Sequence record: PP747161.1
Source: Klebsiella phage vB_KpnS_Chambers_MM6
Direction: 5' to 3' (one strand)
Length of the DNA: 48,028 nt
The position numbers and the translations under genes are program-made. How positions within the stretch are numbered: position 1 is the stretch's first letter; every line of letters begins with the position of its first letter. The notes beneath the pieces were generated by a model. It had not been told where the DNA came from, did no database searches, and saw only the letters and a list, made by a program, of their open reading frames with translations. Of this stretch, positions 1 to 48,028 are shown piece by piece.

Positions 1-105
1 ATGGGGGAAGAAAAAAGCGCTACGCAGTGGCTGCGCGTTTTTATTCTCCCCACCATGCCGTATAGGGGTAAACTGAGGCAGAGCCACTTGAAAGAGGAAA
101 CCAAC

Positions 106-603
106 ATGACTGATAAGGTGAAGGTAACGACACCCCGGAACCCAGTCGGCAGACCAACCAGCTACACCGAGGACATGCCGGAAAAACTCCTTGAATATTT
201 CCGTGTCGACGTTGATGACTATATCCAGCACTCACACACGACAGCCGGGAAAAGCAACATTCGCATTAACCCGAAGCACATGCCGTCTATTCTCAACTTC
301 TGCGAAAGCATCGGCATCACGACGACGACTTTTCACGACTGGCGTTCGAAGCATAAGGAATTTTCTGTCGCTTACACGCAGGCGCGCGAGCTTTACGAGC
401 AGATGATTCTGAATATTGGCTTCGCCACGAACAGCACTTTCGCGACCTTCATGCTGAAAGCGAACTTCGGCTATCGCGACAACACTGAGATCGTCGTGAC
501 CGGTGACGCCAACAAGCCGGTGCGGTTGAAGATCGTCAGCGAGCGGCCGAAAGATGAGAAGCCGCGCGAGGAGTCCGAAGCCGTCGACTGGGGTGACGAC
601 TAA
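106..603 (+). CDS. terS: terminase small subunit (DNA-recognition packaging protein)
   Basis: ORF 1..603. N-terminal PRNPVGRPTSYTED region resembles the GRP-type HTH common in phage TerS. RBS AAAGAGGAAA lies 5 nt upstream of ATG 106. Sits at the head of the packaging/head module. The alternative ATG at 1 (200 aa) has no SD. Confidence 0.7.
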   Translation: MTDKVKVTTPRNPVGRPTSYTEDMPEKLLEYFRVDVDDYIQHSHTTAGKSNIRINPKHMPSILNFCESIGITTTTFHDWRSKHKEFSVAYTQARELYEQMILNIGFATNSTFATFMLKANFGYRDNTEIVVTGDANKPVRLKIVSERPKDEKPREESEAVDWGDD

Positions 604-610
604 ATACTGC

Positions 611-639
611 TTGACATATCTATGACTGCGCAGGAATAT
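611..639 (+). promoter_or_regulatory. candidate sigma70 promoter (TTGACA-17-GAATAT) for the terS-terL insert cassette
   Basis: -35 TTGACA at 611-616. 17-nt spacer. -10 GAATAT at 634-639, one mismatch to the TAATAT seen in this phage's other promoters. Confidence 0.35.
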
Positions 640-680
640 GGGGGCCGGGCAATCCTGCCCTCACTGCACAGGACATCAAA

Positions 681-2279
681 ATGACTGAATCACTGAAATT
701 CACCTCCCCGGCACCGGCACCAGTTAGCGGCGTTCTCGCTTGCGCTTCCAGCGAGGCAGGCGCAGAAAACAATCTCAAGCTGGCGCGCGCCATCGTAGTC
801 GAGGTCGCAGACCGTGGCGCTGAGCAGCACGTGAAAATCAAAGTCGGCACCCTGCTTGCCCTGGCGCTGGGCCTTGAGGGCGTCATGAAGGTTATGGCAT
901 CGCTTGAGGCTGATCGCGACAGCAAGATCAAGGCGCTCAGCGAGTGGGAGGTGTTCGGCGTCGAAATGCTTGAGCAGAAGTTCAAGTGCCTGCCGGTGGT
1001 CAACATGAAGCCGGAAGAGAAGCGTAAGCGCATTGCCGCTGGTATCGACACGCTAACGCAGCGACTCGACGAGCGCAGCGAAGACCTGGCTTTAGTAGAT
1101 GGACAGCTGAATGAATGGCGCACGCACACCCGGCACATCCTGGATACCTACTTCGCCACCTACCCCACCAGCAACTCCAACGACCGGAATCTTCGCCTAA
1201 TCATGAAGGCGGCGATCGAAAGCGCGCACAACAAAAACAAGCAGCTGAACAATGACTATAACGCCATGCACAACAGAGCCTACGAATCAGACCAGCTGCG
1301 GAAGGCAGCAGAGCGGGAGCGGGACGACGTGATCAACCTCAACCGCAACGCAGCGGAAGAGATCACCCACTTGCAAGAACGCGCCAAACACCTCGATCAA
1401 ACCATCGTCGACCTGGTGCGCCAGCGCGACAAGAACGGCCAGCAGACTAACCAGCTGGCTAACGAACTGGTCGAGAAACGCAAGGAGATCAGCAGGCTGT
1501 TAGAAATCATTGACCGCCTGCACGCAGAGATCGCAGAGAAGCGCGACATCATCGGCGCAGCAACGCTGCGCTGCACTGCGCTCACCAATGACGCGAAGGC
1601 GATGAGCAAGCAGAACAGCGACCTCGCAGCACGCCTGGCTAACGCTGGTCTGGAGATCGGCAGCTATAAGCAGCTCGTGGAAGACCTGAAAGCAGGCACC
1701 GCCTTTGACCGTGGCACCGTGAAGCGCCAGGCGGACACCATTGATCGCCTGTATGGTCAGCTCAATGAGTGGCACGACTGGGCTACAGACGTCATTTGTA
1801 GCCCGTCATCACTGGGCGGTGAGGCGCAGCGTACAGCCATCACCGCAGCGATGCGCAAGCGCAAGGAGCGCATTGAGTCACTGGAGCAGATCGTGAAGGA
1901 TGTCGTTGCACAGCGTGACGCGTGGGTTATTTGGGCGCGCGGGTACACCAACGCACCGACAGGCATGCACAGCACCGAACAACTTCTCTCGATGGTGAAG
2001 GCGAAAGTGAAGGCGATCACAGAGGGCGTCGACGGGCCAGCGGAGCACACCATGTGCGGCACGATGAAAGTCACCCAACTGAAAGGGGATGTCGTTGCCA
2101 GCAATGGAGGCTGGGCCATGCTCAAACACGGCAACGCGGTGATCGCCGGAAACATTCCCGCCAGCAAGCTGACCCTGGGCGAGGAGATGAAAGAGGCCAT
2201 TCGCGAAGTCGTCCGGGAGGAGATGAGCAGCGCGTTAAAGCAGGCCATCAAGAACGAACTTGATAAGCTGACCATGTAA
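681..2279 (+). CDS. hypothetical 532-aa coiled-coil protein (moron-like insert)
   Basis: Long ORF with heptad-rich, Lys/Glu/Arg/Leu-rich composition, predicted mostly alpha-helical coiled coil. C-terminal Gly-rich segment GDVVASNGGWAMLKHGNAVIAGNIPASKLTLG. AGGA 8 nt upstream of ATG. Unusual position between terS and terL. Confidence 0.6.
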   Translation: MTESLKFTSPAPAPVSGVLACASSEAGAENNLKLARAIVVEVADRGAEQHVKIKVGTLLALALGLEGVMKVMASLEADRDSKIKALSEWEVFGVEMLEQKFKCLPVVNMKPEEKRKRIAAGIDTLTQRLDERSEDLALVDGQLNEWRTHTRHILDTYFATYPTSNSNDRNLRLIMKAAIESAHNKNKQLNNDYNAMHNRAYESDQLRKAAERERDDVINLNRNAAEEITHLQERAKHLDQTIVDLVRQRDKNGQQTNQLANELVEKRKEISRLLEIIDRLHAEIAEKRDIIGAATLRCTALTNDAKAMSKQNSDLAARLANAGLEIGSYKQLVEDLKAGTAFDRGTVKRQADTIDRLYGQLNEWHDWATDVICSPSSLGGEAQRTAITAAMRKRKERIESLEQIVKDVVAQRDAWVIWARGYTNAPTGMHSTEQLLSMVKAKVKAITEGVDGPAEHTMCGTMKVTQLKGDVVASNGGWAMLKHGNAVIAGNIPASKLTLGEEMKEAIREVVREEMSSALKQAIKNELDKLTM

Positions 2280-2331
2280 CCCATCAAATCATTAACCAGC
2301 GGCCCACGACGGGCCGCAATGAGGTGAACCA

Positions 2332-2544
2332 ATGCAGACCTTCTACCCAGTCTTTAGCGCCATTCTGTGCATGTTTTGTTTTCTCTGCTGCAAAGGGTGG
2401 GCGACGGCCCTGGATATCGGAGCCGGGAAAGACAAGCGCATGATCAGGATGGCTCGCACCTTCGACATCGCTGGCGACGTGTTCCGCTGGGCGTGCTGGC
2501 TGTTCATCGTCGCGGGCTTCCTTCGCACCCTCGGATTGTTCTGA
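2332..2544 (+). CDS. small membrane protein (2 predicted TM helices)
   Basis: 70 aa. Hydrophobic stretches VFSAILCMFCFLCC and WACWLFIVAGFL. Strong RBS GAGGTGA 4 nt upstream of ATG 2332. Confidence 0.5.
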   Translation: MQTFYPVFSAILCMFCFLCCKGWATALDIGAGKDKRMIRMARTFDIAGDVFRWACWLFIVAGFLRTLGLF

Positions 2545-2628
2545 TTGCTTACACTTTGTACCATTTGCCCGGTTGATCACCGAAGTGACTGACTGATAGG
2601 CTTTAATGAGACTCGCAGCGAGGTGGAA

Positions 2629-2832
2629 ATGATGGGGATCGTAATGGGTGTGTGGTTGGCGCTGGTGACAGCTATCGCGATGATCGCAATTCACATGGCC
2701 GCAATTGACAGGGAGCTGCTCAAGGCCAACCCGGTCAGCCAGATCACCAAGCTGGTGCTCGCGGTCTTCCTCCTGGTCGGTGTAGCGCACATCGCCACCA
2801 GGTACACAGCTTTCCTCCGCGTGCTATCCTGA
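2629..2832 (+). CDS. small membrane protein (2 predicted TM helices)
   Basis: 67 aa from ATG 2629 (GAGG 5 nt upstream). Hydrophobic segments GIVMGVWLALVTAIAMIAI and LVLAVFLLVGVAHI. Followed by an intrinsic terminator. Confidence 0.5.
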   Translation: MMGIVMGVWLALVTAIAMIAIHMAAIDRELLKANPVSQITKLVLAVFLLVGVAHIATRYTAFLRVLS

Positions 2833-2851
2833 CCTGACAACTGCTATCATG

Positions 2852-2878
2852 GCCCCGTTAACAAAACGGGGCTTTTTT
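2852..2878 (+). terminator. intrinsic terminator
   Basis: Stem GCCCCGTT / AACGGGGC (2852-2859 / 2865-2872), loop AACAA, then TTTTTT. Confidence 0.7.
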
Positions 2879-4240
2879 ATGTCTATCCAATCTGACGCCA
2901 GTCAATTCATTGACCTGACACTCACACCACCGCAGAACGACTTTCTGCAACTGTCGTGCAAACACCCGGCCTTCGTGGCGGGCTTCGGTACAGGCAAGAG
3001 TCAGACCATGGCCGTGTCGTCCGTGCTTGACGCCTCAGAGGGTGGTGCAGATGCAACGATCGCCATCCTTGAGCCAACGTTCGACCTGTGCAAGCTGATC
3101 GCCGTGCCGCGTATCGAACAGATCCTCTCCGAGCTGGGCATTCGCTTTAAGACCGTCGGCAACAAGGAGATCTACACCTCCCACGGCGGGATCGGCGACT
3201 TCCTCTTTCGCTCCATGGACAACCCGGCTCGCCTGGTCGGCTGGGAGGCGTTCCGCATCCACTGCGATGAGATCGACACCCTCAAGAAAGAGGCCGCCAA
3301 AGGGGTATGGCGCGCAGCAATCGCCCGCTGCCGTCAGTCACCGAAGGAGTACGAGCCGTTCGACTTCCTTCCGTCAGACCGCCCGCTGAACAGGGTTAGC
3401 GCCTACTGCACGCCAGAGGGGTTCAACTTCCTGTATGGCCGCTGGGCGAAGGACAAGGAGCGCAGCCGAAAGGCCGGTTATCTCATGATCCAGGCCGCCA
3501 CCTCATCCAACCCATTCCTGCCTGCCGACTACCTGGACGCCCTGCGCGCCAGCTACGACCCGCAGCGCTTCGAGGCCTACGCGAAGGGGCAGTTCGTTAA
3601 CCTGAAATCGGGGACGGTCTATAAGAACTTTAAGCGCGAGCTGAATGACACCGACGTGGAGATCATACCGGGCGAGACGCTGATCGTCGGCCAGGATTTC
3701 AACGTTAACAAGATGGCGACAGTCGTCTACGTCGAGCGCTATGGCGAGGACGGGCTTGCCGAACTGCATGCAGTGGATGAGCGACACAACGGCATCGACA
3801 CACCGGACGTCATCCGCTGGCTGGTCGAGAAGTACCAGAACTCGGGAAATGGCTACATCCACCCGATCGAGGTCTACCCGGATGCGTCAGGCGGCAACAC
3901 CAGCAGCAAGAACGCCAGCATGTCAGACCTGTCGATGCTCATGAGCGCAGGGTTCGACGTCTACTGTGGGCAGGCCAACCCTGCCGTGAAGGACAGGGTG
4001 ATCAGCGCGAACACCCTGTTCTGCAACGCCAGCGGCCGCCGTCGGCTATTCGTGAGCAGCAAGCGCTGCCCGCAATTCGTCGAATGTCTGGAGCAGCAGA
4101 TCTACGATGACAAGGGCAAGCCTGACAAGGAGGCCGGGAAGGATCACATGAACGACGCAGGCACCTACCCGGTGGTCTATAAGTTCCCTGTCGTGCATAA
4201 TGGCACGATCTCAGCAAATAATATTGAATGGGTACGATGA
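2879..4240 (+). CDS. terL: terminase large subunit
   Basis: Walker A FVAGFGTGKSQ near the N-terminus. Size and position are typical of TerL ATPase/nuclease. The alternative in-frame ATG at 2849 would place the upstream terminator hairpin inside the coding region. Confidence 0.88.
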   Translation: MSIQSDASQFIDLTLTPPQNDFLQLSCKHPAFVAGFGTGKSQTMAVSSVLDASEGGADATIAILEPTFDLCKLIAVPRIEQILSELGIRFKTVGNKEIYTSHGGIGDFLFRSMDNPARLVGWEAFRIHCDEIDTLKKEAAKGVWRAAIARCRQSPKEYEPFDFLPSDRPLNRVSAYCTPEGFNFLYGRWAKDKERSRKAGYLMIQAATSSNPFLPADYLDALRASYDPQRFEAYAKGQFVNLKSGTVYKNFKRELNDTDVEIIPGETLIVGQDFNVNKMATVVYVERYGEDGLAELHAVDERHNGIDTPDVIRWLVEKYQNSGNGYIHPIEVYPDASGGNTSSKNASMSDLSMLMSAGFDVYCGQANPAVKDRVISANTLFCNASGRRRLFVSSKRCPQFVECLEQQIYDDKGKPDKEAGKDHMNDAGTYPVVYKFPVVHNGTISANNIEWVR

Positions 4241-4241
4241 T

Positions 4242-5828
4242 ATGACGATCACGACACTGCCGCAGGCGGGGACGGTATCCACCGAACACCCGCTTTACAA
4301 GCGGTTTAACCAGGAATACCGCACTATCGAGGACTGCGTTGCAGGACAGACGGTCATCAAGCGTGCCGGTGTTCTGTACCTGCCGAAGCCCGAAGCGTGG
4401 ACAATGAAGCGTTACAACGCGTACAAGCGCCGCGCCCACTTCCTCAACGCCACCTATCGCACGCAGATGGGTATGGTCGGCATCGCGTTCGCCAAACCGG
4501 CCACCTACACCTTGCCGACTGCCATCAGCTACCTGTCGACCGACATCGACGGAGAAGGGCTGGACATGGATCAGCTCGTTCGAATGTGCGTAGCGCAGAA
4601 CATCACCTTCGGGCGAGGTGGGCTGCTGGTTGATTATGACGCCCCGGAGGACGTCGGGCAGGTGACGACGCTGGTCAATAGTGGCCGCGCGACTATCCGC
4701 ATGTTCGACCACCGGCAGATCATCAACTGGCGCAAGAGCGGCGGCAAATATTCGCTCATCGTGCTGCGCTACATGGACGACGTCGACTACGACGGCTTTG
4801 AGCACTATCAGGTGGTTCGCTACCTTGAACTGCGGCTGGTGGATGGCAAGGCATATTCCCGCCTGTGGACGGACGAACTACAGGGTGCCGCCGGGCTGCC
4901 TTCCTCGGTCATTCAGCAGAACGGGAACATGAACCAGGAGCAGCCTGAACTGCGCCCGATCATGGCCCGCGGAAAGCAGCTCGACTATCTGCCTTTCTGC
5001 TGGTTCGGCAGCGAGAAGAACGACAGCGACATTGACCCGGCTCCGCTGTCCGACATCGCGAACACCAATATCGCCCACTACAACGCCGACGCCGACAACA
5101 CCGACAGCTCGTTTATCTGCGGCCAGCCGACCTTCGTGATCGCCGGTGTACCGCAGAACTTCCAGAAGGACAATCCGAGCATAAAGGTCGGCGGTGACGA
5201 AGCGATCATTCTGCAATCCATGGGCACCGGCACGCCTACCGCCAGTATGGTTGTTGCACCACCGAACACCCCGGCCGCCGCGCTGCTGGAGAAGCGTGAG
5301 AAGCAGCTTGCCATGCTGGGCGCGAAGCTGGTTGAGCGCAACGGGGCTACGAAGACCGCCACCCAGGCTGGCGCGGATGAGAAAACCGACAACTCGATCC
5401 TCTCCCAGTGCGTCGGCAACGTCGAGGCGGCGTTCAATCAGGCGATGGAGATGGTTAAAGACTTCACTGGCACCGAAGGCGCGAACGTCCACATCAACAA
5501 GCGATACGAAGATATCGTGCTGAACCCGACCGAACTGACAGCCTACATGGCGGCGGTGCAGTCAGGGATGATGCGTATGATCGACTTCCTCGCGTGGCAG
5601 CAGCGTATCGGCCTGATCCCGAACGACGCAGATCTGGAAGACGTTGAACAGGAGCTGAAAGACGGTGCCGAAGAAACGCAGCTGATCTTCAACGCGGCTG
5701 CTCGCCAGACCCAGCAGGGGCTGGACAACCCGCAGGAAGATAAAGACCCGGAGGAAGATAAAGACCCGGAGGAAGACAAGCCGATCTCCAAGAAGAAGGC
5801 CAGCGCGCCGAAGAAGGAGGCTAAATGA
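4242..5828 (+). CDS. portal protein
   Basis: ~530 aa ORF directly after terL. Acidic C-terminus with tandem EDKDPE repeats and a basic tail. Start ATG 4242 chosen to avoid a 41-nt overlap with terL; ATG 4200 is the alternative. Confidence 0.8.
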   Translation: MTITTLPQAGTVSTEHPLYKRFNQEYRTIEDCVAGQTVIKRAGVLYLPKPEAWTMKRYNAYKRRAHFLNATYRTQMGMVGIAFAKPATYTLPTAISYLSTDIDGEGLDMDQLVRMCVAQNITFGRGGLLVDYDAPEDVGQVTTLVNSGRATIRMFDHRQIINWRKSGGKYSLIVLRYMDDVDYDGFEHYQVVRYLELRLVDGKAYSRLWTDELQGAAGLPSSVIQQNGNMNQEQPELRPIMARGKQLDYLPFCWFGSEKNDSDIDPAPLSDIANTNIAHYNADADNTDSSFICGQPTFVIAGVPQNFQKDNPSIKVGGDEAIILQSMGTGTPTASMVVAPPNTPAAALLEKREKQLAMLGAKLVERNGATKTATQAGADEKTDNSILSQCVGNVEAAFNQAMEMVKDFTGTEGANVHINKRYEDIVLNPTELTAYMAAVQSGMMRMIDFLAWQQRIGLIPNDADLEDVEQELKDGAEETQLIFNAAARQTQQGLDNPQEDKDPEEDKDPEEDKPISKKKASAPKKEAK

Positions 5829-6943
5829 CATCCGTTAACTCGCGGATGGCGTCGGAGGCGGTAAGGCACCGCCTCTACCTCTACCGCTACAGCGAAGGCC
5901 AGGCGAAGAAGATGACCCAGCTACTGCGCCGAATGTCCGTGGACGTGGTCGGCCGCCTGCTGTACGCGCTGGACGACTCAAAGATCTCCGCCGACAACTA
6001 CACGGTGAAGCGTCTTGAGGCCATCAAAGCAGCCATTAACCCGACGATCAACCGCATCTACAAAACCACCTACGGACAGCTCAAAGCCGACCTTGAGGCG
6101 CTGAGTAACGGCGAGCTGGCGTACCAGTACCGCACGTGGCGAACGCTCATCCCTAACCCGGTGCTTGACTTCGTGGGCGGGCTGGTGGAGATCCCTGAGA
6201 CTCAGGTATGGGCAGCGGCGAACAGTCGCCCGTTCCAGGGCATGCTTCTTCGTGACATCCCGTCAGTGCTGGGCGATGCCATGACCGACTCGATCGGTCG
6301 GGCGGTGCAGCAGGGCATTCTACAGGGCGAGACGTATGACCAGATCATTCGCCGGGTCAAAGGCAGTGCGGCAGCGGCCTACAAAGACGGGGTGATCGGC
6401 ACCAACGAGCGCCACCTTGCCACCGTCACCCGCAGCGCAGTGTCGCACGTCGCAGCTGAGGCGCGGGACAAGATCGGCGAGGCGAACGCACCGCTCATCA
6501 AGTCAGAACAGTGGCTGTCTACGCTGGACAATAAGACGTCGAAGCTGTGCATCATCCGCGATCAGCTGCTGTACATGCGGGACAAGAAGCACACACCGAT
6601 CGGCCATAGCGTGCCCTACGGTGCTGGCCCTGGGCGGCTGCACATGAACTGCCGTAGTACGTCGACCTTCGTGTTCAAGAGCTGGGAGGAATTGGGCGTT
6701 CCGGGAGTCAAGATCAAGGGAGCGTCGCGCGCCAGCATGAACGGACAGGTGCCGATTTACATGGACTATTCGAGCTGGGTGGAGCGCCAGCCTATGAGCA
6801 CGTTAACGCAGGTGTTTGGCGTGGAGCGTGCGCAGCTCATCCGCGACGGCAAGATCTCACCGCCTGACCTGTTCAACGACAAGGGGGAGTATTTAACACT
6901 CTCCCAGCTTCGCGACCTTGACCACATCCCGGCAGAAGACTAA
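5825..6943 (+). CDS. head morphogenesis protein (Mu F / SPP1 gp7-like minor head protein)
   Basis: ATGA overlap with the portal stop. Strong RBS AAGGAGG. C-terminal GRLHMNCRSTS resembles the PPLHPNCRC motif of the Phage_Mu_F domain. Position immediately after the portal. Confidence 0.75.
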   Translation: MTSVNSRMASEAVRHRLYLYRYSEGQAKKMTQLLRRMSVDVVGRLLYALDDSKISADNYTVKRLEAIKAAINPTINRIYKTTYGQLKADLEALSNGELAYQYRTWRTLIPNPVLDFVGGLVEIPETQVWAAANSRPFQGMLLRDIPSVLGDAMTDSIGRAVQQGILQGETYDQIIRRVKGSAAAAYKDGVIGTNERHLATVTRSAVSHVAAEARDKIGEANAPLIKSEQWLSTLDNKTSKLCIIRDQLLYMRDKKHTPIGHSVPYGAGPGRLHMNCRSTSTFVFKSWEELGVPGVKIKGASRASMNGQVPIYMDYSSWVERQPMSTLTQVFGVERAQLIRDGKISPPDLFNDKGEYLTLSQLRDLDHIPAED

Positions 6944-6975
6944 CATCGTGCCGTTGACAACACAGGAGCTATCAC

Positions 6976-7677
6976 ATGTGGAAATATCTGATTAACAAAG
7001 AAGCGTTTGACGCCCTCTCCCCTGAGCAGCAGGCCGCATACAAGGCAGTCGGTGATTCTGGCAACTATGTGATGAACATCGAAGGCATGCCTGACGTGCA
7101 GGCCATGCAGCAGCAGATGGCCGATCTTCAAACCCGCCTGGGCACCATCGACGCAGAGAAGGCCGCCGAAGCAGAGAAGGCCCGACAGGCAGCGCTTGAC
7201 CTGGCGAAGAAGAACGGCGACTTTAAGACCATCGAAGAGGACTATAAGCGCCAGATCGCCGACCTGAACGGCAAGATCGAGGGCTTCGGCAAGCAGCGCC
7301 GCGAAGACTTCCTGAACGCGCAGATCGATAAGCTGGCCGCAGAGCTGGGTGGCAAGGAGTATGCCGCGCTGTTCAAACCGGCGTTGCAGCAGCGCCTGTC
7401 TGTCGAGGGTGGTGAAGATGGCTCCGACTTCATCCCTCGCGTGCTGAAAGACGGCAAGCCGTCGGCGATGTCACTGAACGACCTGATCGGCGAGTTCCGG
7501 GCAGACCCGACTTACAAGCCGGTGTGCGTAGCGCCTGCATCCTCTGGCACTGGCCGCCATCAGGCACCTACCCCGACGCCTTCTGCTTCCGACAAGCTCC
7601 CGAGCATTGACGACGTGCGCGGTAAGCAGCTGAGCCGCGCAGAACAGATCGCGGCAAGTATCAGCGACGCAGAGTAA
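6976..7677 (+). CDS. scaffolding protein
   Basis: 233 aa, highly charged, Ala/Gln/Lys/Glu-rich helical protein between the head morphogenesis and capsid genes. RBS AGGAG. Followed by a terminator. Confidence 0.65.
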   Translation: MWKYLINKEAFDALSPEQQAAYKAVGDSGNYVMNIEGMPDVQAMQQQMADLQTRLGTIDAEKAAEAEKARQAALDLAKKNGDFKTIEEDYKRQIADLNGKIEGFGKQRREDFLNAQIDKLAAELGGKEYAALFKPALQQRLSVEGGEDGSDFIPRVLKDGKPSAMSLNDLIGEFRADPTYKPVCVAPASSGTGRHQAPTPTPSASDKLPSIDDVRGKQLSRAEQIAASISDAE

Positions 7678-7686
7678 GTAAGTACA

Positions 7687-7709
7687 GGCCCGGCATTGCC
7701 GGGCTTTTT
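7687..7709 (+). terminator. intrinsic terminator after scaffold gene
   Basis: GGCCCGGC-att-GCCGGGC followed by TTTTT. Confidence 0.7.
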
Positions 7710-7772
7710 CTTGCTTGTCCAGTAGTTGCCGGTTATCATCCAGACGTTTAATCACTCAAAGGACATCGCGCG

Positions 7773-8879
7773 ATGAGCTTTACTATCTTCCAACGAAAAC
7801 TGATCGGTACGACCGTTCAGCTTCTGACTGAAAACCTGAACGTGTTCAACGAGGCTTCCGGTGGCACCATGCTTATCGGCAGCGGCGAGGTTATCAAGGA
7901 AACCATGGAGAAAATGACCATTGGGATCATTGATGGTCTGGTTCAGGATCGCAACGAACACGCCCCCGTTAACACTGTGGTTCAGCCGAAGGTGCTTTCC
8001 CGCATCCTGGGCGGTTCCATCAACTCCGCTGGCCGCCTTGGGCCGGTAGCCATCACCTCCGGCCAGCTGCGACTGATCGAGACTGACGTGAACCGCGCGG
8101 CAGCCGAGATCGCAACCCTCGCGTCGGAAGCCATGCTGAAACGCTACGTGACAGTGGCAATGGGTGCTGGCGTGGCTGCGATCGAAGCGTTCGGTCAGGG
8201 TATCTATACCCAGGACGCTCACATGACCAGCAAGGCCGGTGAACTGTATCCGACCGTTGAAGACTTCCCGCTGGCGGCGTCCATCTTCGGCGACCAGGCC
8301 GACCTGATTCGCACCTGGTTCATGTCCGGCACCCAGTGGGCGAAGTTCTCCGCCCGTGAAGCGGTCAAGTCCGCCAAGCTGGTATTTGAGCTGGGCAACA
8401 TGAAGATCTTCACCGATGGCTTCGGTCGTTCGTTCGTGGTATCCGACGCGGCAAGCGCTGGCATCTCTGCGGCGACCTCCGGCGGCTCCGCGATCTACGC
8501 ACCTGATCATGCGATTGTTGGTCTGGCCGCCAACGCCATCCAGGTAACGACCACCGGCCTCAAAATGGCTGCTGACCCGGCCAAGCTGGGCGGCGAGAAC
8601 ATTGAAAGCTGGTGGCAAGGTGAGTTTAACTACAGCATTGCTCTCAAAGGCATGCGTCCTACCATGGCGTTCCGCACCGCCACCGAAGGCAAGAAGACTC
8701 CGACCATGGCCGACCTGGTCAAGAAAGAGAACTGGGAAGCCGAGAAGGGCGAAACCGACCGTAAGCCGGTTGGCAATGACGCCGATCCGGTGGTGCCGAC
8801 TCGCAACGTGCGCGAGACGCTGGGGATCATCATGAAGTTGACCCCAACTACCATCCCGGCAGACCACGCTGGTGTGTAA
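7773..8879 (+). CDS. major capsid protein
   Basis: 368 aa ORF after the scaffold. RBS AAGGA. Strong terminator downstream. Composition and position typical of an HK97-fold MCP. Confidence 0.8.
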   Translation: MSFTIFQRKLIGTTVQLLTENLNVFNEASGGTMLIGSGEVIKETMEKMTIGIIDGLVQDRNEHAPVNTVVQPKVLSRILGGSINSAGRLGPVAITSGQLRLIETDVNRAAAEIATLASEAMLKRYVTVAMGAGVAAIEAFGQGIYTQDAHMTSKAGELYPTVEDFPLAASIFGDQADLIRTWFMSGTQWAKFSAREAVKSAKLVFELGNMKIFTDGFGRSFVVSDAASAGISAATSGGSAIYAPDHAIVGLAANAIQVTTTGLKMAADPAKLGGENIESWWQGEFNYSIALKGMRPTMAFRTATEGKKTPTMADLVKKENWEAEKGETDRKPVGNDADPVVPTRNVRETLGIIMKLTPTTIPADHAGV

Positions 8880-8898
8880 GCGAAGAAGTGAATAATAT

Positions 8899-8921
8899 GG
8901 GGGCCGATTGGCCCCCTTTTC
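8899..8921 (+). terminator. intrinsic terminator after major capsid gene
   Basis: GGGGGCC-gatt-GGCCCCC followed by TTTT. Confidence 0.75.
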
Positions 8922-8934
8922 ATTGGAGCAAAAT

Positions 8935-9387
8935 ATGATCGGCAATCTGGACGACCTGAAAGCATTCGCTGCGGCCAACGGCTATACGGGCATGACCGAC
9001 GAGGAGCTGAGCACCGCGCTCCGCCAGGCTAACCTATGGCTGTGGTCACTGTCATGGAATGGCGAGCAGGCTGAACCCGGCCAGGCGGACATTTGGCCGC
9101 GCACTATCTGCGACGACTACAACTGTCTCGACTACGACACCCCGCCGGAAGTCCTCCGCTTTACTTACACCATCGTGTGCGACGCCGTCGACTCTGGAAC
9201 GGAGTTCAACACCGCATCGGCTGGCGCGTATAAGAAACGCACCCGGATCGAGGGCGCTATAGATGTCGAGTACAGCGAGCAGAGCCTATACAGCGCAGGC
9301 TTCGAGGCACCCTACATGATGGGCATGATCGGGCACTGGCTGGAAGGCAACGGGCGCGGCTGTAACGTCAAGATGGAGCGCGGATAA
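8935..9387 (+). CDS. head-tail connector / adaptor protein (putative)
   Basis: 150 aa from ATG 8935 with GGAG 6 nt upstream. The ORF-track start at 8908 is a TTG inside the terminator stem. First gene after the capsid terminator. Confidence 0.45.
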   Translation: MIGNLDDLKAFAAANGYTGMTDEELSTALRQANLWLWSLSWNGEQAEPGQADIWPRTICDDYNCLDYDTPPEVLRFTYTIVCDAVDSGTEFNTASAGAYKKRTRIEGAIDVEYSEQSLYSAGFEAPYMMGMIGHWLEGNGRGCNVKMERG

Positions 9388-9770
9388 TGAACAAGCTATA
9401 TCGTGAACTGCGGGCAGAGGCCCGCAAGCTGTTCAAAGAGTACGGCGCAGTCATCACCATCAGCACTCCTGGCGGAATCAGCCGCGACCCAGTCACCGGC
9501 GAGGAAGTGGTGACGCCGCCGGGCGCGGTATGCAAGGTGCTGGGCGTGATCACCGGCGTCGACCTCAAGTTTTGGGGGCTGGCGACCATCCCGCCGGGCG
9601 AGCAGCAGATCGTCATGGCATGGACGGACACCACCGGGAAGGAGTGGGAGCCGAAGATGAATATGACCGTCTCAGGTGGTGGCCGCACGTACTCCATCAC
9701 CGAGATTAAGCCGGTTATCCCAGACGGTGGCTACGGCATCGTGTACAAGCTGAGGATCAAGGGGCTGTAA
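9387..9770 (+). CDS. head-tail joining / head closure protein (putative)
   Basis: 127 aa, TAATG overlap with the upstream gene. Located in the morphogenesis module between capsid and tail genes. Function inferred from position only. Confidence 0.4.
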   Translation: MNKLYRELRAEARKLFKEYGAVITISTPGGISRDPVTGEEVVTPPGAVCKVLGVITGVDLKFWGLATIPPGEQQIVMAWTDTTGKEWEPKMNMTVSGGGRTYSITEIKPVIPDGGYGIVYKLRIKGL

Positions 9771-10453
9771 TGGCAAGCAAGCGGAACGGGACAATCTTTG
9801 CCAACAATGTCGCTCAGTGGGCTGGTGGGGTCGTCGAGCGTCACGAAGAGATCGTGCAGCTGGCGGCGATGAAGGTCTTCGCAATGATCATCCAGCGCTC
9901 GCCCGTCGGCAACCCTGACCTGTGGAACCGCAACCAGCAGGCCGTCAAGGAGCGCAACCGCATGAGCGACCTACGAACGGCCATGCGCGAAAGCGACACC
10001 TTCGGCTACACGACCAAGCGCGGCACCCGCCGACTCAAGCCGGGCGCGAACATCGTTGCAGCACCGGCGAAATTCTCTTCCCCTGTCGGGCCAGTCGGCC
10101 CGCGCATTCCGCGACTTCTCAAGAATGAGCAGGGCGTCAACCCGGTCGGGAAGGGCTACGTCGGCGGCCGGTTCCGGGCTAACTGGCAGGTGGGGATCGA
10201 CTTTGTCCCTATTGAGTGGCTGGATGAACGGGACAAGTCAGGCACCCCGACCATCAACAAAATGGTGAACGCCGTCGAGCGCTTCCGCGTCGGGATGGCT
10301 GAGCATATTTATTTCGTTAACAATTCGCCGTATGGCTACCCGCTGGAATATGAGGGGCACTCACGACAGGCTCCCGCCGGGATGGTCAGGATCTCATGTA
10401 TCCAATTTGAGGAAGCATTCGCGGCAGCAACAGCAGAGGCACAAAAATTATGA
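9770..10453 (+). CDS. neck / tail completion protein (putative)
   Basis: 227 aa, TAATG coupling to the upstream gene. Function assigned by position only. Confidence 0.4.
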   Translation: MASKRNGTIFANNVAQWAGGVVERHEEIVQLAAMKVFAMIIQRSPVGNPDLWNRNQQAVKERNRMSDLRTAMRESDTFGYTTKRGTRRLKPGANIVAAPAKFSSPVGPVGPRIPRLLKNEQGVNPVGKGYVGGRFRANWQVGIDFVPIEWLDERDKSGTPTINKMVNAVERFRVGMAEHIYFVNNSPYGYPLEYEGHSRQAPAGMVRISCIQFEEAFAAATAEAQKL

Positions 10454-10902
10454 TCAGCACTTCACAGATTCAGGCAAAATTCGACCTAATCGCAATGCAG
10501 TGGGGGAATAACAACAATATCGCCCTCGTGTGGCGTAACAGCGCCGATAACGACATGAACGAGCAGGCAGTGAGTCAGCTGGTCGGCTTCCCGCAGCACA
10601 TCCCGGCCCCGTCTATCTCCATGGGCTTCCAGCAGTCAGACATAGCGAAGCGCGGGATCTACCAGGTTATGCTGCGTGCTCCTCGCCTTTCCGGCACCCG
10701 TCAGATCTACGACGCGGCCGACGCGCTGGTGGAGGCGTTCAATGAAGCGATGTTCTATGACGGTAATTATGTTAGCATCGGCGACGATGATCGGCAGCTA
10801 TACCTTACGGCACCGGCTGAAATCGGCGCTGACTATGAAGACGACGCCGGGCTGCATGTGGCTGTCACGATGAACTACCGTATCAACAACGTAAGAGGCT
10901 AA
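10450..10902 (+). CDS. tail terminator / tail-tube capping protein (putative)
   Basis: 150 aa, ATGA coupling. Immediately precedes the major tail protein gene, as for lambda gpU-like proteins. Confidence 0.4.
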   Translation: MISTSQIQAKFDLIAMQWGNNNNIALVWRNSADNDMNEQAVSQLVGFPQHIPAPSISMGFQQSDIAKRGIYQVMLRAPRLSGTRQIYDAADALVEAFNEAMFYDGNYVSIGDDDRQLYLTAPAEIGADYEDDAGLHVAVTMNYRINNVRG

Positions 10903-10903
10903 C

Positions 10904-11575
10904 ATGGCTACGAAACTCTCCTACAACATCCCGAACGGCTCCACGCTGCAAATCGCTCAGACGATGGGCGCAAGCATTGCCATCACTGGCGTATCAAACG
11001 AGAAGGAGGCTATCGCCACCCTGTCAGCAGCTGATTCTAGCCTGGCCGCAGGCGACTACGTGCAGCTGTTTACCAGCTGGGTCAATATGAATGGCCTGGT
11101 GTGTCGCGTGAAATCCATCGCCACCAATAAAGTGACGCTGGAGAAGATCGACACCACCAACACCGACATTTACCCGGCAGGTGGTGGCGCTGGTACGTTG
11201 GTTAAGATTCAGGCGTGGATCGACCTTCCGCTGACCCCTACCATCTCCAACTCCGGTAACGAGCAGCAGACCACCACGTTCCAGGCTATCCAGCACGAGC
11301 GCGCGGTGAACATCAACACCTACAAGTCGGCGGCTACGCAGACTTTCACCATGGCGCACAACGCCAGCCTGCCGGTGCGTGATGTGCTGAAAAACCTCGA
11401 CCGCACGCAGGACATCACCGCGTTCAAGTTCTACAACAAGCGCGCGAAGGAAACCCGCGTTTATGGCTGCCAGGTCTCCTTTAACGAGATCCCGACATCC
11501 GAAGTGAACAACGTCGAGACGAACAGCCTTGTTCTGAGCCTGGTCAGTGAGATGGTGATCTATCCTGCCGCGTAA
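10904..11575 (+). CDS. major tail (tube) protein
   Basis: 223 aa, Thr/Ser/Asn-rich beta-type protein. RBS GAGG. Followed by a strong terminator, then the G/GT chaperones and tape measure, which is the canonical siphovirus order. Confidence 0.7.
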   Translation: MATKLSYNIPNGSTLQIAQTMGASIAITGVSNEKEAIATLSAADSSLAAGDYVQLFTSWVNMNGLVCRVKSIATNKVTLEKIDTTNTDIYPAGGGAGTLVKIQAWIDLPLTPTISNSGNEQQTTTFQAIQHERAVNINTYKSAATQTFTMAHNASLPVRDVLKNLDRTQDITAFKFYNKRAKETRVYGCQVSFNEIPTSEVNNVETNSLVLSLVSEMVIYPAA

Positions 11576-11588
11576 AGCGTGCTATCAT

Positions 11589-11612
11589 CAGGGCGGCTTA
11601 GGCCGCCTTTTT
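11589..11612 (+). terminator. intrinsic terminator after major tail protein gene
   Basis: GGCGGC-tta-GGCCGCC followed by TTTTT. Confidence 0.7.
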
Positions 11613-11631
11613 CATATCTGGAGACAAGACA

Positions 11632-12021
11632 ATGGCTGCAAAATTCAAGTTAGTACCCGCTGGCACGTTCGAACTTCCTATCCTGATCACCACCGTAGGG
11701 CAGGATGAGCCTACAGAGCTGAAATTCACGTTCAAGCGCATGCCGCTGACCGAGCTGAAAGAGAAGCAGGAAGCGATGGCGAAGCGCGTGCAGGAGATGG
11801 ATGAGGAATACAAGGGCAAAAAGCTGTCCGTCGTCGAAGATAGCGTGCTGCAATATCCGTTGATGGCCGATTTTGTGCTGGATATCGCAACCGGCTGGGA
11901 GCTGTCCGACAAGTTCACGAAAGAGAACCTGATCACCCTGTTCGATAACTACCCGACGGCGTTTATGTCGATCAGCGTTGGCTATCAGTCCGAGTTGTGG
12001 AAGCTGCGCCAAAAGCACTAA
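11632..12021 (+). CDS. tail assembly chaperone (gpG-like)
   Basis: 129 aa acidic protein between the major tail and tape measure genes. A frame -1 ORF (open 11949..12332) overlaps its 3' end, which is the classic G/GT arrangement. Confidence 0.7.
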   Translation: MAAKFKLVPAGTFELPILITTVGQDEPTELKFTFKRMPLTELKEKQEAMAKRVQEMDEEYKGKKLSVVEDSVLQYPLMADFVLDIATGWELSDKFTKENLITLFDNYPTAFMSISVGYQSELWKLRQKH

Positions 12022-12332
12022 CCGCCGCGATTGAGGGTCTGTATTTCCCCGATCCGCCGCAGCAGCTGGTCGATAATTTCGGGGGGGAGCTGGAAGACTA
12101 CCGTCCAGAAGTGGAGCTATCAGCAGAGATTGTTGATAGCTTTTATTTTTACCAGCGTATTGATACCCAATGGCGCACGGGGCCGGGCGGTTTAATCGGC
12201 CTCGACTACAACGTGATCCCCGTCATGGCTAACCTGTATGGCGTCAAGTTCGATCGCCTGCTCATGGATGACATGGCAATCATGGAGGGGGCCGCGATCA
12301 GAGTTCTCATGAGCAGGAGTGATACAGCATGA
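11632..12332 (+). CDS. tail assembly chaperone GT fusion (predicted -1 programmed ribosomal frameshift product)
   Basis: The -1 frame is open from 11949 to the stop at 12330-12332, whose TGA overlaps the tape-measure ATG at 12329. The shift must occur within 11949-12019. The nearest candidate slippery site is CCAAAAG at 12009-12015, which is non-canonical. Confidence 0.45.
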
Positions 12333-15175
12333 GTGAAAACACAGAACGCTTGATCGTCGACGTCGACGCCAGCGGGGTCAACGCGGGGGCCAAATCCCTC
12401 GCAGACCTTGTTGACGCGGCGCAGGACGCAGGAAGGGCAGCGGACGGGCTGGGCGACAAGTTCGACCAGGTGAAGCCGTCAGCCGACTCAGCAGCCGCAG
12501 CGGTCGACAACTTCAACAACGAGGCGAAGCAGACGCAGGAGGCTGCTGGCGACGCTGCCGTGGGGCTGTACCGGCAGAATCAGGAGCTTCAAAACCTGCT
12601 CGACAGCATCAGGCCAACGCGCGTTCAGCTTCGTGACCTGGCGCAGCAGCAGGAGGCACTGGCGAAGGCGCAGGCTAACGGGCTGCTGGGCGCGAAGGAA
12701 GCGGAGGAGTACAACGCTATCCTCGCCAACCGTGCCGGGATCATCGACCGAAACGACGCTGCTATGCGCGGCCTGAATGTGACGTCTGAGAAGCAGAAGA
12801 CGCTACAGCAGGAATTGACCATCACTACCGGGCAATACCGCGCTGCTATGGGTATGTTACCGGCGCAGATGACCGATATCGTCACCCAGCTGGCAGGTGG
12901 TCAGAATCCATTCCTGATCATGATCCAGCAGGGCGGCCAGATTAAGGACTCCTTCGGCGGGCTGGGCAACACCTTTCAGGCGCTTAAACAATTCATTTCC
13001 CCTTCCTTCCTCGGGCTGGCTGGCGCGACAGCAGCCATCGCTGCAATGGGTTATGCAGCCTACACCAGCGCAGACCAGGCCGATCGACTCGCTGCATCGG
13101 TGACGCTCATGGGTGGGGCAGGCTTTAAGTCAGCCGAAGAGCTGAACAGGGCCGCCGTCATGATCCAGAAGTCAACTGGCGACAGCATTAGCAGCATCAC
13201 CGACCGGCTGATCGAGCTGAACAACAAGGGCACGATGACAGCCGACATGATGGAGAAGGTGGCGATCTCCACGTCGAAGCTGTCAGATGCCGGGCTGGAC
13301 GCTGGCGACGTCATGAAAGACTTCGATAATCTGGTGAAGAACCCGATCAAGTCTATCGCCGCGCTCAATGAGCAGTATGGCTTCATGAACGAAGCGCAGA
13401 TGAAGCACCTAATCCAGACGCAGAAGGAGAAGGGTGAGCAGGCCGCAGCCGCCGAAGCGCTGGACATCTACACAACGGCCATGAATAAGCGGGCCGATGA
13501 CGTGATCGAGAAGACTGATAACGTCGGTCAGGCATGGAAGACGCTGAAAACCGCCGCGTCGGATGCCTTTAACGATATGGGGATCGTGCTGCGCTCGTGG
13601 GGAAACCGCGCCGTCGACATCTTCAAAATGGTCAAGCTATCGATCGACGACCTGCTGAACTATCTTGCGCAGATGGACAGCAAATTTACGCTGGGCGTTG
13701 CTGACCTGCTGGACAAGGTGCCGGGCGTTGACGGCCGTGGCGTTCTCCGGGCAATGGGGATCGACGTCGAAACCGTCGAGAAAAATGGCCGGGAGTCCAT
13801 CGAGAAGGGCAAGCAGATCGCGAAGGAGTTCGCGGAGGTCAGCAAGCGGGCCTTTGAGAGCCAGGCAGACGCTGAGGCGCGGGCGCGCAACGCCAACGGC
13901 GCTACCGGCAGCGGTGCTACCGATGAGAAGAGCAGGGAAGCGGTCAGCAAGCTGGCGAGTGAGGCAGCGAAGCACAACAAGGAGAAGGCCATCACCGTTT
14001 CACAGGGTGATCGCATCCTTGAGCAGTATCAGGCGCAGGAGCTGGCATTACGGGCGCAGATTAAGACGCTGAAAGACCGGAACGCCTTCGACGTCAACGC
14101 CTCCGAACAGATGAAGAACTATCAGCTGTTAGTCGCGAAGATCTCCATCCTTGAGGGTATCCGGGCCGACGCAAAAGGCCGGGCGCTAACCAAGGACGAA
14201 CAGTCGCTTCTGGCGAGCAAAGAGGAAATCCTTGCAAAAGCCAAGACTGTCGGACTGCTGGGCGATCAGGTCAAGCAGCTTGAACGTCAGGCGCAGATCA
14301 CCGATGAGCTGACCCGCAGCGGCAATGACCTGTCTGTTCAGGTGGCGGCCATTAACGCCTCATGGGGTCTATCAGCCGATGAGGCTGCGCGGCTGCTGGA
14401 GAACATGCAGCGAGCGGCGGCCCTCCGGGACAAAGGCGCGACTCAGGAGCAAATCGACGAGGACGCACGCCAGCGTGAAGCGCTGCGGCAGGCTACCGAC
14501 GCGAAAACGCAGGACTGGGCAGGCGGCGCACGCTCCGCGATCGAAGCGTGGGGTAAGGATGCCACCAACACCTCAGCCAACGTACAGAAGGCCATCACTG
14601 GCGCAATGGATGCCGGGCTGGACTCGATCAACTCCTTCGTGATGACCGGTAAGGCGTCGTTCGCCGACTTTACCAAATCCATCCTTGGGATGATGGTTCA
14701 GATAATCAACAAATGGCTAATGTTCAAAGCCATCCAGGGGATCGGCGGCGCGATGGGCTTCGATATGTCCAGCATCGGATTCAATGCGAAGGGTGGCGTA
14801 TACGATAGCCCGTCTCTGTCTGCTTACAGCAACCGCGTCTACACCACGCCGCAGCTGTTCACGTATGACAAGCCGAAGCCGTTTGCGAAGGGCGGGGTGT
14901 TCGCCGAAGCCGGGCCGGAAGCCATCATGCCACTGGCGAAGGATTCCAGCGGGCGTCTTGGTGTTCGTGCTCAGGGCGGTGCTGGTGGCGGCGTCTCCAT
15001 CGGGTCGATGGAAGTGAATGTCGACCAGAACGGGCAGGCGACGGCCAACGTGTCAGAGTCTGGCAAGCTGGGCCGAGCCTACGGTGATGCAATGGCCGCA
15101 GCCATTCAGGACGGCATCGCCCGTGCAAGCTCACCGGGTGGACAGATCTGGATGCTTATTAACGGTCACGCGTGA
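12329..15175 (+). CDS. tape measure protein
   Basis: 948 aa, Ala/Gln/Lys-rich helical protein with a hydrophobic central segment and a Gly-rich C-terminus. Directly downstream of G/GT. Confidence 0.88.
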   Translation: MSENTERLIVDVDASGVNAGAKSLADLVDAAQDAGRAADGLGDKFDQVKPSADSAAAAVDNFNNEAKQTQEAAGDAAVGLYRQNQELQNLLDSIRPTRVQLRDLAQQQEALAKAQANGLLGAKEAEEYNAILANRAGIIDRNDAAMRGLNVTSEKQKTLQQELTITTGQYRAAMGMLPAQMTDIVTQLAGGQNPFLIMIQQGGQIKDSFGGLGNTFQALKQFISPSFLGLAGATAAIAAMGYAAYTSADQADRLAASVTLMGGAGFKSAEELNRAAVMIQKSTGDSISSITDRLIELNNKGTMTADMMEKVAISTSKLSDAGLDAGDVMKDFDNLVKNPIKSIAALNEQYGFMNEAQMKHLIQTQKEKGEQAAAAEALDIYTTAMNKRADDVIEKTDNVGQAWKTLKTAASDAFNDMGIVLRSWGNRAVDIFKMVKLSIDDLLNYLAQMDSKFTLGVADLLDKVPGVDGRGVLRAMGIDVETVEKNGRESIEKGKQIAKEFAEVSKRAFESQADAEARARNANGATGSGATDEKSREAVSKLASEAAKHNKEKAITVSQGDRILEQYQAQELALRAQIKTLKDRNAFDVNASEQMKNYQLLVAKISILEGIRADAKGRALTKDEQSLLASKEEILAKAKTVGLLGDQVKQLERQAQITDELTRSGNDLSVQVAAINASWGLSADEAARLLENMQRAAALRDKGATQEQIDEDARQREALRQATDAKTQDWAGGARSAIEAWGKDATNTSANVQKAITGAMDAGLDSINSFVMTGKASFADFTKSILGMMVQIINKWLMFKAIQGIGGAMGFDMSSIGFNAKGGVYDSPSLSAYSNRVYTTPQLFTYDKPKPFAKGGVFAEAGPEAIMPLAKDSSGRLGVRAQGGAGGGVSIGSMEVNVDQNGQATANVSESGKLGRAYGDAMAAAIQDGIARASSPGGQIWMLINGHA

Positions 15176-15184
15176 TAACCTACA

Positions 15185-15209
15185 GCCTCCCACACAGGAG
15201 GCTTTTTTT
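15185..15209 (+). terminator. intrinsic terminator after tape measure gene
   Basis: GCCTCC-cacaca-GGAGGC followed by TTTTTTT. Confidence 0.7.
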
Positions 15210-15572
15210 ATGGCTACATTAGACGCGTGGATCTGGCCGCTGGCGGCAGGTCAACAGGTATCAGTGAAAGACCGCAGCCGATCGAACAGCTTCGGCGACG
15301 GCTCACAGCAGAACGTTTTAGAAGGCATCAATCCGTTCATTATGGAGGTGCCCTGCTCGTGGACTGGCAACGCCAAGACAGGCAACCAGATCCTATCCTT
15401 CCTGAAAGCGCACATCACCAACCCGTTCCAGATGGTTCCGCCGCATGGCGAACTGGGCCTTTACACCGTGAAATCAGGCACGATCAAATATGTCGCGCTG
15501 GGACGTGCAACCATGAACATTACCTTCACAGCCGAGCAGGCCGTGGGCATCTACACAGGGGTGAAAGGATGA
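15210..15572 (+). CDS. minor tail protein (lambda gpM-like)
   Basis: 120 aa from ATG 15210. Size and position match gpM immediately after the tape measure. The longer ORF-track start at 15018 runs through the upstream terminator. Confidence 0.65.
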   Translation: MATLDAWIWPLAAGQQVSVKDRSRSNSFGDGSQQNVLEGINPFIMEVPCSWTGNAKTGNQILSFLKAHITNPFQMVPPHGELGLYTVKSGTIKYVALGRATMNITFTAEQAVGIYTGVKG

Positions 15573-16840
15573 GCAACACCATTTTCGACGAAGCCACAAA
15601 GCTCGACCCGTCTGGCAAGATCATTCTCATGGAGATCGACGGAACCGAGTTCGGCGCGGGGATCATCCGGGGCCACTATTGCCAGCTCCCGCACACGAGC
15701 AAGGAGATCCTCGACAGCGCGAACAGCACACTGACCCGTGATCAGCTTTTCAACTGCAAAAGCGCCAATACTCGCGGCACCGTCACGAAGAACGAAGACC
15801 GGAACACCATCAACTTTAAGTCGCTGGGCGTCGACTCGAACCTGGTTTTACCTGAGTTCTCTGGCGGCCTGACTGGTGGCAAGTATCAGGTGATCGAGGT
15901 GGTTGGTCGCTGGGTGACTCCGCCTCCATCAACTGACAACCAGTATCAGATCTACTACAAAACCGCAGCGCATGATTTTTCCAACAGCTACAACAAGGGC
16001 GGGGCGTTGGCATCAGTAACGAAGGATCTTGGTGATGGATGGCTGAAATTCTCGTTCGACATGTCGAAGCTGAGCGCTGGCGGTTCAGACTGGGTAAACA
16101 GCCAGATTATCGGCATCCGCATTGACATGTGGCAGCAGGCAGTCGGCGAGATCGAGATCAAGCGAATCAGCATCCTGAACAAGAACCCGCACGAGGTTGA
16201 CGCGTCCAAGCTGGCACCGAAGTCAATCTGGTTCGACAACGTCGAATATGGCTATTGGCCGTTTATGGCTGAGGGGATCGAGTTCAGCAGCGAGCAGCAG
16301 GGGACGCCTACCCTGTCCATTGGCAACCAGTCGGGGGTCGTCAGCGCCTACCTGCGCGCCTATCAGCAGATGGTCGGGGCAAAGGTCAAGATCATCCAGA
16401 CCTACGCGAAGTTCCTCGATCCGCGCAACTTCACAGATGGTAACGAGTTCGCCGACTCAATGCAGCAGTGGACGCAGCTTTACTACATCGATCGGCCAGA
16501 CTATGAAAGCGAAGAGTATGTTCGGTTCGCGCTGTCGTCGCCGCTCGACCTACAGAACTTTCAGGTGCCAACGCGCAGCATCACGACGTTCTGTCAGTGG
16601 CAGGCGCGCGGTCTTTACGGCAAAGGCCTGGACGCCGGGGAAGAAAACGGGTGCAGCTGGAACCGTGGCACAGCTAAAAAGTGGTACGACAAGCACGGGA
16701 ACCAGGTGGACGACATCACGAAGGATGAGTGCGGCGGGTGCATTCAGGATTGCCGCCTACGCTTCGGTCAGCTGGTGAGTGACCCGAAAGCGGCTGTTCT
16801 GGACTACGGCGGTTTTATCTCTGTGCGCCTGATTGATTAA
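15569..16840 (+). CDS. minor tail protein (lambda gpL-like) with a ~160-aa inserted domain
   Basis: N-terminal ILMEIDGTEFGAGIIRGHYC matches lambda L's WEIDLTEVGGERYFFC. C-terminal DDITKDECGGCIQDCRLRFG...DYGGFISV matches lambda L's Cys cluster DITKDKCSKCLSGCKFRN...GGFLSI. 424 aa versus 232 aa in lambda. Confidence 0.8.
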   Translation: MSNTIFDEATKLDPSGKIILMEIDGTEFGAGIIRGHYCQLPHTSKEILDSANSTLTRDQLFNCKSANTRGTVTKNEDRNTINFKSLGVDSNLVLPEFSGGLTGGKYQVIEVVGRWVTPPPSTDNQYQIYYKTAAHDFSNSYNKGGALASVTKDLGDGWLKFSFDMSKLSAGGSDWVNSQIIGIRIDMWQQAVGEIEIKRISILNKNPHEVDASKLAPKSIWFDNVEYGYWPFMAEGIEFSSEQQGTPTLSIGNQSGVVSAYLRAYQQMVGAKVKIIQTYAKFLDPRNFTDGNEFADSMQQWTQLYYIDRPDYESEEYVRFALSSPLDLQNFQVPTRSITTFCQWQARGLYGKGLDAGEENGCSWNRGTAKKWYDKHGNQVDDITKDECGGCIQDCRLRFGQLVSDPKAAVLDYGGFISVRLID

Positions 16841-17064
16841 ACGCACTGTATCGCGTTCTGCGGCGTTTTCTTGCGTAAGACGTCCGAACGTATGGCCTGA
16901 CGGCGTTAAACGCGACAGCGTGCCGTTCAGGCCCGCAGTTTTCGACTACCGAAGATAAGAATACATCCCATAGCCATATATAATAAAAACCCTCCCAAGG
17001 GAGTTTTATTTATATGGTCTTGGGTATGTCTTATATGTATTTATGGTAATAAATATATATACCC

Positions 17065-17122
17065 ATACCACCTAACACCTGAAATTCAGCATTGTAAATC
17101 AATGGTTTAAAATTTCAGGTGG
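17065..17122. repeat. ACCTGAAATT / AATTTCAGGTG inverted-repeat element, copy 1 (L-K intergenic)
   Basis: ATACCACCTAACACCTGAAATT at 17065-17086 and AATTTCAGGTGG at 17111-17122 form an inverted pair separated by 24 nt. They lie 20 nt upstream of the K-like gene. Confidence 0.6.
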
Positions 17123-17140
17123 TGCCAAGTGGAGGCAAAA

Positions 17141-17890
17141 ATGATTGACGTAAACGACATCCCGGAAAAGCAATTAACCTATATTAAACAACACCTTACA
17201 GAGTGTTCGCCGCAAGAGGGCTGCGGGCTGCTGGTGAATTCAGGCGGAGGCCTCGAATACTGGCCTGTCATCAACTCAGCAGCCGACAAAATGAACAGTT
17301 TTCGCATTGCACCGCAGGAATTCGCTGAGGCTGAGGACGCAGGCAATATCGTTGCCGTCATCCATTCACACCCTGGCGCTGACGGTCTGGCGTATCCGTC
17401 AATCCTCGATCGCCAGCTCATGCAGGAAACTTGCTTACCGTGGTTCATCTACGCCCCGGACAAGGATGAGATGGCGGTGTTCTTTGAGGAGCCGAAGGGG
17501 CTGCTGGGTCGTGACTTCGTGCTGGGTGCGACAGACTGCTACGGCCTGGTGATGGCGTGGCACCGTTCGCGAGGCATCCAGCTCCCTGACTTCCGCAAGC
17601 CGTACCCGTGGTGGGAGAAGGGTGAGGAGCTTTTCACGGATGAGAACTTTTCAGCAGCGGGATTTATCAAGAAGGCCGAGGCAGAGCCGGGCGACATGGT
17701 GGTGTTCCGTATCGCGTCCAGCGTAAGCAATCACTGCGGGATCTACACCGGCGACGGGATGATTATGCACCACCTCATGAACCGCAAATCGACCATTGAT
17801 AGGATGTTTGGCACCTACCTTGAGCCGCGCATTACTGGTATTCTCCGACATGAGTTACTACCGGAGATCACACCATGGGAAACCAGCTAA
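17141..17890 (+). CDS. tail assembly protein (lambda gpK-like; MPN/JAB + NlpC/P60 domains)
   Basis: JAMM-like AVIHSHPGADGLAYPSILD motif. C-terminal Cys/His (DCYGLVMAWH ... HCGIY) NlpC/P60-type residues. RBS GGAGG 5 nt before ATG 17141. Confidence 0.85.
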   Translation: MIDVNDIPEKQLTYIKQHLTECSPQEGCGLLVNSGGGLEYWPVINSAADKMNSFRIAPQEFAEAEDAGNIVAVIHSHPGADGLAYPSILDRQLMQETCLPWFIYAPDKDEMAVFFEEPKGLLGRDFVLGATDCYGLVMAWHRSRGIQLPDFRKPYPWWEKGEELFTDENFSAAGFIKKAEAEPGDMVVFRIASSVSNHCGIYTGDGMIMHHLMNRKSTIDRMFGTYLEPRITGILRHELLPEITPWETS

Positions 17891-18474
17891 GCACCATCCG
17901 ACTGTACGGCGAAATGGGGGCGCGCTTCGGGCGCGTCCATCACCTCGCGGTCGACTCCTGCGCCGAAGCGATCAGCGCCCTTTCCGCCATCCTCCCCGGA
18001 TTCGATCAATATATGCGTGACAGCCAGTCGCGCGGCCTGACCTTCGCTCCGTTCATCGGAAAGCGGAACATCGGCTTCAATGAGATGTCGCAGCCAATCC
18101 CTGACGGCGAAGAGTTCCGCATTGCCCCGATCATCATCGGCAACAAGAAGGGCGGCCTGTTCCAGACCATCCTGGGCGCTGCGATGATTGTTGCTGGCGT
18201 CGTGGCGTCGTTCATCCCCGGCGGGCAGGCTGTCTCCCCTTACCTCGTTGCTGCTGGTATCTCCACGGCTGCTGGCGGGGTCATGCAGATGCTGTCCCCC
18301 CAGGCGACAGGCATGAAGATCCGGGAGGATGACGCCAACGCGCCGTCATACGCCTTCGGCCAGCCGGTTAACACGACAGCACAAGGTAACATCGTTGGCG
18401 TTTTGTATGGCGAGCGTGAGATCGGGGGTGCTATCATCAGCGCCGGAATTATCGCTAACGAGGTACGTTCTTAA
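17875..18474 (+). CDS. tail assembly protein (lambda gpI-like)
   Basis: 199 aa between the K-like and J-like genes. Gly/Ala-rich hydrophobic C-terminal half as in gpI. Overlaps K by 16 nt. Confidence 0.7.
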   Translation: MGNQLSTIRLYGEMGARFGRVHHLAVDSCAEAISALSAILPGFDQYMRDSQSRGLTFAPFIGKRNIGFNEMSQPIPDGEEFRIAPIIIGNKKGGLFQTILGAAMIVAGVVASFIPGGQAVSPYLVAAGISTAAGGVMQMLSPQATGMKIREDDANAPSYAFGQPVNTTAQGNIVGVLYGEREIGGAIISAGIIANEVRS

Positions 18475-28384: not shown

Positions 28385-29647
28385 ATGGCAAATATTAGCG
28401 ATCAGCTCGCGGCTGATATTCACAACGCGTTTAACAAATACTACACAGACCTGGCGAACCAGGATCAGATCTTCTTTGGCGTCGGTGATGTGACAATCAC
28501 GAAGCAGGACGGCACCACCGCCACTGTGCGCTCATGGAACAAGGTCATTGGCTCAGTGGACACCGCAGCGCAGCGCGGAGCTGCGAACACCTTCACGGCC
28601 CTGCAAACGTTCAGCGCCGGGATTAATGTTTCTGTCGGCAACATCAACGTGATGAACGACAACAGCATGGTGATCCTTGGGAAAAATAGCGATCTTGCGC
28701 TGCTTAAAAAGAGCGGTCAGGGCGGAACCATTGCCGTCGGTAGCGGTACGCCATTCAAGATCCAGCGCACGAATACAGCAACAGTCTCACCGTCTTCTAC
28801 GGTCGAGGATATTTTGACCATCGGAACGGATAAGAAGACCACGCTACCCGGGGCGCTTTCCACTGGTGGGGATGTAGTGGCTAAGGGGCTGCTGTATGCC
28901 CAGGCGATTGAGCTGTCATTTGGATCGCCATACATCGACTTCCATTTTAACTACAGCACCGACGATTTCACTGGGCGGATTATAGCCACTGCCGCCGATC
29001 AAATTAGTGTGCAACGTAGTCATTTGCGAGTTGACAGGGATCTTCGTGTTTTTGGTATGGCAGACATTAAAGGGTGGGCGCAATGCGGCGTCGATCTTTC
29101 GGCCAACAGAACAGACTTCGGTTCCCCTGCTATTGGTTCGTTGGTTTCAGGTGGCAGGATTCGTTCTCGAATGCTCGGGCGCGGCGGTAACGTTGACCCA
29201 TCAGGGGCGTGGGGCGGTTTCTATGTTGAGGAGTACGTGGGAACCGAACACAGGATTATCATGTATATGGACGGCTTCGGGAGAACCGACGCATGGTCAT
29301 TCCGCTCAGGTGGGACGATCTCCACACCCAAAGGCGATGTTCTCACTACCGGTTCAGACGTGCGCCTGAAAACAGACTTCACCCAAGCGCCTGAGAAAGC
29401 CTGTGAGCGCATCGAACGATTAGGGGTATGTCAGTACCGTATGAAGGGAGAAAGCCGCGTAAGGCGTGGTTTTATCGCGCAGCAGGCTGATACTGTCGAC
29501 AAGGTCTATACCTATCAGGACGTTGAGCAGGAGATCGACGGCGAGCGTATCAAGGTGATGAACGTCGACTATGTGGCGATCATCGCTGACCTGGTGGCTT
29601 CGGTGCAGGAGCTTCGGCAGGAATTGAAGGAGCTGAAAGGGGAATAA
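28385..29647 (+). CDS. side tail fibre with C-terminal intramolecular chaperone (peptidase S74) domain
   Basis: C-terminal DVRLKTDF...RLGVCQYRMK...RRGFIAQQADTVDKVY...VDYVAIIADLVASVQELRQELKELKG matches the autoproteolytic chaperone domain of endosialidase / T5 L-shaped fibre type. Follows J. Strong terminator downstream. Confidence 0.8.
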   Translation: MANISDQLAADIHNAFNKYYTDLANQDQIFFGVGDVTITKQDGTTATVRSWNKVIGSVDTAAQRGAANTFTALQTFSAGINVSVGNINVMNDNSMVILGKNSDLALLKKSGQGGTIAVGSGTPFKIQRTNTATVSPSSTVEDILTIGTDKKTTLPGALSTGGDVVAKGLLYAQAIELSFGSPYIDFHFNYSTDDFTGRIIATAADQISVQRSHLRVDRDLRVFGMADIKGWAQCGVDLSANRTDFGSPAIGSLVSGGRIRSRMLGRGGNVDPSGAWGGFYVEEYVGTEHRIIMYMDGFGRTDAWSFRSGGTISTPKGDVLTTGSDVRLKTDFTQAPEKACERIERLGVCQYRMKGESRVRRGFIAQQADTVDKVYTYQDVEQEIDGERIKVMNVDYVAIIADLVASVQELRQELKELKGE

Positions 29648-29675
29648 AAAAAAGGGGCCGATGGCCCCTTTCTTT
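29646..29675. terminator. bidirectional intrinsic terminator between late (+) and early (-) blocks
   Basis: AAAAAAAA then GGGGCC-gat-GGCCCC then TTTCTTT. Confidence 0.75.
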
Positions 29676-29764
29676 ACAGCACGTGATAAAGCACGTTGAT
29701 CACGAAGCCCAACACGAGGCCGATCGCTGCTGCCAGTAATGGCTGTTTCATTTTGTCAAACACG

Positions 29765-29968
29765 TTATTCACCCTCTACTTTAACGAGTTCATGCCATTC
29801 GATTCCCAGGGGCTTCGCAAGGCGGATCATGGTTTCAATGGTCGGGAACTCACGGCCATTGTCATAACGGCATACGCGGCACTGCGCAATGCCTGCTGCT
29901 TTCGCCAGACCACGCTGGGAAAATCCAGCGCGCTCACGGTGTTCTTTCAAAATCAGTGTGATGTTCAT
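29765..29968 (-). CDS. HTH XRE-family transcriptional regulator (Cro/CI-like)
   Basis: 67 aa. GFSQRGLAKAAGIAQCRVCRYDNG helix-turn-helix signature. Last gene of the leftward early block. Confidence 0.75.
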   Translation of the reverse strand: MNITLILKEHRERAGFSQRGLAKAAGIAQCRVCRYDNGREFPTIETMIRLAKPLGIEWHELVKVEGE

Positions 29969-29976
29969 TTTCTACC

Positions 29977-30459
29977 TCAGAACGGGATATCGTCATCAAA
30001 GTCCATCGGCGGCTCGCTGGACTGCTGCTGTGGTTTTGACTGCTGGCGCGCTGGGCCGGAATGTGTCTTCGGCTGTCCCTGCGGCTGCCCCTGCTGTCCG
30101 CCTTCGCTCTTGCCTCCTAACATTTGCATAACGGCGTTAGGCCCGTTCAGAACCACTTCTGTCGTCCATTTCTCGACTCCGTTGCTGTCAGTCCATTTTC
30201 GTGTTTGCAGCTTTCCTTCGACGTAGATCTGAGAACCCTTTTTCACGTACTCGCCGACGATCTCAGCCAGCTTCCCGAAGACGACGACACGGTGCCATTC
30301 CGTTTGCTCCTTTACTTCGCCGGTCTGCTTATCGCGCCATGATTCTGACGTCGCGATCGTGAGGTTAGCCACCGCGCCGCCTGACGGCATGTAGCGAATT
30401 TCTGGATCCTGACCGATGCGACCCACGAGGATCACCTTGTTAACTCCACGGCTTGCCAT
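29977..30459 (-). CDS. ssb: single-stranded DNA-binding protein
   Basis: OB-fold SSB signature ([15 protein letters not shown]...[12 protein letters not shown]). Gly/Gln-rich linker. C-terminal acidic tail DFDDDIPF. Confidence 0.95.
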
Positions 30460-30471
30460 TTATAACGCTCC

Positions 30472-31167
30472 TTAAAAATCTTCTTCGACGTCTGATTGCT
30501 GCGGCGGTACATCTTGCGGCTGAACGTCATCAGGTGCAACCTGGACGGTAGCCTTACCGCGTTTAGCATTGGCTGGCTTGCCGGGGTTGAACGGTCTGGC
30601 CTCCGCGTTTTTCAGCTCGACGATCTTGCTGGCGCGGGCATCTTCGACGATGCGCAGTGATGCCTTGTCGCTGCGGAACAGCTCGCACGCGGCGCGGTAG
30701 ATTGCATCCACCTCATCCTTGTCCTTCGCGGCTTCAATGGAGCGGCGGCAGTCGGCTGCGCTACGCACTGATTTGTTGCCGTCGTCGTCGTCCATGGTGA
30801 GGCCGAAGATCGAAACGCGGGCATAGCGGCGGGCGTAGGTAAGCGTTGAGCCGAAGCCCTGGGCGTCGTTCTTCGCCAGCGGGATCTGGCAGATATCGGA
30901 CAGCCATTCGCCTGTGGCAACGTGGATGATGCGCGTCTCCATCAGCATCACGTTCGGAGCCTGTCCGGCCTCGTGCGTCGGAGACTGGATCATGATCAAC
31001 CCGGCATCTTCCATTGCCGGGCCGATGGCGGCCGCAACGTCTCCGAGGGTCGCATAGTGGTTTTTCAGGTGCTGGTTCTGCTTGGATTTCTTCGGCGATA
31101 CGCACATATCCTGCGCGTGGGCAAACTGCTTAACGATGGTGCTGCATGGCTGAGAAAATTTCATCAT
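30472..31167 (-). CDS. Erf-family single-strand annealing protein
   Basis: HLKNHYATLGDV and GSTLTYARRYA motifs characteristic of ERF. Sits adjacent to SSB and the exonuclease. Confidence 0.8.
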   Translation of the reverse strand: MMKFSQPCSTIVKQFAHAQDMCVSPKKSKQNQHLKNHYATLGDVAAAIGPAMEDAGLIMIQSPTHEAGQAPNVMLMETRIIHVATGEWLSDICQIPLAKNDAQGFGSTLTYARRYARVSIFGLTMDDDDGNKSVRSAADCRRSIEAAKDKDEVDAIYRAACELFRSDKASLRIVEDARASKIVELKNAEARPFNPGKPANAKRGKATVQVAPDDVQPQDVPPQQSDVEEDF

Positions 31168-31222
31168 TTGGTCACTCCTTATATTGAGGGGGTAATATGT
31201 CAGTATATTACCCAGGAATCAA

Positions 31223-32266
31223 TTATTTTTTGGTTTTCACATCTTCCCACAAGTGGCGGAAGGCGTTTTCCAGGTAGTACGGAGGATCGAGGTCAATCAC
31301 GCTTCCGCCGCCGTAGGTCGGCCACGTGTCATTGTCCCGGCACCATTTAAATGTGGCGATGGCTTCACGCAGCTGCGCATATCCAATCATCAGGGTTTTG
31401 TTTGACAAGGCGAAAGGAGCGACGACGAACGGGCTGCTCTTCTCCTGCGCCAGCAACATCGTCCTTCTCGGTTTCTGGCCGAAAGCCGCCTTAAACCCCT
31501 CGCGCTGCAACGCCATTTTCAGCGGATACCCGAGATCGAAGCACTTACGCATGAATCTTTCAGGGTTGGCCGTGTCCGTGGTCTTGTAGTCCACCATGTC
31601 GGCGAACTTGCTGATCCAGTCGAGGCGCACCTTGCAGCGCAAACCCTGATAGCTGAAAAAGATCGAGACTTCCGACATTCCGTCAACGAAATACTCTTTA
31701 AACGAGTCGTTATTAAACAGAACGGCGCGCATCTCCTGAATGATGTCATAATCCTGTCCGCGAATTCCTTCACGATCTCCTCGCTCTTCATTGGCCTTCT
31801 TGACTATATCGTGCCAAAAGACGACGTCGTTTATTCCAAGAGCTGCGGCGGTATTGGTGACTGTCTCAATTAATTCCGGCTCTTTCATTTTCGAATAACC
31901 GGCAACACCGTGTTCTTTCAGAAATGCCTTCGCGGCCTCAAGCGAGGTAATAAAGTTCGGCTGCGGAATAATATCGCCGTTATCGTCACGCTTAATAAAG
32001 TCCTCTTTCTCAGGCATGCGGAAATATTCACGGGCGAATAATTCCGGCTCAAGGTGGTTAGCGTGGGCCGCTGTACCGAAGACCAGCGCGCTGGATTGCT
32101 TCTTCTTGTCTTCGGCAAATTTCCAGTTGGCCGGGCAGCTTGAGAACAGCTCCCACAAGCCTGAGCCGTTCATGTGGTCTGTCTCAGCGTGATAGTCTTC
32201 GTTCGACAGGTCGTTATTTGTGAAGAACAGAACTTCATCATCTTTTAGCGATTTAATATCTGACAT
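31223..32266 (-). CDS. recombination exonuclease (PD-(D/E)XK, YqaJ/lambda-exo-like)
   Basis: CKVRLDWI...DMVDYKTT resembles the D...(D/E)xK catalytic core of the PDDEXK_1 family. Paired with Erf, which is typical of phage recombination modules. Confidence 0.65.
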   Translation of the reverse strand: MSDIKSLKDDEVLFFTNNDLSNEDYHAETDHMNGSGLWELFSSCPANWKFAEDKKKQSSALVFGTAAHANHLEPELFAREYFRMPEKEDFIKRDDNGDIIPQPNFITSLEAAKAFLKEHGVAGYSKMKEPELIETVTNTAAALGINDVVFWHDIVKKANEERGDREGIRGQDYDIIQEMRAVLFNNDSFKEYFVDGMSEVSIFFSYQGLRCKVRLDWISKFADMVDYKTTDTANPERFMRKCFDLGYPLKMALQREGFKAAFGQKPRRTMLLAQEKSSPFVVAPFALSNKTLMIGYAQLREAIATFKWCRDNDTWPTYGGGSVIDLDPPYYLENAFRHLWEDVKTKK

Positions 32267-32625
32267 TACATGATCCCCTTATTCATATCTAACCGAAGTT
32301 TTCGTTCGATATCTTCCTGCCTGACAAAGCGGCGTGAATCGCCCTTGCAATTAACTTTCAATAGCCATTTGCTTTTATTCTCAATAGCCGGATACTTCAC
32401 GGCAGGATCGCGGAATAGAATCTGACCAAGCATCAACTCGGTTCCAGTGGGTACGCCACAAAATAAAACCTCCCATAGCACGTCCCTGATAAGATTTCCC
32501 GGCGCTCTATATGTGAGAACCACTTTCTTTAATGATCGCATAAGGCCGTAAGCCTCTTTGAATGTTTTGCGGTCAGTGTTGCGAATGCCGCCGTGCAATA
32601 TTCTGTGTAACTCTGCATGTGTCAT
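32266..32625 (-). CDS. hypothetical protein
   Basis: Start moved to ATG 32625 (MTHAELHRIL...), which has a perfect AGGAGG 5 nt upstream. The longer ORF to 32676 lacks an SD. Confidence 0.5.
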   Translation of the reverse strand: MTHAELHRILHGGIRNTDRKTFKEAYGLMRSLKKVVLTYRAPGNLIRDVLWEVLFCGVPTGTELMLGQILFRDPAVKYPAIENKSKWLLKVNCKGDSRRFVRQEDIERKLRLDMNKGIM

Positions 32626-32651
32626 GATGACCTCCTGTGTGGTGTTTGGGC

Positions 32652-32681
32652 ATATTACTTCCGCATAATAGGCCATGTCAA
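32652..32681 (-). promoter_or_regulatory. near-consensus leftward promoter (TTGACA-18-TAATAT)
   Basis: On the minus strand, -35 at 32681..32676 and -10 at 32657..32652. Between the VRR-NUC gene and the 32625 gene. Confidence 0.55.
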
Positions 32682-32683
32682 GG

Positions 32684-33103
32684 CTATTTAACTATGATGG
32701 TCGACGGCCCGAGGAAGTCGATCACCGCCAGCTTCGCGCAGTGAAAGCCATAAGCCACCGCAGCGAAGCCGCCCTGAGCGGATACGGCGGACAGGCATTC
32801 AACCTGCTCCTTGCTGACTGGCGTCGACAGCTTTTTAGTCTCTCGCTTCATCTCGATCACCCCGAACGGCTCCCCGTTGCGGCCACGATGCAGGATCACG
32901 ATGTCGGCAACGCCCTTACGTAGTCCCTTCGCCTGCTGGCGCAGAAAATACTGCTTCCCGGCCTTCCCGCCGTTCTCGTTCGGCACATGGAACCAGTACA
33001 CGTCTGGATACCAATGATTAAACCAGGTGGTAAAGTTAACCAGGTGATCATCCTCAAGCGCTTTCGTCGGTTCATCTGGTGGGTAAAGATATTCTTTAAT
33101 CAC
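32684..33103 (-). CDS. VRR-NUC domain nuclease
   Basis: GVADIVILHRGRNGEPFGVIEMKRE matches the VRR-NUC D...E.K core. 139 aa. ATGA-type overlap with the helicase gene. Confidence 0.65.
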   Translation of the reverse strand: MIKEYLYPPDEPTKALEDDHLVNFTTWFNHWYPDVYWFHVPNENGGKAGKQYFLRQQAKGLRKGVADIVILHRGRNGEPFGVIEMKRETKKLSTPVSKEQVECLSAVSAQGGFAAVAYGFHCAKLAVIDFLGPSTIIVK

Positions 33104-35148
33104 AGGTCATCACCTCCTTCGAAAATTTTACGGGCTATGACGTCGCGAGACTTTCTGCCGCCTATACGCCGGTGCGTCACACGCTTAGGCGCTGCAATCA
33201 GGTGAGCGGACGGCAGGATCTTCGTTTTTACCCCTTTCCGCATCTTGCCCCGAGTGTTCGGTGATGCAACGTGCTTATCCAGTGCCGCCTTCCACTGCTG
33301 TTTTGCTGGCATGCTGTCGCTGTCCGGCCAAAAGACCTCATAGGCCACAAAGTCAGGATCCCCCTCATTCCCCAGCACGTAGCGGAACACCACGCCGTTT
33401 CCGCATTTCGTCGGCTCAACATTAAAGGATCGCACGTCCACAAAGTCATCCCGTGTATAGCTCTTTTTCTCAAGGCTCCTGTTTGGGTCGATCAACGTGT
33501 TCCCGCAGTGGGCGCACTGCCGGGCGGTGATGTCGTTCTCCGCGCCGCATCCGCGACTGACAACCACGCCGCGATCGTTCTTAAAGTCATCGCATGTGCG
33601 CGAGATGAACCAGTGGTGACAGCGGTCGTCCTTGCGGTATGGCGTGCCGTCTTCCTCGATCCCGTCGTGGTCGTACACATGGCGGCACCGGCGCGCGTGC
33701 TTGCCGTTCGTGTGTCCATATGGGCATTCCTTCGTCTGGCCGGTGCTGGTATCCGTCTCATAGCGGTACTGCTCAAGGAATGGCGAGAAGTACAGCTCCG
33801 CCAGGTCGTCCAGCGCTCCACCGTAGTCGAGAACAAGGTTGTCCTCTTTGACCATCCCCAGCTCTTCTATATGGAATTTTTTGAGGATGCGCATCCCTCG
33901 ACCGATGAGCTGAACCAGCAGAGTGAGGCTGCCGATCTTGCGCAGGATAACGATCGTGTCCCACGGTGGAACGTTGTAACCGGTGGTAAGGCACCCGATC
34001 TGAAAGATGAATTTACAGCGGTTGTTAAATGCGTCTTCCAGTATCCGATCGCGCTCCTTCTGTGGCGTGTCGTCGGTGATGATCCCGTAAGTCACTCCGG
34101 GCGGTAACGCGCTGGCCGCCTCCTTACAGTGCTTCTTACCGGCGCAGGTAACGAGTACGCAGTTACGGTTGGCGGTACGCTTCACGACGTCGAGCATGAT
34201 GTTTTGCGTGATGGTTCCCTGGGACAGGATCTGCTTCTCCATCTCGATCAGGTCGGCATCACTGAATTCGTCGTCACCCTCTTCGCCGCGACTCACGAAT
34301 GAATCAAGCTGATAGGTCAGCTCATCATCGATCGCACCGTAATGGGTAGGCACCACCGCGCCAACTTCAACCAGGTACTCGGTGGAAATGTCACACACCG
34401 CACGCCGCCAGAATCCGGGGGTGTTCCTGTCTTCGTTGATGATCGGCTGTGTGCCTCGGTAGTCGGTGCCGGTGTACCCGATAACAACCAGATCCCGACC
34501 GTACATCTCCCGGCAACGGCGCTGCATCTCCCGGATGATAAGCGTGTACCCGGTGCGGCCAGCGGCGATCATCTGCGCCAGCGTGCGCTCTGCTTTGCGC
34601 TGCAACATCTCGTTTTCAGGATTCTGATCCGCAAGAGTGCAGGTCATCTCGCTCTCAACGATGTCGTCTACGTTGACGTGATGGCATTCGTCGATCAGCA
34701 GGAAGCGCGCCACGAAGTTAGCCAGCTGCTTTTCAAGGGCGTTGACCACCGTCTTCTCGCTGCCGCAAATGATAGGGAAGGTCGTTGACTTCATGCGCAG
34801 GCCAGCGCTGAACACGCTGTTCTCCACCCCGAAGTTCCGTATCTCCATGGCGTCCTGCTTGATGATCCCGCCCTGACGTGACAACACTAGCGCGGTCTTG
34901 TTGAGCTGGGTCAGGCGGCGGGCCACCAGGCTTATCTGCGTGGTCTTCCCTGCCGACACGGCGGCCTTGACGACGAACGGGCCGATCTCCTTGTAGTTGT
35001 TGATGGCCTGAGACGTCGCAAAGTGTGCCGCGAACTGGAACGGGTAGGGGTCGTATGGCATGCCGCGAAGGCCTCTAAGCAGCTGGCTGCGAACCGCCTC
35101 TATGTCCGTCTCCTCAATCATTTGCTTGATGCTTTTCACCTTTTCCAT
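33100..35148 (-). CDS. superfamily II DEAD/DEAH-box helicase with C-terminal Cys-rich zinc-binding region
   Basis: Walker A AVSAGKTTQ. DEAH-type LLIDECHH Walker B. C-terminal CPYGHTNGKHARRCRH and GCGAENDITARQCAHCGN Cys clusters. Start set at ATG 35148 (MEKVKSIKQM) with GAGG 5 nt upstream. Confidence 0.85.
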   Translation of the reverse strand: MEKVKSIKQMIEETDIEAVRSQLLRGLRGMPYDPYPFQFAAHFATSQAINNYKEIGPFVVKAAVSAGKTTQISLVARRLTQLNKTALVLSRQGGIIKQDAMEIRNFGVENSVFSAGLRMKSTTFPIICGSEKTVVNALEKQLANFVARFLLIDECHHVNVDDIVESEMTCTLADQNPENEMLQRKAERTLAQMIAAGRTGYTLIIREMQRRCREMYGRDLVVIGYTGTDYRGTQPIINEDRNTPGFWRRAVCDISTEYLVEVGAVVPTHYGAIDDELTYQLDSFVSRGEEGDDEFSDADLIEMEKQILSQGTITQNIMLDVVKRTANRNCVLVTCAGKKHCKEAASALPPGVTYGIITDDTPQKERDRILEDAFNNRCKFIFQIGCLTTGYNVPPWDTIVILRKIGSLTLLVQLIGRGMRILKKFHIEELGMVKEDNLVLDYGGALDDLAELYFSPFLEQYRYETDTSTGQTKECPYGHTNGKHARRCRHVYDHDGIEEDGTPYRKDDRCHHWFISRTCDDFKNDRGVVVSRGCGAENDITARQCAHCGNTLIDPNRSLEKKSYTRDDFVDVRSFNVEPTKCGNGVVFRYVLGNEGDPDFVAYEVFWPDSDSMPAKQQWKAALDKHVASPNTRGKMRKGVKTKILPSAHLIAAPKRVTHRRIGGRKSRDVIARKIFEGGDDL

Positions 35149-35158
35149 TGTTGCCTCG

Positions 35159-35187
35159 TTGACGTGGTAAACATTGCAATATATTCT
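35159..35187 (+). promoter_or_regulatory. candidate rightward early promoter (TTGACG-17-TATTCT)
   Basis: Located in the 72-bp divergent region between the helicase gene (-) and the 35221 gene (+). Confidence 0.4.
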
Positions 35188-35220
35188 GCACAACGAATAC
35201 CAAAACACAAGGAATTTAAA

Positions 35221-35787
35221 ATGATGAATATTGGCAAACTACCCGAACCAGAAATTCACGAGGGCGCGATACAGCGGGCTTTTGTGCGTTCTATGGGCAA
35301 CTCATTCCAGATCATGATCCCGAACTACTACACCCCTGACAACTTGGGCTATGAGGCGGATATGTTCTGTATCCGCAAGAGCCGCTACACGGTGGAAGTG
35401 GAGGTGAAGATCTCCATTGCCGACATGCGCGCTGACTTCCGCAAGGCCCACACCGTTTACCCAAAGACAGCGGAGGAAGCAGAAAAATACTGGCGATCAG
35501 ACGAAAACGAGCGCGTCCCGTACCCGGTGAAGATGAAGCATGACTGCCTGAAAGCTGGTGAGCTGATAGCCAACCGCTTCTACTTCCTGGTGCCGTGGAC
35601 TATCGCTGACAAGGCACGGGAGATCCTGCCGGACTATGCCGGGCTTTACGTGTACAACCAGCGCGGACTGGTACACGAGGAAAAGATGGGGCCGATGCTG
35701 CACAAGCGTAAGCTCGATCCGAAATATGACCAGGGGATCATGGCCAACCTCAACACCCGCTACCTGAATCTGTGGAGGAGGTCATGA
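35221..35787 (+). CDS. hypothetical protein with PD-(D/E)XK-like motif
   Basis: 189 aa from ATG 35221, RBS AAGGA. GYEADMFCIRKSRYTVEVEVKIS resembles a D-x(n)-E-x-K nuclease core. Translationally coupled to the downstream primase zinc-ribbon gene. Confidence 0.5.
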   Translation: MMNIGKLPEPEIHEGAIQRAFVRSMGNSFQIMIPNYYTPDNLGYEADMFCIRKSRYTVEVEVKISIADMRADFRKAHTVYPKTAEEAEKYWRSDENERVPYPVKMKHDCLKAGELIANRFYFLVPWTIADKAREILPDYAGLYVYNQRGLVHEEKMGPMLHKRKLDPKYDQGIMANLNTRYLNLWRRS

Positions 35788-36278
35788 AGTTCTACCCCAT
35801 TGAGCAGATAGAACGACTCATGGTCGGGCGCTGGGAGGTGCTGCTATCCCAGTATTGGGATAAGCGCGCATTCAACGGCAGGCATCAGGCCTGCCCGCTG
35901 TGCGGAGGGAACGACCGGTTCCGCTGGGGAGAATCGAAGCAGGACGTCACGATGAAGGGTCGCGGTGCTGCAATTTGCAACCAGTGCGGATCACACCTGG
36001 GCCTGTGGTGGTTCATGCAAACTACCGGCTACGAATTCCCGGTGGCGCTGCATGAGATTGGGGCCAACTTCCTCAAGGTCGAGCCTGACCAGGAAATGAC
36101 GACCGAGCCGGTGATCGCCCGCGACGCATTCCCGAAGGCTCCGCGCGTCAGGCTGGAAGAGAAAAACTTATCAGCCTCTCAGAAGTACATCCGCAAGCAG
36201 CAGGCCGCGCCTGACTATGACCGCCGGTTCTGGATGGCCTACGACCTGATCGAGACGATGCGCAAATATCACATGTGA
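35784..36278 (+). CDS. primase zinc-binding domain protein (T7 gp4 / P4 alpha Zn-ribbon-like)
   Basis: CPLCGGNDRFRW...CNQCGSH is a C-x2-C...C-x2-C ribbon of the primase ZBD type. GGAGG RBS. No TOPRIM or AEP catalytic domain in this ORF. Confidence 0.6.
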   Translation: MKFYPIEQIERLMVGRWEVLLSQYWDKRAFNGRHQACPLCGGNDRFRWGESKQDVTMKGRGAAICNQCGSHLGLWWFMQTTGYEFPVALHEIGANFLKVEPDQEMTTEPVIARDAFPKAPRVRLEEKNLSASQKYIRKQQAAPDYDRRFWMAYDLIETMRKYHM

Positions 36279-36285
36279 AATACAG

Positions 36286-36314
36286 TTGACAGGTATATGG
36301 TGCCCAAGTAATAT
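36286..36314 (+). promoter_or_regulatory. near-consensus sigma70 promoter (TTGACA-17-TAATAT)
   Basis: -35 at 36286-36291, -10 at 36309-36314. Sits upstream of the 36345 gene within the rightward early block. Confidence 0.6.
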
Positions 36315-36344
36315 GCCCGAACACCCAACAGAAGGAGCAGCAAA

Positions 36345-36737
36345 ATGTCAGAACAAACCACCGTGTCACCGAAGACCGCCAGCGCAGTAGCCGAAGAAAT
36401 CAAAAAAGCTATTGGTCGCCGCCGTATCCCGGTAATTGTCGCAGACCAACCGGCCATCGCGTTCATGATCGCCAAAGAGGCCAGCAAAACAGGCTACGGC
36501 GAAGATGAGCAGCTGGGAGTGAACGCCGGATTCACCGAGAAGGACGTGGTGAACCAGATCGCTAACGCCGCGCTGTTCAGAAAGTCATATAACCGCGTCC
36601 AGCACGTCGTCGTCATCAAGTCGAGCAAGGCGGCAGCGGCTGGAAACTTTGATGGCCGCTACTTCGTGAAGATCATGTGCAATCGCCTGTATGTCACCAT
36701 GGGGAGCCTGGCTAACTATCTTGCGGGGGCGGAATAG
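36345..36737 (+). CDS. hypothetical protein
   Basis: 130 aa. Preceded by a near-consensus sigma70 promoter (TTGACA-17-TAATAT at 36286-36314) and RBS AAGGAG. Confidence 0.6.
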   Translation: MSEQTTVSPKTASAVAEEIKKAIGRRRIPVIVADQPAIAFMIAKEASKTGYGEDEQLGVNAGFTEKDVVNQIANAALFRKSYNRVQHVVVIKSSKAAAAGNFDGRYFVKIMCNRLYVTMGSLANYLAGAE

Positions 36738-36943
36738 TGAGCGGGGCAAAGCCCGTGGTGATTGGCTGCCGGAAAATGATCAAAGGCAGCGAGCGCGGAA
36801 AGATGGTCTGCTGTGGGACATACTTCCACGCTGGCGGGCGAAGCAGATGCTGGCACGTGATCGATAATGTCGTGGTGTGTAAACGTTGTTTCAAAGAGTG
36901 GAAAAAGGAGCACAAAGATGAAGAAAGCGATATTTCTGTTTAA
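36737..36943 (+). CDS. small Cys-rich protein (putative zinc ribbon), GTG start
   Basis: 68 aa with C-x(10)-CC ... C-x(8)-C-x2-C pattern. GTG start overlaps the upstream stop. Overlaps the next gene by 26 nt. Confidence 0.35.
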   Translation: MSGAKPVVIGCRKMIKGSERGKMVCCGTYFHAGGRSRCWHVIDNVVVCKRCFKEWKKEHKDEESDISV

Positions 36944-37697
36944 CCGCTCGCGGCACATGTTGCAGCCGTGGTTAGACGCTGGCTATGAGTGCTGGACATT
37001 TGACGGGCAGCTTCCTGACGGCGTTCACGAGGTTGAGCCGGGATTGATGGCGGTTGGCATGTGGTTCGACGCCTCAGCTACCAGCGTGCATGCCAGCGAC
37101 GTAGCCAGGATCGTAGGTGGTGGCGTGAAGTTCATCGCCTCTTTCGCGGAATGCACATATCTGACCACTACCGGCGCGCGCTGGCTGTATCACCCGGAAG
37201 ATCGCGATCTTCCAGTTGCTGAGCGCCGACCGCACCCGGCATACCCCAACCGCCGCAGGGATATGGAGGACGCTGTGAAGCTGGCGAAATTCGTTGAGCT
37301 GGTGGAGGCATATTGCCACATCGTCAACGGTGATTTTTCCACCGGCCCGATCCCGTGGATGCTGGAGAATCCGGCTCGATCATTCCTGCCTAAGCTGTGG
37401 CGCAACTTCAATCACACCTTCAACCCGTGTGACTATGGCGGCTATATCCCGGAGGGTGAAGAGATGCACCCGGACTACCCTGGTGTCATTCCTGACCGTG
37501 ACGCCTACACCAAGCTGACCGGGATCTGGTGCAGTGAAGCGTTCGTGATGCCCGAGCCGAAGCCGGTGGAGCCAGTAGGCAAGGATTTCAACCGGGCGAT
37601 AAAGGTCGGCGGAAAGAGCACCCGCACCAAGAACATCCGCAGCGCCACTCCGCGAGGCTTCGCGCTGGCTGTATTCGAGGCAAACCACCGTGCATAA
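36918..37697 (+). CDS. hypothetical protein
   Basis: 259 aa from ATG 36918 with RBS AAGGAG. No motif recognised with confidence. Sits just upstream of Dam. Confidence 0.55.
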   Translation: MKKAIFLFNRSRHMLQPWLDAGYECWTFDGQLPDGVHEVEPGLMAVGMWFDASATSVHASDVARIVGGGVKFIASFAECTYLTTTGARWLYHPEDRDLPVAERRPHPAYPNRRRDMEDAVKLAKFVELVEAYCHIVNGDFSTGPIPWMLENPARSFLPKLWRNFNHTFNPCDYGGYIPEGEEMHPDYPGVIPDRDAYTKLTGIWCSEAFVMPEPKPVEPVGKDFNRAIKVGGKSTRTKNIRSATPRGFALAVFEANHRA

Positions 37698-37704
37698 GTT
37701 CATT

Positions 37705-37920
37705 ATGACACTGGAAGATTACCGGATGTTTGCCACTCGTGAAGAACACCGCGTGATCAGCGTTGAAGAGCCGCCGATTGGCGATGCCTGCATATCGTGT
37801 GAGGGCCGCCTTGATATTCACGTACAGGTGATCTCCTGTCGTGAATGGACGTTAGGCGGTCAGCTGTTTTATGTGAGCAAAATCAAATATCGGTCAAATA
37901 CCCCAAAGGAAACGAAATGA
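37705..37920 (+). CDS. hypothetical small protein
   Basis: 71 aa (or 76 aa from GTG 37690). Stop overlaps the Dam ATG (ATGA coupling). Confidence 0.4.
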   Translation: MTLEDYRMFATREEHRVISVEEPPIGDACISCEGRLDIHVQVISCREWTLGGQLFYVSKIKYRSNTPKETK

Positions 37921-38645
37921 AAGACGAAGCAGACAAAGTGACTATCGACGAGTTCGAAGCAGACCACAACCCGGCGCTGCACGCGGAAGCCGCAGCAAAG
38001 GGAATTACGCCGTGGCAGCTGTTCAGTAATCGCGTATGGGCTACGAAGGGGCTGGTGACTGGCGGGCACTACCAGGCAGTTCGCCAGCAGAAAGTGACCG
38101 GACGCCGGTTCAACGGGAGCAAGACCCCGGATAACGTCCGCCCGAACTGGCGCACCCCTGAGCACGTGTTCGCGTGGCTGGATATGACCTACGGCCCGTT
38201 TGAGGTAGATCTTGCGGCCTGCGAGAAGTCGACGAAATGCGACTTCTACTTTTGCAAGGAAGAGAACAGCCTTGCGCAAGACTGGAGCCAGTTTGATGCG
38301 ATGTTTCTGAACCCGCCTTATGACGACATCACGCCGTGGACGGAGAAGAGCCGCGAGATCAAGCCGGGCGCAGTGCTGGCGGTGGTGCTGCCGAACGACA
38401 ACAGCACAGTGTGGTTCCGCAACATGGTGGATCAGGCCTACACCATCATCAACATCGTCAGCAACGGCAAGAACTCTGGCCGCCTGTCGTTCGAACACGC
38501 TGGCACCGGGAAGCCAGGCAAGCAGAACAACAAAGGCACCGTGCTGTTCATTCTGCGCGGGCGTAAGCGTCGCGCCGGTGTGGAGACGCTCTACATCGAT
38601 CAGGATCAAATGCTGCGCGAACTGGGGTTACTGGATGCACAGTAA
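37917..38645 (+). CDS. dam: DNA N6-adenine methyltransferase (phage Dam family)
   Basis: NPPY catalytic motif (FLNPPYDDITPW). Upstream WRTPEHVFAWLDMTYGPFEVDLAA block typical of phage Dam_N6A methyltransferases. 242 aa. Confidence 0.88.
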   Translation: MKDEADKVTIDEFEADHNPALHAEAAAKGITPWQLFSNRVWATKGLVTGGHYQAVRQQKVTGRRFNGSKTPDNVRPNWRTPEHVFAWLDMTYGPFEVDLAACEKSTKCDFYFCKEENSLAQDWSQFDAMFLNPPYDDITPWTEKSREIKPGAVLAVVLPNDNSTVWFRNMVDQAYTIINIVSNGKNSGRLSFEHAGTGKPGKQNNKGTVLFILRGRKRRAGVETLYIDQDQMLRELGLLDAQ

Positions 38646-38892
38646 GGCGCAGGTCTGGCAGGCCGCGAAGGAGTGCGGCCTCGACGAATTCATTACCGCC
38701 GTTTCAAAAGCGTTTCCCGGCGCGATTGACGGCGTGGCGATATCTGCGAAAGGGATCGGTGTTCTGGCGACTGACGACCGCATGCTGCGCAGGCTGGTGA
38801 GGGTTAAACCGGGCGTGACGCTCACAAAGCAACAGGTCAAGGAGATAAGGACGAAATCTGGTGTTACTATGCGATATAAAGGGGAAAATTGA
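38635..38892 (+). CDS. hypothetical protein
   Basis: 85 aa from ATG 38635, overlapping the Dam 3' end by 11 nt. Weak RBS. Confidence 0.35.
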   Translation: MHSKAQVWQAAKECGLDEFITAVSKAFPGAIDGVAISAKGIGVLATDDRMLRRLVRVKPGVTLTKQQVKEIRTKSGVTMRYKGEN

Positions 38893-38904
38893 GGAGTAGC
38901 ACCG

Positions 38905-39099
38905 ATGGGTAAGACGTACCCGAGGCACAATGCCCGCACTGTATCACGGGCTGACAGGCTGCGCAGGATGAACCAAGATAAGAACACGCGAGTCATCACC
39001 AAATACATCGCCGGGACACTAGCCCGGCTACCAGAAGGAGAAGATCATGACGTTAGCACAGGCAATCTTGAAGGCATCAACCGAAGGGCGAGATCTTAA
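38905..39099 (+). CDS. hypothetical small basic protein
   Basis: 64 aa, RBS GAGGAG 8 nt upstream. Overlaps the next ORF by 53 nt, so its true 3' extent is uncertain. Confidence 0.3.
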   Translation: MGKTYPRHNARTVSRADRLRRMNQDKNTRVITKYIAGTLARLPEGEDHDVSTGNLEGINRRARS

Positions 39100-39301
39100 A
39101 GTAGGAAAGGGCGTAGATCGTGAGAACAAGCACATAGGCCCGCGAAACGGTAAGTTCTGGACTGACGAACGCATTCAGGAAGTGACCGACGACGTCACCG
39201 TTCGGCGGATGACGAAGGCGCAGATCATGGAGAAGCACAACATCACTGAAAGCGGTTTTTACAACGCCTGCTACCGTTTTGGGATCCCGACAACAAAATG
39301 A
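39047..39301 (+). CDS. hypothetical protein with probable C-terminal HTH
   Basis: 84 aa, RBS AGGAG. RRMTKAQIMEKHNITESGFYNACYRFG resembles a small HTH DNA-binding domain. Confidence 0.5.
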   Translation: MTLAQAILKASTEGRDLKVGKGVDRENKHIGPRNGKFWTDERIQEVTDDVTVRRMTKAQIMEKHNITESGFYNACYRFGIPTTK

Positions 39302-39825
39302 AAAAACATACCGTTATTCATATCGACACGGCTGAATTTCATAATGCCGTCTATATCCTTGGTCGTGAAGAGAAGATCTATAACTGGAACCAGAACGTCG
39401 AGTTCCGCAAGCGCCTTGTTGGCCTACTGGGGGAGATTGCAGCAGCGAAGCACCTGAACAACATTTACGGCCGCCACCGGATCATCATCCCGATGGGAGT
39501 CAACGCGCGCACCGGCGTTTCGGTTAATGCGTTCGGCCAGGGTGACATCATGACCATCTCACGCACAGGGACGCGAGAACGGCAAACGCACGTCTATGAG
39601 GTGAAATCCACCGAGGGAATCGGCAAGCAGTTGCCAACCATCCGGCAGGACAACGCTGAAAGCTACGTGATGAACGGCGTTGATGCAATCATTCTGGTGG
39701 CGGTGCATATCAACAAGGCGAAGGCAGAGTGCCGGATCATGCAGCAGGTATCGCCTGTTGAAGTGATCGAGAAGTGGAGGCCGATGGTTAACCGGTACGG
39801 TCAGGAGTGTTATGCTTTCAACTAA
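39298..39825 (+). CDS. hypothetical protein
   Basis: 175 aa, ATGA coupling. GDIMTISRTGTRERQTHVYEVKST is a possible D...E.K nuclease-like motif. Followed by a strong terminator. Confidence 0.55.
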   Translation: MKKHTVIHIDTAEFHNAVYILGREEKIYNWNQNVEFRKRLVGLLGEIAAAKHLNNIYGRHRIIIPMGVNARTGVSVNAFGQGDIMTISRTGTRERQTHVYEVKSTEGIGKQLPTIRQDNAESYVMNGVDAIILVAVHINKAKAECRIMQQVSPVEVIEKWRPMVNRYGQECYAFN

Positions 39826-39846
39826 ATAGACTTTGAGATTATCATG

Positions 39847-39879
39847 GCCCCCGTTAACACTCACGGGGGCTTTTCTTTT
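39847..39879 (+). terminator. intrinsic terminator upstream of lysis cassette
   Basis: GCCCCCGT-taacactc-ACGGGGGC followed by TTTTCTTTT. Confidence 0.7.
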
Positions 39880-39916
39880 GGGCGACTTCTTCCACGGCAT
39901 CACCGACATCTATCGG

Positions 39917-40228
39917 ATGTATAAGACCGACTTAGATTACCCCATCGCTGCGGCCGTCATGGCTACATTGCGTCACATCCAGCTCGGTCATGAAAGGCGA
40001 CAGATCTGGACTAATGCGATCATGGCGGCAATGTTCGCGAAGGGCATCACCTTTATCATCAACATCATCGGGGATTCCGTTCCGCGAATGCACTGGATCG
40101 CAAACCAGGATGCAGGCTGGATCGTTGCCTGCGTGCTTGGGTACGTTGGGATCGACAAGGTCATTCGCGTGGTTGAGCGGTATTTCCCGTCCATGAATCT
40201 CAGGGGAAAAAATGATCGGCAACCTTAA
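39917..40228 (+). CDS. holin (class II-like, two TM segments)
   Basis: 103 aa from ATG 39917, downstream of terminator 39847-39879. TM segments IWTNAIMAAMFAKGITFIINIIG and AGWIVACVLGYVGI. Charged C-terminus. First gene of the lysis cassette. Confidence 0.55.
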   Translation: MYKTDLDYPIAAAVMATLRHIQLGHERRQIWTNAIMAAMFAKGITFIINIIGDSVPRMHWIANQDAGWIVACVLGYVGIDKVIRVVERYFPSMNLRGKNDRQP

Positions 40229-40712
40229 AATTTACCTGCTGGCGGCACTTGCCGCCTTTTTGCTATGGCAGGGCGGCAGCTATGCACTGAGCAGGTACGG
40301 CGAAAGCCGGTATGAAAGCGGCGTTACAGCTGGGATTAACAAGGAGGCTGAACGCAGAAACAAAATTGACCGTGATCTGGCCGAAATGCGCCAGAGGGAG
40401 AAAGACCAAGATGATCGCGACACGACTCGCCGGATTGACCAAGCACGCGCTGACGCTGCTAGTGCTGCTTATGCTGCTGACAGGCTGCGCCAGCAACTCA
40501 ACTCAGCCACTGCCATCGCAAAACAACGCGCCTCCGCTGTCGGCGTTAGCAGTGATGCCGGAACGCTCGCCGATCTGCTCGCCGAGCTGTTCTATCAGTC
40601 AGTGCAAGCGGGTAACGAACTGGCAGCAGAAGCTGATCGATACTACATCGCCGGGCAGCGCTGCAACACCCAGTACAACCGACTATTGCAAGCAGCAAGG
40701 AGTAACAAATGA
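40212..40712 (+). CDS. i-spanin (Rz-like)
   Basis: N-terminal TM helix LKIYLLAALAAFLLW. Periplasmic charged coiled coil rich in Arg/Asp/Glu/Gln. Overlaps a +1-frame lipoprotein gene. Confidence 0.75.
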   Translation: MIGNLKIYLLAALAAFLLWQGGSYALSRYGESRYESGVTAGINKEAERRNKIDRDLAEMRQREKDQDDRDTTRRIDQARADAASAAYAADRLRQQLNSATAIAKQRASAVGVSSDAGTLADLLAELFYQSVQAGNELAAEADRYYIAGQRCNTQYNRLLQAARSNK

Positions 40713-40722
40713 AGATGAGTGA
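40411..40722 (+). CDS. o-spanin (Rz1-like outer-membrane lipoprotein), overlapping the i-spanin gene in +1 frame
   Basis: Signal peptide plus lipobox LLMLLTGC ASNS. Pro-rich mature part with Cys residues. Starts inside the i-spanin ORF and ends 10 nt after it. Confidence 0.75.
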   Translation: MIATRLAGLTKHALTLLVLLMLLTGCASNSTQPLPSQNNAPPLSALAVMPERSPICSPSCSISQCKRVTNWQQKLIDTTSPGSAATPSTTDYCKQQGVTNEDE

Positions 40723-41206
40723 CAACGGGCTGCAATTTACAGCAGCATGGGAGGAATTCCGCAGCGCGCCTTACTTCGCCACCGAAGACGAGCGCCGTCG
40801 CGGGATCTACACCTGGGGCTTCGGGCACACTGGCCGCAACCCTCCACGCATCAACATCACGCGAGAAGCCGCGCTGGCGATCCTGCGTGAAGACGTAGCC
40901 TATGCTGAGAAGAAGGTGAACGAGTGGGCACATAAGTCCATCACGCAACCCATCTTCGACGCGCTGGTTGATCTGGTCATCAATGCCGGTGAAGAGCCAA
41001 TCAAGCCGGACAAGAAGGCGGGAGACTTCGACGACCTGGTGACGCAAGGTCGCTGGGATGAGCTGATCGTACAGCTGGAGTTCTTCCGCAAACAGAACGG
41101 GAAGATCATCCCTGGGCTGGTTCGCCGGGCACTGGCGCGGCAGGCGCTGGCGAAGGGGATGAACTGGCGGGATGCTGAGGCCGTTGGCCGGAACGCGAAG
41201 GTGTAA
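40709..41206 (+). CDS. endolysin (GH24 T4-type lysozyme)
   Basis: EEFRSAPYFATEDERRRGIYTWGFGHTG contains the catalytic Glu/Asp/Thr triad arrangement of phage lysozymes. RBS AGGAG. Bidirectional terminator downstream. Confidence 0.88.
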   Translation: MKMSDNGLQFTAAWEEFRSAPYFATEDERRRGIYTWGFGHTGRNPPRINITREAALAILREDVAYAEKKVNEWAHKSITQPIFDALVDLVINAGEEPIKPDKKAGDFDDLVTQGRWDELIVQLEFFRKQNGKIIPGLVRRALARQALAKGMNWRDAEAVGRNAKV

Positions 41207-41237
41207 AAAACAGGGGGCCATTTGGCCCCTTGTTTTT
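41205..41237. terminator. bidirectional intrinsic terminator after lysozyme gene
   Basis: AAAAAA-CA-GGGGGCCA-tt-TGGCCCC-TTG-TTTTT. Confidence 0.75.
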
Positions 41238-41475
41238 AGTTCAGAACAATGAAACTCAACAGCAGATAGCCAGGCGCGTATTCGCCAACGTTGGCGATGT
41301 GAGTCACCTCAACCCTGATCACCCTTCCTGTGTATCCGCCGATCTCCGTCCACTCCCTCAACATCAGGGTGTCGCCATCAGCGTAATCCCGGTCGAACTT
41401 CCTTAACTCCGCTCGTTTTTTACCAGAAACAGCCGCGTTAAAGTGAACCGGGAGGATTTTAAGATCGTGGATCAC
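41236..41475 (-). CDS. DUF3850 / ASCH-like small protein
   Basis: HDLKILPVHFNAAVSGKKRAELRKFDRDYADGDTLMLRE closely follows the DUF3850 (ASCH-fold) consensus. GTG start with GGGAGGG RBS. Confidence 0.65.
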   Translation of the reverse strand: MIHDLKILPVHFNAAVSGKKRAELRKFDRDYADGDTLMLREWTEIGGYTGRVIRVEVTHIANVGEYAPGYLLLSFIVLN

Positions 41476-42161
41476 TTCATCCCTCCCACGACCTCAGCGC
41501 CGATAGCCGCGTACCCAGCGAGGTCTTCGAACGAGTCGGTGTTGTCGTCAGTCTGAGCGCGGCAGATCTTTAAAATGGATTGTAGCGTCACCACGTCCAG
41601 GCCAGTCAGCGGCATGTTCTGGCGGTTCGCAGACGAACGCACGATATTGAATGCGTCAGCTACGCGGTCGAACTGGCGCTCTTTGCCGTTCTCCGCGCCG
41701 TAGCGGCGACCGCGCTCCTCAAGGTGGCCCTTTACCTTCTCAAGAACCTGGGCGGCGTCAAGAGGCTCAGAGGAGCTTTTATGGGCATCGGCCTTTTCGG
41801 CGACCATGTAGATCGCGGTTCCATCCGTGCGAGCACAGTCGCGGTTCAGTGTCGCGATGTTGTCGAGGGTCAGCGCCGACTCATCAGCTACACCGTGGTG
41901 GTGGAAGAAGTTGGTCGGAAATTCGATCACGTTAGGGACTGAGTATTCACCGTGTTCCACCAGGCAATGCCAGCGGGCGATGATGGTTTCCTGTCCGGCA
42001 AGCTCACCGTAGCCGATGAACGTCACCAGCGAGTTGCGGCCCGGAATGTTGCTGCCGCGCAGCGGGCTGCCGCCTTCGCTGATCTCATAGGTGAAGCGCA
42101 GAATGTCCCCGGCAGTGAAGCGGTCGGTAACGTCAGTTGTTTTTTTCTTCTTGGTGGTCAT
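41472..42161 (-). CDS. hypothetical protein
   Basis: ~229 aa. Start at the second ATG (42161), which has GAGGA 7 nt upstream. No confident domain assignment. Confidence 0.55.
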   Translation of the reverse strand: MTTKKKKTTDVTDRFTAGDILRFTYEISEGGSPLRGSNIPGRNSLVTFIGYGELAGQETIIARWHCLVEHGEYSVPNVIEFPTNFFHHHGVADESALTLDNIATLNRDCARTDGTAIYMVAEKADAHKSSSEPLDAAQVLEKVKGHLEERGRRYGAENGKERQFDRVADAFNIVRSSANRQNMPLTGLDVVTLQSILKICRAQTDDNTDSFEDLAGYAAIGAEVVGGMK

Positions 42162-42171
42162 GTTCATTTCC

Positions 42172-42414
42172 TCAGCATTGCATTAGTGTTTTGCGCCAGT
42201 CGGCGCTTTCGAGATCGACGTAGCCTAGCAGAACAGGCACCCCTTCTGAACTCCAAAATTCAGAACGGTGATTCACGAACGGCTCTATGTCGTAGGCATA
42301 TAGCGCGCCATCCATATCCACCGCCACCCAATTCGACCAGCGCGGCACGGTTATGACCATGCCGTTATAGTTGAATACCTTAAACAGCCCGTTAGTTATC
42401 AGCTTCATAATCAT
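42172..42414 (-). CDS. hypothetical protein
   Basis: ~80 aa. The ORF-track start is TTG at 42420. ATG at 42414 or 42408 is more likely. Confidence 0.45.
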   Translation of the reverse strand: MIMKLITNGLFKVFNYNGMVITVPRWSNWVAVDMDGALYAYDIEPFVNHRSEFWSSEGVPVLLGYVDLESADWRKTLMQC

Positions 42415-42778
42415 CCCCAAAGCACGGAACGCGCGGGTAGGTCACTGGTGCATAGGCCTCGATCCTGAAATCGCGGTTACGGTCGATCGGCTGGTAGAAT
42501 GAACTGAACTCCGGGTGAATGCCTTCCTGGCACCAGCCGACGAAGAAGAACGGTTCGCCGCCTTCATCGGTGCGGCCGTCCCAGCACGCCAGCTGTTCAT
42601 CGGTGTACCCGCATTCGTCGAAATTAACGTACCAGAAGCGGCGGATCAGGCGGCAGTTGTTACGCAGACGCACCACCACCCAAAACTCCATTTCATGCCC
42701 GTGCTCAATGTCCGGGGTGTCGCCCAAAGACCAGACTGACGGCAAGAATTGTTCGAATACTGGCTCTTTCTGTTTCAT
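42392..42778 (-). CDS. hypothetical protein
   Basis: 128 aa from ATG 42778 (MKQKEPVFEQ). The longer N-terminal extension would overlap the upstream gene by 100 nt. Confidence 0.5.
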   Translation of the reverse strand: MKQKEPVFEQFLPSVWSLGDTPDIEHGHEMEFWVVVRLRNNCRLIRRFWYVNFDECGYTDEQLACWDGRTDEGGEPFFFVGWCQEGIHPEFSSFYQPIDRNRDFRIEAYAPVTYPRVPCFGDDYEADN

Positions 42779-43059
42779 TTGCAAAAATCCTCTACGTTGA
42801 TGAAGTCGGGGGTAATAACCATGTTTCCCGCCCGCAGGAAGCTCAGGCCGAAGCGGTGGATCAGGGTGCTGCACTGGTCGATGTCGCTGTAGTGCATTCG
42901 ACGCCAGAATCCTTTCAGTGTCCCGACGTCGTCCCAGCGCACTTGCGGGCGGTCGATGAACTCAGCGCGGACGAACCGGCCATATTGCCAAACCCATTGC
43001 CCTGGCTTCACGTCGGCGACCTCCACGAGCTTAGTGGGGAATACCGGGATCTTGCTCAT
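42775..43059 (-). CDS. hypothetical protein
   Basis: 94 aa. Overlap-coupled on both sides within the leftward operon. Confidence 0.5.
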   Translation of the reverse strand: MSKIPVFPTKLVEVADVKPGQWVWQYGRFVRAEFIDRPQVRWDDVGTLKGFWRRMHYSDIDQCSTLIHRFGLSFLRAGNMVITPDFINVEDFCK

Positions 43060-43418
43060 CGTGCTTTCACCTCGCCGTAGTAGCCAACGTCCATCAGGTC
43101 TGATACGACCGCGATGACCTGAGCCTTCGCCTCATCATCTGCCTTGTTGTTGGCAATGGCCTTCATCACTGCGCTGCGGGTGACGTCGAACATCGGTTCG
43201 GACACGTTACCCTTGCGGTAGCGCTCACCCAGCTTGCAGGCGTCCTTCATGACCTTATCCATCTGCGCGTTATCCGGCAGGCGGTCGTATACACCAAGAT
43301 CGCGCTGGATATTGATGTTCTTGATGCCAACGGCGCAGCTAACGGCGCTGGCGTCCCCGACGTATGAGCATCCCAGCACAGCGGCGGCGGCGATGGCGAT
43401 GGCGGTAATGCGTTTCAT
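43056..43418 (-). CDS. lipoprotein (signal peptide + lipobox AVLGC)
   Basis: MKRITAIAIAAAAVLGCSY is a type II signal peptide with a lipobox Cys. RBS AAGGAG. 120 aa hydrophilic mature domain. Confidence 0.65.
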   Translation of the reverse strand: MKRITAIAIAAAAVLGCSYVGDASAVSCAVGIKNINIQRDLGVYDRLPDNAQMDKVMKDACKLGERYRKGNVSEPMFDVTRSAVMKAIANNKADDEAKAQVIAVVSDLMDVGYYGEVKAR

Positions 43419-43421
43419 CGG

Positions 43422-43652
43422 TTACTCCTTATTACCACGGATGGCGGCGATGGTTTCAATGTGGCGGCGCTCTTCCTGGCGGCGGCGCTCTTCTTCTTCG
43501 GCGATGTTACGCATCACCAGCAGAAACAGGATCGCCAGCAGCGGGGAGAACACCAGCGACAGCAGCGCCCAACCCAGTCCATTACGTCCACGACGGTCAG
43601 CAGCGATGCCTACCAGTAAAGCCAGAACACACCAAATAATTAACACGCTCAT
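43422..43652 (-). CDS. small inner-membrane protein (2 TM helices)
   Basis: 76 aa from ATG 43652 with AGGAG 8 nt upstream. VLIIWCVLALLVGIAA and LGWALLSLVFSPLLAILFLLV hydrophobic helices. Charged EEEERRRQEERRH tail. Preceded by a TTGACA-18-TAATAT promoter plus a hairpin. Confidence 0.55.
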   Translation of the reverse strand: MSVLIIWCVLALLVGIAADRRGRNGLGWALLSLVFSPLLAILFLLVMRNIAEEEERRRQEERRHIETIAAIRGNKE

Positions 43653-43694
43653 GATTCTCTCTCCTGTTAGTCCCGGCACCCTGCCGGGATCTGC

Positions 43695-43724
43695 ATATTA
43701 GTACGGAATAATAACCAGTGTCAA
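43695..43724 (-). promoter_or_regulatory. near-consensus leftward promoter (TTGACA-18-TAATAT) followed by a 7-bp hairpin
   Basis: -35 at 43724..43719, -10 at 43700..43695. Hairpin CCCGGCA-ccc-TGCCGGG at 43672-43688 lies in the leader before the membrane-protein gene. Confidence 0.55.
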
Positions 43725-43726
43725 CA

Positions 43727-44059
43727 CTATAGAATAATTCCAGCGCCGTGCGTGTAAACGGTGGCGATGGTGAGCAGCTCAAGGCGTAGCGACTTCAACG
43801 CCCCGGCGGCGGTCTTTGCGTCGATCTCGGTGACGTGGCTCTTCGAGTCGGTATAAGACGCCTTAAAGCGGTTGTGCCCGTAGGCGATGCAGCGCACGCG
43901 GCCGAACTCGACGACGACACGGTAGGTCTTCTCCTTCGTCTTGTCGTTGATAGCCTCAATGACGCTGAACCTCGCGCCGTTCAGGATAAGCGAGCAGATG
44001 TGAGCGCCAATCTCGCGGGCTTCGTCGTGGCTGGTGATCTTCTTTAGCTGGTCAATCAT
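43727..44059 (-). CDS. hypothetical protein
   Basis: 110 aa. Strong RBS GAGGAGG 5 nt upstream of ATG 44059. Confidence 0.55.
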   Translation of the reverse strand: MIDQLKKITSHDEAREIGAHICSLILNGARFSVIEAINDKTKEKTYRVVVEFGRVRCIAYGHNRFKASYTDSKSHVTEIDAKTAAGALKSLRLELLTIATVYTHGAGIIL

Positions 44060-44282
44060 TGCGGGCCTCCTCGCGGCCTGCGGGCGTGATCTCGCACGCC
44101 CCGGTAGTTATGTTCCACTTTGCCAGCCCACGGCTGACAAGTCCGTTCAGCGCGGTGACGGTATGTGACTTGCTGTCGTATACCCAGTCGCCTGCGCGCC
44201 ATTCTGAGACAGCAAGCCGCTTTAATACGGCCCGCTGTCTGATACGCAGCTTCACTCCGGGCGACCCCCGGCAGCCAGCCAT
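44052..44282 (-). CDS. hypothetical protein (possible winged-helix)
   Basis: ORF 44052..44315. No SD at either candidate ATG. Overlaps the upstream gene. Retained at low confidence. Confidence 0.3.
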   Translation of the reverse strand: MAGCRGSPGVKLRIRQRAVLKRLAVSEWRAGDWVYDSKSHTVTALNGLVSRGLAKWNITTGACEITPAGREEARND

Positions 44283-44578
44283 GCAGCGTAAGCGATAGAT
44301 CGCGTCAGATCGCACTTCATGGTGATCTTGCGGTCTTCATCAGCGTTGACCCACTGCGAGAACGTCAGATTCAGAGGCATAGGCTCACCCTCAGCGGCTG
44401 CGAGCGCATGGTGATAGCTGTTCAGCGACAGCAGCAGGGAGACTCGCTGCCGGGCAGTCATTTCACGCATGATCGCCCGCACGCACATGGAGGCGCTCCC
44501 CGCCCCTTCATGCTTGCGCTGTCGGCCATCCCAGAACTGGAATTTCATCGACAGCGGTGGTCTTTTACGTCCGTCCAT
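44252..44578 (-). CDS. hypothetical protein
   Basis: 108 aa. AGGAGG 5 nt upstream of ATG 44578. Confidence 0.55.
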   Translation of the reverse strand: MDGRKRPPLSMKFQFWDGRQRKHEGAGSASMCVRAIMREMTARQRVSLLLSLNSYHHALAAAEGEPMPLNLTFSQWVNADEDRKITMKCDLTRSIAYAAWLAAGGRPE

Positions 44579-44590
44579 AATTTCCTCCTG

Positions 44591-44908
44591 CTATGATATA
44601 TATTCGACGGTTTCAGGAATGATCGCCGCATATTTGCAGCGTTTTAGCGCTGGTATGTACCAGAAAGAAAACATCCGTTCTTCGCCTGAGCTGTCGTCAA
44701 TGTCAACGTGACACAAAGACGCCTCATAGACGATCCCACTGGCAGCGGTGACGCGAACTCTTGGGTAGACGATCCCCTTCCATGCGCCATCAATGCCCTT
44801 CATGAACTTGTTGGCGGCTTCGTCTGCGCGAATGAACGACGGTTGGTCGTGGTAAGGGAAGAAAGCGACCTCAGCGCCATTAACGACGACGGTGACGCAT
44901 TTACTCAT
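44591..44908 (-). CDS. hypothetical protein
   Basis: 105 aa. GGAGGAG RBS upstream of ATG 44908. Hairpin GGCCCCCGAAGGGGCC just upstream. Confidence 0.55.
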   Translation of the reverse strand: MSKCVTVVVNGAEVAFFPYHDQPSFIRADEAANKFMKGIDGAWKGIVYPRVRVTAASGIVYEASLCHVDIDDSSGEERMFSFWYIPALKRCKYAAIIPETVEYIS

Positions 44909-44973
44909 AGGCTCCTCCGGTTGTGGCCCCCGAAGGGGCCGGTTGTTTCAGCAGATATAGTCAACAATATTTA

Positions 44974-48028: not shown

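Follow-up and report, generated by a model that had tools for sequence, protein, structure and literature searches.

A lineage-restricted three-gene cassette between the terminase genes of a group of Klebsiella siphophages

Superinfection exclusion can be the work of a small inner-membrane protein, as with gp15 of HK97. In the virulent phage T4, Imm and Sp are small, early, dispensable membrane proteins that exclude superinfection. The T4 fibritin (wac) is likewise dispensable, and is a trimeric, late virion protein with a C-terminal foldon. Coiled-coil proteins are tied functionally to small membrane proteins in the early and dispensable p16.7/p1 of phi29, and the order of the psp operon is a coiled-coil gene (PspA) followed by two genes for small membrane proteins (PspB and PspC). 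To our knowledge, the known superinfection-exclusion proteins include no 500-aa coiled coil. Classical lambdoid morons such as HK97 gp15, reportedly described by Juhala in 2000 and by Cumby in 2012, are said to consist of a promoter, a gene and a terminator placed between two genes that lie side by side in related phages. A phage-versus-phage module with its own promoter, Tab/anti-Tab, lies between terS and terL of the Pseudomonas phage JBD26 (PMC10884400). Tab is an 83-aa soluble protein, encoded on the opposite strand and expressed from the prophage, that blocks tail assembly via the tape measure protein (PMC10884400).

The junction between terS and terL also holds additional genes in Klebsiella phage vB_KpnS_Chambers_MM6, whose 48,028-nt sequence (PP747161.1) is referred to here as the window. 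The 2275 bp from the terS stop at 603 to the terL start at 2879 hold three ORFs, namely a gene for a long coiled-coil protein (CC) and two genes for small membrane proteins (TM1 and TM2).

Locus layout and transcription signals

The three ORFs separate terS from terL as an earlier note on the window had described (681-2279, 2332-2544 and 2623/2629-2832). All of them are coding, with dN/dS below 1 (about 0.04-0.5, and 0.69 for TM2 against one near-identical relative). The genes and signals of the locus are the following.

1-603, + strand: terS (small terminase), the upstream neighbour; PF16677 GP3_package, E=8.5e-12, and phrog_3064, E=9e-49
611-639, + strand: predicted sigma-70-type promoter; TTGACA at 611-616, 17-nt spacer, GAATAT at 634-639, AAATA upstream
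639-663, + strand: conserved hairpin directly 3' of the -10 element; fold z = -2.2 in the window and -3.6 in EKq1
681-2279, + strand: CC, ORF for a 532-aa cytoplasmic coiled-coil protein of an orphan family; dN/dS 0.22-0.53
2299-2317, + strand: GC hairpin between CC and TM1; fold z = -3.6, no T-run in the window
2332-2544, + strand: TM1, a 70-aa two-TM protein by hydropathy; dN/dS 0.09-0.41
2629-2832, + strand: TM2, a 67-aa two-TM protein (69 aa from the alternative GTG start at 2623) by hydropathy and alignment
2851-2878, + strand: intrinsic terminator adjoining the terL ATG; 9-bp stem with 6 GC pairs, 5-nt loop, T6
2879-4240, + strand: terL, 453 aa, the downstream neighbour; Terminase_6N/6C (PF03237, PF17289)

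Some gene starts differ from their annotation. The real start of terS may be the ATG at 106, which gives the shorter form found in the annotation of clade B phages. The TM2 ORF stands as first proposed, with its start refined to the ATG at 2629 or 2632 as the most likely one. The start of terL is 2879 and not the frequently annotated 2849, because a T7 run in clade B throws the upstream ATG out of frame.

The TTGACA at 611, just after the terS stop, had been taken as the cassette's own promoter, and this proposal gains support from the conservation of the predicted sigma-70-type signal in three clades. Both hexamers are kept in clades A, B and C at a distance of 16-18 nt, while the spacer diverges. 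The promoter is absent from the list of a generic promoter scan because its -10 element scores just 3/6. The pattern AAATA-N3/4-TTGACA-N17-nAATATG is common to this promoter and to those at 36286 (+) and 32681 (-), which sit upstream of replication and recombination genes. Further perfect TTGACA promoters at 47658, 45708 and 43724 (-) lie upstream of early-type genes. By sequence, the cassette promoter matches the early-gene promoter class of the phage, and the timing of cassette expression is predicted to be early. Within the structural genes (0-29 kb), the + strand has no second promoter of this class, and the generic scan gave one weaker candidate there, at 6918. In clade B, the hairpin at 639-663 carries a T5 run and is terminator-like.

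The strong terminator that had been placed right before terL is confirmed. Its hairpin, at 2851-2873, folds with z = -3.85, and only two other + strand sites in the window are of comparable rank. The stem is conserved between clades with three compensatory pair changes. An invariant sequence, CTGCTATCATG, sits just upstream of it, and the GGGG in its 3' arm is the sole purine-rich Shine-Dalgarno candidate for terL. Comparable sites with a hairpin and a T-run occur throughout the late operon (7686, 8899, 11590 and 15184). As such sites recur, the terminator alone is weak evidence of autonomy and need not delimit a separate unit. The hairpin between CC and TM1 has stems that differ by clade while the pairing is kept (GCGGCCC/GGGCCGC, GGCCCC/GGGGCC and GCCCCGG/CCGGGGC), and in ATCEA85 and L012 a full terminator (T5) occupies its position.

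Distribution, loss and divergence

The cassette occupies the terS-terL junction in all three clades of a group of ~48-kb Klebsiella siphophages, including the ATCEA85-like phages (clade C). More distant relatives are without it, as a proposed synteny comparison now shows for the next-nearest ones: terS and terL overlap in Jersey-like phages (terL 50% identical), and Serratia phage Susuwatari (terL 64%) has only two ORFs of 29 and 50 codons between them. The GC content of the cassette (0.55-0.61) equals that of its flanks (0.52-0.63). If "inserted" is taken to mean a recently acquired moron, that description of the cassette does not agree with its GC content and its presence in all three clades; from the comparison of genomes, it is ancestral to the phage group and is no recent insertion. 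Relatives are reported to be virulent (PMC13435897; PMC10793312), and no integrase is annotated in the relative K34PH164. As the phages are virulent, the cassette is not a prophage-expressed moron.

Profile and word-based searches confined the three proteins to this lineage. An exhaustive HMMER search of 1.84 billion representatives gave 15 matches to CC, and all of those with a traced origin belong to this phage group. A word-indexed search found 64 clusters of CC homologues, most of them on ~48-kb contigs. Word-indexed searches with CC, TM1 and TM2, together with an IMG/VR scan (one locus), found no homologues beyond the group, and those of TM1 and TM2 are confined to it as well.

Natural variants show that the cassette is dispensable, with recurrent loss of CC and TM1. 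At least five genomes lack an intact CC gene: three deletions arose independently in nature, and two or more further genomes have point disruptions. Holland_MM2 has a clean 1.8-kb deletion of 738-2553 and is near-isogenic to the intact Mingus_MM1, which comes from the same host strain. L017/P0083 carries an in-frame fusion of CC(1-36) to TM1(43-70), and HSE3 carries a further deletion in the cassette. The CC gene has an in-frame stop in MUC-5 and is split in Haden_MM8. These losses may have arisen during passage in the laboratory, and the two point disruptions may be sequencing errors.

The genes of the cassette differ greatly in their conservation. Amino-acid identity in clades A and B is 35-96% for CC and 96-99.6% for terL, and CC evolves about 20 times faster (dN 0.43 versus 0.023 for terL, against EKq1). 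CC also shows mosaic indels and swapped C-terminal alleles. Phages from the same host strain can have very different CC alleles, or none, so that alleles do not track the host strain. Since the gene-wide dN/dS is below 1, positive selection on CC is not demonstrated. TM2 shows the strongest conservation within the cassette (identity 80-100%; dN/dS 0.035-0.22 where the comparison is informative, and 0.69 with the one near-identical relative). In clade C, TM1 and TM2 are replaced by a single 4-TM protein that is unrelated to them. A fusion of TM1 and TM2 was rejected as its origin; it shows no BLASTP or HHalign similarity to either and is, for that reason, a non-orthologous replacement. In every clade, CC is followed by small polytopic membrane protein whose TM helices add up to four, even where it is non-homologous.

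These observations bear on whether the genes form a functional unit at all. The junction could be a slot that collects unrelated accessory genes, with CC (together with TM1) and TM2 independent of each other and the promoter and terminator incidental. The three natural deletions (Holland_MM2, HSE3 and L017) all take CC and part or all of TM1 and keep TM2, and this pattern, the strong conservation of TM2, the true terminator that separates CC from the membrane gene in ATCEA85, and the frequency of terminator-like sites in the late operon would all fit. With its much stronger conservation than that of CC, and its presence in every deletion variant, TM2 may indeed act independently, and it may even be required. 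Against an accidental collection stand the small polytopic membrane protein that follows CC in every clade despite its non-orthologous replacement, and the single conserved promoter ahead of the set. We regard the absence of any functional unit as unlikely.

The coiled-coil protein and its membrane partners

The statement of the earlier note that no family could be recognised holds for all three proteins, as profile and structure searches found none above coiled-coil noise. In Pfam, PHROGs, NCBIfam and PADLOC, all scores stayed below threshold and at the level of coiled-coil noise. CC against Pfam gave nothing at E <= 1 and neither MCPsignal nor PspA_IM30. Its best PADLOC scores (PbeC, 21 bits; LmuB, 17.8 bits) involve coiled-coil regions only, and TM1 and TM2 have no PADLOC match. 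The TIGR02168 match is confined to the coiled-coil arm and reaches 34.7 bits, where the cut-off is 567. GenBank records of relatives call the gene product "methyl-accepting chemotaxis protein I" or "chromosome partition protein", and both names are coiled-coil artefacts. Neither the CC family profile nor the C-terminal 192 aa had a significant match among PDB sequences. An AF2 model of CC, built from a 31-sequence alignment, is poor (pLDDT 55.7, pTM 0.22), and no fold was deduced from it beyond secondary structure. With this model, Foldseek found only the vB_Kp3 orthologue in BFVD, and residues 449-500 have no structural match. Four parts of CC can be distinguished.

681-854, + strand: conserved N-terminal region, aa 1-58; invariant F7, T8, A13, P14, L19, C21 and QxVKIKxG
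1290-1775, + strand: unbroken heptad coiled coil, aa ~204-365, ~22 nm; register analysis, a = I/V/N/R, d = L
2025-2180, + strand: hypervariable non-helical segment, aa 449-500; alignment, pLDDT <40
2181-2276, + strand: conserved C-terminal helix, aa 501-532; alignment and AF2 secondary structure

The N-terminal region is recognisable in the distant homologues P0077 and P0080, and the AF2 confidence there is low. A lipoprotein reading of the N-terminus (VLAC) was rejected, as clade B has charged residues ahead of the Cys. CC has neither a signal peptide nor a TM segment (maximum KD19 1.66). The low-confidence monomer model places helix at residues 28-448 and 501-531. The protein had been described as almost entirely coiled coil; the long helix is borne out, whereas its continuity is not, since the coiled coil is interrupted by four Trp/Pro-containing breaks. 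The Gly-rich stretch at aa 469-500, which had been taken for the C-terminal tip, is followed by a conserved 32-residue helix and so does not end the protein. Two small matches from the representative search, P0081 and P0082, end in the C-terminal segment of CC. The segment at aa 449-500 exists in at least four allele types, which are mosaically exchanged. Across the family, heptad position a is I in 24%, V in 15%, N in 13% and R in 14%, and position d is L in 45%, a pattern which we take to be a parallel-dimer signature by the Harbury rules. A trimer-type core was not found in the family-wide a/d composition, and CC is probably dimeric rather than trimeric.

This architecture is relevant to the suggestion that CC is a capsid-associated fibre. 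CC could be a fibritin-like fibre or whisker whose conserved N-terminus anchors it to the head or neck and whose variable C-terminal segment binds an external ligand, the membrane proteins being passengers. A conserved N-terminus, a coiled coil of variable length and a variable mosaic C-terminus do resemble fibre proteins; the gene lies inside the head and packaging block and is dispensable like T4 wac, and its sub-threshold profile matches include reovirus sigma-1 (E=0.038) and a short tail fibre (E=0.34). However, phage fibres are trimeric and the CC heptads (a = I/V/N, d = L) are dimer-type, the variable segment is just ~50 residues long and is followed by a conserved helix, and CC is predicted to be always co-transcribed with the membrane proteins. 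The early-class promoter and the wide differences between alleles of phages from one host strain also speak against a fibre, and electron microscopy of the relative PMBT64 showed no appendages (PMC13435897). With the heptads, the promoter, the alleles and these images all disfavouring it, we consider a virion fibre very unlikely.

A cytoplasmic scaffold is a second possibility for CC. Like p16.7/p1 of phi29, it could be a membrane-anchored, non-essential organiser of replication or packaging, in which the tethered coiled coil concentrates phage DNA or terminase. Such a role would suit the position between terS and terL, the early-class promoter, the presence of a coiled coil with a membrane partner in all clades and its dispensability, and the sub-threshold matches of CC include SMC and Rad50 arms. 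But those SMC-type scores lie far under the family cut-offs, and no Walker A motif and no other DNA-binding or ATPase motif was detected in CC. A housekeeping role would not be expected of a protein whose identity drops to 35% where terL keeps 96%, and the membrane partner of CC has been swapped for a non-homologue. Overall, an organising role appears distinctly unlikely.

Both small proteins are two-helix membrane proteins by hydropathy, as had been proposed. The hydrophobic segments are at residues ~5-27 and 50-70 in TM1 and at ~2-26 and 36-57 in TM2. TM1 carries an invariant cysteine cluster, LCxxCFxCCKGW; a lipoprotein reading of these cysteines was rejected, as the -1 residue of each is not G, A or S. 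In a lysis-timing module, TM1 and TM2 could serve as an additional holin/antiholin or as an RI-like pair for lysis inhibition, and CC could be a cytoplasmic regulator like RIII of T4. A length of ~70 aa with two TM helices fits class II holins or pinholins, TM2 in the window has an M-E-M-M cluster of start codons, and the genes are dispensable. Yet a canonical cassette of holin/antiholin (phrog_126), Rz-like spanin and endolysin is present at 39.8-41.2 kb, neither protein has a charged C-terminal tail (TM1 ends in FLRTLGLF and TM2 in AFLRVLS), and the extra Met start codons of TM2 are missing in clade B. On these three grounds, a holin identity of TM1 and TM2 was rejected. The absence of any holin match to TM1 and TM2 in PHROGs or Pfam and the early-class promoter further reduce the appeal of a lysis-timing module, which we find highly improbable.

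Proposed role and comparison with known systems

The reading that we prefer, and hold as quite possible although we would not call it probable, is that the cassette is a lineage-specific, dispensable accessory operon that is expressed early and has a non-structural role in conflict, outside the packaging and virion machinery. Of the suggestion that it is an exclusion or anti-defence moron, the cassette's own signals, its orphan proteins, its dispensability and an accessory role stand; a recent insertion and an autonomy based on the terminator alone do not. Under the proposed mechanism, host sigma-70 RNA polymerase would transcribe the cassette from an early-class promoter within an otherwise promoter-poor late region. 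The terminator adjoining terL would keep most of this transcription out of the late genes, and the hairpin 3' of CC may bias expression towards CC. The products would be a cytoplasmic, probably parallel-dimeric CC and a four-helix inner-membrane module, made of two 2-TM proteins here and, in the ATCEA85 clade, of a single 4-TM protein unrelated to them. CC would act with or at the membrane module early in infection, both this physical coupling and the conflict function being putative. The most likely role would be exclusion of superinfecting or competing phages, and the alternative would be the neutralisation of a membrane-linked host defence.

A narrower version is more doubtful, although still conceivable. 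Dimeric CC and the four-helix module may form a two-part conflict system that blocks the entry of competitors' DNA or disarms a membrane-based defence, with the fast-evolving CC as the specificity determinant. Searches of PHROGs and PADLOC and the fold search gave no match of the cassette proteins to any exclusion, defence or anti-defence protein. The literature consulted on relatives makes no mention of the cassette genes, and no proteomic, transcriptomic or functional data on them were found in it. The natural pair of Mingus_MM1 and Holland_MM2 makes the function of the cassette directly testable. If the conflict role is true, a second unrelated module at the terS-terL junction would suggest that this position is a more general hotspot for conflict genes. 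Phages of this group have been collected for K. pneumoniae therapy, and genes for exclusion or defence sensitivity, if that is what these are, would affect cocktail design. If the cassette proves to be just an orphan accessory operon, phage genomes contain many others of this kind.

The known systems resemble the cassette in different respects. CC shares long heptad-repeat helices with SMC, Rad50, LmuB and JetC and with methyl-accepting chemotaxis proteins; in contrast to these, it is without ATPase heads, Walker A or MCPsignal and scores far under their cut-offs. The psp operon and the cassette have an identical gene order, a coiled coil and then two small membrane proteins. Compared with phi29 and Psp, CC does not match PspA_IM30, itself lacks a TM segment and has no detected DNA-binding domain. 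T4 fibritin is like CC in its size of ~500 aa, its segmented coiled coil, its conserved N-terminus and its dispensability, and differs from it in that CC has dimer-like heptads, an early-class promoter and a predicted co-transcription with membrane proteins. T4 Imm and Sp have no homology to the cassette and work without a coiled-coil partner, and exclusion by the cassette is a proposed role. The arrangement of promoter, genes and terminator, at a junction whose genes are adjacent in relatives without the unit, recalls the lambdoid morons. Unlike them, the cassette is not distinct in composition, is ancestral, is not expressed from a prophage, and has three genes including a large coiled coil. 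The Tab/anti-Tab module belongs to a temperate phage, whereas the present phages are virulent and their cassette has co-oriented genes for a 532-aa coiled coil and membrane proteins with no sequence similarity to Tab/anti-Tab. The two modules are alike in their position between terS and terL, in having their own promoter and in their lack of known domains, with a conflict role demonstrated for the JBD26 module (PMC10884400) and suggested for the Klebsiella phage cassette.

Genes and signals between terS and terL

The cassette that separates terS from terL is a real feature with clear boundaries. It falls in no known family and is of a familiar kind, an accessory transcription unit in the late operon. 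terS matches PF16677 and phrog_3064, and terL matches Terminase_6N/6C. terL starts at 2879, a position given as 2849 in many records. In clade B (HSE3/EKq1/VLCpiS8c-like phages), the T-run before terL is seven Ts long, so that the upstream ATG is not in frame. The pre-terL hairpin is thus non-coding, and the gap measures 2275 bp. The earlier note had given 2.27 kb and the three ORFs, all confirmed here.

Features of the cassette
681-2279, coiled-coil gene CC, 532 aa
2332-2544, membrane protein gene TM1, 70 aa
2623-2832, ORF of membrane protein gene TM2, start at ATG 2629 or 2632, preceded by AGGTGG
2851-2873 plus T6 (+), pre-terL terminator, 9 pairs, among the three best + strand sites of the window

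The TM2 start is placed at ATG 2629 or 2632 because relatives align with the window only from codon three or four. Nei-Gojobori dN/dS for up to ten relatives against the window is 0.22-0.53 for CC, 0.09-0.41 for TM1 and 0.02-0.045 for terL. For TM2 the informative comparisons give 0.035-0.22, and one near-identical relative, in which hardly any substitutions occur, gives 0.69. CC, TM1 and TM2 are all genuine genes, under selection that is purifying but relaxed. The annotated terS carries a 35-codon N-terminal extension (1-105); a palindrome within it, at about 18-40, has T-runs on both strands. In clade B records terS begins at the position equivalent to ATG 106, where the Shine-Dalgarno sequence is good, and ATG 106 may be the true start.

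The predicted promoter at 611 was not listed by a generic scan because its -10, GAATAT, scores only 3/6. The TTGACA that the earlier note saw after terS is nevertheless conserved: TTGACA and (G)AATA(T/A)T are kept at 16-18 nt in every relative examined, across clades, while the spacer has diverged. The distant ATCEA85 clade has TTGACA-16-AATAAT. The perfect TTGACA promoters of the window form a near-consensus family with replication, recombination and small early genes downstream.

Near-consensus TTGACA promoter family of the window
32652-32681 (-), promoter 32681
36286-36314 (+), promoter 36286
43695-43724 (-), promoter 43724
45680-45708 (-), promoter 45708
47630-47658 (-), promoter 47658

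The promoters at 36286 and 32681 read AAATA-N3/4-TTGACA-N17-TAATATG, and the sequence at the cassette promoter is AAATACTGC-TTGACA-N17-GAATATG. In the structural-gene region, the + strand lacks any further promoter of this class; one weaker promoter-like site (6918) lies in 1-8 kb, and the 8-28 kb stretch holds none on that strand. From these signals we infer that the cassette would be transcribed early by host RNA polymerase, with the terminator shielding terL and the late genes. That terminator was rightly called strong: its fold has z = -3.85, and at three pairs of the stem both bases differ from clade to clade in a compensatory way. Hairpin-plus-T-run sites also follow the scaffold, major head, major tail and tape-measure genes (7686-7716, 8899-8926, 11590-11619 and 15184-15212), and the last, like the pre-terL terminator, adjoins an ATG. 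Their presence implies that late transcription would have to pass such sites anyway, by read-through or antitermination.

Pairing is also kept in a CC-TM1 intercistronic hairpin whose stem sequence varies by clade; in ATCEA85 and locus L012 it forms a complete terminator. This arrangement points to CC probably being made in excess of the membrane protein. The only purine-rich Shine-Dalgarno candidate of terL, GGGG, is part of the terminator's 3' arm, and T6 adjoins the ATG (2866-2881); the same structure may therefore hold terL translation low. An 11-mer, CTGCTATCATG (2839-2849), lies directly upstream of the pre-terL hairpin and is invariant in all three clades amid diverged intergenic sequence; it may serve terL expression as a place of processing or of protein binding. 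Another conserved hairpin (639-663; 567-590 in locus L009) begins at the last base of the cassette -10, and transcripts from the cassette promoter would be without its 5' arm. The clade B version, an 8-bp GC stem with T5, resembles a terminator that would end terS transcripts. Elsewhere, an AT-rich non-coding stretch of about 400 bp (47632-48028) separates a divergent primase/helicase gene from terS. It contains TATAAT (47996-48001), with no recognisable -35 found. The stretch may act as a late promoter that depends on an activator, or else in packaging or as an origin.

The coiled-coil protein and its membrane partners

Searches of Pfam, PHROGs, NCBIfam and PADLOC with CC, TM1 and TM2 gave nothing beyond coiled-coil noise. 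PDB sequences gave no match, and BFVD gave the vB_Kp3 orthologue only, which bears out the impression that no family was recognisable. GenBank names the CC gene 'methyl-accepting chemotaxis protein I' or 'chromosome partition protein' and a small ORF of the same region 'DUF1799 domain-containing protein' (locus L001, 681-2279; locus L004, 2092-3951); no domain match supports these names.

CC had been described as almost entirely coiled coil, which holds in part. An AF2 monomer model based on 31 aligned sequences is of poor quality (pLDDT 55.7) yet clear in its secondary structure: helices span 28-448, 449-500 is non-helical, and a terminal helix takes up 501-531. A single heptad register runs uninterrupted from about 204 to 365. 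Four related breaks with the pattern L-x-E/A-W ... P ... helix lie near residues 85, 142, 360 and 411.

Helix-break modules of CC (L-x-E/A-W, about 10 residues, P, about 8 residues, helix)
933-1065, first copy
1101-1235, second copy
1755-1886, third copy
1905-2040, fourth copy

The best pairwise z-scores of the modules against shuffles are 6.9 and 4.7. One copy in the clade B protein stands at another place in the alignment, which suggests that modules may have been shuffled. Most of the invariant positions fall within the first 58 residues and within 361-420. Indels of 20-60 residues, specific to single clades, mark the coiled coil, and 449-500 exists as at least four unrelated-looking alleles, shuffled with respect to the rest of the protein.

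Family-wide, position a is I (24%), V (15%), N (13%) or R (14%), and position d is L (45%). By the Harbury a/d rules, such a composition marks a parallel dimeric coiled coil rather than a trimeric one, and the CC heptads appear to carry this signature. A virion fibre, as which a long coiled coil might serve, is improbable beside this signature and the early-type promoter.

Hydropathy gives CC no membrane-spanning segment and TM1 and TM2 two apiece, as the earlier note had it for the small proteins. A Walker A motif was looked for in CC and is absent. A membrane-anchored organiser of replication or packaging, with CC held by these partners, is quite unlikely. Small membrane proteins might also time lysis, a very improbable role in a genome that carries a lysis cassette elsewhere.

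Lysis cassette of the window
39.8-41.2 kb, matches to holin/antiholin (phrog_126), Rz-like spanin (phrog_312) and endolysin (phrog_7)

TM1 has an invariant cysteine cluster, LCxxCFxCCKGW, at the end of its first TM helix (residues 12-23; 2368-2400). The cluster is unusual in a 70-aa membrane protein and could bind metal or form disulphides.

Ancestry, divergence and loss

The first 4.3 kb of the window is 96-98% identical to Mingus_MM1, phiKp_14, K34PH164, MUC-5 and vB_Kp3, virulent Klebsiella siphophages of about 48 kb. On the + strand, K34PH164 is annotated with terS, three hypothetical genes, terL, portal, and head and tail genes; recombination, replication and small early genes come next in its layout, and a canonical lysis cassette lies about 40 kb off. 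The cassette occupies the same place in clade A (vB_Kp3-like, the window included), clade B and clade C (ATCEA85-like and two metagenomic contigs, CC of 497-612 aa). It is absent from Serratia phage Susuwatari (terL 64% identical), whose gap holds two tiny ORFs, and from Jersey-like and Kagunavirus phages (terL 50% and 39%), in which terS overlaps terL. Its GC is that of the flanks. This distribution and composition make the cassette ancestral to the phage group, and an insertion of recent date is not borne out.

A word-indexed CC search returned 64 clusters, mostly from contigs of about 48 kb. When 1.84 billion representatives were searched exhaustively with an HMMER profile, only 15 proteins came up; all those with traced origins are from these phages, and the weakest hit, the repeat-rich P0085 (E=7e-4), lies outside the traced set. 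TM1 and TM2 are as restricted, and IMG/VR holds one locus.

Identity to the window is 96-99.6% for terL, 75-99.5% for terS, 80-100% for TM2, 49-99% for TM1 and 35-96% for CC; for EKq1, dN is 0.43 for CC and 0.023 for terL. The CC gene has also been lost or broken repeatedly among relatives.

Losses and breaks of CC
Holland_MM2, deletion of window 738-2553
Contig L017, CC residues 1-36 fused in frame to TM1 residues 43-70
HSE3, most of CC and the first TM1 codons missing
MUC-5, in-frame stop in CC
Haden_MM8, CC in three ORFs

Metagenome assemblies contain further short ORFs matching the CC N-terminus alone. TM2, promoter and terminator are intact in all CC-loss cases examined. In clade C, one protein of 142-144 aa comes after CC, and it has four hydrophobic segments. 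BLASTP and HHalign found no similarity between it and TM1 or TM2, so the membrane partner was replaced while the theme of a coiled coil with four TM helices was retained. Unlinked genes sharing one slot could account for the survival of TM2 without CC; set beside the retained theme, this reading is unlikely.

CC alleles differ widely among phages from one host strain. In ATCC BAA-2342 phages they are 96% to 79% identical to the window, with one broken and one deleted copy, and in ATCC 700603 phages 93% to 34%. Such divergence on one host speaks against a part in host recognition.

Possible function and known systems

The cassette would be an accessory operon that is dispensable and expressed early, with products acting at the inner membrane or close to it. 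It shows four traits typical of conflict genes: fast and mosaic CC evolution, repeated loss, a swap of non-homologous membrane partners, and CC alleles independent of host strain. At the terS-terL junction of Pseudomonas phage JBD26 lies a phage-versus-phage module, Tab/anti-Tab, with its own promoter (PMC10884400). On these traits and this precedent a conflict module ranks first, as a tentative reading somewhat short of an even chance. Within it, superinfection exclusion would be the leading role and counter-defence the alternative. Published work on relatives holds no expression, proteomic or phenotypic data for any cassette member. The natural near-isogenic deletion mutants make cassette function immediately testable, which is the main point of interest.

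The description as an autonomous moron-type unit stands for the cassette's own conserved promoter and terminator, but not for its origin, and similar hairpin-T sites occur throughout the late operon. In contrast to classical morons, the cassette is ancestral and compositionally native, resides in virulent phages, and comprises three genes, including one for a large coiled coil.

Follow-up and report, generated by a model that had tools for sequence, protein, structure and literature searches.

What function is served by a sequence that a phage genome keeps in two distant intergenic regions, once in each orientation? The genome of Klebsiella phage vB_KpnS_Chambers_MM6 (PP747161.1; the window analyzed here is this entire stretch of 48,028 nt) carries a 22-mer between the tail genes L and K (locus 1) and an inverted copy between a replicative helicase gene and terS (locus 2). 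Klebsiella siphophages of the vB_Kp3, HSE3, and EKq1 group have been gathered as therapy candidates, and the papers found on them are isolation reports and genome announcements in which promoters, origins, and repeats are unmentioned. A preliminary description of the DNA regarded the two loci as binding sites for a regulator of late genes, with packaging and recombination elements as alternatives. These readings were reexamined together with the possibility that the loci act in replication.

Two intergenic regions share a composite module

The repeat is exact, as previously described: ATACCACCTAACACCTGAAATT at 17065–17086 (+) is the reverse complement of 47953–47974, and similarity between the loci runs on to 37 nt at 84%. 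A search of the whole genome for further matches to the 22-mer with up to three mismatches found none, and 100 shuffled sequences gave 0 matches. The shorter sequence ACCTGAAATT has four exact copies genome-wide, at 17077(+), 17111(−), 47887(+), and 47953(−), all of them in the two intergenic regions. With at most one mismatch there are 10 matches against 1.8 expected, a number reached by no shuffle. A match at 35247 (ACCAGAAATT) falls in coding sequence and was set aside. The degenerate form NCCTGAA(A/C)NN occurs in seven to eight copies across loci 1 and 2, and the exact 10-mer is absent elsewhere in the genome. The second cores listed in the preliminary description were recovered, with AATTTCAGGTGG beginning at 17111 and the 7+1+7 palindrome CCTGAAATTTTCAGG at 47888–47902. 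Further, weaker core copies at 47840–47850, 47673–47683, and 84–94 had been overlooked there.

The cores are embedded in a composite module that is common to both loci, in opposite orientation, in every lineage examined (Table 1). From the outside inward, it comprises a hairpin, an AT-rich tract of ~45–50 bp ending in TATATATA(A), the 22-mer, an IHF-type box, and an inverted core copy. The hairpin of locus 1 (fold ΔG −8.0 kcal/mol) keeps 97–100% of its sequence across the A/B lineages, against 88% in EKq1. The hairpin of locus 2 (ΔG −29.9 kcal/mol) spans the record junction, and its stem is maintained via compensatory changes in EKq1, Diencephalon, K70PH128C1, and L093. Because the record was opened at an ATG within this hairpin, 47605–48028 and 1–105 constitute one intergenic region, divergent between the helicase gene (45943–47604, minus strand) and terS (likely start ATG 106); the "genome terminal" position earlier assigned to locus 2 therefore corresponds to no physical end.

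Table 1. Features of the two modules and genes for candidate binding proteins in Chambers_MM6
Feature	Position	Strand	Remarks
Degenerate core CCACTTGAAAG, locus 2	84..94	+	Directly before terS ribosome-binding site; terS ATG 106
Hairpin, locus 1	16978..17016	.	Short, GC; A-/T-run flanks; bidirectional-terminator-like; just after L-like tail gene region
AT-rich tract, locus 1	17017..17064	.	TATATATA at 17054–17061; candidate DNA-unwinding element or −10-type promoter
22-mer, locus 1	17065..17086	+	Exact inverted copy at 47953–47974; lineage-specific, concerted with locus 2
Distal core CCACCT of 22-mer, locus 1	17068..17073
Proximal core CACCTGAAATT of 22-mer, locus 1	17076..17086
IHF-consensus box AATCAATGGTTTA, locus 1	17097..17109	+	Between arms; position kept in all lineages
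Inverted arm, locus 1	17111..17132	−	AATTTCAGGTG, then GTGCC, then AAGTGG (reverse complement CCACTTGGCACCACCTGAAATT)
67-aa XRE-type HTH protein gene	29765..29968	−	Pfam HTH_31/HTH_3; alternative candidate site binder
Replicative helicase gene	45943..47604	−	Adjoins locus 2; "primase/polymerase" in relatives' annotation; candidate site binder
Sigma-70 promoter, leftward helicase operon	47630..47658	−	TTGACA-17-AATAAT, 11/12 matches to consensus
Weak core CGCCTGAAAAA, locus 2	47673..47683	+	Just upstream of helicase-operon promoter −35 hexamer
Bipartite site CCACCTCAACGCCACCTGAACAG, locus 2	47828..47850	+
IHF-consensus box TATCAATAACTTG, locus 2	47864..47876	−	Second of two strict consensus matches
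Palindrome CCTGAAATTTTCAGG, locus 2	47888..47902	.	Two abutting inverted cores
IHF-like box TATCAGACACTTG, locus 2	47930..47942	−	WATCAR form
22-mer, locus 2 copy	47953..47974	−
AT-rich tract, locus 2	47975..48018	.	TATATATA at 47981–47988; identical in all A/B-lineage relatives examined
Long hairpin across record junction, locus 2	~48020–48028 + 1–55; 3' part 1..55	.	GGGGAAGAAAAAAGCGC...GCGCGTTTTTATTCTCCCC; bidirectional-terminator-like

Several of these elements are rare. The two AT-rich tracts are among the few genome stretches with at least 75% AT over 40 nt, and TATATATA occurs only twice in 48 kb, at 17054 and 47981. The IHF consensus is WATCAANNNNTTR, and its only strict matches in 48 kb are those at 17097–17109 and 47864–47876; the WATCAR form adds 47930–47942, and these are three of four genome-wide matches, within about 500 bp. 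The distance from the 47930–47942 box to the core of the 22-mer is 22 bp, centre to centre, the same as in locus 1. All three strict matches in Op1_ER4 lie within the two loci.

The cores themselves consist of a constant GAAATT and a variable 5-mer. Their pair geometry varies, from an 11-bp palindrome to a 15-bp palindrome to direct repeats in K70PH128C1. Palindrome spacing differs between CTGAAATTCAG in locus 1 and CCTGAAATTTTCAGG in locus 2, and other copies are single or direct. The sites are irregularly spaced and of mixed orientation, unlike classic evenly phased iterons, and the two loci do not share the fixed-spacing dyad half-sites of a dimeric HTH operator.

Cores change in concert at both loci

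Six lineage types were distinguished. The core differs by lineage (CACCTGAAATT, CCCCTGAAATT, TCCGCGAAATT, CTTCCGAAAT, TACGCGAAATT) and changes jointly at both loci, while the flanks are 85–100% identical. The 22-mers at loci 1 and 2 of one genome match at 17–22 of 22 positions, compared with 6–15 of 22 between site classes. Between Chambers_MM6 and EKq1, for example, identity falls to 55% in the 22-mer and 43% in the 3' arm, against 85–94% for the flanks, and the inverted arm of locus 1 covaries with the 22-mer between lineages. Minor sites follow the same pattern. The position equivalent to 84–94 holds the lineage's own core in K70PH128C1 (TTTACGCGAAATGAGG), L093 (CTACACGCGAAAGG), and EKq1 (GTCCCTGAACAA), as does that equivalent to 47673–47683 in EKq1 and Op1_ER4, and K70PH128C1 has a lineage-specific palindrome, AGCGAAAATTTCGCGT, at the place of CCTGAAATTTTCAGG. 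Since the cores change in concert at both loci, they are probably sites for a sequence-specific DNA-binding protein. The previous suggestions of such sites and of a host factor are supported by this concerted change and by the IHF-consensus box between the arms. Setonix-type Pectobacterium phages are without locus 1; upstream of terS they carry another repeat array, TTCCCCACAAAT together with a palindrome. The organization of MED16 was too different for comparison.

The variation also bears on a possible RNA stem–loop, in the 5' leader of K mRNA and in a locus-2 transcript, that would act in stability, processing, or translational control. The arms of locus 1 can form an 11-bp stem (ΔG −22.5, z −2.3), a mild improvement over shuffles; the 3' arm lies directly against the K ribosome-binding site, and one A-to-G change in KPJD2 would yield a G-U pair. 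However, locus-2 folds on both strands are no better than shuffles, and the 22-mer there is without a pairing partner. The copies flanking the IHF box of locus 1 are direct repeats in K70PH128C1, an arrangement that excludes an RNA hairpin, and in Diencephalon the complement involves another part of the 22-mer, so that the stem is broken in both. Moreover, shared sequence and concerted change at two loci are not required of an RNA stem, and an Rfam search over Chambers_MM6 returned no match. On these comparisons the RNA-level reading is largely refuted, and we consider it extremely improbable.

A second possibility is that inverted repeats of 22–37 nt serve as a recombination substrate, inverting the 30.8-kb segment between them, or are footprints of a mobile element. 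The phage does encode Erf and ExoVIII, and another inverted-repeat pair (32631–32670 and 36296–36335) bounds a block that is inverted in Diencephalon-type relatives. Yet all 38 of 38 relatives are collinear, with the two loci on the same strand and at the same distance. Pfam scans of 30 of the ~56 predicted proteins, drawn from small early, regulatory, and replication genes rather than structural ones, identified no recombinase, invertase, or transposase. The conserved multipart architecture and the concerted evolution instead favor a binding function. The recombination element entertained in the preliminary description thus gained no support, and its likelihood is close to negligible.

Candidate binding proteins

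A per-gene identity table drawn up for the covarying protein is confounded by phylogeny and informative only through mosaic genomes. Four such mosaics, KPLY1, KPJD2, HBM00, and K49PH164C2, have a B-like locus-1 spacer and A-type sites.

One candidate is the helicase encoded beside locus 2. Its core is RepA-like (Pfam AAA_25, E 1.5e-16), and sequence searches of PDB and NCBIfam gave a weak RepA match only (PDB: RSF1010 RepA). A C-terminal winged-helix domain is predicted at residues about 455–553 (nt 45946–46242); an AF2 model (pLDDT 83) matched DNA-bound winged helices of MarR, RosR, and FoxO with probability 1.0. The predicted domain is the part of the helicase that varies most between lineages. 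Allele A of the winged helix is present in 6/6 A-site genomes and allele B, with eight substitutions relative to A, one of them in the recognition helix, in 2/2 B-site genomes. The helicase allele therefore fits the site type in 8/8 A/B genomes, including the four mosaics, an association that covers eight genomes and perhaps two independent events, with the locus-2 sites physically linked to the helicase gene. The allele differs in C, D, E, and F. We propose this predicted winged helix as a candidate reader of the NCCTGAAAWT cores.

The alternative candidate is the 67-aa XRE-type HTH protein, by sequence a clear DNA binder of the Cro/CI/RstR type. Its recognition helix is identical in A and B, whose cores are near-identical, and differs in C, D, and E; because the protein differs between the major site classes, it remains a candidate, but the shift between A and B sites is not explained by it. 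KPJD2, however, has the B allele of this protein yet A-type sites, and HBM00, with an equally diverged copy (94% identity, residues not aligned singly), likewise has A-type sites. In the mosaic genomes the site type follows the helicase winged-helix allele and not the HTH allele, which speaks against the earlier nomination of this protein as the regulator. For the other HTH protein nominated then, encoded at 39047, no homologue was detected among relatives retaining the module.

Promoters and gene setting

The main rival to a replication role is that the cores are operators. The 67-aa HTH protein would bind them together with IHF, control promoters in the AT-rich tracts or between the arms, and so time the K-I-J-fibre genes, the helicase operon, and the terS operon. 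Besides the covariation between major classes, palindromic cores such as CCTGAAATTTTCAGG suit a dimeric HTH protein. At both loci, −10-like hexamers (TATAAT, TATATA) lie in the AT-rich tracts 5–7 nt upstream of the 22-mer, placed such that transcripts could begin at its first base, and TTCAGC-17-TAAAAT lies between the arms of locus 1. A hairpin followed by a promoter is a common layout where transcription units start. Cores abut the ribosome-binding sites of K (ATG at 17141) and terS, which hints at expression control.

The promoters themselves are less persuasive. Promoter-like matches that overlap cores are weak (8–9/12), no usable −35 was found at any candidate promoter near the cores, and the inter-arm hexamer is not conserved as a −10 because its last T is lost in 4/7 lineages. 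All three consensus early promoters are without such cores, and at the strong helicase-operon promoter (47658–47630) a single weak core adjoins the −35. Core pairs differ in spacing and orientation, unlike those of a fixed dimer operator, and the A-type sites of KPJD2 and HBM00 are again discordant. On balance, we consider operator function unlikely, though a serious possibility. Two other transcriptional candidates were rejected: a sigma-54 promoter, for which the minus-strand TGGCAC in the locus-1 arm lacks, by eye, both a −12 element and conservation in Op1_ER4, and lambda Q-type antitermination (nut/boxB), for which the boxB-like GCCTGAAAAACAGGC at 47674–47688 is absent in EKq1. No Q-like protein was seen among the 30 proteins scanned.

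The gene setting was examined in 54 IMG/VR loci, comprising 51 more distant siphophages and three close relatives. In 50 of the 51, L and K adjoin each other (gap −10 to +30 nt) and need no regulatory insert; the exception has a small inserted ORF. The ~300-nt insert occurs only in this phage group, that is, in the three close relatives within the sample, and searching IMG/VR with the K protein gave three close relatives only. By this comparison, locus 1 is a lineage-specific insertion into the tail-gene junction.

The earlier reading of both sites as lying upstream of late operons, and hence as targets of a late activator or repressor, is not supported in that form. Relative to the rightward late genes, one module is oriented opposite to the other. 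Locus 2 is shared with the leftward helicase operon, for which a separate consensus sigma-70 promoter is present, and locus 1 interrupts a junction that is otherwise contiguous.

A possible packaging role

In a packaging reading, terS would bind the cores around IHF bends, in the manner of lambda cosB (R3-I1-R2) or SPP1 pacL/pacR; locus 2 would then act as the pac region, with locus 1 as a decoy or secondary copy. Locus 2 is immediately upstream of terS, and specific sites flanking an IHF box recall the layout of lambda cosB. The EKq1 record begins within a core that lies between the hairpin and the ribosome-binding site of terS. That record was opened following PhageTerm analysis, from which an 8.8-kb terminal repeat was claimed (PMC10793312). 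In contrast, the records of three unannotated relatives from one laboratory start inside terS and not at locus 2. By Pfam, terS belongs to the family of P22 gp3, and the P22 pac site is inside the terS gene. The HTH region of terS does not track site type: it reads ITTTTFHDWR in A and ITTTTLHRWR in D, with GITTTT common to both, although the cores of A and D are different, and IHQSTLHEWR in B, although the B core is near-identical to that of A. Locus 1 is 17 kb away, among tail genes, inverted, and with no terS nearby. With the terS HTH region not tracking the sites and locus 1 so remote from terS, the packaging element suggested in the preliminary description is a weak alternative and, in our judgment, very unlikely.

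Loci 1 and 2 as candidate origins

We tentatively favor, at somewhat below even likelihood, the reading that loci 1 and 2 are two origin-type helicase-binding modules comparable to SPP1 oriL/oriR or P4 ori/crr. Its sequence basis is the clustering of core repeats, the adjacent AT-rich tract, and a nearby replication protein whose predicted DNA-binding domain covaries with the sites. The IHF-consensus boxes count in its favor, as does a perfect DnaA box in locus 2 of JYSS1-type relatives and of Diencephalon, the sole one in each genome. Counted against it are the irregular, mixed-orientation sites, the absence from both loci of Chambers_MM6 of a DnaA box with at most one mismatch, and the GC skew profile, which showed no origin signal. 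The −10-like hexamers by the 22-mer and the hairpin-then-promoter layout also weigh against it.

From these features we infer how the modules would act. The winged-helix domain of the phage's hexameric helicase would recognize the NCCTGAAAWT cores, and host IHF would bend the DNA, joining sites on both sides. The duplex would then open at the adjacent AT-rich tract, where the helicase would be loaded. The primary origin would be locus 2, next to the helicase gene and also at the helicase-operon promoter. Locus 1, between L and K, would act either as a second origin or by arresting forks, which would aid the switch to concatemer synthesis as proposed for SPP1 oriR.

A more specific version, which we regard as rather doubtful, combines a self-targeting helicase, whose winged helix would read lineage-specific sites at two inverted, IHF-bent modules, with an origin at locus 2 and a programmed fork trap or second origin in the tail cluster that triggers the switch to recombination-driven concatemer synthesis. 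Rapid concerted change of site and reader would then amount to a replicon-specificity ("incompatibility") system that keeps co-infecting relatives off each other's helicase.

If loci 1 and 2 are origins, the start points of replication and the initiator would be identified for this group, and the noncoding insert that splits the L and K tail genes would be explained. They would provide a Gram-negative counterpart to the SPP1 two-origin model. At least five matched classes of site and reader domain would constitute a natural system for the co-evolution of DNA-binding specificity, and the variant series could also guide the design of cocktail phages with or without cross-complementation. If they are operators instead, the same data define a regulator's regulon and its specificity classes.

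Comparison with known systems

Plasmid P1 parS and lambda cosB have bipartite boxes on both sides of an IHF site, and one complex spans the bend. The parS of P1/P7 pairs a constant, ATTTCA-type box with a variable one that sets specificity, much as GAAATT is paired with a variable 5-mer in Chambers_MM6. This likeness is architectural only. No ParB-like protein was present among the 30 scanned, terS does not track the sites, and partition is not expected in a lytic phage; parS was rejected as a functional model and retained solely as an analogy. Lambdoid Cro/CI operators resemble the cores in being short, lineage-specific sites, some of them palindromic, that covary with a small HTH protein. 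They differ in that spacing and orientation are unfixed in Chambers_MM6, the sites lie away from the consensus early promoters, and HTH allele and site type are uncoupled in two mosaic genomes.

The alpha protein of satellite phage P4 is a replicative helicase with its own C-terminal winged-helix origin-binding domain, which binds ori and crr. Both loci contain the same short repeats (TGTTCACC), direct and inverted, and both are needed or used in cis. Chambers_MM6 is alike in having repeats at two separate loci and a helicase-borne C-terminal winged helix, here predicted. Alpha includes a primase, whereas Chambers_MM6 has a separate small zinc-ribbon primase gene, and no sequence similarity was detected, the PDB search giving only the weak RSF1010 RepA match. 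P4 ori and crr are not known to have an IHF box.

Bacillus phage SPP1 has two origins, each combining repeats with an AT-rich unwinding element, and oriR interrupts the conserved late-gene order between transcription signals (PMC6316719, PMC5737612, PMC3485210). It has been proposed that oriR stalls forks and so triggers recombination-dependent sigma replication, which uses an exonuclease, an annealase, SSB, and a resolvase (PMC6316719, PMC5737612, PMC3485210). The Chambers_MM6 modules share no sequence or protein homology with this system, and their function is read from sequence here. In SPP1 the origin-binding protein is separate and accompanied by a helicase loader plus a DnaB-type helicase, and oriL sits within a gene. 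The candidate binder in Chambers_MM6 is a predicted winged helix that forms part of a RepA-like helicase; the module includes an IHF-type box as an integral element, and direct and inverted sites are mixed. The arrangement is nevertheless alike. Both phages have two distant copies of repeated sites (in SPP1, bound by gp38) beside an AT-rich element, one copy at the replication genes and the other in a noncoding segment that interrupts late structural genes and has transcription signals on both sides. Both encode an exonuclease, an annealase, SSB, and a junction nuclease (in Chambers_MM6, ExoVIII, Erf, SSB, and a VRR-NUC nuclease), with which SPP1 restarts replication from a fork stalled at oriR. 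The distance between the copies on the circle is similar, at 13 of 44 kb for SPP1 and 17 of 48 kb for Chambers_MM6.

A composite module present twice in inverted orientation

Alignment of the region between tail genes L and K (locus 1) with that between the helicase gene and terS (locus 2) showed that both carry the same composite module, in opposite orientations. The 22-nt exact inverted repeat noted in the preliminary description was confirmed: a genome-wide scan allowing up to three mismatches found just the two copies and none in 100 dinucleotide-preserving shuffles, and the pair lengthens to 37 nt at 84% (repeat finder, pair I2). Exact matches to the 10-mer core, ACCTGAAATT, number four (17077(+), 17111(-), 47887(+) and 47953(-)); allowing one mismatch raised the count to 10 against 1.8 expected, which no shuffle reached. 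The palindrome described at 47888 was also present. The arms are bipartite, with a variable 5-mer occurring twice and then GAAATT (e.g., CCACCTaaCACCTGAAATT). Each component of the module is near-unique in the genome: TATATATA occurs at 17054 and 47981 only, both AT tracts belong to the small set of 40-nt windows whose AT content is 75% or more, and the strict IHF consensus WATCAANNNNTTR has just two matches, 17097 and 47864. Relaxing it to WATCAR brings in 47930 and one unrelated position; in the relative Op1_ER4 all three strict matches fall within the two loci.

Positions of the module components and associated features
Feature	Position	Detail
Locus 1 short GC hairpin	16978-17016	A- and T-runs; dG -8.0
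Locus 1 AT-rich tract	17017-17064	ends in TATATATA
Locus 1 22-mer	17065-17086	ATACCACCTAACACCTGAAATT; then 10-base spacer
Locus 1 putative IHF box	17097-17109	AATCAATGGTTTA
Locus 1 inverted arm	17111-17132	AATTTCAGGTGGTGCCAAGTGG; then K ribosome-binding site and K ATG (17141)
67-aa XRE-type HTH protein	29765-29968	candidate reader
Near-consensus promoter	47658-47630	TTGACA-17-AATAAT; leftward; of helicase operon
Locus 2 weak core	47673-47683	adjoins helicase promoter
Locus 2 bipartite site	47828-47850	
Locus 2 palindrome	47888-47902	CCTGAAATTTTCAGG; TATCAATAACTTG follows leftward
Locus 2 22-mer	47953-47974	exact reverse complement of locus 1 copy; TATCAGACACTTG, then palindrome, follow leftward
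Locus 2 AT-rich tract	48018-47975	follows junction hairpin leftward; with TATATATA
DnaA box TTATCCACA (relatives)	L007:48209, L006:48166, L004:44092, L095:2187, L097:2187	comparison genomes and loci

The left half of locus 2 also contains three direct repeats of CTGTAAAY (47695, 47719 and 47794, all +), a motif with no further copy in the window. TGTAAAC-type repeats occupy the same positions in EKq1 and Op1_ER4, with no lineage-specific change, and CTGTAAAY may be a second, conserved binding motif. Beside locus 1, the non-coding stretch after the L stop (16841-16960) is conserved even in Diencephalon and has a strong fold, with dG -45.8 for 128 nt and GGCCTGACGGC...GCCGTTCAGGCC among its stems. 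No Rfam match to this stretch was found; a 69-nt unit of it stands in four tandem copies in a metagenomic relative (L013, 995-1265).

Genome setting

The window is a Klebsiella siphophage of the vB_Kp3 / Holland_MM2 / phiKp_14 group (99% identity to deposited genomes), whose members are lytic and unclassified. Its plus-strand genes run from terS through the head, tail and fibre genes; behind them lie genes for recombination, replication, methylases and lysis, together with an early operon that reads leftward. The record begins with an ATG that falls in a long hairpin (dG -29.9 kcal/mol; in the 48020-48028 + 1-105 region), so the stretch taken for terminal non-coding DNA does not mark a physical end. 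Positions 47605-48028 and 1-105 form a single intergenic region, from the leftward helicase gene (45943-47604) to terS, split by the opening point. The likely terS start is the ATG at 106, which lies behind a GAGGAA ribosome-binding site and agrees with the annotated start in EKq1; the annotated ATG at base 1 falls within the hairpin, which resembles a bidirectional terminator, and the record start is an annotation artefact.

Three early operons seem to share one promoter-leader cassette (47605-47658(-), 32631-32670(-) and 36296-36335(+)), built, in this order, from a -10 (AATAAT or TAATAT), GYCCGAACMCC and the ribosome-binding site CAG(G/A)AGG; inverted repeat I1 is this cassette in two copies. 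The last two form a 40-nt inverted repeat (80% complementary) enclosing genes for a VRR-NUC nuclease, an SNF2/RadD-like helicase, a 189/254-aa ORF and a small zinc-ribbon primase. Diencephalon and ATCEA85 carry this whole block flipped with respect to the adjoining exonuclease and methylase genes; K70PH128C1 has it in the window's orientation. Between terS and terL, a 532-aa ORF (681-2279) with a coiled-coil look and no family match is by far the most variable gene of the structural region (34-47% identity where its neighbours exceed 90%). The 3292-aa J-like tail protein gene (18474-28352) contains, within 22253-27282, several families of diverged 85-113-nt direct repeats (5-7 copies, 60-77% identity).

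Concerted change of the sites among relatives

Whole genomes or the two loci of 12 relatives, and one metagenomic contig, were compared. The module proved to be conserved at both places, in inverted orientation, in all Klebsiella-group members, with a core sequence that is specific to each lineage.

Site classes by core sequence
Class	Members	Core
A	window, JYSS1, KPLY1, HBM00, K49PH164C2; KPJD2 (variant)	CACCTGAAATT
B	Op1_ER4, KPAJ1	CCCCTGAAATT
C	EKq1	TCCGCGAAATT and GTCCGTGAATTT
D	Diencephalon, ATCEA85	CTTCCGAAAT and CCGTCTGA
E	K70PH128C1	TTTACGCGAAATT
F	metagenomic contig L093	CTACACGCGAAAT

The locus-1 and locus-2 22-mers of the same genome match at 17-22 of 22 positions, and those of different classes at 6-15. 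Between the window and EKq1, identity is 55% in the 22-mer and 43% in the 3' arm, far below the 88% of the hairpin and AT tract, the 94% of the post-L region and the 85% of the K start. The sites therefore evolve faster than all of their surroundings, and do so jointly at two loci separated by 17 kb and 31 kb. This is the mark of a trans-acting reader whose specificity differs from lineage to lineage.

Among 54 IMG/VR siphophage loci with a K homologue, the ~300-nt L-K insert occurs in three close relatives only; L and K are contiguous (gap -10 to +30 nt) in 50 of the 51 more distant phages, the sole exception (L020) having a small inserted ORF. The more distant Dickeya/Pectobacterium phage Setonix (L010:13000-13560) has a homologue of the 67-aa HTH protein and no L-K insert. 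Upstream of its terS lies a repeat array of its own, made up of several TTCCCCAC(A)AAT copies and, among them, the palindrome CCCCACAAATCGATTTGTGGGG.

Candidate readers of the sites

Two proteins change along with the site classes: one is the XRE-type HTH protein of 67 aa, the other the helicase encoded beside locus 2. The recognition helix of the former is the same in A and B and different in C, D and E. The helicase has an AAA_25 RepA-like core, with a weak match to RSF1010 RepA, and varies most over its last ~95 residues. For residues 455-553, an AlphaFold model (pLDDT 83, core >90) gave DNA-bound MarR, RosR and FoxO winged helices as best PDB matches (probability 1.0, TM ~0.6).

Mosaic genomes (KPLY1, KPJD2, HBM00 and K49PH164C2), in which a B-like locus-1 spacer accompanies A-type sites, separate the two candidates. 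Winged-helix allele A was found in all six A-site genomes and allele B, which differs by eight substitutions (one of them in the recognition helix), in both B-site genomes. The KPJD2 helicase is itself mosaic, being A-type only at the winged helix and a few other positions. KPJD2 has the B allele of the 67-aa HTH protein, yet its sites are A-type; the HBM00 copy is as diverged from that of the window as the KPJD2 copy is (94% identity, as a whole-protein rather than residue-by-residue figure). Given the small sample and the linkage of the locus-2 sites to the helicase gene, the association of winged-helix allele with site type is suggestive rather than conclusive.

Possible functions of the modules

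We tentatively propose that the modules are origin-type assembly sites, a reading we put at somewhat below even. The winged helix of the helicase would bind the cores, IHF would bend the DNA between them, and the adjacent AT-rich tract would melt and the helicase be loaded. Locus 2 of JYSS1-type relatives and of Diencephalon holds a perfect DnaA box, unique in each genome; these phages share a locus-2 middle segment that the window lacks. The box supports a replication role in those relatives only, and neither locus of the window has such a box, even with one mismatch.

The main rival has the cores as operators through which the 67-aa HTH protein, or some other regulator, would control promoters in the AT tracts. 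TATAAT or TATATA hexamers precede the 22-mer by 5-7 nt, and the ribosome-binding sites of K and terS have cores directly beside them. The placement upstream of rightward late operons suggested in the preliminary description does not hold as a simple element, since the modules face opposite ways and no convincing conserved promoter was found at them. We consider operators rather unlikely, and compatible with an origin: in iteron plasmids, the same protein-site pairs perform both initiation and autoregulation.

Packaging, RNA and recombination readings each appear highly improbable. Against terminase sites, the HTH region of terS (P22 gp3-type) fails to track the classes: ITTTT is common to A and D despite different cores, and B differs from A despite a common core. 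An RNA stem can form between the arms of locus 1 (dG -22.5, z -2.3). At locus 2, however, neither strand folds better than shuffles; in K70PH128C1 the IHF box stands between two copies in direct orientation, in Diencephalon the complemented portion of the 22-mer is another one, and no Rfam family matched. Inversion between the repeats disagrees with the collinearity of 38/38 relatives, and Pfam scans of 30 of ~56 predicted proteins (non-structural) revealed no recombinase.

The EKq1 record (L002:1; window ~75-95), opened after PhageTerm analysis, starts within a core of the lineage's type (between GTC and CCTGAACAA), past the junction hairpin and ahead of the terS ribosome-binding site. The EKq1 paper describes an 8,798-bp direct terminal repeat, which we judge implausible; it might instead reflect a headful packaging series starting at the record start.

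Comparison with known systems

Papers found on this phage group do not mention promoters, origins or repeats. The kind of element is already known; its useful feature here is a natural series of matched variants of site and putative reader. For the helicase, the closest parallel is P4 alpha, a helicase whose built-in winged-helix domain binds the origin and recognises one set of repeats at both ori and crr. For the two-module layout, the closest documented parallel is SPP1, which has two origins, each with repeats and an AT-rich unwinding element; its oriR breaks the conserved late-gene order and lies between transcription signals, and the origin-binding protein is proposed to stall a fork there, triggering the change to sigma replication via exonuclease, annealase, SSB and resolvase (PMC6316719, PMC5737612, PMC3485210). 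Like SPP1, the phage of the window encodes such a toolkit, with ExoVIII, Erf, SSB and the VRR-NUC nuclease.
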